Assembly: GCF_018977255.1 (NCBI RefSeq)
Contig: NW_024704743.1
Coordinates: 12,278,001 to 12,342,000, forward strand
Reading direction: 5' to 3'
DNA: 64,000 nucleotides
Source: Callorhinchus milii
Taxonomy: Eukaryota
The position numbers and the translations under genes are program-made. Below the pieces are notes generated by a model. It was not told the origin of the DNA and did no database searches. It was given only the letters and a program-made list of their open reading frames with translations. Shown here piece by piece: positions 1 to 64,000 of the stretch (positions within the stretch are counted from its first letter, which is position 1; every line of letters begins with the position of its first letter).

Positions 1-99
1 TTATTAAGATAGACGTGATTTTTTTTTATACATGTGTGCATAATTAAAGGTTTGTTTTGATTAAAACATCCTGAGACTCTGACCTGTTGGTATTGCTGA

Positions 100-870
100 A
101 TCCGAACCTATTCTGAGTGGTTGCAAACAGCCTATACGTGTCGAGCCTAAACGGATGACTTAACTAAGTGGGTTGCGGAATATTGGAAAGGGTTTCCCCT
201 TATGGAAGAACCATAAGAGAAAATCCTTAGTCCATAAGCAGTATTGCCAACAGATTTGCGAGGGGAGAAAAAAACAGAAACCTCTAATCCAAGTTTGACC
301 CCCGCCTGGACACCAAAAAGATGGTGTGCACAATATTGGCAATAGCCGTGCAGACCTACTCGCTCGTTCTGCATGCTACTTGAACGAGCCACCACAGGCT
401 GCCAAGGTATCAGTGACATGGGCGGTAAACTGTGATTTTACTTCTAACCCTGAGTAAAAGTTAGCGACATTCCTGGAGTCAGGGCAAATGGAGAAACTTC
501 CATTCTGGGCCAGAGGCAAAAAGGTTCAAGTGAAGGTGTCCATGTTTTACTGGCAAAGGAAGACTTTAAACCAACTTATTCATTATGATGACACATGAGG
601 ACCTAGTAGTCTCCAAAATGGAGTAAAAGGGACCAAGGAAATTCTAAGGGAATACTGGTGGCCCAATATCAAAAGGGAGGATAAAACTACATGGTGGGTT
701 GCATGCAAAATTGTGGAATTCCTAAAACGATAAAAATCCTCATTTCCAGAGGTAAACAGATAACAGTTTCGTTGACCAGGTCAAATAAGTTCAAGTTTAT
801 CAAACCATTCGAATGTTGGGGAAATAATGGCATGCAAGACAAGCCCTTTCTCCGGGTTCAGATATTGAGG
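100..870 (+). mobile_element. Degraded endogenous retrovirus pol fragment (RNase H + integrase N-terminus), foamy/spuma-like
   Basis: Manual translation across frameshifts and stops: VVANSLYV (from 117), KSLVHKQY, GHQKDGVHNIGNSRADLLA (308-363; retroviral RNase H C-terminal motif), GVKGTKEILREYWWPNIK (~620-675; integrase Zn-finger region), KPFLRVQI (841-864). Confidence 0.7.
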
Positions 871-1122
871 GATGCGAGAATGCAGGAGCCATTCAAAAAC
901 TGGACTGTATAAACACCTGGCGGTGACAGTCAAATGCAGTTGTCAAATGTTCAATGGGATCGTCTGGAAATGGTATTCTAAATTCTGGGATTGACCTAAT
1001 GATTATCATCAAAATTGAGTTATAATGAGTGGCTCTGTTATACATAAGAATATGTTTTTTATAGTAATAACTGGCATAAGTCTTTAAAAACATGATAATG
1101 TGTGTACGTTTCTGTCTTCTAG

Positions 1123-1217
1123 CTGAACTTGAAGTGCATGCGGTTTTCAGACAGACAGACAGAGATCAGCAACAGGCATCCATAAAAAATAATACGACAG
1201 AACAGAAAGTTTTGTGA
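1123..1217 (+). CDS. Candidate terminal coding exon of an unidentified upstream gene (xELEVHAVFRQTDRDQQQASIKNNTTEQKVL*)
   Basis: Pyrimidine-rich acceptor tttctgtcttctAG (AG 1121-1122), open phase-1 frame to TGA 1215-1217, followed by AT-rich UTR-like sequence. Product not recognised. Confidence 0.4.
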
Positions 1218-1344
1218 CAGATATTTTGTTGGACTCTTGAATTCTTTCCACCTATAGATTGATAAAAAAAGATGTTATTTTCTGAATATATTGATTATCG
1301 AGAGGAGGAAATGTCATGGTTACCCTATTTTTGCAATCCTTAGT

Positions 1345-1540
1345 AATCATAGAATTATACAGCACAGAAGGAGGCCATTCAGCCCATCGTGTTTGTGCCG
1401 GCTTTTTGAAAAGAGCTATCCAAATCAATCCCACTCCCCCGCGCTCTCCCCATAGCCCTGCAAACTTGTCCTCCCCAAATAATTATCTACTTCTCTCTTA
1501 AAAGTTGTTATCGAATCGGCTTCCACCGCCCTTTCAGGCA
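1345..1540 (-). mobile_element. CR1 LINE 3' end fragment
   Basis: atcatagaattatacagcacagaaggaggccattc... is the reverse complement of the CR1 3' terminus seen at ~10040-10090 and ~33340-33385. Confidence 0.75.
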
Positions 1541-1565
1541 GACAGAGTAATGAGTAAATAATATA

Positions 1566-2206
1566 CAGTAGAAACCTGGTTTGCAGTCACCTCAGTATTC
1601 CAGCCACCTCACAATTGTGGGCCCATATTCAGTCACTTTCATTGTCTATATTAAAAGATAGTCTGTCTGCTTCAGAAAAATGGGCACCTCACTATTCAGG
1701 ACAATGATCATTGATTGCAGCCACTACAAGCGCCCTCCTCCAGTACAAACACAATACAAACACCCCTCTCCGCTACTAACCTGTACACAGCGCGCTAAGC
1801 CTCAGGCCACTTGCACTGTTTGCTCGACGCTGCTACTGTGGGCGGAATGGGTTCCAGTCGTGCATGCGCGGTGCGTGGAGTGTTGGGATCGTGGAAGCAG
1901 AGCGAGCGGAAAATCAACTTCACCCAGTGCCTAGCACCTAGCCTGAGCTCCTGTGGAGGAGTTTCTACCAGGGACACTGAGGAACAGGACCCCTAGGAGA
2001 AGGAACAGGAAGAGCTACTGACAACATCAAAGACCTCTCTCACTTATGCTGATGCATTGAGTTTATTGGTATAAGTGAAGGATTTTTGTCTTGATCATGG
2101 ACTCAATGTGTGGCAGACTTTGGCTGATGCTGAGGGTCAGCTGCACGCCAAGGCAGTGGAGGTTAAATCAGCAGCCAGGCACACAACACTGGACTATTTC
2201 TTCTAG
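1566..2206 (+). mobile_element. Tigger/pogo-type DNA transposon relic (left TIR-like end plus transposase C-terminal fragment)
   Basis: TA|CAGTAGAAACC start; decayed frame with an acidic stretch (DTEEQDP*EKEQEEL) ending AARHTTLDYFF* (stop 2204-2206), matching the C-terminal QxxLxxFF PIP-box of pogo/Tigger transposases. Right TIR not found. Confidence 0.55.
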
Positions 2207-3063
2207 AAATTAACATTTTGTGTGATTTTAACTTCTCATGTAAACTTTGAATAATGAAACCTAAGATTTGTTTAAATGTGACAATACCTTTATTTTAGTG
2301 AGATTGCAAAGTATAGTTGTTGAATGTTCATCCAATATAATTTTAAAGTTCACTTTGGAGTTATCTGGAAATACCAGTCTGAGTGTCTAATTTTGACTCG
2401 GTTGAAGCCACCTTTAGCAGAGAATCACTCTGACAGGGTAAGGAGAGAGCAGAGACCACTTAGTATGAAAGCTTTACTAAAATTCACAAGTACCACGAGA
2501 AGAGAGAACTGTAGCAATAGCACAAGGAGAAGTTAATGTTTTAATTATTTTGCCTATTTGCAATGTTGTTGAAACTTTGTTGTTAAAACGGCTGTTGTGA
2601 ATGACTGCCATTCCTGCGGCATGTGGGTGACTTTGTTTCCCACACTACATTGCTGTGCTGCCGCCTCTCCTTCATCTTTCTACACTGATAGTGCAGACTG
2701 CTATAGAAATGAATGAGTGAATTGTTCACTATATTCTTTTAAAAAAATACACACAAGTGTAAGTGTTAGGGAATAGAAGAGATTTAGAAGGATGGAGGCT
2801 TGTGTGAAGTATAAACACTGGTATGGCCAGTTCAGCTAAATGACCTGTTCCTGTGCTGTAATTCTATGTATTTGCTTAAATGTAACAAGCTATAGGTTGT
2901 ACTGCGGAAATCTGCATTGTGCTTTCCTTGTGTACACAGTATAACGTTTATCCAGAATCAATGTTGCAAACATTTGGAGCTCTGTGTATATTGTATTTCT
3001 AACAGGGTTAAGTGTGTAAAGAATGTATTCAAAGCGCTATTTACTACTTACTGTGCCACATTC

Positions 3064-3069
3064 AATAAA
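3064..3069 (+). terminator. Candidate polyadenylation signal (AATAAA)
   Basis: AATAAA at the end of a long U-rich tract, followed by T/GT-rich sequence (ctactttttctggtgggg...cttgtgggtg). Confidence 0.4.
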
Positions 3070-3239
3070 AACTACTTTTTCTGGTGGGGAAATGTACTTG
3101 TGGGTGACGGAGTCGTAGCACATCTATCCATCAAACTGCTGCTATGTGTGTGCACATTATGGGTGTTCTTGCTGATAGTTTTACAGAGTAGACTTTAAGG
3201 AAAAATGAAGCTGTTCTCACTAATTGGAGGCAGCACAGA

Positions 3240-3470
3240 ACAACAACAAAATTACATTTATAGTGCGCCTTTCACGTCGGGAGGACGTCCCAAAGCGCTG
3301 AACAGTCAGGTGTCGGGGCCCAAGCATGGGGGAGAGGTGGTGTAGGGGTGAGGGAAGGCAGAGAGGGAGACCAAAGGCACGGTTGAAGAGAAGGGTCTTG
3401 ACACTGGCCTTGAAGGAGGCAAGGGAGGAAGCGAGGCGAAGGGACCGTGGGGTGGAGTTCCAACCCATCA
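3240..3470 (-). mobile_element. L2 LINE 3' end fragment
   Basis: Minus frame WNSTPRSLRLASSLASFKASVKTLLFNRAF plus the conserved tail ending in (GTT)n. Confidence 0.8.
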
Positions 3471-4099
3471 GGTCTGTGGTGTTTATTTTAGTGACTTTAG
3501 ACTCCTGGCACCCTCCCCCCTTAAAATAAGTTGCAAAAGAGCCATATATTTGAAGTCACAGAATGAAAGGAAAATCAGACAATCATCTGTGGGTACTTTT
3601 ATTTGCCTTTGAACAGAGAACTAAAGATTATGCTTAGAGGGTGGATTCATGCTTTTGCTGCCGTAATCCAAAAAAACGTGGAGGTGAGCATAGGCACAAG
3701 TTCCTAGCCAGCAGTACCGTCTAACTTAGCAAATATATTGTCCAGTTACCAAAAACAAACCTCTTAAAATCTTGTCTTACTTTTCCCACCATAGTTTCTT
3801 CCCTCTGCTCCCAAAAGGCTTTCATTCCATGGGTGCTGACTATTGCTTTTCCCAAGTGGCCACAGATAGTGACTATGAGCTCATCTGTGATATCAGGCGT
3901 GGGTGGGATCACAGCCGAATGCCCAATTCTGTCCTTGTTGTAACATACAAGCAAGCACACTTCTACAATACTATACACAATACATGTTTACATTTTCATA
4001 ACGCCTTTCACGTCAGGAGGATGTCCCTGCTCTCAAGCGCTCTGGGAATCTATCCTGCATGAGGGACGCTATATAAATGCAAATTGTTGTTCTCCCAAG

Positions 4100-4350
4100 G
4101 TGCTGGACAATCTAAGCTGTTGGTTGCGGGAAAGCACCATCTTTCAAGCAGTGCTCATCAATGGGAATAATCACCAACTGGCTGATTTTCTTGTCTGCCT
4201 TAGCTCAGGGATACTGCGGCCAATTTTAGTACTAGAATTGCCCTGTACCAAGTTAGCCTATCTCAGTACAAACTGTGATCAAGCCTAGAATCTTCCAGGC
4301 CTGTTTGTTGTTTCACACAAGGCAATGGCTTACCAACTGAACTGTCAAAT
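4100..4350 (-). mobile_element. Old tRNA-derived SINE fragment (second family)
   Basis: Minus strand begins with an A-box-like gttcagttggtaagc and degenerate B-box; a probable 3' part of the same family lies at ~51630-51785. Confidence 0.4.
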
Positions 4351-4779
4351 GGAGGGTATTTTTTGTGGGAAAGAGGGGATTCCCAAGTCAATATCATTGT
4401 TCTAAATGAACAATATAGGTTTATTGTTCCAAACAGCAATGTCTATTTCCCCTAAAACTATTACTTTCTGAGAAGCTTACGAAAAAAAACTTCAGTTTTA
4501 AACTTATTTGAATATTGTGAATGCAAAACTAAAACCCATATTATTCATTGTAATTCTTCTTCACTAAATAGACAGACTATTGTTTTCATTCTGGTATATA
4601 CTTGTCACTTCCCATTTCTTTCCACATTGTTGCTGAGTAGTAGGGGAACTGTTCTCATCACTGACTCATGTGTTATTTCACTGAAAAATAGAACGACAAA
4701 TTGTCGTATTACTGACACATTGCACAAAACTAACCTTGAGGAAAATAACTGAATAGGCCAGTTCCAAACGAGTTTATTC

Positions 4780-5290
4780 AAACAACAACAACAACAAATT
4801 ACATTTGTATAGTCCCTTTCACATCAGGAGGACATCCCAAGTTGGACAGTCAGGGATCTACACCTGAGCTGGTGGTTGGGATTAGGAGGGATGGAGGGAG
4901 GGGAGAGTAGGTGTAGGATGGTGACCAAAGGCACAGTTGAAGAGGAGGGTCTTGAGACGGGTCTTGAAAGAGACAAGGGAGGGGGCGAGGCGGTGGGACT
5001 GTGGGATGGAGATCCAGAGGGTGGTGGCAGAGAGGCTGAAGGCTCAACCGCCAAGCAGGGAGTTTGCATAGTCAAACCTGATTTAATGAATGATGAGGGT
5101 CTCGGTGGCCTGCAGTGAAAGACAGTGCCGGAGATGGGCAATGTTGCGGAGGTGGGGACAGGAAAAGCGGGACATGGCACAGATGTGGGGGATGAAGAAC
5201 GGTTGAGCGTCGAACAGGACGCTGAGGTTCTGTATTGGCTCTGTGAGGTATAAAGTGCATCCATGAAGGTGGATGCTGTCAGCACCTGAG
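4780..5290 (-). mobile_element. L2 LINE 3' fragment (internally deleted)
   Basis: L2 ORF2 C-terminal motifs and (GTT)n tail on the minus strand. Confidence 0.75.
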
Positions 5291-5929
5291 GTAGGGAGTA
5301 GGATATCTAGACTTTACCATGGTCTCTTTTCACTTCTCCTCTGTAATATTCCACCTGCGACTACGCACCCCCTCCCCACCAGACCTCATGTTTTCTGTTT
5401 CTAGAGTGGGATGAGCTAGATCATGGCATTCTTTACAATCCTCATCACTCTTGGGTGATTGTCACACCAGTTGGTTACTCTCCAACCCCCATTCCAATCC
5501 CCCATCTGGCTTCCCTTGACTTGAATAATTTAGTGATCTAAACCTGGATCTGAGTGTAAATCCTGTAGTTTAATGCTGTAATTACCAGGCTGGTGCCAGC
5601 TTTTACAGAGTTACAAGGATCATAGAAATCACATTACATTGAAGAACACTATTTGATCCATCTGATCTGGTGCTATATGCTATAAAGCAGCATTGGTCCA
5701 ACAGGCAGGTGATTTTATGCGGCTCGAGACTATTTCCACCATTTCAACTTCCACTCCCTCCCTCCCTGGTGAACGTCCTCCCAGGGCAGTGGCAGGAGCC
5801 GATGGTTGGGAGGACGCAGCACACAGTCTTTACTGCAGTCTGTCAGGAAGGCAAGTGCATCACTTACCATCCACGTCCTGAGCAACTAACCACCAGGTCC
5901 TGCCACTGCAGATTGTGACCCGCACTTGG

Positions 5930-6222
5930 GAGAGAGAAGGGGGAGTGAAGGGCGAGAAAAAGGGAGGGGAGAGAGGGGTGGGGAAGAGGAGGGGGGAGAA
6001 AGAGATTGAGAGAGGGGGTGGGGGGGAGAGGGAGAGAGAGATGGAGAGAGAGAGAGGAGAGAGAAGGGAAGGGTGGAGAAATAGAGTGGGGAGAGTGAGG
6101 GGGGAGAGAAAGAGAGGGGAAAGAGACTATGAGAAAGTGATTGAGAGAGAGAGAACAGAGAGAGATTGACAGTGTGAGAGGGGAAGTATGAGAGGCAGAG
6201 AGAGAGTGTGAGGTGGGAGGAA
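5930..6222. repeat. GA-rich low-complexity polypurine tract
   Basis: Near-continuous G/A sequence. Confidence 0.9.
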
Positions 6223-7244
6223 GTGAATAATAATAATAATAATCCTTGCATTTGATATAGAGTTTTTCATGGCTCTCTCTCAATAATAACTTTCAATAGG
6301 GTACTTGAAAAGGAAATATTTGGAATATTTGAAAAGGAAATCTATGGGGAAATAGGACTAATTAGATAACTCTTTCAAGGAGCCAGCACAAGCATGATGG
6401 GTCGAATATCCTCCTTTTTTGCTGTAAGATTCTATAAATGTCACCCTGGCTTGTTTGGTACCACTCTCACCTCTGAGTCAAAGGTTTGTGGATTCAAGAC
6501 CCACTCGGGACACACATGTAATTTTGTTGTTGTATCAAATGCTATACAAATCTAGTTTTGTTGTTGTATCAAATGCACGGATTATTATTTAATAAATCTA
6601 TTCCCACTCTCCTGCTCTTTCCCCCATACTTTTTCATATTAATAATTGTCATGAGCTCCCTTATTCTCGCCATAAATCCCCAATCCCATTCCCCTGGCCT
6701 TTCCTTTACCCTTTCATGTTATTTTTCAAGAATTTATCACTTCCTCTTTAATGCTATTAGGAACTTGGCTTCAACAGCCAACATAGTAAAGCATTCCATA
6801 TTCCGGCTATCTCCTGTGTGAGGTATATATCTTCTAACCCCCTTTTTTCTTCTAGTAATAATTTTCCTAATGTATTTCGCCGCAAGGCTATATCAAATGC
6901 AAGGATTATTATTATTATTATTCACTGCTTTCGCCTTTTTTATCCCGAGCTGTTAATGTATTCTGTTGATATCTGGTGGCATATGGAATAAGAACCACTA
7001 ATTAATTTAACAGCTGTTAATATTTACCAGTTCTCCTCACACACATGAACAAACAAATACACAAACACAGACACACACAAACACACACACAACCACAGAT
7101 GCCCAAACACACAAATAATTCTTGAACCAGTGTGCATTATCGATATCTTTCTTCCATGCAGAACTTTATATAGTGCCTATAATGTCAAAATGTTTCAAAG
7201 AACTTCACAGAGAATTTCTGTGGAGTACAAAGTAACAAAGCGAA

Positions 7245-7590
7245 TTGTGGAGTTTGGTTAGCCCACTCACTTTGCAAGCGAGAGTACCAGGTTCGATTTC
7301 CGGGTGGGGCTTAGGCAAGTTTCCTTACTCCACATGCCTCTGTTTACCAAGCTGTAAGTAGGAGCCCAGATGTTAGTTGATTGTTGGATCGCTTTCTAGA
7401 GGTAATAATCCCTCAAAACATGCTTGGGGTCAGAACAATCCACGACCGTTTGTGGGACACTGTTGTGCACGATTGGCTACCACGTTTGGTTCACAAAATA
7501 CTTTACTTTACAATATATTCTGTGAAGTGCTTTAAAATGTCTCAACAACATGATAAAGCTACATCATAACCAAGGATTATTAGTATTATA
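7245..7590 (+). mobile_element. tRNA-Ala-headed SINE with L2-derived tail
   Basis: ttgcaag anticodon loop, GGTTCGATT B-box, family body, tail ...aaggattattag. Confidence 0.8.
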
Positions 7591-7817
7591 CCCACAACTT
7601 TCTAACTCATAGGCGAGGATACCACCGACCGAGCCAGACACAATCCAATTGAGAGAGCCAGAATTAAAATTACTCCAATTGCATTTGGAATTTCTGATTT
7701 AGTGTCAGCTCTAGTCAATGGTTCCTGAATATTTGCACATAGTTCCCTTGAGAGGGGGGAGGTGGGAGGAACAGTGAAGTGGGGGGGGTGGAGAGGAAGG
7801 GGAGGTAAACTGGCTAA

Positions 7818-7880
7818 TGCGCCTGCGCTCCACCAGATGTTTGAATGGAGCTGTCATTGTAACAAAATTTCTTTGTAACA
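7818..7880 (+). promoter_or_regulatory. Candidate promoter: NRF1 motif plus two RFX X-box-like motifs
   Basis: TGCGCCTGCGC at 7818-7828; GCTGTCATTGTAAC at 7850-7863 and ATTTCTTTGTAAC at 7867-7879; G-rich tract upstream; non-repetitive sequence. Confidence 0.45.
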
Positions 7881-7940
7881 AAAGTTGCTCGATTTTCACT
7901 CTCTTCCCCAGACATTCCCCCCTCAACCCCCACCCCCGGC

Positions 7941-7994
7941 ATGGATTGGAGCAGCGATTTCAAGGATCTCCTCTTGGAAGATCAATGCAACCTG
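7941..7994 (+). CDS. Candidate first exon of an unidentified gene (MDWSSDFKDLLLEDQCNL if coding; may be 5'UTR)
   Basis: ggcATGG Kozak context at 7941, 18 codons, donor CTG|GTAGGT at 7995. An acceptor-like ctcttccccAG also ends at 7911. Confidence 0.4.
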
Positions 7995-8904
7995 GTAGGT
8001 TTGGGAGCCTGGTAAGGGAGCAAAGTTAAAGCAGTTAAGATAAAAAGTTAAGTTACAAAATATCCCCCTCCCCCCCACAACAAAACAAAGCAGCGGCTTT
8101 TGCTTGTATCGAGGTGGATGCGGTGCAGATGAGTTTGTATCCTCCGGCTGTCCATGTGTGTCTGTAAAGCAATGAAAACGATTATTATGCCTAAAATTCT
8201 GGGTTGATACTGTTGAGTGTAAACATATATGCACCTGAGGCTCCAGCCTTCTTCCCAGTCACCTGAGGACAGCCGAGACTGGGGGAGGCGGGTGCGTGTG
8301 TGGAGGTTATTGCACTGTTTTCTCAAACCATTGATCCGATCAGTTACTTAGTGGCAGAATCAACAGCGATCAATGAATGGGTGTCACGTTCTGTGAGGAA
8401 GCCCCCAGTGCTGTGAATCTTGCTTTTTTGGGGGGTGGGGGGATCAGTGGGGAGGTGAGGAAATATCTTGAAATTAGTCAAAATAATCAATTCACTTTAC
8501 AATATATTCTGTGAAGCACTTTGAGACGCCTCAATGAGATGATAAGTGTAAGGATTATTATTATTAACTCTGCTTTAATTTTCCTCATCTCACACCGTGG
8601 TTTCTTAGCAGATTTTAAGATCCTTAATTCATACCAATTCAACCACCACAACAATAACAAATTGCATTTATACAGCGCCTTTCACGTTGGAAGGCCATCC
8701 CAATCTGTCCCAATTGGTGGCCAACGGTTAATGGCTGGCATAATAAATAATATGTAAAATTGCTGTAAAGATGCTGAGCTATTGTGATTCCTTTTCACCT
8801 CCCATCACAGGGAAATTGTCCTGTTAAAATGATTTTGATCAAACAATAAGAAATCTGGAAGTAATTGAATGTGACTTTAGGCTGCAGGGATTTCTACCTT
8901 GCAT

Positions 8905-9097
8905 ATTGTACAAGTAGTGTCCCACAAACAGCCGTAGATTGAGTGACCAATTTTTTTTTATTTTTTGAAGGGATTATTACCCCCCAAAACGATCTACCAA
9001 TCAACTAACAACCAGGTTCCTACTTACTGCTAGGTAAACAGAGACGTGTGGAGTAAGGAAACTTGCTTAAGGTTTTGCCCTGCCTGGGAATCAAACG
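8905..9097 (-). mobile_element. tRNA-Ala-headed SINE, partial
   Basis: Reverse complement of the SINE body, truncated by the adjacent CR1. Confidence 0.75.
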
Positions 9098-11310
9098 CTT
9101 AGGAATATAAGATCAGGAGTAGGCCATTCAGCCTGTTCCGCCATTTAATTAGATCACGGCTGATCAATTTCCAATTTCCTGCTTTCTACCCATATCCCTT
9201 AATATCCTGACCCACCAAAAATCTATCAACCCCACTCTTCAAGGTGTGGGTGGATCCAGCATCTACGGCCTTTTGGGGGAGAGAATTCCAATTTTCTACC
9301 ACCCTTTGAGTGAAAACATGCTTCCTAATTTCACTCTTAAATGGCCTGGTTCTAACTTTAAGACTATTCCCCCTTGTTTCGGATTCCTCCATCAGAGGAA
9401 ATAGCTTCTCTGTATCTACCCTATCAAATCCCTTTGTCACCCCTCAACCTTCTAAACTCAAGGGAATACAATCCAAGTTTACACAGTCTTTCCTCGTAAC
9501 TTAACCCTTTTATCTCTGGTAACATTTTGGTGAACCTGTGCTGCACCCCCTCCAGGGCCAATATCTTTCCTGAGGTGTAGTGATTTGTGAATATGGACAC
9601 CCAAAGCTCTTTGCTCCTCCACCGTTCTTAATTTCTCCCCATTAAGAAAATATTCTGCTTTATCTTTTTTTGGTCCATAGTGGATGACCTCCCTAGAGCA
9701 GAGAAGATTAAAAGGGGATTTCATAGAGATTTTCAAGATCATGAGAGGATTTGATAGGTTGAACTGGGAAAAACTGTTTCAACTGGCATGTGCGTCAGTA
9801 ACCCGAGGACGCTGATTTAAGATAGTTGTTAAAAGAAACAGAGGGGAAGTTAGGATATTTTTTTNCACCCAGCGAGTTGTTCGGATCTGGAATGCATTAC
9901 CTGAAAGGGTAGTGGAAGTCGATTAAATAACAACTTTTAAGAGAGAAGTAGATGGATACTTGGGGAGGACAGAATTGCAGAGCTATGGAGAGAAAGCGGG
10001 CCAGTGGGATTGAGTTGGATTGCTCTTTAAGGAGCCGGCACAGACGCGATAGGCCGAATGGCCTCTTTCTGTGCTGTATGATTCTATGACCTTACACTTC
10101 CCTACATTGAACTCCATCTGCCACAGCTTTGCCCACTCACTTAATCTGTCTAAGTCCCCTTGTAACTTCCTGCTCCCATCTACACAACTTACTGAGCCTC
10201 CTAGCTTAGTGTTGTATGCAAACTTGGATGTAAAATTTTCTATTCTTTCATCCAAGTCATTTATATATATGGTGAATAGCTGGGGTCCCAGTACAGACCC
10301 CTGAGGGACACCACTTGTCACGTCCCACCAATCAGAGAACGTTCCCTTTATCCCTACTCTCTGTTTCCTGCCTCCCAACCAATTACCAAGCTACATCACA
10401 AGGTTATCTCTGACTCCATGCGCTTCCATTTTTGCTAATAATCTTTTGTGTGGAACCTTATCAAATGCCTTCTGAAAGTCCATATAAACAACATCCATAG
10501 ACACTCTCTTATTCACCATTTTAGTGACCTCCTCAAAACATTCAACCAGATTAGTCAGACACGACCTACCCTTCACAAATCCACGCTGACTCTCTTTGAC
10601 TAGCTCATACCTGTCCAAGTGTTCAGTTACTTTGTCCCTGATGATGGATTCCGGTATTTTCCCAATAAGCTGACAGGTCTGTAGTTTCCTGGTTTCTCCC
10701 TCCCTCCCTTCTAAATAAAGGGGTGACATTCACAATTTTCCAGTCTAAGGGCACAATTCCCGAATCTAGTGAGCTTTGGAAAATTATGATGAATGCATCT
10801 GCAATTTCCTCTCCTATTTCCTTTAACATCCTAGGGTGGAAACTATCAGGTCCTGGAGATGTGTTTATGTTGAATCTCATTATCTTCTCCTTTACCATTT
10901 TTTTATTTATATTAATTTTATTAAGCATTTCTCTTTGACTTATTTTTAGCGATTTCCATGGGATACATGGAGTAGGTCATTCAACCCCTCCATTCTATAA
11001 GACAATGACTGATCTGTACCTTCACTCCACTTACCCGACTTTTTCCCATATCCCTTGATCCTCTGACCTAACAAAAGTCAATCAACCTCAGTCTTGAAAA
11101 TTTGAATAGATCCAGCATCCACGGCCTTTTGAGGGAGAGAGTTCCAGACTTCCACTATCCTTTATGTGAAAAAGTGCCTCCCAATTTCACTCCTAAGCGG
11201 CCTAGTCTTTAATTTTAAGATGATGCCTCCTTGCTCTGCATTCCCCCCCAAGAGGAAATAGTTCCTCTGTAGCTCAATTAGATCACCTCTCAACCTTCTA
11301 AACTCAAGGG
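9097..11310 (-). mobile_element. CR1 LINE RT/3' fragments (composite, degraded)
   Basis: ORF-track peptides [66 protein letters not shown]; frameshifted. Confidence 0.9.
9690..10090 (+). mobile_element. CR1 3' end nested in opposite orientation inside the minus-strand CR1
   Basis: LEQRRLKGDFIEIFKIMRG...WNALP motifs and ...gctgtatgattctatga tail; one ambiguous base at 9865. Confidence 0.85.
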
Positions 11311-11829
11311 AGTTGAGATCCTCTTTTGTCATACCTTGCTTAGACTTTTCCAACACACTCCTTGCTGGTATCCCCGGCTCCACTGTTCACAGGCAGCAAC
11401 TGATTCCAAAGCACCACCACCCGTATCCTCACCAACATTCAAAGACACAAAACTTTACACACTGATAACCCCAGTCCTCACCAGGCTCCACTGGCACCCT
11501 GTCTCTCAGCGAATCAATTTCAAGATCTTCATGCTCACAAATGCATCCACACCCCTTTCTCTCTTTGATCTTCTCCTACCCAACTCATCCCCTGCTTTCT
11601 CTGTGCCACCATTGATGGTTGAGCTGTTTGTTCCTGCACTCTTAACTTCAGGAACACCCACCCCCTATCACCATCTCACCCCCATCTTATCTTTAAGTCC
11701 CCCTTCTAGTCCCATCTCTTTGAACGTGTCTATGACCCATGCCCCTCCCCCCCACCCCCCCCACCCTTGCTTGGTATCCAACCCTATCCCTGTAAAGCTC
11801 TCCATTGCAAATGCAAGCTTTATTATTTA

Positions 11830-13185
11830 ACAGCAACAACAAGATTGCATTGATAGTGCGCCTTTCATGTCGGGAGGACGTTCCAAGGCGCTGGACAGTT
11901 GGGTCGGGACCCGAGCAGGGGGGAAATGGTCAGGATGAGAGGAAGGAAGGAAGGGAGGGAGCGAGGAGGTGTTAGAGAGTTGAGAGGGGAGGTGAAAGCT
12001 CGGTTGAAGAGAAAGGTCTTGAGACCGGCCTTGAAGGAGGAAAGGGAGGAAGCAAGGCAAAGGCACTGGGGGATGGAGTTCCAGAGCCGAGGGGCTGGGA
12101 GGCTGAAAGCCCAGCCTCCGATGGTAGGGTGGTTAGGGCGGGGGATGTGGAGCAGACCGGAGCCAGAGGAACGGAGGGTACGGGCAGGTAAGTAGGGGGA
12201 TAGTAGGTCGGAGAGGTAGGAGGGAGCAAGGCCGTGAATGGCCTTGTAGGTGAGGTTGAGGATCTTGAATTCAATCCTCTGGGGGATGGGGAGCCAGTGG
12301 AGGCGAGCGAGGGTGGGAGTGATGTGGTCCCGAAGACTGGTGCGGGACAGTACACGAGCTGCAGAGTTCTGAATGACCTGCAGCTTGTGGAGGGAGGTGC
12401 CGGGAAGGCCGACGAGGAGAGAGTTCCCGTAGTCCAGCCTTGAGGTGATAAAGGCGTGGACCGGTGTTTCAGCCGCGTGAGGGGTGAGGTAGTGCCGTAG
12501 TCTGGCGATATTCCGGAGGTGGTGGAGGGCAGTGCCAGTTGTGGCGCGGATATGGGGGAGAAAGGACAGCTCAGGGTCGAACAGAACACCAAGGTTCCTG
12601 ACTGGCTTTGAGAGGTGGAGAGTGCAGCCTTGGATGCTGATGGTGTCGGCGCCTGAGGTGTGGAGGCGCTGACGTGAGCCAATCAGGAGGGCCTCAGTTT
12701 TGTGCACGTTGAGCTGAAGAAAGTTGTCTCTCGTCCAGGACTCAATGTCGGACAGTCAGGCTGTCAGGACATCGGTGGTCATGGAGTTGAGGGTAGAAGA
12801 GGAAAGGTAGAGTTGGGTGTCATCTGCATACATGTGGAAGTTAACTCCATGTCTGCGGATGATGTCACCGAGGGGGAGCATATAGAGGGTGAAGAGGAGG
12901 GGACCGAGGACAGAGCCCTGAGGGACAGTTCGGGGGCTGGAGGAAAAGCCGTTAGCGGAGACAAAATGAAGACGGTGGGAGAGGTACGACCTAAACCACT
13001 CAAGGACAGGGCCTTGAAGGTTTAGGTGGGAGGACAAGCGGTGGAGGAGGATAGAGTGGTCGACCGTATCGAATGCGGCCAATAGGTCGAGGAGGACGTG
13101 GAGGCAGAGGGAGCCCTGTTCGCAGATGGTCAAGATGTCATTATTGACCTTGACCAGTGCGGTTTCCGTGCTATGGGCGGTTGAA
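11830..13185 (-). mobile_element. Relatively young L2 LINE, 3' ~1.35 kb (RT C-half + tail)
   Basis: [69 protein letters not shown] in ORFs 12756-13286 and 11865-12707. Confidence 0.93.
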
Positions 13186-13199
13186 GTGAGGTCCTGTAG

Positions 13200-14410
13200 A
13201 ATAGTGATTAGAGCACTCGCCTGACAAGCTTTAAACCAGTAAGGGGGTGGAAAACAAAACATAAGGCCAGGAGAGGATGAGAGCAACAGTTAGAATTACA
13301 AGTCGTGATAAAGATAACATAAATACTACAGGAAAGAAAAAGGTAATAAGAAGTTATTCCAAAAGTTTAACAAGTCAAAAAGTGTGAGAAGAACATCGTC
13401 AGGGCAAATAGGCATGTTAGGGACAGTTACCCAAATAAGAGTTATGTATACAAATGCACGTAGCATAAGAAATAAAACAAATGAGTTAGAAGCACACATT
13501 CAGCTTAAAAGGTATGATGTAGTAGCCATTACAGAGACCTGGTTACAAGCTGGACAGGACTGGGAGCTAAATATTCCAGGTTATAAGATCTTTAGAAAAG
13601 ACAGGGACATTGGGAAAGGAGGAGGAGTAGCAATATTGATAAAAGACACTATTACAGCAGTGGAAAGGAAAGATTTCAATAAAGGCAATCAGGTCGTGGA
13701 AATACTGTAGGTAGAATTAAGGAACAGTAAAGTGGATAAGACTCTGTTCGGGGTAGTCTACAGACCTCCAGAGAGTTGTGATGTAGTAGGGAAATGCATA
13801 AATATGGAGATCAGGGAAGCATGTAGCAAAGGCTTAGTGGTTAAAATGGGAAATTTTAATTTTCACATAGACTGGGAGAAGCAGGACACCTCAAGTAGTG
13901 AAGGCAACAAATTTCTAGAATGTATTCAGCACAGTTTTTTGGAACAATATGTTTTAGAACCAACAAAAGAACAAGCCATATCGGATTTGCTGACGAGTAA
14001 TGAACCAGAACTAGTTAACAATCTGACAGTAAGGGAACATCTTGCAAATAGTGATAATAATATGATTGAATTTGACATTGGATTTGAGAGGGAGAAGGGA
14101 GAGTCCCAAACCAAGGTTTTAAATTTAGGTAAGGCAAACTTTGATGGGATGATAAATAAATTGATCACAGTAAACTGCACTGAACTGTTAGTGGGTAAAC
14201 CTGCAGATGAACAATGGGAAATAGTCAAAAAAGTATTTGATACAATACAGACTAAGGACATATCCCTAAAATGCAAAATTCAAGGTCCAATCGTGTAGTT
14301 AAGCAACCATGGTAGACAAAAGAGGTTAGAGAACGGAAAATAAGGAAATGGCTGACTTGTTAAATAAATACTTTGCTACCGCTTTAACAGTAGAGGATGA
14401 GAACAAAATA
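13200..14410 (+). mobile_element. CR1 LINE ORF2 N-terminal (APE endonuclease) fragment
   Basis: YTNARSIRNK, YDVVAITETWL, GVVYRPP, MGNFNF, LANSDNNMIEF; internal stop codons. Confidence 0.9.
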
Positions 14411-14797
14411 CCAGCCATACATGGAAATTCCAGAGAAATATTGTTGGAATGGTATGTGCAATCTCTCTCTCCCTGGAGGGACTCATCCTGCTTACCTAAT
14501 TCCAAAAAGTATTAGGTGCAGGTTGGCAGCAGTCAACCCTAGGGCACCTCGGAGTGTACATTGCGGTACTACTGATGTCCAAGTGCTCCGGGATGCTACC
14601 TTGCGTAAGGAGCCCTATATAAATGCAAGTTGTTGTTATTGAAAGCAGCTAAAACTGCATTACTTGCCATTCATTTCGCTGTCTAGCAAGCTTCCCTGCT
14701 GCTTGTCCAGCTTGGACCAATAGATGGGGCTGTTTCATTTTGGGAGTGAATCATCATTGATGAGCTAGAGTGATCTACATTTAACCTCTTTAACCAG

Positions 14798-14885
14798 CCA
14801 CGGAGGCTCTATAGTAATGGGTTTCCACGTGTGTCTGAACCGAATGACCAAAAAAAAGTTGGTCATTGGTTTCACACTTGCTATG
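14798..14885 (+). CDS. Candidate internal exon (88 nt) of the unidentified plus-strand transcript
   Basis: Acceptor cctctttaacCAG, weak donor ATG|GTAGTT; two open frames (PRRLYSNGF... or ...MGFHVCLNRMTKKKLVIGFTLAM); small unique island between repeats. Confidence 0.3.
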
Positions 14886-14894
14886 GTAGTTTCA

Positions 14895-15385
14895 TTCACT
14901 TCCTTGCTAAAATTCTGGGACGTGTTGTTGCAAATCAACATTGGTCACACCTCTCTCTCCGCTACTTATTCGAACCCTTCCAGTCCGGTGCCTGCCCTGC
15001 CCACAGCACAGAGACAACACTCACCAAAGTAACAAATCACGTCCTCTTTCTCCGTGCATCTGCTCCACCACCTCTCCTCCCTCATCCACCTCAGTGGGAC
15101 TGCACTCACCTGGTTTGAGTCCTATTTAACAAACTGCCATCACTTTGTCTCCATAAACAGTTTCTCCTCTCACCTCAGTCACCTGCAGGGTACCCCAAGG
15201 CTCCATCCTTGGCCCCTTCTTTACCTCATCTACATGCTCCTTCTTGGGCATGTCATCTGCAGACATGGGGTCAATTTCCATATGTATGCGGGTAACCACC
15301 CCCTCCAATTTACTTCTCCTCCAGCTGCGACTCCAGGTTTCCTTATGTCCTGTCAGCTTGTTTTTCGGACATCAAGGCCTGGATG
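14895..15385 (+). mobile_element. L2 LINE RT fragment
   Basis: [38 protein letters not shown]. Confidence 0.8.
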
Positions 15386-15389
15386 AACA

Positions 15390-18300
15390 CAAAACTCCTG
15401 CAGCTGAAACGTGGACAAGAACGGAAGCTTGTCTTGGGAACTCCAGGATGCTTTGTGTGTCCTGGACAAGCACATGTGAAGGTAGTGCCTCTGGCTGCTT
15501 GAGCTTGAGCTCAGAGTTTCTGAGCTTGAGAAGATACTGGAGTCACTACATAGCATACGGGAAGCTGAAGAGTTCATGGATCAAACGTTTCAAGGGGTGG
15601 TCACCCCAAGGCAACAGAGGGTTCAGAAGGAGAATGAGTTAGTGACCACCCGGTATGTTAAGAAGAGGGGACAGCAGTGGAGAAATCCCCTGAGAGTGTG
15701 GTACGCACAAACCGGTTCTCTGTACTGAATATTGGTGAGGGTGATGATACCTCTGGGCAGGGGAGAAAAAAGCAAATGGATGCACAGTGGGGCACAGGGA
15801 AGAGTGTCAATTCAGTTGTCATTGGGGACACAACAGTGAAAGGAGTAGACAGGCGTTTCTGCAACCAAAGACATGCCTCTCGCATGGTATGTTGCCTCCC
15901 TGGTGCCAGGGTTGAAGACATCATGGAATGGGTGCAAGATATTCGACAGGAGGAAGAGGAACCTCCAGAAGTCGTGTTCCATGTTGGGATCCATGATGTA
16001 AGGAAAAAAAGGGCTGAGATCCTACAGGGAAAGTATCAAAAGCTAAGGAAAAAGGTAATGCGTACTACCTCAAAGGTGGTGAACCCCAGGCTACTCCAGT
16101 GCCTTGTGCAAATGAGTATCAAAACAGCAGGATCAAATGCATGAATGTATGGCTGGAGAAATGGTACAAAAAGGAGGACTTCAGGTTCCTGGAACATTGG
16201 GACCAATTCTGGGGCAGGTGGGAACTATACAAGGTTACACCTGAACAGGGCTGGGACGCATGTCCTCGCAGGGAGGTTAACTAGTGCTTTGGGGAAGGAT
16301 TTAAACTAATTTTTAGGGAGGAAGAGAATCAGGAGGTAACATCAGGGAGGAGAACGAGTTACATAGAGGGCTGGGAGAGGCGAGGAGCAATGCAATAAAG
16401 AGTAATCCAGAAAAAGGAGGGATTAGACAGGGGAGAAATGCAGACTAAGTCAGTCTTGGACTGCATGTGCGTAAATGCATGGAGTGTGACAAGTAAGATC
16501 GGTGAGCTGCAGGCTCAAGTTGCCACATGTTATGATATAGTGGCAATGATGGACACCGAGCTCAAACAAGGGCAGGAATGGGAGCTGAATATTCCTGGCT
16601 ACAATGTATTCAGAAAGGATAGGGAAGGAAAAAAAGGAGTACAATATTGATTAAGGACACGGTTACGTCCCTGGAAAAGGACGATGTGCTAGAGGGTCCA
16701 AAAGCAGAATCTATTTGGTTAGAGTTAAGGAGCAGAAAAAGGGCTATTACTCTGTTAGGTGTATACTATAGACCACCAAATAGTGGGAAGGAGATAGACG
16801 AGCAAATCTGCAACCAGATTTCAGAAAGATTCAAAACCAAAAGAGTAATGATAATGGAGGACATCAATTATCCTGACGTAGACTGGCAAAATAACAGTGT
16901 AAAGGGCCAGGAGGGGGAAGGATATCTGAAATGTGTGTAGGATAACTTTCATTAGAATGCATTAGAATATACAGCACAGAAACAGGCCATTCGGCCCAAC
17001 TGGTCTATGCTGGCGTGTTCTGGATCAGTATGTTTCCAGCCCAACGAGGAAGGAAGCAGTGCTGGATCTAGTTCTGGGGAATGAAGTGGAGCAGGTTTCA
17101 CTTAGAGAACATCTGGATAGCAGTGATAACAACATCATTAGGTTTAGAGTACTTATGGAAAGGGACAAGGAACAATCAAAGGTGAAGATACTCAACTGGA
17201 AGAGGGCAATTTCAGTGAGTTAAAAAGGGACCTAGACAAGGTGGATTTGAAAGAAAGATTGGCAAGTAAACCAGCTAATGAGCAATGAGAAGCCTTCAAG
17301 GAGGAGATAGTACGGGGGCAGAACAAATACAATCCCACAAAGGGGAAAGGTAGGGCATCCAAACCTCCCTGGATGTCAAAGAAAATTACAATTAAAACAG
17401 AAAAAGGAGGCTTAAGATAAATGTCAGGTCCAAAATACAAAAGATAATCATTTAGAATATAGAAAGTACAGAGGAGAACTGAAAAAGGAAATAAAAGGGG
17501 CAAAGAGATTGTATGGGAAAAGACTAGTGGGTAAAATAAAAGGGAACCCTAAGGTATTTTATCAGCATATAAAGAATAAAAGGTTAGGCAAAGGTAGGAT
17601 GGGTCCAATTAGGGGACCAAAGAGGAAATCTTCTTGTGGAGGAAGAGGGCATGGCTGATGTACTGAATGAGTACTTTGTATTTGTCTTCAAAAAAGAAGG
17701 GGGTACAACCAATGCCAGTATCGGAGGAGAGGGTAGAGAAATTGGATAAGATAAGAATAAACAGAGGAGGTACTGAAAAGGTTGATGGTGCTCAAGGTAG
17801 ATAAGTCACCCAGTCCAGACAGGATGCATCCTAGGTTACTGAGAAAAGTAATAGTGGAAGCTCTGGCCACAATCTTTCAATCCTTCTTGGGTACCAGGGT
17901 GGTGCCAGAGGACTGGAGGGTTACAAATGCTACTTCCCTGTGCAAAAAAGGGCAGAAGGATAAACCTGGGAACTATGTCAGTAGTCCAGCGCCATGGGAC
18001 GTCCTTCTGACGTGAAAGGCACTCTATAAATGTAATTTTGTTGTTGTTGTAGTGGGGAAACTTCTAGATGTTATAAGTATCTAGATCCGGGACAAAATAA
18101 ATTTTCACTTAGAAAAATATGGATTAATTGTTAATTGTTAATTGTCTTGTTGAAGACAAATCATGTCTAACAAACCTGATAGAGTTTTTGATGAAGTAAT
18201 GGTGTTTATGGACTTTCAAAAGGTGTTTGGTAAAGTGCCACATAAGAGACTTGTAAGCAAAATAGAAGCCCACGGTATTAAAGGGACAGTGGCAGCATTG

Positions 18301-19400
18301 ATACAAAACTGGCTGGGAGACAGAAAGCAGAGAATGGTGGTGAATGGTTATTTTTCTGACTGGACGGAAGTGCTGTCCCCCAGGGGAAAATATTGGGACC
18401 ACTGCTGTTTTTGATCTATATGAATGACCTGGACTTGGGTATAGGGAGCACAATTTCCAAGTTTGCAGATGATACTAAGTAGTAAACAGTGAGGAGGATA
18501 GCGGTAGACTGCAGGAGGACATAGACAGATTGGTAAAATGGGCAGACACGTAGCAGATGAAGTTTAATGTGGAGAAATGCAAATTAATGCATTTTGGGTG
18601 GAAGAATGAGGAGAGGCAATATAAGCTGATGGTACAATCTTAAATGGGGTGAAGCAACAGAGAGACCTGGGGGTTCATATAAGTAAATCTTTGAAGGTGG
18701 CAGAACAGGTAGATAAAGCTGTTAAATAAGCATACGGGATACTAGGCTTTATAAATAGGGGTATAGAATACAAAAGTCAGGAAGTTATGATAGTAATAAT
18801 CTTTACATTTGATGTGCCTTATCACATCTTCAAATCGTCTCAAAGTGCTTCACAGAATATACTGTAAAGTGAATTGACTATATTCATGCAGCAGCCAATT
18901 GCACACAGCAATTGTGGATTGAGTGACCAATTTTTTTTTGTTTTTGAAGGAGTTATTACCCTCTGAAAAGCGATCCGCCAATTAACTAACAACCGGGTTG
19001 CTACTTACTGCTAGGTAAACAGAGCCATGTGGAATAAGGAAACTTGTCCAACATTTCACCCTGCTGAGAATGGAACCCAGGTCTCTCGCTTGCAAGGCAA
19101 GTGCTCTAACCACTAAGCTACAGGACTTTATGATGAACCTTTATAAAACAATGGTTAGGCTTTAGCTAGAGTACTGTGTACAGTTCTGGGCACCACATTC
19201 TGGAAAGGAAGTCAAGACGTTGGAGAGGGTGGAAAGGAGATTTATCAGGATGGTATCAGGAATGAGGGATTTCAGTTGTCAGGAGAGGATAGAGAAGCTA
19301 GGATTATTCTTCTTGGAGCAGAGAAGGTTAAGAGGAGACTTAATACAAGTTTTCAAAATTATGAGGGGATTCGATAGGGTGGGTCGGTAACCCGAGGACA
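15390..19400 (+). mobile_element. Near-full-length degraded CR1 LINE (ORF1 Zn-finger/coiled-coil + SGNH esterase; ORF2 APE + RT) with nested insertions
   Basis: ORF1 VVIGDTTVKGVDRRFC..SRMVCCLPGARVEDI; ORF2 [59 protein letters not shown] (~18456-18478); many stops and frameshifts. Confidence 0.92.
18790..19127 (-). mobile_element. tRNA-Ala-headed SINE inserted into the CR1
   Basis: Full SINE in reverse; CR1 resumes at ttatgatgaacc, with ttatgat on both sides. Confidence 0.85.
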
Positions 19401-20030
19401 CCATCCAACTTCCACACCTTTTGCTCTCCTCCCCTGTTGACTCCAACCCCGACTTGGGGTGGAAATCCTTAACTGTCCAGCGCCTTGGGACGCCCATCTG
19501 ATGTGAAAGGTGCTGTACAGTTTGTTGTTGTTGCAATGTCCCACAAACAACCATGATTGAATTTACTTATGGCCAGTTTAGGATTGCTCTTGTGACAGTC
19601 TGCCTTATCACCCTGTAAATGAACTTTCTGCTAGGTTCTGGGCCACTGTTACAAGCCTGCGTTCAGAGCAGTCATGACCAAGACAAACAATAAGCCTTTG
19701 TGTTCATAGAAATGCATGTGCTCTCCATGCACCAGCAAGCCTCTCGCAAGGGGGATATTACAGGAAGGACGACAGATTGTTTATGAAATTAAGCACTTTT
19801 AGTGATGTATCATGTGTGCAAGCAGGCAGTAGGGGCTTTCCTACTGTGATGGAAAATCTGAGGGATTCCTTCAAATTGTCCTTCCACTCCAAGTGGGCAG
19901 GACAAAGCACCATTTCCAGAGGTTTGGGAACAGAGGTTTCGGAGTCGAGTGTATGGCACTAGAAGCTCAATTACGAAGAGAGCCAATGTATTGTACACAT
20001 TGCTTCACTTAAAGTCCCTTTGCTTTGCAG

Positions 20031-20063
20031 TTGATCATCTTTCCAATGGTCAGTGGTCAAAGG
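20031..20063 (+). CDS. Candidate 33-nt internal exon (LIIFPMVSGQR phase 0, or xDHLSNGQWSK phase 1)
   Basis: Strong acceptor ccctttgctttgCAG and strong donor AGG|GTAAGG; frame-preserving length. Confidence 0.4.
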
Positions 20064-20097
20064 GTAAGGTTTGCTTCTGACTAAATGTTTGCATCTT

Positions 20098-20412
20098 TGG
20101 AGTCCCATAACGTAGTGGCTAACACGCTTGTCTCCCAAGCGAGAAGACCCGGGTTCGATTCCCAGGAAGGGTGAAACTTTAGGCAGGTTCCTTACTTCAC
20201 ACCTCTGTTTACCTAGTATTAAGTAGGAACCTGGTTGTTAATCGATTGGCGGATCACTTTTCAGGTAATAATCTCACCAAAAAATATTAATTTGTTCACT
20301 CAATCCATGTTTGTGGGACACTACTGTGCGAAATTGGCTGCCACGTTTCGCCCAAAGAATAAACAGTCAATCCACTTTACAATATATTCTGTTTAGCGCA
20401 TTGAGACATCTC
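20098..20412 (+). mobile_element. tRNA-Ala-headed SINE
   Basis: ggagtccc...GGTTCGATTCC head and family body; tail interrupted by a short L2 3' copy (20413-20590, minus). Confidence 0.85.
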
Positions 20413-20589
20413 AACAACAACAACAACAAGATTCCATTTATAGAGCGCCTTTCACGTCGGGCGGACGTCCCAAGGCGCTGTACAGTTGGGTCGGGACCCG
20501 AGCAGGGGGGAAATGGTCAGGGTGAGGGGAGGGAAGGGAGGGAGCGAGGAGGGGGTAGAGAGTCGAGAGGGGAGCTGAAGGCACGGTCA

Positions 20590-21945
20590 AATTACCACCC
20601 CATTTCAAACCTTCCTTTTCTTTCCAAGGTCATGCAATGAGTTATTGCTTCCCAGCTTTTCTCTTTCCTCTCCCAGCATTCCTTGCATGAACCCCTCCAA
20701 TCTGGGTTTTGTGCTGCTCACAGCACAGAGACAGACCTGGTCAAAGTGACAAATGACATTCTGTCCACCTGTGACCACAGTTCTCTCTGTCTCCTTGTCC
20801 TTTTCAACCTCTCAGCCGCTTTCGATACCGTCGACCACTCTATTCTTCTCCACCACCTCTCCTCTCACCTCCACCTCAACAGTTCTGTCCTTGCTGGTTC
20901 CAATCCTACGTCCCTTCCAATCCCATCGTCTGCACTTCGTGTTCACTAATGGCTTCTCCTCCAGCTCCCGCACTGTCACGTGTGGCATCCCTCAGGGCTC
21001 TGTACCCTCCTCTGCAATCTATACATGTTCCTGCTCAGTGATGTCATCCGTAAGCAAGGGGTCAACTTCTACGTGTATGTGGATGACACCCAATTCTACT
21101 TCTCCGCCTCCATCCTCAACTACAGGACCACTGCTGTCCTCATAGACTGCCTGTCAGACATCAAGTCCTGGATGAGAGCTAAGTTTCTCCACTTTAATGT
21201 CAACAAGATACTTCACCTCACCGAGCCAATCCAAAACTTCATTGCCCTTTTCGACCCTCAGCTTTCCTTCAAACCCCATGTTCGTGCTGTGACCTGTTCT
21301 GCCTTTCCCCATCTCCACAACATTGCCTGCCTTCACCACTGCCTCTCACCACAGGCTGCTGAGACACTGATCCATGCTTTCATCACGTCCCAGCTTGACT
21401 ACGCCAACTGCCTGCTCACTGGACTTCCCACCTCTTCACTTCTCAAGCTTCAGATTATTCAGAACTTTGTAGCTCATGTCCTCTCCTGCACCAGGCTCCG
21501 CAAACCTATCATCCCGGTTCTTCACAGGCTCCTCATCCCTCAGAGAATGGAGTACAAAACACGTGTTCTCACCTTCAAAGTCCTCCATGGTCTTGCTCTC
21601 CCCTACCTCTCCGACCTCATAACCCCACATCAGCCTGTGCACTCCCGCCGCTTGTCGGACACCGACCTGCTTCAGGTCGACGCACTTCTCCTCAGCTTCT
21701 CTGCCCCCACACTCTGGAACTCTATCCCGTAATCCCGTTACCCCCTCTCTAACCTCCTTCAAGTTCTGTCTAAAGACCCTCCCTCTTCAACCGTGCCTTC
21801 AGCCACCCTCCCAACTCCACCCCATGTTCTCCACCCCTCCTGACCCCAACTCCTAGCTCAGGTCAAAAAAAACCCTGACTGCCCAGGCCCTGGAACATCT
21901 TTCCGACGTGAAGGGTGCTATGCAAGTATAATTTATTGTTGTTGT
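20590..21945 (+). mobile_element. L2 LINE RT-to-3' fragment
   Basis: [61 protein letters not shown], tail. Confidence 0.9.
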
Positions 21946-22028
21946 CTCAATGATGTGATAATGCAAGTATTATTGTTATTTTATTATTATTACTATCTTT
22001 CCAAAGAAAAGAGGCAGGAACTGAGAAT

Positions 22029-22330
22029 GATAATAATAATAATCCTTGCATTTGATATAGTGGCATATCACATCTTCGAGACATCTCAAAGCGCTTCACA
22101 GAATATACTGGAAAGTGAATTGACTGTATATTTTGTGGGCGAAATACGGCAGCCAATTGCGCACAACAATGTCCTACAAATATTCGCGGATTGAGTGACC
22201 AAATTATTACCCCAGAAAGCGATTACCCAATCGATTAAACAGAAATAAAGGTAAACAAAGGGGTAAGGAGTAAGGAAACTTGCCTAACGTTTCACCCTGC
22301 CCGGGAATTGAACCAGGCTCTCTCGCTCGG
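22029..22330 (-). mobile_element. tRNA-Ala-headed SINE
   Basis: (AAT)n ccttgcatttgatatag tail and family body in reverse. Confidence 0.85.
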
Positions 22331-22699
22331 TATAGACAAAAGGAAAGCACTTACATGTTTTTATTGGGCCTTTTCACATTGAACCATCTCGAATTTCGAG
22401 TGATTTGGAGTTGACTAACTGGCCACATCAGAGGCTGGAGGAACCGGGGATATAAACGACAGCTAATATTAATGATGGGGGAGGGGTGTGTGTCTGGCTG
22501 AGACTGATACACAACGTTAGCAATGTGACTCAGATTGCTACCTTTATGAGGTTTAATTAATGACGTTTCTGTCTGTTTGTTAAGCAAGTAGCTGAGCAGT
22601 GTAAACTGTAACCTGACTCAAACCTGCACAAGTCAACTAACTCAGCAAGCAACGTGTGCCGAAAACAGAAAACCAAAAGTTATCGTCCTTAGGGTTGAC

Positions 22700-25600
22700 A
22701 TCCTGAGGGCTGATGCTGTCCCGCTTATCTCTCGCTCCCGGTCTCTGCGTGCGTGTTTTGGCTGCCGCCCCAACCCGAGCCTCCCCCTCCACTCTAAATG
22801 TCTCTCCTCCCACCTCCCTCTATCCGCTATTCCCACTCTGTCCTTCTCTCCCACCGCCGCCCCCTCCTTCTTTCTCCTCGACCCCATCACCACTTCCCTC
22901 TGCTCCAGTCTGGGCATCCTCCGCCGGGCCCAGCGTGGCTCCCAGCACTGGCTGTCCCAGAGCAGCAACCCCAAGTGTCCCATCATTCACACCCTCCGCA
23001 CAAACAGCCTCCTTAAGGCAAACCCAACTTCCCCCTTCCTCATACGTACCCTCCCCAACTCTCCACTCCCACCACACTCCACAGCCATCTCTCCTGTATA
23101 CTCTAAAATCCTCTCCGCATCACTATCTCCTCCCTTTCCTCCCACCATCAAACCCACTCGCATTTCCCTTCAAAATGTCCGTTCCCTCTCTAACAAAGCC
23201 CTCACCATTCATGACCTCATCCTGGATGAGCACCTCGACATTCTTGGGCTTCCCCAATGAACCCCGACCCCCAAGTTGAAGCCTCCCATCCAGGCTACTC
23301 CTTCAACCACACCCCCCGTCCAAACCAACGTTGTGGTGGGGTGGCCCTCATCTCCAAAGCCTCCCTTGGTCTTTCCCCCTACTCCTCTGGCTGCTTCCCC
23401 TCCTATGAGCACCTCACCCACAACCGTGGCCATGCCCTCGACCTCTTCATCACCCACGGCCTTGACATTTCTGACCTTAGCATCGTGGACAAGGCCATCT
23501 CGGACTACTTCCTCATCTCCTTCTCCTCTCACATCCCTCTCTCCTCCACCAAGCCCTCAACCATACTCTACCGCCCGTGGAAAAGGCTACCCCCTGAGAC
23601 CCTCACAAGGGCTCTCACATCCTCCAATATCCTATCCCTCTGGCCTTCCACCCGCAGAGATCCTGAAGCAGCCGTCCAGCTGCTCCATGATCGCCTCTCC
23701 TCCACCTTCAACTTTCTCGTCCCCCTGAAATCCAGGACCATCTCCAAACCCACCCGATCCCCCGGTATAACAATCATCTCCGCTCCCTAAAAACCCAAAC
23801 TTGGCTACTCGAGCGCAGATAGCAGATAACTGGCCTGACAGTTCATCACCAACAGTGGCTTGAGCATCTCTACAGTTCTTTGACGCACGCAAAAACGGCC
23901 TTCTACTCCAACATCATCTTGGAGGCAAAAAACAATCCCAAAATCCTTTTTTCCACCACCCACTACCTCCTCTGTGCTCCCCCACAGGCCTCCTCAATCT
24001 TCACATCTAATGCCAAGTGCGAGGAGGTCATGGACTTCTTTTCAACCAAAATACATAATATCCGCCAGGCAGCCTCATCCTCCTGCCTCTTGTCATCCAC
24101 CATCACCCCCTCACCATCCCCCTCACCCTCCCCATCATCAGTTCCTATCACGATCCCCATTCTACATTCCTTCCTCCCCATCACTCCTTCCTCCCTCTCA
24201 CCCATCATCACTTCAATGAAATCCACCACCTGCTGCCTTGACCCCCTCCCCACCAACTTGATGGTCACCCAGTTCCCCCTCCTCTGCCCACTACTGGCTG
24301 ACGTCATCAACCAGTCCCTCTCCTCTGGATCAGTCCCTGCCCCCCTCAAAACTACTGTCATCAAACCCTCCTCAAAAAATCTTCCCTAGATCCCTCAGAC
24401 CCCAGCCACCAACGCCCTATTTCTAACCTGCCCTTCCTCGCAAACGTTCTAGAACGCATTGTTGCCAATCAACTCCGCGCACACCTCTCCTCCCACTCCC
24501 TCTTCGAACGCCTCCAGTTCGGTTTCCGCCCACAGTACAGAGACTGCGCTTGTGAAAGTCTCAAATGATATCTTCTCTATCTGTGACCAGGGCTTCCTCT
24601 GCCTCCTTGTCCTCCTGGACCTCTCCGATCACAGTCGATCACGCCATCCTCCTCCATGGTCTTTCCTCCATCATCCACCTCAGTGGGACCGCATTCGCCT
24701 GGTTCGAATCCTACCTCACAAACCGTCAGCAGTACATCTGCACAAACGGCTTCTCCTCCCGCTCTCACCCAGTTACCTGCGGGGTACCCCAAGGATCCAT
24801 CCTTGGGCCCCTCCTCTTCCTAATCTATAGGCTCCCTCTTGGGGATGTCATCCACAGACATGGGGTACACTTCCACAAGTATGCGGACGACATCCAACTC
24901 TATTTTTCTACCTCACTTTGCGACCCCCAGTCCCCTGATATTCTGTCAGCCTGCCTGTCAGACATCAGGAGCTGGATGAGCGCGAATTTTCTTCCGCTGA
25001 ACATTAACAAGTCAGAAGCCATACTCTTTGGCTCTCGTCAAGGTCTAAAATCACACGGTTCTCACCTCCTCCACCTACCCGACCTCCCTCTAAAACTCTC
25101 CGAACCCATACGCAACCTAGGCGTCAGGTTTGACCCCTATTTATCCTTCCTCCCCCACATCCGGTCCCTCACCAGCACTGCTTTCTTCCACCTCTGACGC
25201 ATCGCCCGTCTCCGCCAATACCTCACTCCAAAAGCCACTGAGACCCTGATCCATGCCTTTGTCACCACTCGGCTGGACTATTCAAATTCCCTCCTCACCG
25301 GTCTCCCATCCACTACCATTCATAAAATCCAGGTCATCCAAAACTCTGCCGCCCACATTCTTACCCGCACTGAACTCCGCTCCCCGATTACCCCAGTCCT
25401 TGTCAGACTGCACTGGCTGCCTGTCCCAGAAAGGATCGAGTTCAAGATCCTCACTCTTGTCTTCAAATCCTTCCACTCCTCTGCACCCCCCTAACTCTCT
25501 GACCTCCTCTCTCCTCACAACAGTGCCCGTTGCCTTCGCTCTACCAGGTCTGGCCTTACCTTGTCCCCTGAATCCTCCGTGGCATCATCGGCAGCCGTGC

Positions 25601-25830
25601 CTTCAGCCACTATGCCCCGAGGCTCTGGAACTCCCATCCTCATTCCCTTCGCCTCGCCCCCTCTCTTCCTATTTTCAGGTCTCGGCTGAAAACCTTTCTT
25701 TTCGACTGCGCCTTTGGTTACCTTCCTCCCTCTCTCCCTGGCTCGGGCCCGGGGTCTGTTACTGTGAAGCGCTCTGAGATGCCGTCCGGCATGGAGAACG
25801 CTATATAAATCCAAGTTGTTGTTGTTGTTG
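22700..25830 (+). mobile_element. Long L2 LINE copy (APE endonuclease + RT + tail), frameshifted
   Basis: FSLQNVRSLSNKALTIHDLI (~23162), GGVALI, HNRGHALDL, ISDYFLI, CCLDPLPT, GVPQGSILGPLLF, YADDIQLY, (GTT)n tail at ~25814-25829. Confidence 0.92.
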
Positions 25831-26964
25831 GATCTGTACTTCCCTCCACCCCCAGCTCTGCCAGCCAGGCACCCACCTCGCCCCTCTCGCCTCCTCCTCC
25901 CTTAGAGATCAGGTGATCAACTATTCCACTGGTCAGAAAGGTTCCTGCATTTAAGGAGAGATGTATTTGGTGTAGGACAGAGTGGAATAGCGAACATGTG
26001 GGGATAAATATCCCCAAGCCAAATTAAGACTGAACTCAGGGCTGAGATGGCTCCAAGGTAACATGCCTGACAGTGGAGTGTCAGAATTGAGCCCACCCTC
26101 TGTGATGGTCTTGGTAGTCCAGTTCCTGAGCCAGGTGGACCCGCAGACTCCAGGACACTGCTGATGATAGCATTTCTGCCTGAATTATAGAAATTTATAG
26201 CACAGAAGGAGGCCATTCAGCTCATTGATGCTGCACCGGTTCTCAGAGCAAGGTATTCATTAAATTCCACTGTCCTGCCCTATCCGCATACCTATCATGT
26301 CTCTATCCTTCATTACCTATATACTTCCCTCTTGAAACTCACAATGGGCTTCGCCTCTACTACTTTCCTTGGTAGAGAATTGCGTGTCCCAAACACTCTC
26401 TGGGTGAAAGAGTTTCTCATTTCACTCTTCTTGTAAGTGCTCCAGGACGCTACCCCACGTGAAGGGTGCTATAAAAATGCAAGTTGTTGTTGTATCATAT
26501 TATCTTCTCCCACTGACAGTGACAAGGATTCTCACCAACCCACTCCTGTTAACCCTGCGAGCTAAAGCACTAATGGATTGGGTGGTATAGCTGGACAAGC
26601 AGAGGGAAGCTCTCAACGGCTATTTATTAACCTTATTTTCCAGCTCTTTCTCTGTTTCACTTAATATTTTATTGCTCAAGTGCTTCAACAGTTCTCAGAT
26701 GAATGGGGTTAATTATTATTGATTGCGCTTTGCATGTCGGGAGGACTTCTCAAAGCTCTTAAATGCTTTATTTATGTGCTATAACTCGTGCAGCTGAAGG
26801 GAGCCACAGTACAAATGAACATTTCACAAATTTGCCCTTAAAAGTTCAAAGCTGACTCCGGGTTCCTGCGCATGCCTCAGCCCTTTCTGCTCCGCCATCA
26901 GCAGACATGCTTTCAGCCACTACTCCCCAAGTCTCTGGAACTCCCTTCCTCAATCCCTCCTACT

Positions 26965-27212
26965 TAAGAACATAAGAAATAGGAGCAAGAGTAGGCCGTT
27001 CGGCCCCTTGAGCCTGCCCCGCCATTTAATAAGATCATGGTTGATCTTCTAACCTAATTCCATTTACCCGCCCTATCCCCATATCCCTTAATCACTTTTC
27101 TATGAGATCACCTCTAATTCTTCTATATTCTAGAGCATATAGGCCTAGTCTACTCAACCTCTCCTCGTAGGTCAACCCCCTCATCCCAGGAACGAACCTA
27201 GTGAACCTACGT
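26965..27212 (-). mobile_element. CR1 3' fragment, interrupted by an L2 3' piece (27213-27476)
   Basis: QRRFTRFVPGMRGLTYEERLSRLGLYALEYRRIRGDLIE; ttcttatgttctta tail. Confidence 0.85.
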
Positions 27213-27949
27213 TGCAACAACAACAACAACAAGATTACATTTGTATAGCGCCTTTCACGTCGGGAGGACAGCATTTCAGACCTGAGCTGGGGTCAGGGGG
27301 GAGAAGGGAGGGTCGGGGAAGGGGGGGTGACTGATGGTGGGACTTGAAGCAGGCTAAGGAGGGGGCGAGGCGGAGTGATTGGGGGATGGAATTCCAGAGG
27401 TTGGGGGCAGAGTGGCTGAAGGCTCTCCCGCCAATGGTGTGGCGGGTGGGTCGGGGGACGAGCGGCAGGCCGGAGCCTTAGTTACACTAAGTTAAAACTT
27501 AGCTTTAAAACTTAGTTTAGTTGCACCTCCTCTAAGTCAAATATATCCTTTCTTAGATAAGAACTTACAGAAAAGGAAAGCTTGGCCCCTTCTTGTCTGT
27601 CTTCAGATCACATCTGAATACCTTCCTCGTCGACCGTGCCTACGGTCGCCTCCCATCACACCCCGGTCCAGCATCAAGCTCCGCCACTATTAAGGGCATG
27701 ACATGGCGCTGTTGTTGAATAGTTGCTGAAGCATTAACAAAAGCAACAACAATTATTATAGGTGTGCTGAAAGGCAAGCTGGAGGTTTCTGTAGTCAGCT
27801 GCATGTTCCAACATCTCTGGTTCAGCAATCATTAATCGTTAATGATTAAGTCAGAAGTTTAAATTAAGAGGCACAAGTGACACCACTGTGTTGGAATTCC
27901 ACATGGGTGGGTCTATATCTACCCTATTAACACAGCAATATCAGAGTGC

Positions 27950-28057
27950 CCAGAATTTGGCAAAGTCTTGAAGCTTTCCTTTTCTGTAAGTTCTTATTAA
28001 GAGCTGTAGTAAATTGACTTCAAAGGTAAGGCTTTTTAAGAGTTTGCCAAATTCTGG
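27950..28057. repeat. MITE-like inverted repeat
   Basis: CCAGAATTTGGCAAAgTCTT ... AAGAgTTTGCCAAATTCTGG: 20-bp arms with 1 mismatch. Confidence 0.7.
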
Positions 28058-28714
28058 ACCCTCATACGTGGATGACTCCAGGATGGAGTTTCTCAAAAAC
28101 AGAAGAAAGTTTCTCCCAGTGTTCTGGCCAACAATCGCCCCACATAAAAATTGGTTGTTCACTTTGTGGCTGTTTGTGGGACCTTGTTGTGCGTAAATTG
28201 GCTGCCTACAAAATAGACTGCACATTACAGTAAAATCCTGTGGATTTTGAGACGTCCTCCTGAGGTGAAAGGTGCTGTATCAAATGCAAGGATTATTATA
28301 AAGCCTTCCAATATATTTGGAAGAGCATTACATGGGTAACAGTGCTGTGTAAACCTTGATTACTTGTATTCTGTGTTGACATTAGAGGTTGGGGTGCTTT
28401 AATGTGAGCATTAGTTATAGCCTTGTTGATAAGCTGCTGATAAGTGTCATAAAATCATAGGGTTTACAGCCCAGAAGGAGACCATTTGGCCTATTGTGAC
28501 GGGAAAGGCACTATCTAAATCAATAAGCTGCTGTGTTGGTCAATTTGTGGTTTGTTGTCGTACCCACCAATGGTGGACGGGCCTTTACCTTTTCTGCCCC
28601 CAATCTCTGTACCTCCATCCCCAAATCCCTCAGCCTCACCTCCTTCAAGATCCGTCTTGAGGCCTCCCTCTTTGACCATGCGTTCGGCTACACTTCCACT
28701 CCTATCCAACCTAC

Positions 28715-29472
28715 TGTCAAGCTTACCCTATTGCAGTCCGTAGTAAATAATATATATATAACTATATAATATTATTTAAAGGAAATGGGTAGGCCTGCTC
28801 ATTTAAATAGATTTAGTTGCAGAAGCTGCTTGCAAAAGACTTAGCAAACAACATACATGAGGTGTACCTGAGTTGAAACAATATATTGGACCTGGACTGT
28901 TTTTTTGGACAGTCAGTTAACAAGCAGCCTGCAGAGTAAAAGAACACGTGGACGCTAGTGCGGGAAAAAGTTCTCGCCTTCGCATCATACGATGGGCGAC
29001 GCTACAGGACTACTGTACTGTCGGGTTGGTTTAAATCTATTTTACTAATGTAGTATTGTGCTGCAAGTTGATATAGTTATCTGTGACAGTTATGTTTGAT
29101 CTCATTGTGGTTTACCTTAAATTGCTGTGACCCTTATATGCAAGGTAGCCCAGGGTTGCTAGGTCTTAATAAAGAGCTGTTTTTTCTACCTACTGTATTC
29201 TCGAGTCTGTAATATTCTAAAACAGGAAAAGGAGTAAACACTTTGGAGAGTAGCTGTCGACACCGGAGTTCTGCTAGTGCGAGCAGACTCTGATTAGACA
29301 GTCCAGTTACAGGCATTGGAGTTAACTTGGAATACCGGTTGGTCTGGGTGCGTGACTCTGACTCGATTGAGTCACCTTCGAAACACTGACAGTGTTTGGA
29401 GAGAGCAGAGACCAATTAGTACAAAAGCGTTAATAAAATGTGCACATACATCAAGGAGTGAGAACCGTTGCA
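28715..29472 (+). mobile_element. Solo LTR (758 bp) with 4-bp TSD CTAC
   Basis: ctac|TGTCAAG...GTTGCA|ctac; TG..CA termini; AATAAA at ~29168 and 29432; splits an L2 3' fragment that resumes at 29473. Confidence 0.8.
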
Positions 29473-29879
29473 CTACCCTTCAACCCTCTTGATACCAATC
29501 CCCAGCTCAGGTCAAAACCCTTAACTGTCCAGCGCCTTGGAACGTTGCTATACAAATGTAATTTGTTGCTATCGTGCCTTCTCTCTGAAAGAGCTAGCAG
29601 TTCAGTTCAGTCCTACTCTCCTACCCTTGCCTCATACCATTTCAAATCTTTGTCTATTTCCTTTTTTAAAGCTTTTACAGATTCTGCTTCAACCAATGAT
29701 TTTGGTAGGACATTGTCATTGATACATGCCTCAATGACCCAATGTGCAAGAAAAATATTAATACAATTTTTCTTTCTCATATATTGGGTAACTGGTTGCA
29801 CAGCCTTAGTTTTGATTTTGATGATGATGTTAAATTGATACCCTTTAGTTACTGACTAATTGGTGCTTATTCCCCATTA

Positions 29880-30400
29880 GTCCTGTAGTGTATTGGTTAG
29901 AGCACTCACCTCGCAAGCGAGAGGACCTGGGTTCGATTCCCGGGCAGGGTGAAATCTTACATGTTTCCTTACTCCATACGCTTCTGTTTACCAAGCAGTA
30001 AGTAGGAACTTGGTTGTTCCTTGACCGTGCCTTCAGCTCCCCTCTTGACTCTCTATCCCCTCCTTGCTCCCTCCCTTCCCTCCCCTCACCCTGACCATTT
30101 CCCCCCTGCTTGGGTCCTGACCCAAATGTACAGCGCCTTGGGACATCCTCCCGACGTGAAAGGCGCTCTACAAATGGAATCTTGTTGTTGTTGTTGTTAG
30201 TTGATTGGTGGATCGCTTTACCGGAGTAATTATCCCTCCAAAAATAAATAATGTGGCCACTCAATACACGACTGTTTGTCTGCCTCGATTCACCCACAAA
30301 ATACACAGTCAATCCAATTTACAATGTATTCTGTGAAGTGCTTTGAGACATCTCAACGACATGATAAGGCGCTATATCAAATGCAAGGGTTATTATTATT
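29880..30400 (+). mobile_element. tRNA-Ala-headed SINE with nested short L2 3' copy (~30020-30198)
   Basis: Head gtcctgtagtgtattggttagagcac..GGTTCGATTCC; body split at ggttgtt|agt by an L2 3' end. Confidence 0.88.
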
Positions 30401-30743
30401 ACTGGAGAGGAGACTCTGGCATACAGCAGGTCATACTCATTCAGTCTATTGCTCTGCATGCTGTAGTTTAGAGTCAGAATGCCACAGATGGTTTTCTCTG
30501 TTCACTGCCAAATAAAAACTTGTGTTGGTTAAATTCTAGTTGATCTCCACACTTAACTGAAGTAGTTTCCTGTTACACTGTAACTTATCTCTTTTGCAAA
30601 CACGCCTCTGGGTATTTCTTTAAACTCAGGTGATTTGAGATTCTGTTCTCAACAGTTACTAAAAGACTCAAAGGGCTGATTTTTGTTTAAATTGGGGGCA
30701 AAGATTAATAGTGGAAAAGATTAATAGTGGCGGAGCTAGACGT

Positions 30744-30782
30744 TGCCTAAGGTCACCTCCCTTAGGGAGGTGACCTTAGGCA
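30744..30782. repeat. Perfect 39-bp palindrome
   Basis: TGCCTAAGGTCACCTCCCT-T-AGGGAGGTGACCTTAGGCA (19-bp arms). Confidence 0.95.
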
Positions 30783-31050
30783 GGGTTGAAGAGGAAGGTC
30801 TTCAGGTGCGATCTGAAGATGGGCAAGAAGGGAGAAAGGTGGAGGGATTGAGGCAGAGAGTTCCAAAGTCTCGTGGCATAGTGGCTGAAAGCACGGCCAG
30901 TGATGGTAGAGTAGAGGAGAAGAGGGACGTGCAGGAGGCTTGAGCCAGCTGAGCGAAGGGGATGGGTGTTGGAGTAGGGTATGCGGAGGTCAGACAATAG
31001 GGAGGTACCAGGGCATGAAGTGATTTATACATGAGTGGGAGTTCAAATTC
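30783..31050 (-). mobile_element. L2 3' fragment
   Basis: GRAFSHYATRLWNSLPQSL..FRSHLKTFLFN. Confidence 0.8.
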
Positions 31051-31154
31051 CAATTTGTGATTATCCTGCATGGAGTGGGGGTTGGGTAAGTAGGGTTTCC
31101 TTAGAACTGAATTGGTTTAAGATTACATGCTTGGCAAAGGAATATCAAAATCAA

Positions 31155-31800
31155 GTCAATCCTTTGTGGTGATCTTAGTTGCCTGGTTCTGATCCAGGAG
31201 GGTCTGGGGAACCACTTGTGATAGCCCAACCAGCCTGGCACCTCGGCAAGAGATGGAGGGTAGAACGGTCACTGGGACAATGATTCTTCCTCCTCGGCTG
31301 CTCGTTAGCCCTGCAAACCAACGCCCTAAAAGGGTAGGGTGGTCCTAGCCGGATCAGCAGCAAGAAGCATGTGAGACAGTGCTCTCCAACCAGCTAAAAT
31401 TGCGCAAGCTATGCGCAATTTTAGCTGGTTGGACTACAGCAGTACCCCAACACACACTCTGTTGTCCCCAAGCCTTGTTCCTGTCAACCTGCGCCAAATA
31501 CCCTTCAGAATTAGTAAAGCAGGATGTATTCCTCCAGTGAGAGAGCATTCATTCCATTCAAATGTGGGAATTTCAATGTATAGGTGGGATGCATGGAACT
31601 CTTGTTTGGTTTGGATACTGTAAAACGTGGTGATGGATTTCTGCATGTGTCAGACATCCATCTAACCAAAAAATAATCCATGCAGGAACCTTGAATGCAG
31701 TGCTAGGGTTAAGCAGCATATCAAAGGTGCCATACTTTGAATGAAACATTAAACCAAGGTCCCATCTGCTCTTCAGATGGACGTTAATGATCCCAGGGTA
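31155..31800 (-). mobile_element. Composite SINE: Deu-domain head plus long extra domain
   Basis: 31155-31670 is the reverse-complement homologue of 55085-55610 (shared cagtatccaaaccaaac, catcctgct); a Deu-domain segment adjoins at 31690-31800. Confidence 0.65.
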
Positions 31801-32418
31801 CTTCTGGGATCGAATTGAGAAGCAAGTTTCTCTAGCATCTTGTTGTTGTTGTAGTATCCGTCCCATTAACAATAGGACATTAATGCCCTTACTCTCTGGA
31901 GCTCCATCCCAGTGTCCCTCCGACTCATTCCTCCCTTCCTTCATTAAAGGTCCATCTCAAGATCTACTTCTTTGACTGTGTTTTGGGTTATCTTTCCCTC
32001 CCCACCCGTCGGCTCCCATCCCACAACTCAGATATCCAGCCAGCAATGTCAAATTCTTTTGGACATCCTCCTGATGTAAATAATAAAAATAATCCTTGCA
32101 TTTAATATAGCACTTTATCATGTCATTGTCATTCTATGATTTGAAGCGCTTCACAGAATATATTGTAAAGTGGATTGATTGTATATTTTGTGTGCAAAAA
32201 GATAATATATATATTTATTTATAACTGTATAGTGAACGATGCTATATAAATATAACTTTGAATTGCATTGTATTGCTGTGTGCCAATTGACTTCCGCAAT
32301 TGCCTACAAATTGCATGATCACTGCACTTTACAGTATATCTTGTGAAGCGCATTGAGATGTCCTCCCGATGTGAAAGGTGCTGCAGTAAATGCAAGGATT
32401 ATTTATTTCTTATTACAG

Positions 32419-32455
32419 TAGAGCGCACAATGATTTTGTGTTATTTGGAGAATGG
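32419..32455 (+). CDS. Candidate 37-nt internal exon
   Basis: tttcttattaCAG acceptor (overlaps a SINE tail) and consensus donor TGG|GTAAGT. Confidence 0.25.
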
Positions 32456-32784
32456 GTAAGTTCGTTGTGGAATGCAGTTGGTTAGAGCTGTAAGTGTGAG
32501 TTATAAAGTTGGATTAAATCCAGTTTCCTGGAATTTTTATTCATTGCCAGAGAGAGTTAGGGAATACAGTTAACATGGGTTCACTCAGATTGTAGTGGTT
32601 AAAGCTCATGATGAGCAGATAACAACAACAACAATAACAACAAGATTACATTTGTAAAGCGCCTTTCACGTTGGGAGGAAGTCCCAAGGCGCTGGACAGT
32701 GTACAACATTTCAGATCCGAGCTGGGGTAAACATATATAGCATAACATATGTAACATGTATAGATTCCTGGCCAGGGCAAAATG

Positions 32785-33385
32785 TTGGTCATAAATAGGG
32801 GCATAGAATACAAAAGTCAGGAAGTTATAATGAACCTTTATAAAACACTGGTTAGGCCTCAGCTAGAGACTGGGTTCAGTTCTGGGCACCACACTTTAAG
32901 AAGGAGTCAAGGCATTGGAGAGGCTGCAAAGGAGATTTACCAGGAATGAGGGACTTCAGTTATGAGGAGAGGCGAGAGAAGCTGGGGTTATTCTCCTTAG
33001 AGCAGAAAAGGTTAAGAGGAGACTTAATACAGGTTTTCAAAATTATGAGGGGATTTGATAGGGTGAACAAGGAGAAACTATTTTCACTGGCGGGTGAGTT
33101 GGTAACCCAAGGACACCGATTTAAAATAGCTGTTAAATGAAACAGAGGGGAGGTAGGAGAAATGTTTTCATACAGCGAGTTGTTGGGATCTGGAATGCAT
33201 TGCCTGAAAGGGTGGTGGAAGCCGATTCGATAACAACTTTTAAGAGAGAAGTAGATAATTATTTGGGGAGGACAAGTTTGCAGGGCTATGGGGAGCGCAC
33301 TGGGGGAGTGGGATTGATTGATTTTGAAAGAGACAGAGACACGATGGGCCAAATGGCCTCCTTTTGTGCTGTATAATTCTATAAT
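32785..33385 (+). mobile_element. CR1 3' fragment
   Basis: YEERREKLGLFSLEQKRLRGDLIQVFKIM, FIQRVVGIWNALPERVVEAD; gtataattctat tail. Confidence 0.9.
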
Positions 33386-33991
33386 TCTCTTCTCTTTGAC
33401 CGAGCCTTCAGCTCCCCTCTCGACTCTCTTCCCCCTCCTCGCTCCCTCCCCTCCCCCTGACCATTTCCCCCCTGCTCGGGTCATGACCCAACTGTGCAGC
33501 GCCTTGGGACGTCCTCCTGACGTGAAAGACGCTTTATAAATGGAATCTTGTTGTTGTTGTTGTTGTTGAAGTTTCCTTACTCCACACACCTCTATTTACC
33601 TAGCAGTAAATAGGAACCTGGTTGTTAGTCAATTGGCGGATAATCTCTTAAAGAAAATAATAATTTGGTCACTCAATCAAGGACTGTTTGACACTGCTGA
33701 GCAATTTGCTGCCAAAATATACAGTCAATTCACCTTACAGTATATTCTGTGAAGCGCTTTAAGACTTCTCGAAGAAGTGATAAGGCGATATATCAAATGC
33801 AAGGATTATTACAAACAGCTATGATGTGAATGACGAATTTTATTTGGAGGATTGTTTCCCAACACACCAGGAAAACACTGGGGAAAAACTCCCTTATCTT
33901 TTCAAATAGAGCCACGGGATCTTTAACATCCACAGGAATAAGGAAACGGGACCTTGTTGTAACTAAAAGATATGCTCTACTACCAAAAATA

Positions 33992-34339
33992 ATAATAATA
34001 ATCCTTGCATTTGATATAGTACTTTTCTCGCCTTCACCGAATATACTGCAAAGTGAATTGACTGTATTTTTGTGGGCGAAACGCCACAGCCAATTACACA
34101 CAGCAATGTCCCACAAACAGTCGTGGATTGAGTGATCAAATTGTTATTGTCTTTTTCTGAAGGATTATTATCCCGGAAATGTGATCCACCAATTGACTAA
34201 CAACCGGTGTCCGATTACTGCTAGGTAAACAGAGGCGTGTGGAGTAAGGAAACTTGCCCAACATTTCGCCCTGTCGGGTTTCGAACCCAGGTCTCTTGCT
34301 TGCAAGATGAGGGCTCTAACCACTGAGCTACAGGACTCC
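33992..34339 (-). mobile_element. tRNA-Ala-headed SINE (full length)
   Basis: Complete reverse copy ending ...gagctacaggactcc. Confidence 0.9.
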
Positions 34340-34389
34340 ATGAATGCAATTATAATTTATCTTTCCCCAGCTGCACTGGCATTGACCAA

Positions 34390-34703
34390 GAAGTCCTGTA
34401 GCTCAGTGGTTAGAGCACTCGCTTTGCAAGCGAGAGACCTGAGTTCAATTCCAGGCAGAGGGCGAAACCTTGGGCAAGTTTACTTACTCCACACAGAGCC
34501 TAATAATAATCCCTTCAAAACCCAAAACAATAATAAATTGGTCATTTTCAATCTACGACTGTTTGTGGGACACTGCTGTGCGCAATTGGCTGCTGCGTTC
34601 GCCCACAAATATACAGTCAATTCACTTTACAGTGTGTTCTGTGAAGCGCTTTGGGACGTCCTCCCGACGTGAAAAGCACTATATCAAATGCAAGGATTAT
34701 TAT
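34390..34703 (+). mobile_element. tRNA-Ala-headed SINE (internal deletion)
   Basis: gtcctgtagctcagtggttagagcactcgctttgcaagcgaga head; L2-type tail. Confidence 0.9.
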
Positions 34704-34778
34704 AAGCAAATGTGCTTCTGGATAGACGTTTGCTTATAAAAACATTGCTTTTGCTTTGCTCTCTGTGTCATTATGCAG

Positions 34779-34991
34779 TTCTGTGTCCACGCTCACCACT
34801 TCAAACATTTACTTATATGCTTTCCTGCCCATTATTCTATTCGTGGAACAGCAAACAACTATAATAAGATCAGTAAATCTTCTAATTACACTCATGACCA
34901 GGACGCTACTTTCACAGTTACAAGTGCATTCGTTTTGTGGGAAGGTGCCATAGAGACAATTGGGCAAACTTTCATTAAAATACCAAATAAA
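34779..34991 (+). other. Candidate terminal exon with poly(A) signal
   Basis: Strong acceptor tttgctttgctctctgtgtcattatgCAG; open frame to TAG 34951-34953; AATAAA at 34986-34991. Confidence 0.3.
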
Positions 34992-35754
34992 GCTTTGGTT
35001 AACTCAACATATCGGGTTAGAAACAACTTTAAACTTGATCTCAGATTCAATAATAGCTTTAAGCAGATTCAATAATAATTTCAAAAGGGAATTGGTTATA
35101 TACTTGAAAACAAAAAATCTGCAAGGCAATGGGGAAAGAGTGGGGAAATGAGATTAGTTGGATACGTCTTTTAAAGAGCTGGCTCAGACGCGATGGGCCG
35201 AATGGTCTCCTTCTGTGCTGTAAGATTCTATGGTCACACATCTTTCGAATATAATTACTGTGCTTTTTACCCACAGTCACTACACTTTACAGTATATCCT
35301 GTGCAGCACCTTTGAGACAACAAGATTGAACGGATAGCTCGCTTGGAAAACTGGTGCAGACATGCTGGACTAAATGGCCTCCTTCTGCGCCATAAATTTC
35401 TGTGGTTCTAAAATTCATCAAAGTCAACTTTGAGTTGGGAAAGTCCAAAGTAAAATCTTGTCTCAATATAAGCCAGTGGAAGTTGTTAAGAGCAGGGTGG
35501 ACTCAGATACCAACAAATTAAAAATATGTCTCAGAATATATCACTGTACTTTTTTTGGTAAAATTCTGGGTGATTTTTATGAAGTGTACAATTGACATTG
35601 CCTCATATACTAGCTGTTTCTCTTCTGCTGTAACATTTGTAAATAGGGCCTAAAATGTGGGATTTCTACCTGGTTTATTTCTTAAGAGAAATGGATTAGG
35701 TCCATGGCGAGCTCTTGCTTCTATTAAGTGGTTACCTGGCTGCATTTATTTTCC

Positions 35755-36245
35755 ACATCATTCCCACACTCGCTCACCTCCACTGGCTCCCCATCCCCCA
35801 GAGGATCGATTTCAAGATCCTAACCTACAAGGCCATTCACGGCCTCGCTCCCTCCTACCTGTCTGACCTACTATCCCCCTACCTACCTGCCCGTACCCTC
35901 CGTTCCTCTGGCTCCGGTCTGCTCCACATCCCCCGCCCCAACCGCCCTATCATCGGTGGCCGGGCCTTCAGCCTCTCAGCCCCGAGGCTCTGGAACTCTA
36001 TCCCCCAGTGCCTTCGCCGCCTCCTCCTTTCCTCCTTCAAGGCCGGTCTCAAGACCTTTCTCTTTGACCGAGCCTTCGGCTCCCCTCTCGACTCTCTACC
36101 CCCTCCTCGCTCCCTCCCTTCCCTCCCCTCACCCTGACCATTTCCCCCCAATGCTTGAGTCCTGACCCAACTGTACAGCGCCTTGGGATGTCCTCCTGAC
36201 GTGAAAGGCGCTCAATAAATGGAATCTTGTTGTTGTTGTTGTTGT
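35755..36245 (+). mobile_element. Young L2 3' fragment
   Basis: LHWLPIPQRIDFKILTYKAIHGLAPSYL...; nearly identical to 11830-12320 (reverse). Confidence 0.92.
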
Positions 36246-36317
36246 ATTTGCTCTGGGACACTGCCCCGCATGAAGGGTGCTATATAAATGCAAGTTGTTG
36301 TTGTATTTGTACATTTA

Positions 36318-36865
36318 CAACATTTATGTGCCCCCTCTTGGTGACATCATCCATAGACATGGGGTCAACTTCCACGTGTATGTGGATGACACCCAACTCC
36401 ACTTCTCCGCCTCTACCCTTGACTCCAGGATCACTGCTGTCCTCACAGACTGCCTGTCGGACATCAAGTGCTGGATGAGAGCTAACTTTCTCCACTTGAA
36501 TGTCAACAAGAGAGAGGCCCTCCTGCTTGGCTCCCGTCAGCTCCTGCCTACCTTTGGCGCTGACAGCATCACCCTTCATGGATGTACTCTACACCCAATG
36601 GAGCCAATATGGAACCTCGGCATCCTGTTTGACCCGCAACTTCACCCCCCACATCCGTGCCATGACCCGCTCCACATTTCTCCACCACCGCAACATTGCA
36701 GGCCGCTGAGACCCTCATCCGCGTATTCATTACATCGAGGCTCGACTACACAAACTCCCTGCTTGTCGGCCTCCCCAACTCCTCCCTCCACAGGTTGCAG
36801 ATCATCCAGAACTTTGTAGCCTGTGACCTCTCCCGCACCAGCCTCTGCGATCCTATCACCCCCTG
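36318..36865 (+). mobile_element. L2 RT fragment
   Basis: PLGDIIHRHGVNFHVYVDDTQL, SRLDYTNSLL. Confidence 0.88.
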
Positions 36866-36959
36866 TTATGCATATTAGGGGACGAGTGACCTAATTCAAC
36901 CTTTATTCATCAGGATGAGTGAAGTGCAGGCAGGAAAGGGCAATGCATTCAAGTGTTCA

Positions 36960-37285
36960 ATGCTGGGGCTGTGTTGCATTGTCTGAGGTGCCGTCCTTCA
37001 GCTGAGATATTAAATCGAGGCTCCTTCTGCCTGTTCAGACGGATGTTAAAGATCCCACGGCACTATTCAAAAGGAGAAGGGAGTTTTGCCTGGTGTCCTG
37101 ACTGACCATACCCCAAATATAAAATTGGTCACTCATTCACAGCTGTTTGTAAGGCATTGCTGTGCGTAAATTCGCAAATTGGCTGCAGTGTTTGCTTACA
37201 AAACTCACAGTCACTACACTTTACAGTATATCCTCTGAAGGTGCTTTGGGTCATCCTCCTGACATGAAATGTGCTGTAGCAATTG
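36960..37285 (+). mobile_element. Deu-domain SINE
   Basis: gcattgtctgaggtgccgtccttcagctgagatattaaatcgagg...aaagatcccacggcactatt Deu core, L2-type tail. Confidence 0.7.
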
Positions 37286-37679
37286 TAAAGGTAGTTATGA
37301 TTAACAACAGCTTTCATTTATATGGCACCCTTCACAAGGGAAAGAGTCTCGGACAATTAAGAACAGCATATATCCCCATTAATTTGTAATGAGAAGGACG
37401 TCTCAACAGGTCTTTACCAGATTTTTTTGTGTATTTTGTAGGCAAACATGGCAGTCAATTTGTGCAAATGGAAGCCTGTAGCTCAGTGGTTAGAGCACTC
37501 GTCTTGCAAGTGGGTTCTATTCCCGGCAGGGTGAAATGTTGGGCAAGTTTCCTTACTCCACACGCCTGCTTACCTAGCAGTAAGTAGGAACCCAGTTATT
37601 AGTCGATTGGCGGATCACTTTTCCGGGTATAATAATCCCTAAAAAAAAGAGTAATAATTTGGTCACTCAATCCACGACT

Positions 37680-38515
37680 GTCTGTCGGATATCAAGTCCT
37701 GGATGAGAGCTAACTTTCTTCAGTTAAACAAGATCGAGGGTCTCCTGATCGGCTCCCGTCAACGCCTCCTCACCTCAGGCGTTGTCAGCATCACCATCCA
37801 TGGTTGCACACTCCTCTTGTTTGACCCTCAACTATCCTTTCTACTCCACATCTGCGCCATGACCCGCTCTGCCTTCCCCCACCGCTTGGCTCCGACACTG
37901 TCTCACACCGCAGGCCGCTGAAACCCTCATACATGCTTTCATTATATCGAGGCTCGACTATGCAAACTCATTGCTTGTCGGCCTCCCGAACTCCTCCCTC
38001 CACAGGCTGCAGATCATCCAGAACTCAGTCCGTGTCCTCTCCTGCACTAGGTTCCGCGACCCTATCAACCCCATCCTCGCCCAACTCCACTGGCTTCCCA
38101 TCACACAGAGGATACAGTTCAAGATCCTGGTCTTCACCTTCAAAGCTGTCCACGGTCTTACTCCTCCCTACCTCTGTGACCTCTTAACCACCACCATCCT
38201 GCTCGCTCCCTCTGCTCAGCGGGCTCCGGCCTGCTTCATGTCCCCTGCCTCACTTGCTCCACCATTGGCAGGTGGGCCTTCTGCCACTCTGCCCCCACCC
38301 TCTGGAACTCCATTCCGCGATCCTCTGCCTCGCTCCCTCCCTTGTCACCTTCAAGACCCTCCTCTTCGATTGTGCTTTTGATCTCCCTGCTTTCCCCTCC
38401 TGCCCTCCACCCTCCCCGACCCCGACCCCCAGCTCGGGTCCGTAACTCTGTTTGTCCAGCGCCTTGGGATGTCTTCCCGATGTGAAAGGCACTTTACAAA
38501 TTTAGTTTTGTTGTT
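37680..38515 (+). mobile_element. L2 3' fragment (preceded by a SINE head at 37470-37680)
   Basis: WMRANFLQLNK, LHWLPITQRIQFKIL, tail. Confidence 0.88.
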
Positions 38516-39233
38516 GTTTGTGGGACACTGATGTGCGCATTTGGCTGCCGTGTTTCACCTACAAATATACAGTCAATTCACTTTACAGTATATTCCGTGA
38601 AGCTCTTTGAGACGATTGAAGATGTGAAACGTACTATATCAAATGCAAGGATTATTATTTTTATTATTATTATTATAATAAATTACTCACTTAGCCAAGT
38701 TGGCTGCAGTCATGAAAGTCCAAAAACATTCAAACTTGTCATTTTTCATGTGCCGGCCTTAAGGTGATTATTGGCCAACATTACAAAGCCACTTCAACTT
38801 CACAGACCAGCAACCAATTGGGGAGCACCTGTCTAAATTGCTGTACTGTACAAACTACTGACTTAACTCTCAGTGGCAAGACTCCTGGCACCAATTACTG
38901 CCTCATCCGATTTGCTCTCAAGTGTGCAGCAGGACGGATAGTTAATCCATTTGCATTCATCCCAAATGAAACTAGAGTGTTAAGACTTCAAAGCAGCCAT
39001 GTTCTCCTTTGAGATATACACATGAGAGAGAAGGGAACAGAAGTGTATGGGAGTCAGTGAGAAGTTTTGAGACATCTTAACAATATGATAAGGTGCTATA
39101 TCAAATGCAAGGATTGTATTATTATTAAATGGATGGAGATCATTATGGAATATAAACACCGGCACAGATGAGTTGGGGCAACTGATCTATTTCTGTGCCA
39201 TAAATTCTATGTAAATCTATGTAAATAATAATA

Positions 39234-39391
39234 CAGTAAACTGCTAATAACTCACCCCTAGCTTAACTTGTCACTACCACTTAAGTCACCATGCTGTCAT
39301 TATCCCAGTTGCATTTATTTGTACATATGCCTCCACCATCCTGATAACTAGTCCCTTTCCCTTGGAGTGATGAGTTATCAGGAGTTTACTG
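39234..39391. mobile_element. 158-bp MITE with Tc1/mariner (Tigger-like) TIRs
   Basis: TA|CAGTAAACTgCTaATAACTCA ... TGAGTTATCAGGAGTTTACTG|TG: 21-bp TIRs with 2 mismatches. Confidence 0.75.
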
Positions 39392-39787
39392 TGCTTGCAT
39401 TTCATACAGCACCTTTTTAAGTCCTATATCAACCTATATCCACTCCCTCGGCTCAGCAGGCATGATTCTGCTCTACGTCCACCGCCCTGCCCGCTCCACC
39501 ATCGACAGTCGGGCTTTCAACCTTTCTACCCACAACCTTTGGAATTCCATCCCAGAACTCCTCCACTTCGCTACCTCCTTTGCCTCCTTCAAAGCCCGTC
39601 TCAATATCTACCTGTTCGACCATGTCTTCGGTCATCTTCCCTCCTCCATACCCCTTGTCCTCTTGAATCCAGCCTCCAGCTTGGTTGCAAACCTTTCACT
39701 ATCCAGCACTTTGGGACGTGCACCCGATGTGAAAGGCGCTATATAAATGTAATTTGTTGTTGTTGTTCTCAAAGCGCTTCATAGGAT

Positions 39788-40144
39788 TTAATAATATTAA
39801 TCCTTGCATTTGATATAGTGCTTTATCACGTCATTGAGATATCTCAAAGCACTTCACAGAATATATTGTAAAGTGAATTAACTGTTTATTTTGTGGATGA
39901 AACTCAGTGGTCAATTGCCCACAGCAGTCTCCCACAAACAATTGTGGATTGAGTGATCCAATTTTTTTTGGGGGGAGGAGGGATTATTGCCCCTGGATAG
40001 CGATCTGCCAATCGACTAAAAAACGGGTTCCTATTTATTAGGTAGACAGAGGCATGTGGAATAAGGAAACTACCCTCGCCCGGGAATTGAACCGGGTCCT
40101 CTCACTTGCAAGGCGAGTGTGCTAACCACTATGCTATGGGACTC
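39788..40144 (-). mobile_element. tRNA-Ala-headed SINE
   Basis: Full reverse copy. Confidence 0.85.
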
Positions 40145-40382
40145 AGATTTACTGTAAACTGTGTATTTTGTGTATTTTGTAGATCGGGTCAACCAATTTG
40201 CTCACAGAAATGTCCCACAAACTGACATGGAGTGAACAACACAGGTTTATCTGTGAGGGGGTCATTGGCCAGAGCACTGGGAGAAACTCCTTTCCCTTTT
40301 TGAGTTGATAAAGAATGGGATCTGTTTCCAGTGAACAGGAATATGTCAGGCCAATCCGCAGGAAATGGTTTTACGAAAACAA

Positions 40383-40765
40383 CTGCTCAGTTGGTAGCAC
40401 TTTCACCTCTGAGTTGGAAGGTTGTGAGTTCAAGCCCCATATCAGGACTTGGAATTCAAATAGTCTGGGGTGACACTCCAATAGTGCATTGTTGGAGGTG
40501 CTGTCCTTTAAACTGAAGCCCTCTCTGTCTGTCCAGCTGGACGTTAAAGTTACATTGCACTATTCAAAAAGAAAAGGGAGTTTCTCCCAGTTTCCTGGCC
40601 AACAATCCCTCAAATAAAATTGGTCATTCACTCCATGGCTATTTATGGGACATTTCGCCCACAAAATACAAAGTCACTCCATTTTATAGTATATCCTGTG
40701 AAGCGCTTTAGATATCTTGAGGATGTACTAATGCTCCATATCAAATGCAAGGCTTATTATTTATA
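40383..40765 (+). mobile_element. Deu-domain SINE
   Basis: gctcagttggtagcac..gttcaagccc tRNA-like head, Deu core, tail. Confidence 0.75.
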
Positions 40766-41015
40766 ATTATGAAGATTTTGTGCACCGATGTTGGGGCAGA
40801 ACAGGCAAGGGAAGTGAAGCGGGGCAGTGTTTGCTGAGTGAGAAGGGTGATTGGGGCACAAGAGTCACAGAACTAGGGTGAGAAGAGGCCAGGGAGGAAT
40901 TTGAAAGTGAGGCTGAGGATCCTAAATTCAGATACGGAGTTGAGCAGGGGTTGGGGGTGATAGGCTTGTGGAGTGGAGTGAGTTCCCAATTCCCTGCCTT
41001 TTCCCATATCCCTTC

Positions 41016-41265
41016 AACAACAACAACAACAAGATTCCATTTATAGAGCGCCTTTCACATCGGGAGGACGTCCCAAAGTGCTGGACAGTTGGGTCAGGAC
41101 CCGAGCAGGGGGGAAATGGTCAGGGTGAGGGGAGGGAAGGGAGGGAGTGAGGAGGGGGTAGAGAGTTGAGAGGGGAGCTGAAGGCACAGTCAAAGAGGAA
41201 GGTCTTGAGACCGGCCTTGAAGGAGGAAAGGGAGGAAGCAAGGCGAAGGCACTGGGGGATAGAGT
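41016..41265 (-). mobile_element. Young L2 3' fragment followed by a (CTTCATATA)n microsatellite (41266-41335)
   Basis: (CAA)n gattccatttatagagcgcctttcac tail, near-identical to 20413-20590. Confidence 0.9.
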
Positions 41266-41644
41266 TCATATACTTCATATACTTTCATATATACCTTCAT
41301 ATACTTTCATATACCTTCATATACTTTCTCTTCATAAATACTAATCCAACTAATTAAATGAGAGGACCTGATTCAATTCCCGGTCAGGGTAAAACTTTGG
41401 GCAAGTTTCCTTACACCACACACACCTCTGTTTACCTAGCTGTAAGTTGAAATCCAATTGTTAGTCGATTGGTGGATTGCTTTTCCGGGGGTAATAATCC
41501 CTTCAAAATAAAAAAATAAATAAATTGGCCATTGAATCCATGACTATCTGTGGGACACTGCTGTGCGCAATTGTCTGCCGCACATCGCCTACAAAATATA
41601 CTGTCAATTACTTTACAGTATATTCTCTGAAGCATTTTGAGACA

Positions 41645-42292
41645 TAGAAACATGAGCAGGCCATTCAGCCCTTCGATCCTGTTCCGTCATTTAATTAGAT
41701 CATGGCTGATCTGTACCTCAACTAATCCATTCAATTCCAATTTCCTGCTTTCTTCCCGTATCCCTTAATATCCTGACCCACCAAAGATCTATCAACCTCA
41801 CTCTTGAAGGTGTGGATGGATCCAGCATCCATGGCCTTTTGGGGGAGAGAATTCCAGATTTCTACCACCCTTTGAGTGAAAAAATGCTTCCTGATTTCAC
41901 TCTTAAATAGTATGGTTCTAATTTTAAGACTATTCCCCCTTGTTTTGGATTCCCGAACCAGAGGAAATAGATTCTCTGTATCTACCCTATCAAATCCCTT
42001 TATCATCTTAAATACCTCAATCAAATCACCCCTCAACCTTCTAAGCTCAAAGGAATACAATCCAAGTTTACGCAGCCTTTCCTTGTAACTTAATCCTTTT
42101 AGCCCTGGTAACATTTTAGTGAACCTGTGCTGCACCCCCTCCAGAACCAATATATCTTTCCTGAGGTGTGGTGCCCAAACCTGAATGCAGTTTCCAGATG
42201 GGGTCTGACTAACGCTCTATACAGCTGAAGCATCATTTCTTCCCCTTTGTATTTCAGGCCCCTTGAGATAAAGGCCAACATTCCATTCACCT
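41645..42292 (-). mobile_element. CR1 3' fragment
   Basis: LYRALVRPHLE, LEGVQHRFTKMLPGL, FFTQRVVEIWNSLP; close relative of 9100-9580. Confidence 0.92.
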
Positions 42293-42782
42293 TTTGAGAC
42301 GTCTTGAAGATATGATAACAACAACAAAATTATATTTGTATAGCGCTTTTCACAGCGGGAGGACCTCCCAAGGGACTGGACATTCAGTGTTTCGAACCCG
42401 AGCTGGGGGTTCGGGATTCGGGAGAGAGGAGGGTGGGTCGGGGGGAAGGAAGCTGATCGAAGGCACGGTCGAAGAGGAGGGTCTTGAGATGGGTCTTAAA
42501 GGAGGCAAGGGAGGAGGCGAGGCAGAGGGATTAGCCACTATATCAAATGCAGGGATTATTATTATTATTATTCAATTTCCTTTTAAAATGTTTCTGTCTT
42601 GTGGCATAGTGATAGCCTAATAATATAATTAATAATAATTATCTAATATCCTAATAATTATTAATTTATAGTTGTTATCCTAATAATAATTAATTTATAG
42701 GTGATATTGATATCCTAATAATAATGTATTGTTATATACTAATGATTTATATTAATATTATGAGGATATTGTTTTGCCACTG

Positions 42783-42942
42783 ACTCACCATTGGGTGTGA
42801 GTGTTTTTAGCAACCAAGAAAACAAGCGACATTGAGTCTCTCTGTTTTGTTTAGAAAAACGAACCTGCCTCATGCAGACTTCTAACACATTATTTACGTT
42901 AAGTGCAGTTCACACAACTGCAGTCAGTATCAGCATTTTATA
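42783..42942 (-). promoter_or_regulatory. Candidate minus-strand TATA promoter with short first exon
   Basis: TATAAAA (42942-42936), ~120 nt exon ending ATG|GTGAGT (donor 42788-42783); AP-1/MARE-like TGAGTCAGC at ~43118. Confidence 0.3.
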
Positions 42943-43200
42943 GGAATTGAAAGTTCATCAAATTTTCAATTTTGGGGGGAGGGAGGGAAAGGAACAATAT
43001 TTTAATTTTGTGTGTGCGTACGCGAGGGTGGATGGATTGGGGGGGCAGTGGGGGGGATTGTAGGTCGGGGGGATTGGGGGGTGCAGGAGGAATGGCAAAG
43101 TGAAATGTGAAATTAGTTGAGTCAGCTCTCTGTGCTGGTTTTGTTAGTCTGGGTTCCTGAGCCAAGCGTGTGCTCAGTATTGCAAAGCCCAGTTATACAA

Positions 43201-43569
43201 CAATAATAATAATAATTCTTGCATTTGATATAGCGCTTTTCATGTGTTCGAGACATCTCAAAGCGCTTCACAGAATAGACTGCAAAGTGAATTTACTGTA
43301 TATTTATGGGAGAAACGCGGCAGCCAATTGCGCACAGTAGTGTCCCATAAACAGTCGTGGACTGAGTGACCAAATTATAATTTTTTTTAAGGATTATTAT
43401 CCCCAGAAAAGCGATCCGCCAATCGACTAACAAGCGCATTCCTACTTACTGCTAGGTAAACAGAGGAGTGTGGAGTAAGGAAATTTGGCCAACATTTCAC
43501 CCTGCCGGGAATAGAACCCAGGTCTCTCGCTTGCGAGGCGAGTGCTGTAACCACTGAGCTACAGGACTA
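43201..43569 (-). mobile_element. tRNA-Ala-headed SINE (full length)
   Basis: Complete reverse copy with (AAT)n tail. Confidence 0.9.
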
Positions 43570-44089
43570 AATATCTGGTATGTTAACAATATCAGGTCTT
43601 TCAGTTGGATAAGAGAGGTATGGAGGCACTCACTTTTGATTTTAATGCTTTGTACCGTGACAGGTCCATATAATGAAGGATAATTGGTGTTAAATAATCT
43701 CTGAAAGTGTGCCACATCACTTTTGTTTTCAAACCCACTGGAATTCTGGTGAATCAGATTTCTGCATTGTGCATAGCGAAGATAAACAGTCAAACCTTTA
43801 AATCCCCCTATTCAATTTCCTCCATGTTTTTCTGCGGTACTGTCCATATAATCTATAATTTACAATTTAAAATACTATTTTTTCCAAAGCCCAGCTCTAT
43901 TGAACTCTATATACATACACACAGTCACACACACAGACTTGATTTTGTGCCTTTGGGAGCCTTGTCTCTCCTAGTTTCTGAACAGTCCAGCTCCCTTCAG
44001 GGTATTTGGTGCTGGTTCTGGTTGCGGAGTTCAAGATTCATGAGTGACAGCTAGATTTGGAAGCTTTGGTAAGTTCTTGCGCAAACTCA

Positions 44090-44490
44090 GAATAAGTAGT
44101 GGTAACTGTCAGTTGATGACAGACCGGTCAGTCTGGCTTGTCAACTGCATGTGGAAGGACAGGTCAGTCACTGGGGGGGAGGGATTCTTCCCACCCGCCT
44201 GCCATCAACCATGCAAGCCAAAGTCCAGATGGATAGGATGGTCCTAGCTGGACAAGCAGTGGGAAAACTTGCCAGGCAGTGCTCTCAGTGGCAAGCTGTG
44301 CTTTTTTTATGCCGATGGGATCCTTAACATCCACCCCAATGGGAGCTTGGTTTAACGACTCATTCAAAGGACATCATCTCAACGCAATCCCCCTGCATTG
44401 ACATGTCAGCCTAGACTTGAACTCAAAGTCACCCGGCATGGGGCTTGATCCCACAGACTTCTGTCTCGGGAGCCGAGAATGCTCTCATCC
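44090..44490 (-). mobile_element. Composite Deu-SINE fragment
   Basis: Extra-domain motif ggtcctagctggacaagc (~44240) adjoining a Deu head at 44305-44490. Confidence 0.55.
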
Positions 44491-44514
44491 GAGCCTGGCC
44501 TAACATTAACACAC

Positions 44515-44830
44515 AACAAATTACATTTGTATAGCATCTTTCACATCGGGAGGACGTCCCAAGGCGCTGGACAGTCAGGTATTTGGACTCGAGCTGGAGG
44601 TTGAGATTAGGAGGAGTGGAGGGTGGGAAGGGTAGAGGTAGGAGTGTGACCGAAGGAATGGTTAAGAGGAAGGTCTTGAGATGGGCCTTGAAGGAGGCAA
44701 GGGAGGGAGTGAGGCAAAGGGACTGTGAGATCAAGTTCCAAAGGGTGGGGGTGCAGAAAGACTGAAGGCCTGACTACTGATGGTGGGGCTGGTAGGGCGT
44801 GGAGCAGGCCAGTGTCCGCTGAGCGGAGAG
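44515..44830 (-). mobile_element. L2 3' fragment
   Basis: SLASFKAHLKTFL and conserved tail. Confidence 0.8.
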
Positions 44831-45445
44831 TGGACAAGTCAGTTTGGGAGGAGGATAAAACACCAGTTTCCTTCTCCTCCCAAAACCCGACTGTATTTTC
44901 TGTTTTCTCTAAACAGCATTTGTGCTGAGAAAAGCATTGTTGCTTTTTTTTAAAAAAAGCTCCTTGTGACTCCTTGTGGGAGTTGTACTGTATTGTACAG
45001 CACTGGGTTGAGGCAGCCATACACATCGACCGTGAGAGGAGGTGTTGCAAAGCCAGATTCTGCATTGTCATTAAAAAAAAGCCTTTATTTATTTCCTTGC
45101 AACTGAACATTGAAGAGCAACGCTTATTGCGTGGCAGTTACAGAAGCCTTTTTTAATATATATATATATATAGCAAGGATTAAGATGGATATTTCATGTA
45201 TTTCTCTTCCCCCGCCTCTCTCACCCTCCCTTTCTCAGTCCCCCTTTCTCACCCTCCCTCTCCCTTCCCTCACTCCCTCTCTTCCCTCACCCCCCTCCCT
45301 CTCTCCCCACCCCCACCCTCCCCTTATTTTATTTCTAATAACGATAGAGAGCCACCATTGCAATGCTAGATACAAAAGCGTTATTTTAATACATAGATAT
45401 ATTTGCCAGGATTAAGCCAGATATTAAAGGCAATTGTGTGTGTGT

Positions 45446-45476
<31 letters not shown>

Positions 45477-45907
45477 GGGGGAGAGGAGAAATAGCGATCG
45501 TATCCCAGGTCAACTCAGGAAGTGGGGATGGAAATGTTTGCACCATATGGACAGGCACAGAGAGGGCTGTTCAGGGCTCCATCTCTCGCTCTCTCTTTCC
45601 CCACTCTTCCTCTGCTGTCCTCCCCCTCTCTCTCTCACCTTCCCCCCCTCTCTCTCTCTCCTTTCCTCCTCTCTCTCCTCTCTTTTCCTCCTCCCTCCTT
45701 CCTTTCCTTCTCCCTCTCTCCTCCTTCCAATCCCCCTTTAGATGACACGCTCTGTCCCTCAAAACCCAAGACTTCGTTCACTTCCTGAAACTTTAGACAG
45801 ACACTATGTGGCTCTCACTTGGTTGGATGGACAGAGGGCGGATGTTTTTGCTCGGTTTTTAGTTTTGCAATTCCTGCTCTTTCAACTTCATAGTTTCGGG
45901 GGTTGCA

Positions 45908-47035
45908 AGAGAGAGAGAGAGAGAGGAGGAAGGGGGGAGAGAGAGAGAGGAGGAGAGAGAGAGAGAGAGGAGGAAGGGGAGAGAGAGAGAGAGAGAGGAG
46001 GAAGGGGAGAGAGAGAGAGGGGAGGAAGGGGAGAGAGAGGGAGAGCAGGAAGGGGAGAGAGGGGGAGAGCAGGAAGGGGAGAGAGAGAGAGAGAGGAGGA
46101 AGGGGAGAGAGAGAGGGGGAGAGGAGGAAGGGGAAAAGAGAGAGGGGGAGAGGGGGAAGGGGGGGAGAGAGAGGTGAGAGCAGGAAGGGGGGGAGAGAGA
46201 GAGGGGGAGAGGAGGAAGGGGAGAGAGAGGGGGAGAGGAGGAAGGGGAGAGAGGGGGAGAGGAGGAAGGAGAGAGAGAGGGGGAGAGGAGGAAGGGGAGC
46301 GAGAGAGAGAGAGAAGGGTAGAGAGAGAGGAGAAGGGGGGGAGAGAGAGAGAGGAGGAAGGGGGAGAGGAGGAAGGGGGGGAGAGAGAGAGTGGGAGAGG
46401 AGGAAGGGGGGGGGAGAGAGGGGGAGAGGAGGAAAGGGGGGAAGGGGGGGAGAGAGAGGGGAGAGCAGGAAGGGTGGGAGAGAGAGAGGGGGAGAGGAGG
46501 AAGGGGAGAGAGAGAAGGGGAGAGAGAGAGAGAGGAGGAAGGGGAGAGAGAGAGAGAAGGAAGGGGAGAGAGAGAGAGAGAGAGAGAGAGAGGAGGAAGG
46601 AGAGAGAGAGAGAGAGGAGGAAAGGGGGAAAGAGAGAGGGAGAGCAGGAAGGGGGGGAGAGAGAGAGAGGGGGAGAGGAGGAAGGGTAGAAAGAGGGGGA
46701 GAGGAGGAAGGGTGGGGAGAGAGAGTGGGAGAGGAGGAAGGGGGGAGAGAGAGAGGGGGAGAGGAGGAAGGGGGGAGAGAGAGGGGAGAGCAGGAAGGGT
46801 GGGAGAGAGAGAAGGGGAGAGGAGGAAGGGGAGAGAGAGGGGGAGAGGAGGAAGGGGAGAGAGAGAGAGAGAGGAGAAGGGGGGGAGAGAGAAGGGAGAG
46901 AAGGAAGGGGAGAGAGAGAGAGGGGGGGAGAGAAGGAAGGGGAGAGAGAGAGAGAGGAGGAAGGGGAAAGAGAGAGAGAGGAGGAAGGGGGAGAGAGAAG
47001 GAGAGTGAGGAGGAAGGGGAGAGGGAGGGAGGAAT
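45908..47035. repeat. ~1.13-kb polypurine (GA) minisatellite
   Basis: Variants of GAGGAGGAAGGGG(GA)n; pyrimidines almost absent. Confidence 0.95.
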
Positions 47036-47244
47036 GAAATAAATGAGAGGAATCAGTATGTGTGTGTGTGTGTGAGAGAAGCAGATCCGAGTCTTGGAAC
47101 AGTTTTTGATGTATAACTGCCCTCATCCTTCAGCCCTCAACCCCAACAACAACATGGACTACTGTAACTGTGTGTGGGGGGAGTGGCCGCGGAGCTGGTG
47201 CTCAGGGCTGAGCCAACAGTGCACAGTCTGAAGGACTGAGAAAC

Positions 47245-47280
<36 letters not shown>

Positions 47281-47537
47281 CACTGAACCCTCTGACCCCC
47301 CCCCCCCCCTTTATAACGAGGAGGAGGAGAGAGAGAGAGAGTGAGTGTGGGAGGGAGGGGGGAGGGAGGGGGGAGGGAGGTGTGGCGATGATTTGGGATG
47401 TTGTTTTCATCAGAAAGTGATTGACTGACCACAAGATTTCAGTGAGAAACGAGCGAGAGACAGAGCAAAGCCACGCAGCGAGAGAGAGAGAGAGAGAGGG
47501 GGGGGAGGTCGCCTGTCCATTACAGAGGCGCGGGTCT

Positions 47538-47616
47538 GTCTGTCTGTGTGTCTGTCTGTCTGTCTGTCTGTATCTGTCTGTCTGTGTGTCTCTCTGTCTG
47601 TCTGTCTGTGTGTCTG
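47538..47616. repeat. (TGTC)n microsatellite
   Basis: Direct reading. Confidence 0.9.
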
Positions 47617-47799
47617 TGGGGGTGGGGGAGACAGAGAGAAAACAATTCTTGTTCTCAATAACCTTACCTGACGATCAACTTCAAAGGTCTCTGACGGGGT
47701 TGGGTTGGGGGGAGAGAGAGGGAGAAGCAGGAACACCCCCACTGCCCCCACTCACCCTTTTTGGGGGACTTGTATTTGTGTGGATTCGCATTGGCACCG

Positions 47800-47883
47800 A
47801 TGGGCAGCACCACCGTGGATTGCGCTAAAAAGAAAGCAGGAATGAAGAGGAGCAAAAGACACGTCCTGCACCTCAATATCCCG
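47800..47883 (+). CDS. Candidate first coding exon of an unidentified gene (MGSTTVDCAKKKAGMKRSKRHVLHLNIP)
   Basis: ATGG at 47800, 28 codons of protein-like composition, donor CCG|GTAAGG at 47884, CpG-containing unique leader; no downstream exon identified in the window. Confidence 0.55.
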
Positions 47884-47907
47884 GTAAGGGGACCCGGGCA
47901 TGTTCTG

Positions 47908-49058
47908 GGAGGGGGGGAGAGGGGGGGAGAGGGGGGATGTATTTGGGGGATGCGGGAGAGGGGGAGTTGTGGGGGCGCGGGGGAGGGTGTGTGTGGGGAG
48001 ACGGGTGTGTGTGGGGGAGGGAGGGGTGGGGGGGAGAGGGTGTGTGTGTGGGGGGAGGGGTGTGGGGGGGGAGAGGGTGTGGGGGGGGAGAGGGGTGGGT
48101 GGGAAAGGGGTGTATGTGTGTGTGGGGTGGGGAGGGGTGGGAGAGGGGGGGGGGGAGAAGGGTGTGTGGGGGGGGGGGGGGGGGGGAGGAGGTGTGTGTG
48201 GGGTGGGAGGGGGGGGGGAGGAGGTGTGTGTGGGGTGGGGAGGGGTGGGGGGAGGAGGTGTGTGTGGGGTGGGGAGGGGTGGGGGGGGGGTGTGTGGGGG
48301 GGGGGGGGGGGGAGAAGGTGTGTGTGGGGTGGGGAGGGGTGGGGGGGGGGGAGAAGGTGTGTGTGGGGGGGTGGGGAGGGGTGGGGGGGAGGAGGTGTGT
48401 GTGGGGTGGGGAGGGGTGGGGGAGGAGGTGTGTGTGGGGTGGGGAGGGGTGGGGGGGAGGAGGTGTGTGTGGGGTGGGGAGGGGTGGGGGGAGGAGGTGT
48501 GTGTGGGGTGGGGAGGGGTGGGGGGGAGAGGTGTGTGTGGGGTGGGGAGGGGTGGGGGGGAGGAGGTGTGTGGGGGGGGGGGGTGGGGGGGAGGAGGTGT
48601 GTGTGGGGTGGGGAGGGGTGGGGGGAGGAGGTGTGTGTGGGGTGGGGAGGGGTGGGGGGGAGGAGGTGTGTGTGGGGTGGGGAGGGGTGGGGGGGAGGAG
48701 GTGTGTGTGGGGTGGGGAGGGGTGGGGGGAGGAGGTGTGTGTGGGGTGGGGAGGGGTGGGGGGGAGGAGGTGTGTGTGGGTGGGAGGGGTGGGGGGAGGA
48801 GGTGTGTGTGGGGTGGGAGGGGTGGGGGGAGGAGGTGTGTGTGGGTGGGGAGGGTGGGGGGGAGGAGGTGTGTGTGGGGTGGGGAGGGGTGGGGGGAGGA
48901 GGTGTGGGTGGGGTGGGGAGGGTGGGGGGAGGAGGTGTGTGTGGGTGGGGAGGGGTGGGGGGAGGAGGTGTGGGTGGGGAGGGGTGGGGGGGAGGAGGTG
49001 TGTGTGGGGTGGGGAGGGGTGGGGGGGAGGAGGTGTGTGTGGGGTGGGGAGGGGGGTG
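47908..49058. repeat. ~1.15-kb G-rich minisatellite (~33-bp unit)
   Basis: Tandem GGAGGAGGTGTGTGTGGGGTGGGGAGGGGTGGGG(G) units. Confidence 0.95.
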
Positions 49059-50029
49059 TGAGGATTTTATTTGTTTTGCAGTGGGGGGTGTTGCGGATTG
49101 CTGTGGTTTGGATTTGGATGTGTGTGTGCTGGGGTGGGTACAGGTATATGGGAGGGGGTGTTGGGTTGGGGGTACAGTTCCAGATTGCTGCTCGTGTAGC
49201 TTTCCTTTGCTTGTAAACAAGTTACCCCCACACACGCACATGCACATGCAATGTGGAGAGAGAGAGAGAGCTGTCATGCTGAGGCAGTACCTCTTATAAC
49301 AAGCAATAATCTTTGCAATTGATCTCTGCAAGCTTTGAAAATCCCTGTGTAGTTGGGATACATGGGAATCTCAGCTTGGTTTGGATACTCTTAAGCATGG
49401 TGATAGGTTTTCACACGTGTCAGACACTCGCTGACGCCCAGAATATATTTGCAAATAATATTCCTCACTTTTTCATGTCAGGAGGTCTTCATGTCAAAGC
49501 TCTTCACAGGATTTTATAGTAAATTGCAGTGTGTATTTTGTGGACAAATGCAGCAACCAGTTTGTGCACAGTAACGTACCCGCAAACAATGATGTTTGAA
49601 GTACTTGAGTTTTTCGGGGTGGGTGGATTCTCGGCCAGGACAGTGGGAGAAATCACCTCGACTTTTCTGGTAACACCATGGGATCTTTAATGTCCACCTG
49701 AACAGGCGAAGGCTGGCACCTCTGACAGTGCAACACTCCTCCCACCAGCACTGCATTAGAGTGTTTGTACTATGTATGCTGGTTTAAATATTAATAATGA
49801 TAATCATGGCATTTGATTTGGCACCTTATCATGCATTAAAACATCTTAAAGTCCCTCACAGTATTTCTAGTGCAGTGTAGTGACTGTGTATTTGCTCAAG
49901 AACGACTTGAGCGAGTATCTCAGGGTGGGAAATCGCCCAAAAAAATGTACTGTAAATGTAGCCAGGCTAGAGCTAAATGCAATTTCAAGGCTTTTGATTG
50001 TGAGAAAGGAATTGGTTATTCTAACACTG

Positions 50030-50415
50030 TGTGTCATCACCGAGCCAGAAGGTTGTGGGTTCAAACCCCTCGTCTTGGAACTCATATAGTCTAAGAAGCT
50101 GACACTCCAATGCAGTGTCGAAGATGCCTCCCTTCACATGACTTGTTAAACCAATGTGCCAGTTCAGGGGGAAGTAAAGGATCCCACGGCTCTAATTGAA
50201 AAAAAAAGGGTAGTTTTTCCTGTTGTTCTGACCAACAATCCCGCAGGTTTAAAAAAACATGTTCAGTCACTACTTGTCCATTTGTGGGACATTATTATAT
50301 CCAAATTGTCACTTTTGCCCACGAAACAGTCACTTTGCAGTATATCCTGTGAAGTACTTTGGGATGTCCTCCTGATGTGAAAGACTCAATACTAAATGTA
50401 AGGAATATTATTATT
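50030..50415 (+). mobile_element. Deu-domain SINE
   Basis: cagaaggttgtgggttcaaaccc head, gctgacactcca, aggatcccacggc core, tail. Confidence 0.7.
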
Positions 50416-51122
50416 GTGCGTCATGGTCATATTTTGGACTGCTGTGTGTGGATTTCATCACTGTATCTCCCAAACATGTAGCTATAACAGAGAACTAGAA
50501 TCATAGAATTATACAGCACAGAAGGAGACCATTCGGCCCATCGTGTCTGTGCCAGTTCTTTGAAAAGAGCTACCCAAATCAATCCCACTCCCCCGCTCTC
50601 TCCCCATAGCCCTACAAACTTGTCCTCCCCAAATAATTATCTTATGCACAGTAGATGGTCATTCAATCCACTGCATTCCTGTAGTGTTTGCACCTCCAAT
50701 GAAGCCATAAAAACAATAATAGCCGTTGCATTTGATATAGCGCCTTTCATGTCAAGAGCGCCTGACAGGATTTATTGCAGTATTGTGACTGTGAGTTTTG
50801 TAGGTGAACACGGCAGCCAATTTTGCGCACAGCAATGTCCTGGAAACAGCCGTGAAGTGAATGACTGATTTTATCTGGGCTTTTTGTTAGTTGTCTGTTT
50901 ATCCCATTTTCTCATTCTTATGACATCTAAAACCGCTCCTCACAGGGTTTTTACCCATTCTCCGCACCCTATATACCTTTCCTCTACATGCAATTCCCAT
51001 TTAAATGCCACCCTCCCACACCAAAGACTAATCCCACAGCAGGGTCATTTCATAATATGGAAAATTATCCCTTAATCTGACAAACCACTGGAAGAATTTT
51101 TATCTCCCAACTTCCCCATTAT

Positions 51123-51475
51123 GGAGTCCTGTAGTATAGTGGTTAGCGCATTCGTCTGGCAAGCAAGAGGACCCTAGTTCAATTCCTGGGCAGGGCGAGA
51201 CCTTAGGCAAGTTTCCTTGCTCCATATGCCCCTGTTTATCTTGCAGTAAATAGGAACCCGGTTATTAGTCAATTGGTGGATCAGATATACTGGGGGTAAT
51301 AATCCCTCAAAAAAATTTTTGTCACTCAATCAACGACTGTTTGTGGGACATTGGCTGTCATGTTTCACCCACAAAATACACAGTCAAACCTCTTCACAAT
51401 ATATTCTGTGAAGCGTTTTGAGACATCTCAACAACCTGATATGCTGCTATATCAAATGCAAGTATTATTATTATT
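51123..51475 (+). mobile_element. tRNA-Ala-headed SINE
   Basis: ggagtcctgtagtatagtggttagcg head to (ATT)n tail. Confidence 0.87.
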
Positions 51476-52759
51476 GATCTTTTGCTCCGAGTTATGATCC
51501 GAAATTCAGAGAGTTCAGCATCCAAACTCATTTGGGATAATAGGTCAGAAGAGAAGGTGACGACAGTGATTTGCTATTTATTTTTCGGTCTCCTCTCCCC
51601 TAGACAGTGACTTATTCTTGTAGTGAGAAGCAGCTCTCTGGCACCTCATCCAAGTCGCCCTTCATCCTGTGTGATCGAGTTTCAATAGGCTGCTTGACCA
51701 TTGGATGGCATCATACCCAAGTTCTCCTCTGCTCTCCCAATGAACCACATCCAATTTCTGACAGGGGTCACTGAGTAGCACTATGATAATATGCATCCAA
51801 ACTCACCACACTTTATATCAAAAACCTTGCAAAGCAAAACAATAACATCAACAACAAATAACATGTGTATAGCGCCTTTCACATCGGGCGGCGTCCCAAG
51901 GGTTGGACAGTCAGGACGCGAGCTAGGGCTTGAGATTGGCAAGGTGGCTGAATGTACGGTCGAAGAGGAGAGTCTTGAGGCCGGCCTTCAAGGAGGCAAG
52001 GGAGGGGGCGAAGCGAAGGGACTATCAGACACCCCCTCCCACCCCCCCACCACTGGTTTTGAAAGGTGCTACATCAAATGCAAGGATGATTATTTTCCTC
52101 GTCATTTGAAATGTCTCAAAGCGCTTCATAGAAATTGTACTTTAAAGTGTGATGGCTCTATCCCGCAGTCTCTCCGCCTCACCCCCTCCCTTGGCTCCTT
52201 CAAGATCCATCTCAAGACCTTCATCTTCGACCGTGCTTTCGATCTCCCTGCTTTTGGGGATCAGGAATATCCTACAAACAGCCACAAAGCGAATGACAAA
52301 TTTTATTTGGAGGATTGTTGGCCAGGACACCGAGAAAAACTCCCTTGTATTTTTGAATAGCACCAAAGGATCTTTGTGTTGGACTGTCAGCCTTTTGATA
52401 CAGATCCTCTTCACATCGTCAGAACGTCCCAAAGAGCTTCACAGAAAGAGAAACAATAATAATCCTTGATATAGCCCCTTATCATGTCTTCGAGACATCT
52501 CAAAGCGCTTCACAGAATACACTATAAAGTGTATTGACTGTGTATTTTGAGTGAAACGTCGTGACTGTATTTGTAGGCAAACTCGAGGGACCAGAGAAGT
52601 TGCACAATGGAAAGCAGTGCCTATTGTGTTGGAGTGTTTCTCATGTTTTAGTAAGGAATTTTTTTTAACAAAAACGACTGCTTGAATCTTTAAATTTCTT
52701 TTTCATTTTGTGAATCTTTAGTAATGAGATGATTCATCACTGAAGGATGAACCAGGTTG

Positions 52760-53225
52760 TCAGCCTGGCTTAGTTGGTAGCATTCTCGCCTCTGAATCAG
52801 AAGGTTGTGGGTTCAAGCCCAATTTCGGGAGATTTGAACTCATATCATGTAAGCTGACACTCCATTGCAGTGGCTGTTGCATTATTGGAGGTGCCATCCT
52901 TCAGATGACATGTTAAACCAAGGTCCCATCTGTCTCTCTAGGTGGACATTAAAGATTCCATAGCTTTATTTGAAAAGAGTAGCAAATTTCCAGTTTAAAA
53001 TTGGTCATTCGTTCACAGCTGTTTGTGGGACATGCTGTGCACAAATTGCACTCATCTACAAAATATAACAGCAACAAAAACTACATTTGTATAGTGCATT
53101 TCATGTCAGAAGGATGTCTCAAGGTGCTGAAATACACAATCACTACATTTAATAGTAAATCTTGTGAAGTGCTTGGAGATATCTTGATGACGTGACAAAT
53201 TGCTATATATGCAAGGGTTAATATT
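52760..53225 (+). mobile_element. Deu-domain SINE
   Basis: ggcttagttggtagcattctcgcctctgaatcagaaggttgtgggttcaagccc head plus Deu core. Confidence 0.78.
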
Positions 53226-54463
53226 ATATATTATGTTGACTCCTATTCCATTTCTTCAAGGATTGCTCTCACCCGCACTCTTGTATCTAAACATGAGGAA
53301 TTGGGGGTGCAGGGGGATGTAATCCATGATGAAATAGATGATCTGGATTAGAAATGGTTTTATTGGCATCAATGTCTCTCTTGAAATCAATAATTCTCAA
53401 CTAGATATATCTAATCTTACTTCCCCTTTAGATGAATCGTGTAGTTAGGCTCTCACCAATTCTTCTGAGTTGAGCCACACCAATCATCTTTAAGAGAATG
53501 CCTCCATTACTCCAAAGATCGCTATAATCTCCCAGACACAACCTGTCCTGTGACTTCTCCCCAAATTCAAACACCAAATTAGAACATGAAGGGAGGAGAT
53601 TAAGAGAATTTGGGTTTGACAGAGGAATACTCAGACTTGGAAATATCCTGCCTAGACGGCTGGACCATAATAGGTCACTGGACAATGCAGAATCCATATT
53701 AGCTTTTAAAAAGGGAATAAGACAATTGAAAGAAAAGAAAGCCATTACAAGGGAATGGTTGGTATTGGGAGTAGTGGAGCTGAAAGGGAGAGCTCTTTCA
53801 GAGATCTGGTGGCACAATGGGTAGAATGGCCTCCTTGTATCCTGTGAGATTCTGTGGTTCTGCCATCTGAGGCACATTGGCTGCTTGTTACATGATGTGT
53901 GCTGGGGGAGAAAGCGTGGCCATGCGTTTGCAAAAAAAAAAGTGAAGTGTTTTTGCTTCCTCTTGCCTTGTCCATAGAACCACAGAAACTTAAAGCACAG
54001 AAGGCCATTCAGCCCACACACTGTGCCCGTGCTTTCTTTTAAAGAGTGATCCTTTTCAGTCACATTTACTTACCCTATCCCCTTGCATACTCATTCGTTG
54101 TGCATTAACCCACATAAGAGGAAAGCGTCTTAACAAGATAGCTCAGAGCTGTGTGCTTGATTGAATTATTTCTACACTGAGAGATGTTCACAAAAGGCCA
54201 AGGCTTTCAGTTCTGGCTACTTTCAAGGCCGCAAGGCTGAAAAGGGTAATTTTCGCTGAAGAAATTTCAGAGAATTTACAGCGTAGGAGGAGGCAGTTCA
54301 GCCCCACAAGTCTAAACTGGTGAAAAAAACAGAGATTGCCATTGAAAGCATTGCCTGATGAGCTTTCCTTCTGCTTGTCCAGCTCTTCCACTAGAGCTAA
54401 CCTCTCTTGTCCCATATCCCAGTCTGTAACCCCTTTTTACAGTTTTTCCCCTTTTTACCTTTG

Positions 54464-54860
54464 GGAGTTCTGTAGTGTATTGGTTAGAGTACTCGCCTAC
54501 TGCCGGAGTCCTGTAGAGTGCTGGTGAAAGCACTCGACTCACTTGCGAGAGGACCCAGGTTCGATTCCCAGGCAGGGCCAAATGTTAAGCAAGTTTCCTT
54601 ACTCCACATGCCTCTGTTTACCTAGCAATAAATAGGAACCCATTTGTTATTTGATCGGTGGATTGCTTTCCGGGGGTAATAATCTCTCCAATTTTTTTTA
54701 AAGTAATACAAAATTAGTGACTCAATCCATGACCATTTGTGGGAAACTGCTGTGTGCAATTGGCTGCCCACAAATATAAATTCATAGAATATATTGTAAT
54801 TCACTTTGAGACATCACAATAACATGATAAGGCACTATAACAAATGCAAGGATTCTTCTT
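54464..54860 (+). mobile_element. tRNA-Ala-headed SINE with duplicated partial 5' head
   Basis: ggagttctgtagtgtattggttagag... immediately followed by a second ggagtcctgtag head and full body. Confidence 0.8.
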
Positions 54861-54924
54861 ATGATGCTGTGCTGTTACGTTCCATTGTTCTAAGCACTGT
54901 AATAGTGGTTGAGTAACCGCCAAG

Positions 54925-55675
54925 GTTGGTATTTAGTAATGTCGGCTCATACCCCACTGTAGTAAGGGAGGGGTGCTGCATTGTCAGAGCTGCCATCCTT
55001 CATATCAAACAGTTTCAATTGCACATTAAAGGTCCCACAGTACTACACTGGGCCCCATGTCAATTATTTGCATGCGCATCCGCATTAAGAATGGGGCAAA
55101 GCAAAATGCTCTTTTTGGTCAGCGGGCATCTGACACATGTGGAAACCCATCACCATGTTCAACAGTATCCAAACCAAACTGAGAATTTCATGCTTTCCAC
55201 CTACACATGGAAATTCCAGAGATATATTGTTGGAATGGAACTTGCGCTGTCTCCCTGGAGGGACACATCCTGCTTACCTAATTCCGGAAACTATTAGGCC
55301 TAGGTCGGCAAGAGCCAAGGCTTGGGAACCCCAGAGTTTGAGTTGGGGAAATTGCTGGAATCTAACCAGCTAAAGCAGCATAGCTTGTCATTGATATTAC
55401 TGCGTGGCAAGCTTTCCGATAGCTTGTCTAGCTAGGACCACCTGTTAGGGCTTTGGCTTGTAGGGTTAACAAGAGCTGAGTGGGATGACTCCCTGCCCCA
55501 AGTGACTGGTCTGCCAAATCCTACCGATGACCCAGGCTGGCTGTGCTATCATCAGCGGTGACTTGGAATACTGTGGACCTACCTGGCTCAGGAACTGGAC
55601 TAGAGACTGCCACTGTTAAGTGCTCCGAAACGCTACTCTGCTTGAAGGGCAGTATATAAATGCAAGGTGTTGTAA
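54925..55675 (+). mobile_element. Composite SINE: Deu head + ~520-bp extra domain + L2-type tail
   Basis: Deu core 54960-55045; body 55085-55610 with homologues elsewhere in the window; tail aagtgctccgaaacgcta...tataaatgcaag. Confidence 0.65.
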
Positions 55676-55844
55676 TGATTATTATTATTAATAATTAATA
55701 GGATTAACGACGCAAGACCTCTGGTTTTGTTCCCGAATCCTTCCCCAAATCCACTCCGAGATCCGCTCCAGACCTTTGTTCTTTCTACTGCCAAACTACT
55801 AACCACAATGAAAAGTACCTGGTCCTTGCAACTACATAACTACA

Positions 55845-56340
55845 ACTTGCATTTATGTGATGTCCTTCCCATAGGATAAGGATTCGGAGTGCTTTACAAA
55901 GATCAGGTGGGAAGCTAAGAGAGGCAGGGTGGAAGATGACTGAATGTGCAATTAAAGAGGAAGGTCTTCAGATGTGCCTTGAAGAAGGCAAGGGAGGGTG
56001 TGAGGCGCAGGGTTTCTGGGATGGAGTTTCAAAGGTTGGGGGCAGAAAGGGTGAGGGCTCGATCGCCAATGGTGGAGCAAGCTGGACAGGGGACATGAAA
56101 CAATGCCTGCGGAACAGAGGGAGTGGACAGGCTGGTATAGTATTAATAGGTCGCAGAAATGGGGAGGAGCAAGGCCATGGAGAGCTTTAAAAGTGAGAAC
56201 AAGGATTTTAAACTCGATCCTCTGGGTTATGGGGAGCCAGTGGAGCAGGGCTAATCAGTTTACAGCGCTTGGTACAGGAGAGGACATGAGCTGCGCAGTT
56301 CTGAATAATTTGCAGGTTGTGGAGGGAAGAGTTGGGAAGT
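55845..56340 (-). mobile_element. L2 3' fragment (older)
   Basis: LHWLPITQRIEFKIL-type motifs in reverse. Confidence 0.75.
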
Positions 56341-56759
56341 CCTCTATGCTCTGCGCTGCATTGTCAGAGGTTCCATCCATCGGATGAGATGTTAAACCGA
56401 GGGCCTAACTGCCTGGCTTTGAGACATTCAAAAGATTGCATGGCACTACTCGAAAAGTGAAAGGAGTTTCTCCTGGTGTCCTGACCAACAATACTACTAA
56501 TTGGTTGCTGTATTTGCCTAGAAATACACTTTACAGTAAATTCTGTAGAGCGCTTTAAGACGTCCTCCCAACGTAAAAGGCACTGTTATCAAACTTGGTG
56601 GCTACTATTTATTTAAATCAATAGTAAATTTAATGATAGGTAATGGATCAGCTGGATTTTGCTAAGAGGGAAGGTGTTAGTTGACTCATCACTTATCAGG
56701 TCAAAAATATGTGAGGCAACAAGAAACCAGATGAACTGGATGCTGGTTATTTATTATGC

Positions 56760-57150
56760 AATAATCATAAGAATAATCCTTTCATTACATGCAGAGTCTT
56801 TCACGTTAGGAGAATGTGCTTCACAGGATCCACTTGCGAAGTGTAGTGACTGTTGTGGGTGAACGTGGCATGAAGTAAATGAACAATTTTTTTCTGCGGG
56901 ATTTTTGGCCAGGACCCTGAGAGAGAAACTCCCGTCTCTTTTTGAATAGTGCCTTTGATGTCTTTTTGAACAGTGCCTTTGTTGGGACCTCAGTTAATGT
57001 CTCATCTTAAGGAAGGCACCTCCGATAATATAACGCACCCCCAGCACTGCGTTGGAGTGTCAGCTTAGATGATGTGAGTTCCAAGACCTGACTTGGGCTT
57101 GAACCTACAAACTTCTGACTCAGAGGCAAGAGTGCTACCAACTGAGCCTG
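56760..57150 (-). mobile_element. Deu-domain SINE
   Basis: Reverse Deu core and tRNA-like head (..tctgactcagaggcaagagtgctaccaactgagcc). Confidence 0.75.
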
Positions 57151-57784
57151 CTTTCATACCCTTGCAAGTTTACTAAAGCAGCAGAGAAAAAAGGCACATG
57201 TTCAGGATTTAGACACCAGGAAGTAAATATTTGCCCAAAAGGATATTAACAATTAGGACAACACCTGGACAGGTAGATGGATCTCCAACAATGGAGGGCC
57301 TGAGCACTAGCCTGGGTCATGATACCATGTCTTGACATGGGTTTGTACTCGCAAACTTCTGATCTAGGGGTGAGGGTGACAACAAATGATACCTAGGACT
57401 CTGCGACCTTCAGCAGCTGGGTCGTCATGCTGACGAGATGGAAATCAGAAGTTAGTTCATACAGTCAAGAATGTTTTGCACAGTTAGATCCGGAAGCCTG
57501 GGAAATTAGCAGGAAAGAGCTGAACAACCATCGTTGCCAAATGCCAAGCACAGATGGAGAAACACTGGGGAGTAAGAGTCTTCCATCGCAAGTGTTCCAC
57601 TATTCTCGTAACGTCTTTTTCCTCAGGAAGCATCTAAATTTCCATCTCGTAACACTAATGTAAAAAAACATTTACCACAATGCTGGGGTGGGGGGAGAAA
57701 CGGGGATGAACAACAAGGCCTGAAATTTAAAATCAATCATAATAATCCTTGCATTTGATATAATGCTGTGGGACATATAATATA

Positions 57785-58030
57785 TAATCCTTGCATTTGA
57801 TATAGCGCCTTATCATGTTCTTGAGATGTCTCAAAGTGCTTCACAGAATATATTGTAAAGTGGATTGACTGTGTATTTTGTGGGTGAAAAACAGCAACTA
57901 GTTGCGCACAGCAGCGTCCCACAAAGTCATGTATATTAATACCATGACTTTATTATTATTACCATTATTCGTTATTACCCCTGGAAAAGCGATCTGGCAA
58001 TCAAATAACAACCAGGTTCCTAGTTACTGC
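57785..58030 (-). mobile_element. tRNA-Ala-headed SINE, partial
   Basis: Reverse tail and body; duplicated tail start at ~57740. Confidence 0.8.
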
Positions 58031-58099
58031 TCAGCTGGGCCAATAGAATAGTGCGGTTGCATGTTTCCCTTGCAATCCGCCCTAAGCGTCCTTCTTCTC

Positions 58100-58285
58100 T
58101 ATGTGTTTGTTCGTGTCTGTGTGTCTCTCTCTGTGTTTGTGTGTGTCTGTGTTTGTGAGTATCTGTGTGTCTCTCTCTGTGTGTTTGTGAATGTCTGTGT
58201 GTGTCTCTCTATGTGTTTATGAGTGTCTCTGTATGTGCCTCTCTATGCATTTGTGAGTGTCTGTGTGTGTGTGTGTCTCTCTCTA
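58100..58285. repeat. Degenerate (TG/TC)n microsatellite
   Basis: Direct reading. Confidence 0.85.
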
Positions 58286-58587
58286 TAGCTCAGTGGTTAG
58301 AGCACTCGCTGTGCAAGCGAGACATCTGGGTTCAATTCCAGGCAGGGCAAAACCTTGGGCAGGTTTCCTTACTCCACATGCCTAATAATAATCCTTCCAA
58401 AACAAAAATAATAAATTGGTAATTTTCAATCCACAACTATTTGTGGGACACTGCTGTGCGCAATTAGCTGCTGCGTTTCGCCCACAAATATACGGTCAAT
58501 TCACTTTACAGCATAATCTGTGAACCGCTTTGAGACATCTAGAAGATGTGGAAAGCGCTATATCAAATGCAAGGATTATTATTATTA
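58286..58587 (+). mobile_element. tRNA-Ala-headed SINE
   Basis: tagctcagtggttagagcactcgc head to attattatt tail. Confidence 0.87.
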
Positions 58588-59974
58588 AAAGCGACCTTAT
58601 TGGCACCAATCAACTCCCTGCAATTTTCTGCAAAATTTGTCAAATTTCCCTGGATTTTTCAGATTCCCCCCGCAATTTTGGGCAAATATCTCCGAATTTT
58701 TCTATTGGTCCAGCTGCTCCGTAAACAGAAGCATGTGTATTAAGGAAACTTGTGTAAGGTCTCGTTCTGCCTGGGAATTGAACCCAGGTCATCATCCTTC
58801 GAGGTGAGTGCTCTAACAAATACTTCAGATGAGACTTTAAACCAAGTCAGGTTTAACGACTGAACAGTTTACCTATTCAGATTGACTTTCACAATCCGTA
58901 TGGTGCTGTTTGCAAAGGAAAGGAAGTTTCTCCTGGTGTTGTGACCAATAATCCACCAGTGATTAAATTGGTGAATTCACTTCATGGCTGTTTGTGGGGA
59001 CTTGCTGTGTACAAATTGGCTACACGCTTGCCTACAAACACTTAGCAGCAATTACTCTTGGAGGGCGTGGAGACCTTTTAACATTATAGGTGTTGTATCA
59101 AATGCAAGGATTGTTATTATTATAATCGCAGCTCAGAGGGTGAGGTAGAGAGGTTGAGACAGGGTATTCCTGAGGAATAAAAACAATCACCACAATCAAA
59201 AGCAATTATTTCTGAAGACACTTCTTCCTGTTCCCAGTCTCAGTGCCTTGCTCTTTCCGCAGATACAGTCAGACCCTATTTATAAAGGTATATCTCTGAT
59301 TCTTAAATAATGCAACGTAGTCCTGTGCTATTCTAGATCATAGAATCCCAGAAATTTACTAGATAGAAGGAAGCCATTTGGTCTTTCATGTCTGTGCTGA
59401 CTCTTAAAAGAGCAATCCTTTCAGTGGGGTCAGAGAAGGTCCCGACAACTATTTGCATTTATTTAATGCCATTTCAAGTGGGGTAGCATCTCGGAGCAGA
59501 GGGGGAGGGGAGCTGCTAGGGTTTGAAGGGGTTTATAGATGAGGGGGAGGACCTTGAATCAACATCTATTGGGAGACGGTGGGGCTTGTGGAGGACAGAC
59601 TAACTTTCATCATCACCTTCTAGTGACTTGGAGTGTTTTTCCCTCCAACCAGCCCCTCCACACCGCTGAGGCTGAATAGGAGATTTGGTCGGAGTGAATA
59701 GCAGGAAGAGTGGCCACTCCAGCAACTAAACTAAGCAGCTAATGTAAAGCGGTTTCTCAACACGATGGAGTTCTGAGCAGCGACTTGACACTCTCCCCGC
59801 TGCTGCCAGCCCTCATCGCTGCTGCTACCCCTCCTTCCTCGCTACCACCCACTCCCCCCTCCAAAGTAAAAACACATAATTCTTGTATTTGACATAACAC
59901 CTTGTTATGCTCAAAAGCATTTTACCTGTAATTACTGTCAAGTGCTGTGATTATGTATCTGTAGGCAATCACAT

Positions 59975-60320
59975 GGAGTCCTGTAGCTCAGTGGTTAGAA
60001 CACTAGCTTCGCAAGCGAGAGACCTGGGTTCGATTCCCGGCAGGGCGAAATATTGGGCAAGTTTCCTTACTCCACACACATTTGTTTACCTAGCAGTAAG
60101 TAGGAGCCCGATTGTTAGTCAATTTGGCAGATCACTTTTCCGGGGGTAATAATTTCTTCAAAAAACATAATAACAAATTGGTCGTGGGACACTGTTTTGC
60201 GCAATTGGCTACTGCATTTTGCCCACAAACTATCATTCACTTTACAGTATATTCTGTGCAGCGCTTTGAGACAACTCAGACGTGATAAGGCGCTATATCA
60301 AATGCAAGGATTATTATTAT
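59975..60320 (+). mobile_element. tRNA-Ala-headed SINE
   Basis: ggagtcctgtagctcagtggttag..GGTTCGATTCCC head, body, tail. Confidence 0.9.
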
Positions 60321-60552
60321 CTCAGAAGCCAATTTGTGCACAGCAATGCCCACAAACCGCTATTTTATTTAGGGGATTATCGGCCAGGACACTAGGAGAG
60401 AGAAACTCCCTTCTCTTTTCGATTTGCGCCATGGGATGTTTAACATTCACCTGAACAGGCAGATGGGACCTTGGTTTACTGTCTCATTCAAAGGATGGCA
60501 TCTCCGACAATACAGTGCTCCCCCAGCACTGCATTGGAGTGTCAGCTTAGAC

Positions 60553-61900
60553 CAGGGTGGTCCAACCTTTTTGGTGTTGAGGGCCAGATTTCACATGTGG
60601 GAGACATCTGTGGGCCGCATAAGCTATATTTTTATTTTCCCTTCCAGAAACATAAAAAATCATTTAGAAATCCTATGTTTTAAATTGTGTGTCTGTATTA
60701 CTTAATAAGAATCATTTCAAATGGAAATAAATTCAACAAATGTTTTAATGTATTAAAGTCAAAACACAAGATATCAACTCAGTACATGAAGATTCAACTT
60801 TGTTCATTGTTCATTGGCTTTCTTAACAGACATCAACAGTATCAATCTTCAGCTACAAGGCAGAAATCAGAATATTTTGCACCTTATGATTTCTATCTTG
60901 TGGTTTGATCTTCTAATTCCTCCTCAAACTCCGCAATGTTGCTCTTTACATATTCCTTGAGAAATGAAAGTACCTCCTTGCTAAATGCAAAAAAACTGCA
61001 CAAAACAGTTGCGCACACTCAGCTAATGCACTTCTGAATAAAGAGATAAATCACGATATTCTGCATCTAATTCTTCAAGGAAGTTTATGAATTTTCTGTG
61101 ACTGCTTGATTTCCTCCGAAATCAATTGAACACTTTGATGACACTAGTCATCACATTATTCGTTTTCACTGGTTTTCTGCAAAGGAACTCCTGTGTGATG
61201 CAGTAGAAAGTAGAAATGCAGTAGAATTCAATTTAATTTTGTTTCAGCAAACCTACCAAACCATTTTTACAGCCGGTCATTGATTTTGCAACATCCGTCA
61301 CGATGCAGGAACATTTCTGAAACCCACTGTATTTACTGACAGTTAAAGTAAGAACCTTGTATATATCCAACCCCTTTTCAGAAGAATTAACTCAAGTGAA
61401 CAACATTTTCATCAATGGTTCTGATGACAATTAATAGCTGACTGATATCAGTAACTCGTCTAGAGCGAATGAGAAGTATTTACATTTTTCAACGATTGTC
61501 CTGAGCTTTGTATTCACGTGTTTGTTCATGTCACTTATTCTCCTTGCCAGTTTGGTGAGACAGTGCCACACTTTAAAAATTATTGACCATTTTTACAACA
61601 CCAAATGCATGAGGCATTATATTTGATGTATCTTGTCTTGAGTCGTGTGTTGTGGTGCCTTCTGTTGTTGAATTCCATCAACAAGTATATTACTCGCAAG
61701 CAAACAAGGCACTGAGATTTTCCAGTATTTTCAGTAACCAAGTAATCAATTTTCCACTTGCGCTGAAATTCTCTATTTTCCACTTCTATCTTCCATTTCC
61801 TATGGAGACTGATATTGCTGCCCAGATTCTCTGTGTTTCCCCAGGTTACACAAGGCACAAATAGCGCGGATCCTGTGCATGAAGCTTGAATCCACAATCA
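60553..61900 (-). mobile_element. hAT (Charlie/SPIN, GTF2IRD2-like) transposon relic with decayed transposase
   Basis: TIR-like CAGGGTGGTCCAACC at 60553; minus-strand KIEVENREFQRKWKIDY..GKSQCLVC..NNRRHH, YFSFALDE (~61455-61478), TDVAKSMTG..NGLVG, HRKFINFLEELDAEYRDL..SEVH*LS. Confidence 0.85.
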
Positions 61901-62264
61901 TCTGACTCAGTGCAACAACTGAAACAGGCTGACACACGCATACCTTTCAGGATGTTAAAAATTCTGGTGCACAGATAGTAGTGCTATTTGAAAAGAAGAG
62001 GAAGTTTTTCCCAGTGTCCTGGCCAACAACTTTCCATCCCGTCTCCAATAACATCAATCATTCACTTTGTGGATGTTTGTTGTTTGTGAAATATTACTTT
62101 GTTGGCTACAAAATATACATCACCACACTTCACAGTAAATTTTCTGAATGTTTTGAGATGTCCTCCTGACGTGAAAGGTGCTATATAAAATTAAAGTGTT
62201 ACAGAAATAATAATTTGCCTGCACAGACAAATGGGACCTTGGCTCATCTGAAGCGTGCTCTGCA

Positions 62265-62690
62265 GCACTCCATCCTCGCCCAACTTCACTGGCTTCCCAT
62301 CACACAGAGGATATAGTTCAAGATCCTGCTCCTCACCTTCAAAGCCCTCCATGGTCTTGCTCCCCCCAACCATCCTGCCCACTCCCTCTGCTGGCTCCGG
62401 CCTGTTTCACCTCCCCCGCCTCGTCCACCCCACCATTGGCAGGTGGGCCTTCTGCCACTCTGTCCCCACCCTCTGGAACTCCATTCTGCAGTCCCTCCAC
62501 CTCGCCTGCTCCCTTGCCTCCTTCAAGACCTGTCTCAAGGCCCTCCTCTTCGACCATGCTTTCGGTCAATCTCCTTCCCCCTCCTGCCCTCCACCCTCCC
62601 CAATCTCAACCCCCAGCTCGGGACTGAAACATTGATAGTCCAGCGTCTTGGGACACCCTCTTCACGAGAAATGTAATTTTGTTATTGATG
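62265..62690 (+). mobile_element. L2 3' fragment
   Basis: LHWLPITQRI*FKILL, WNSILQSLHL..FKTCLKALLF, tail. Confidence 0.85.
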
Positions 62691-62987
62691 TTGTTAGATT
62701 AGCTCAAGCCCCAACCCCAGGCTCAAACCCACAGCCCTCTTTCTTTTCTCACCTGAGAGAAGCATGGGTGGACTACGTGACATCCAGGCAGGGAGGAGGC
62801 AATGAGCAGGCCAACGTACTCAATACTCTCTGTGCACTGTGACCCACCTTTCTCATGAATATTGTATTGTCGGCAGGGGAAGGGAAGGTGAATAGTTCTG
62901 TCCAGAGAGGCGCACTGATGCTGAGTTTGAAGATTATCAGCAGCTCTGAAGCATTACGCACTTGATCCATTATTACCAGGATTCAAA

Positions 62988-63272
62988 AGGTTCAATTCCC
63001 GGGCAGGGTGAAACCTTAGGCACGTTTCCTCCACACGCCTCTGTTTTATCTAAAAGTAAATAGGAACCTGGTTGTTAGTCGATTGGCGGATCGCTTTCCC
63101 CAAAATGTGTGGTCACTCAATCCATGACTGTGGGACACTGCTGTGTGCAACTGGTTGACGCGTTTTGTCCACAAAATACACAGTCAATCTACTTTAATGC
63201 ATATTCTGTGAAGTACTATGTGACGTCTCAATGATGTGATAAGGCACTATATCAAATGCAAGGATTATTAAT
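62988..63272 (+). mobile_element. tRNA-Ala-headed SINE (5'-truncated)
   Basis: B-box ggttcaattccc, body, tail. Confidence 0.82.
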
Positions 63273-63678
63273 GTTATTATCAAGGTTATTCACAATTCCC
63301 AAACCTTGGCTCTTGCCAAACAGCACCTAATGCTCTCCGGAATTAGATGAGCAAAGTCTGTCTCTGAGAGAGAGAGCAAGCATTCCATCCCAGACAGGGA
63401 AGTTTTTACCATGTGTGGTTGACATGTGGATGTCTCAGCGCAACCAACTCAAATCCTATTAATTCCACCCACCCACCCCCTGGGCACCCCGGAGTCCAAC
63501 TCCATCGCTGTAAAGTGCTCCCAAGACGTCACCCGACATGACGAGTGCAATACAAATACAAGTTGTTGTTGATACTCTAGAGCACAATGATGGATTTCGA
63601 TGATGGTATGCAGAAGGCTGACCAAAGAGTAACATTTGTTGGGGGAAAAATTTAAAGACTTGCTTTGAGCCTGTTGTC

Positions 63679-63813
63679 CTGGTGTCAGCCCATACAGGGA
63701 GTTTTGTGCATAAAACTTCCCCCAAATGTTCTGTGGTCAGAAGATGTAGAATAATTGGAACCTATTGTGGGAATCTATGCTCATCGAGGTGAGGAATTAA
63801 GGGCTGACACCAG
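63679..63813. repeat. 13-bp perfect inverted repeat enclosing 109 bp
   Basis: CTGGTGTCAGCCC (63679-63691) / GGGCTGACACCAG (63801-63813). Confidence 0.7.
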
Positions 63814-64000
63814 TTCTTAATTTGCAAACCATCAGAATTTCCTCTCCAGTCAGGTTATAGGATGCGATTGGCACCAGTAGGCGTGGATTATGTTCTGTTT
63901 TACAATGTGACCTTAACAGCTAGCCAGAGAGGTGTCCTTCAGACAGACAGTAATGAGTGTCAAATTCCCATTTCCCCATATCAACCGTACTTGTGGCCAC

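Follow-up and report, generated by a model that had tools for sequence, protein, structure and literature searches.

Near the 5′ edge of the window, a 64,000-nt stretch of the Callorhinchus milii genome, the + strand carries a broken retroviral pol segment followed by a polypurine tract (PPT) and an apparent long terminal repeat (LTR). We read this locus as a real foamy-like endogenous retrovirus (FLERV), belonging to the clade named Tu in jawed vertebrates (PMC6001957), of which a pol relic, the PPT and the 3′ LTR remain, and we put the probability of this reading, made from sequence comparison, at about 0.87. It draws directly on the homology and placement of the RNase H and integrase N-terminal parts, the PPT, a foamy-type LTR start, related copies that are 87–92% alike, and the stops and frame changes in the relic. 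The reverse transcriptase (RT), gag, PBS, 5′ LTR and TSD of the element fall outside the window, with RT upstream, and no RT piece of the element was found elsewhere in the window; the FLERV criterion used in PMC5512871 is clustering of RT with foamy viruses, and other FLERV traits, namely a tRNA-Lys PBS, a 4-nt TSD and a Gag free of Cys-His boxes, concern the 5′ half of a provirus.

The first-pass annotation had stitched pol peptides together from several frames, and frame translation of window 100–870 places every one of them in the order given on the + strand: VVANSLYV (117–140, frame 3), TKWV (163–174, frame 1), KGF (188–196, frame 2), KSLVHKQY (221–244, frame 2), GHQKDGVHNIGNSRADLLA (308–364, frame 2), GVKGTKEILREYWWPNIK (620–673, frame 2) and KPFLRVQI (841–864, frame 1). 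Frame 2 holds most of the pol peptides over 188–706 and has stops at 296, 455 and 596; no open reading frame of at least 150 amino acids occurs in the relic region. From about 92 to 706, the window is collinear with the RNase H and integrase zinc-binding domain of foamy-type Pol. Positions 92–385 correspond to the C-terminal half of an RNase H of foamy type; its reading frame changes between about 140 and 190 and is interrupted by the stop at 296, and the remnant may extend further 5′ of 92. The RNase H–integrase linker and integrase N-terminal extension (386–600) are placed by collinear spacing; this segment is poorly conserved, with little residue-level similarity, and contains the frame 2 stops at 455 and 596. 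A remnant of the integrase zinc-binding domain with the YWWPN motif follows at 601–706, the first Cys of its CxxC lying at 704–706. The pol relic at this locus encodes no working protein.

Generic searches were blind to the relic. No Pfam family was found in its six frames, a PDB sequence search gave no matches, a word-indexed homolog search returned none among 151 candidates, and Rfam had no match over window 1–5000; the sole whole-library phmmer match, P0001, is a repetitive bacterial surface protein and was discarded as spurious. We therefore assembled a dedicated reference panel. A YWWPN pattern search recovered, among 90 IMG/VR loci, eight genomes of foamy viruses whose Pol matched solved foamy structures. 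With two further searches for homologs and two scans of loci the set grew to 220 proteins, comprising foamy, amphibian, unnamed foamy-like, class I, class III, delta/lenti-type and Gypsy-type Pols. After 19 proteins with too short an RT had been dropped, the RT tree of the remaining 201 contained 30 foamy or foamy-like, 61 other retroviral and 110 Gypsy-type rows; L109 and L124 we take to be ‘WDSV-like’ and ‘snakehead-like’, respectively. Foamy queries served to recruit the panel, which includes near-duplicates among simian viruses. A metagenome scan with a foamy profile gave 126 pattern matches and a viral scan with P0017 gave nine, none of them confirmed.

Frameshift-aware alignment scored 85–120 against six of the seven foamy-type Pols tested, the seventh (P0094) scoring 40. 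Over window 1–706 the highest values came from P0088 (120), equine foamy Pol (101), L091 (95), a Pleurodeles protein (93) and P0135 (90). The null, made of 176 window tiles and 150 shuffles, had a maximum of 66; none of these 326 sequences reached the top foamy-type scores, for which fitted p values ranged from 2e-12 to 4e-7. Two Gypsy-type rows also scored significantly over 1–706 (P0019, 86; P0127, 71), mostly on account of the YWWP region they share with foamy Pols. As the YWWPN motif had been the first means of recruiting the foamy references, the RNase H part (100–390) was scored separately. Here 27 of 30 foamy or foamy-like Pols reached at least 55 (foamy-type median 72), as did none of the 61 other retroviruses (best 51) and none of the 110 Gypsy-type rows (best 47). 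The integrase N-terminus (540–706) reached at least 55 in 7 of 30 foamy-type and 10 of 110 Gypsy-type rows, the best other retrovirus scoring 40; it thus excludes other retroviruses without separating foamy from Gypsy. Since the YWWPN zinc-binding region is common to Gypsy elements, it is not diagnostic alone.

These scores bear on whether the relic could instead derive from an orthoretrovirus-type element, be it gamma/epsilon class I, snakehead-like or class III ERV-L/S. The GHQ...GNxxAD signature on which the first-pass annotation had leaned is less telling than was claimed, being common to gammaretrovirus-type Pols too: such Pols share PGHQK...GNxxAD, and one of them, L117, scores 53 (p = 9e-4). 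In Gypsy elements a single RNase H, ending in NxxADxLSR, lies directly before the integrase; this ending is present in 29 panel proteins, and the window has GHQ...GNSRADLLA instead. Class I and snakehead-like retroviruses, among other ERV classes, are reported from C. milii (PMC4422223), and the PPT border described below has gamma-type counterparts in L112 and L119. Against this stand the separation on RNase H, on which no non-foamy retrovirus reaches 55, and approximately unbiased (AU) tests that rejected grouping the relic with class I (p = 0.001), P0071 (p = 0.008) and L124 (p = 0.010, on the integrase block, as L124 has no RNase H block in the alignment). An orthoretroviral origin is largely refuted already and we consider it extremely unlikely.

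For placement we built a maximum-likelihood tree (LG+G4, no mixture model) of 27 references over 597 columns of RT, RNase H and integrase; the relic covers 99 of these columns, which alone carry its placement. It falls inside a nine-row set of foamy viruses, P0088 and P0089 at 100/99, as sister to P0088 at 85/70. With P0088 removed and RNase H alone used (63 columns), it still falls in the eight-row foamy/FLERV set at 100/99. In the best tree the relic lies with P0088 outside the mammal-type foamy clade, a placement inside that clade having an AU p of 0.23; grouping with P0135/P0094 was not rejected (p = 0.064). Besides class I, the rejected groupings include a class III ERV and P0019, a Gypsy element with dual RNase H (p = 0.028). 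Neither the best matches nor the tree position lie within Gypsy elements or non-spuma retroviruses, and the scores, nulls, tree and AU tests bear out the original proposal of a spuma-related pol relic in which RNase H precedes an integrase N-terminus.

The same data address a different source, namely an element outside the canonical retroviruses that bears two RNase H domains, such as a lokiretrovirus, an Odin-like element or a P0019-like Gypsy lineage. In such elements, too, an integrase of YWWP type follows a second RNase H that resembles the retroviral one; YWWP is frequent in Gypsy integrases, and the P0019 score of 86 over 1–706 is within the foamy range. Lokiretroviruses, marked by a Mononegavirales-like Env, and Odin elements were defined in PMC9040795, which reports lokiretroviruses in fishes; compared by description, Odin resembles the window element in lacking env, and the PPT–AA–TG border of the window is not foamy-type. 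On RNase H alone, however, P0019 scores only 47 against the foamy-type median of 72, and its grouping with the relic is rejected. Moreover, lokiretroviruses and Odin are described as sister to canonical retroviruses (PMC9040795), whereas the relic nests at 100/99 among foamy and amphibian FLERV rows of a panel that holds no lokiretrovirus or Odin reference sequence; the LTR start, TGTCATGG, also argues against such a source, which we judge very unlikely. As a separate observation, the 7,723-nt contig of P0019 encodes a Gypsy-type RT together with the second, retrovirus-like RNase H and sits among Gypsy rows, apparently as a dual-RNase-H lineage apart from retroviruses.

Related copies of the element are present in the same organism. 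We aligned Logan contigs from four public runs to window 1–4700 and found paralogous pieces, 87–92% alike, over 270–527, 316–581, 339–706, 707–1347, 734–1068 and 1063–1341; no second copy of 1–1300 exists within the window. Contig depth was not taken as copy number. The X9 paralog contigs have a depth of 143, yet 10 of their 30 bins are uncovered; this does not demonstrate transcription, and that X6 and X9 are RNA is a guess. Record 17 of X6 (128–340, depth 2) is identical to the window locus. Over 60–130, 11 X1 contigs align, more than over the rest of the pol relic, and two paralogs skip 172–315; this may reflect a short segment present in more copies, or a subfamily with a different rearrangement.

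The paralogs reveal a junction at 706/707, where about 600–710 nt are absent from the window copy. Record 19 of X6 has about 711 extra letters between window 706 and 707, and the alignment of X9 record 25 likewise starts at 707; X5 record 9 (423–828, no extra letters) crosses the junction in the same way as the window. In 11 of 14 foamy-type Pols (the landmark failed in three) the distance from the first zinc-finger Cys to the SH3 strand is 729–795 nt. Because a gap of about 710 nt fits an integrase core, we infer from the lengths of the extra paralog letters that the catalytic core was lost from the window copy. Positions 707–774, with KIVEFL in frame 2 and then PKTIKILISRGKQITVSL in frame 1, are probably the end of the integrase C-terminal SH3 domain. 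Their score of 24 against a PF18103-type SH3 profile is weak on its own, since 11 of 206 tiles score as high, and modest when restricted to the predicted position, where 4 of 1,232 100-nt tiles do so. KPFLRVQI, which had been taken for an integrase KPF motif, finds no support in that role: it lies 135 nt past the junction, beyond the apparently missing core, and since a paralog carries about 710 nt more at this point the resemblance is probably coincidental.

Between the SH3 remnant and the PPT lie about 525 nt (775–1299), which hold KPFLRVQI, have no assignment and are too short for env. No similarity to env or accessory genes was detected between pol and the PPT, the best score against 28 downstream open reading frames (Env, accessory and some pol) from 13 retrovirus loci being 39, at background level; nor were a foamy Env, internal promoter or tas/bet encountered between pol and the 3′ LTR at this locus. 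This absence may be a secondary loss. As the paralogs are collinear across the gap (707–1347), env was probably already absent when the copies multiplied, and by these lengths the family would be env-less.

The element continues beyond 870, where the first-pass annotation had ended it, into a PPT at 1300–1311 (GAGAGGAGGAAA, a 12-nt purine run), followed directly by TGTCATGG at the start of the putative 3′ LTR (1312 to about 2352). Among fetched foamy loci we noted, as an in-house observation rather than a published criterion, that 15 of 17 begin their LTR with TGT[CGT][AG]TGG (one with an N; L094 and L102 begin elsewhere), and the window start is identical over its first 8 nt to those of L103 and L106. 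Eleven purines followed by this pattern, which was written after the site had been seen, occur once in the window and in none of 100 shuffles. The LTR is taken to end in CA, with GTTCA and without the foamy CCAYRACA, and is about 840 nt long when the insertion is subtracted; its probable 3′ end is placed from paralog contigs, X1 record 5 departing from the window at 2354 and a near-identical flank contig beginning at 2363. TGACA at 2019, 2279 and 2431 was set aside as an LTR end, as paralog alignments reach 2325 and 2354. Comparison with foamy LTRs by blastn returned nothing beyond one 19-nt match (E = 0.38). The insertion, a later retroposon-type sequence of 198 nt at 1348–1545, is flanked by AGTAAT at 1342–1347 and 1546–1551 and has four matches elsewhere in the window; paralog alignments end at 1347.

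One could object that pol and the LTR-like sequence are adjacent without belonging to one element, and that the 3′ structure varies by copy such that no single env-less family exists. The Logan contigs are of short length, none of the listed ones reaches from pol across the entire LTR, and contigs over the LTR (1571–2355) far outnumber those over the internal part. Record 19 of X6, however, is a single contig running from 339 through the PPT to 1347, and X9 record 25 (707–1347) and X1 records 2 and 3 (734–1068 and 1063–1341) agree with it, and we consider this alternative quite unlikely. Among the X1 LTR contigs, 33–36 share differences at 1623 and 1676, and 17 at 2089.

Several further features were noted in and next to the LTR. 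A GC-rich patch at 1780–1920 has 59% GC and a CpG observed/expected ratio of 1.01, against 0.37 for the window, and is a candidate promoter region; TATA-like TATAAG lies downstream at 2070, within an imperfect 39-nt palindrome (2040–2078). An older repeat (2355–2519), 72% alike to 29316–29475, begins right at the LTR end and may be the sequence into which the provirus integrated.

The border between PPT and LTR distinguishes the window copy from described foamy elements. GGGTG is reported at this border for every foamy virus and for every fish FLERV in which the border is present, and is tied to one-ended integrase processing (PMC5210030, the only paper returned by a literature search on the LTR and PPT of shark foamy-like elements). 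The window copy departs from this, reading GGAAA/TG, nearer the gamma-type ...GGGGAA/TG of L112 and L119; GGG/TG is present in all five foamy loci printed, which were fetched by a pattern containing it. In a single decayed copy, decay and an ancestral border state are indistinguishable.

The locus resembles CmiFLERV of C. milii (PMC5512871) and ERV-Spuma.0-Sca of Scyliorhinus canicula, which has paired LTRs (PMC10699275), in that its pol is degenerate and foamy-like yet comes from outside the mammalian foamy viruses; neither report detected an env. Shark FLERVs have been described mostly from pol, with poorly supported relationships, and pol alone was detected for CmiFLERV (PMC5512871), to which, by the published descriptions, the window element adds a PPT and a 3′ LTR. 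The window family may be an already published shark family. The available parts of 10.1101/2020.12.18.423569 and PMC8227577 added nothing on sharks, and none of the titles returned by a literature search on env-less elements concerned shark foamy-like elements.

P0088, a Logan Gag-Pol with a foamy-type SH3_11 domain that is both the best scorer and the tree sister, shares with the window GHQKxGxHxxGN and the same two-residue-shorter loop, but has an intact 1,687-aa open reading frame and only about 25% identity over the aligned stretch. Its 10,956-nt contig holds Gag and Pol in that one frame; exogenous foamy viruses, by contrast, make Pol separately. The Pleurodeles waltl FLERVs P0089–P0091 (scores 81–93) have a loop of the same length, GHQRVGIHVAGN, and the AGVxxT...YWWP integrase motif; as a difference, PMC5512871 reports gag, env and accessory genes for salamander FLERVs. 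P0089 bears the UniRef name ‘Gypsy retrotransposon integrase-like’, yet groups with foamy viruses. Simian, equine, feline and bovine foamy viruses match the window in RNase H and integrase motifs, their order and spacing, and the LTR start, but identity to exogenous Spumaretrovirinae is at most 37% over the 99 columns; these viruses also have the GGG/TG border, env and tas/bet, which the window element is without, and LTRs of 1,061–1,760 nt, longer than that of the window. In the catshark Scyliorhinus torazame, the predicted protein P0121 (GCB66461.1) combines an RT/tether piece of foamy-like character with a PR/SET domain and falls in the foamy-like RT clade; it would be either a gene-prediction artefact or an exonised ERV.

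A history compatible with these features would begin with germ-line entry of a foamy-like virus. A descendant lineage, by then without env and the accessory genes, could have multiplied in the genome, by intracellular retrotransposition, which occurs in foamy virus, or by mobilization in trans. Env-less ERVs proliferate more easily (cited in 10.1101/2021.11.23.469661). Such amplification would have left several internal copies and more LTR copies, and the window copy would afterwards have lost the integrase core, decayed and received the retroposon within its LTR. If the locus still has an effect, it would be cis-regulatory, via the LTR.

A bolder proposal, which we think unlikely, is that a deep-branching env-less foamy-like lineage spread as an LTR retrotransposon in a cartilaginous-fish genome with PPT–AA–TG as its ancestral border. 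If so, its integrase would have clipped both DNA ends, as in orthoretroviruses, and one-ended processing with the GGGTG border would have arisen later in the foamy lineage; an orthoretrovirus-style border kept in many copies of an env-less family would offer a sequence test for the timing of foamy integration chemistry. Such a family would also exemplify a foamy-like element with the lifestyle of a retrotransposon. Both the atypical border and the apparent lack of env throughout the family are leads for a genome-wide look, and the PPT and LTR boundaries allow the family to be counted and dated across the genome. The suggestion that the relic bears on the deep origin of retroviruses holds only to a small extent, because foamy-like ERVs of sharks are already published (PMC5512871, PMC10699275); with FLERVs known from fish and sharks, the locus adds detail as one more foamy-like fossil.

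Elsewhere in the window, many decayed LINE-type reverse-transcriptase fragments, presumably of CR1/L2 type, occur at 11865–13289, 20950–25777, 36274–38381 and 41731–42216, and purine/GT-rich tandem arrays occupy 45908–49062.
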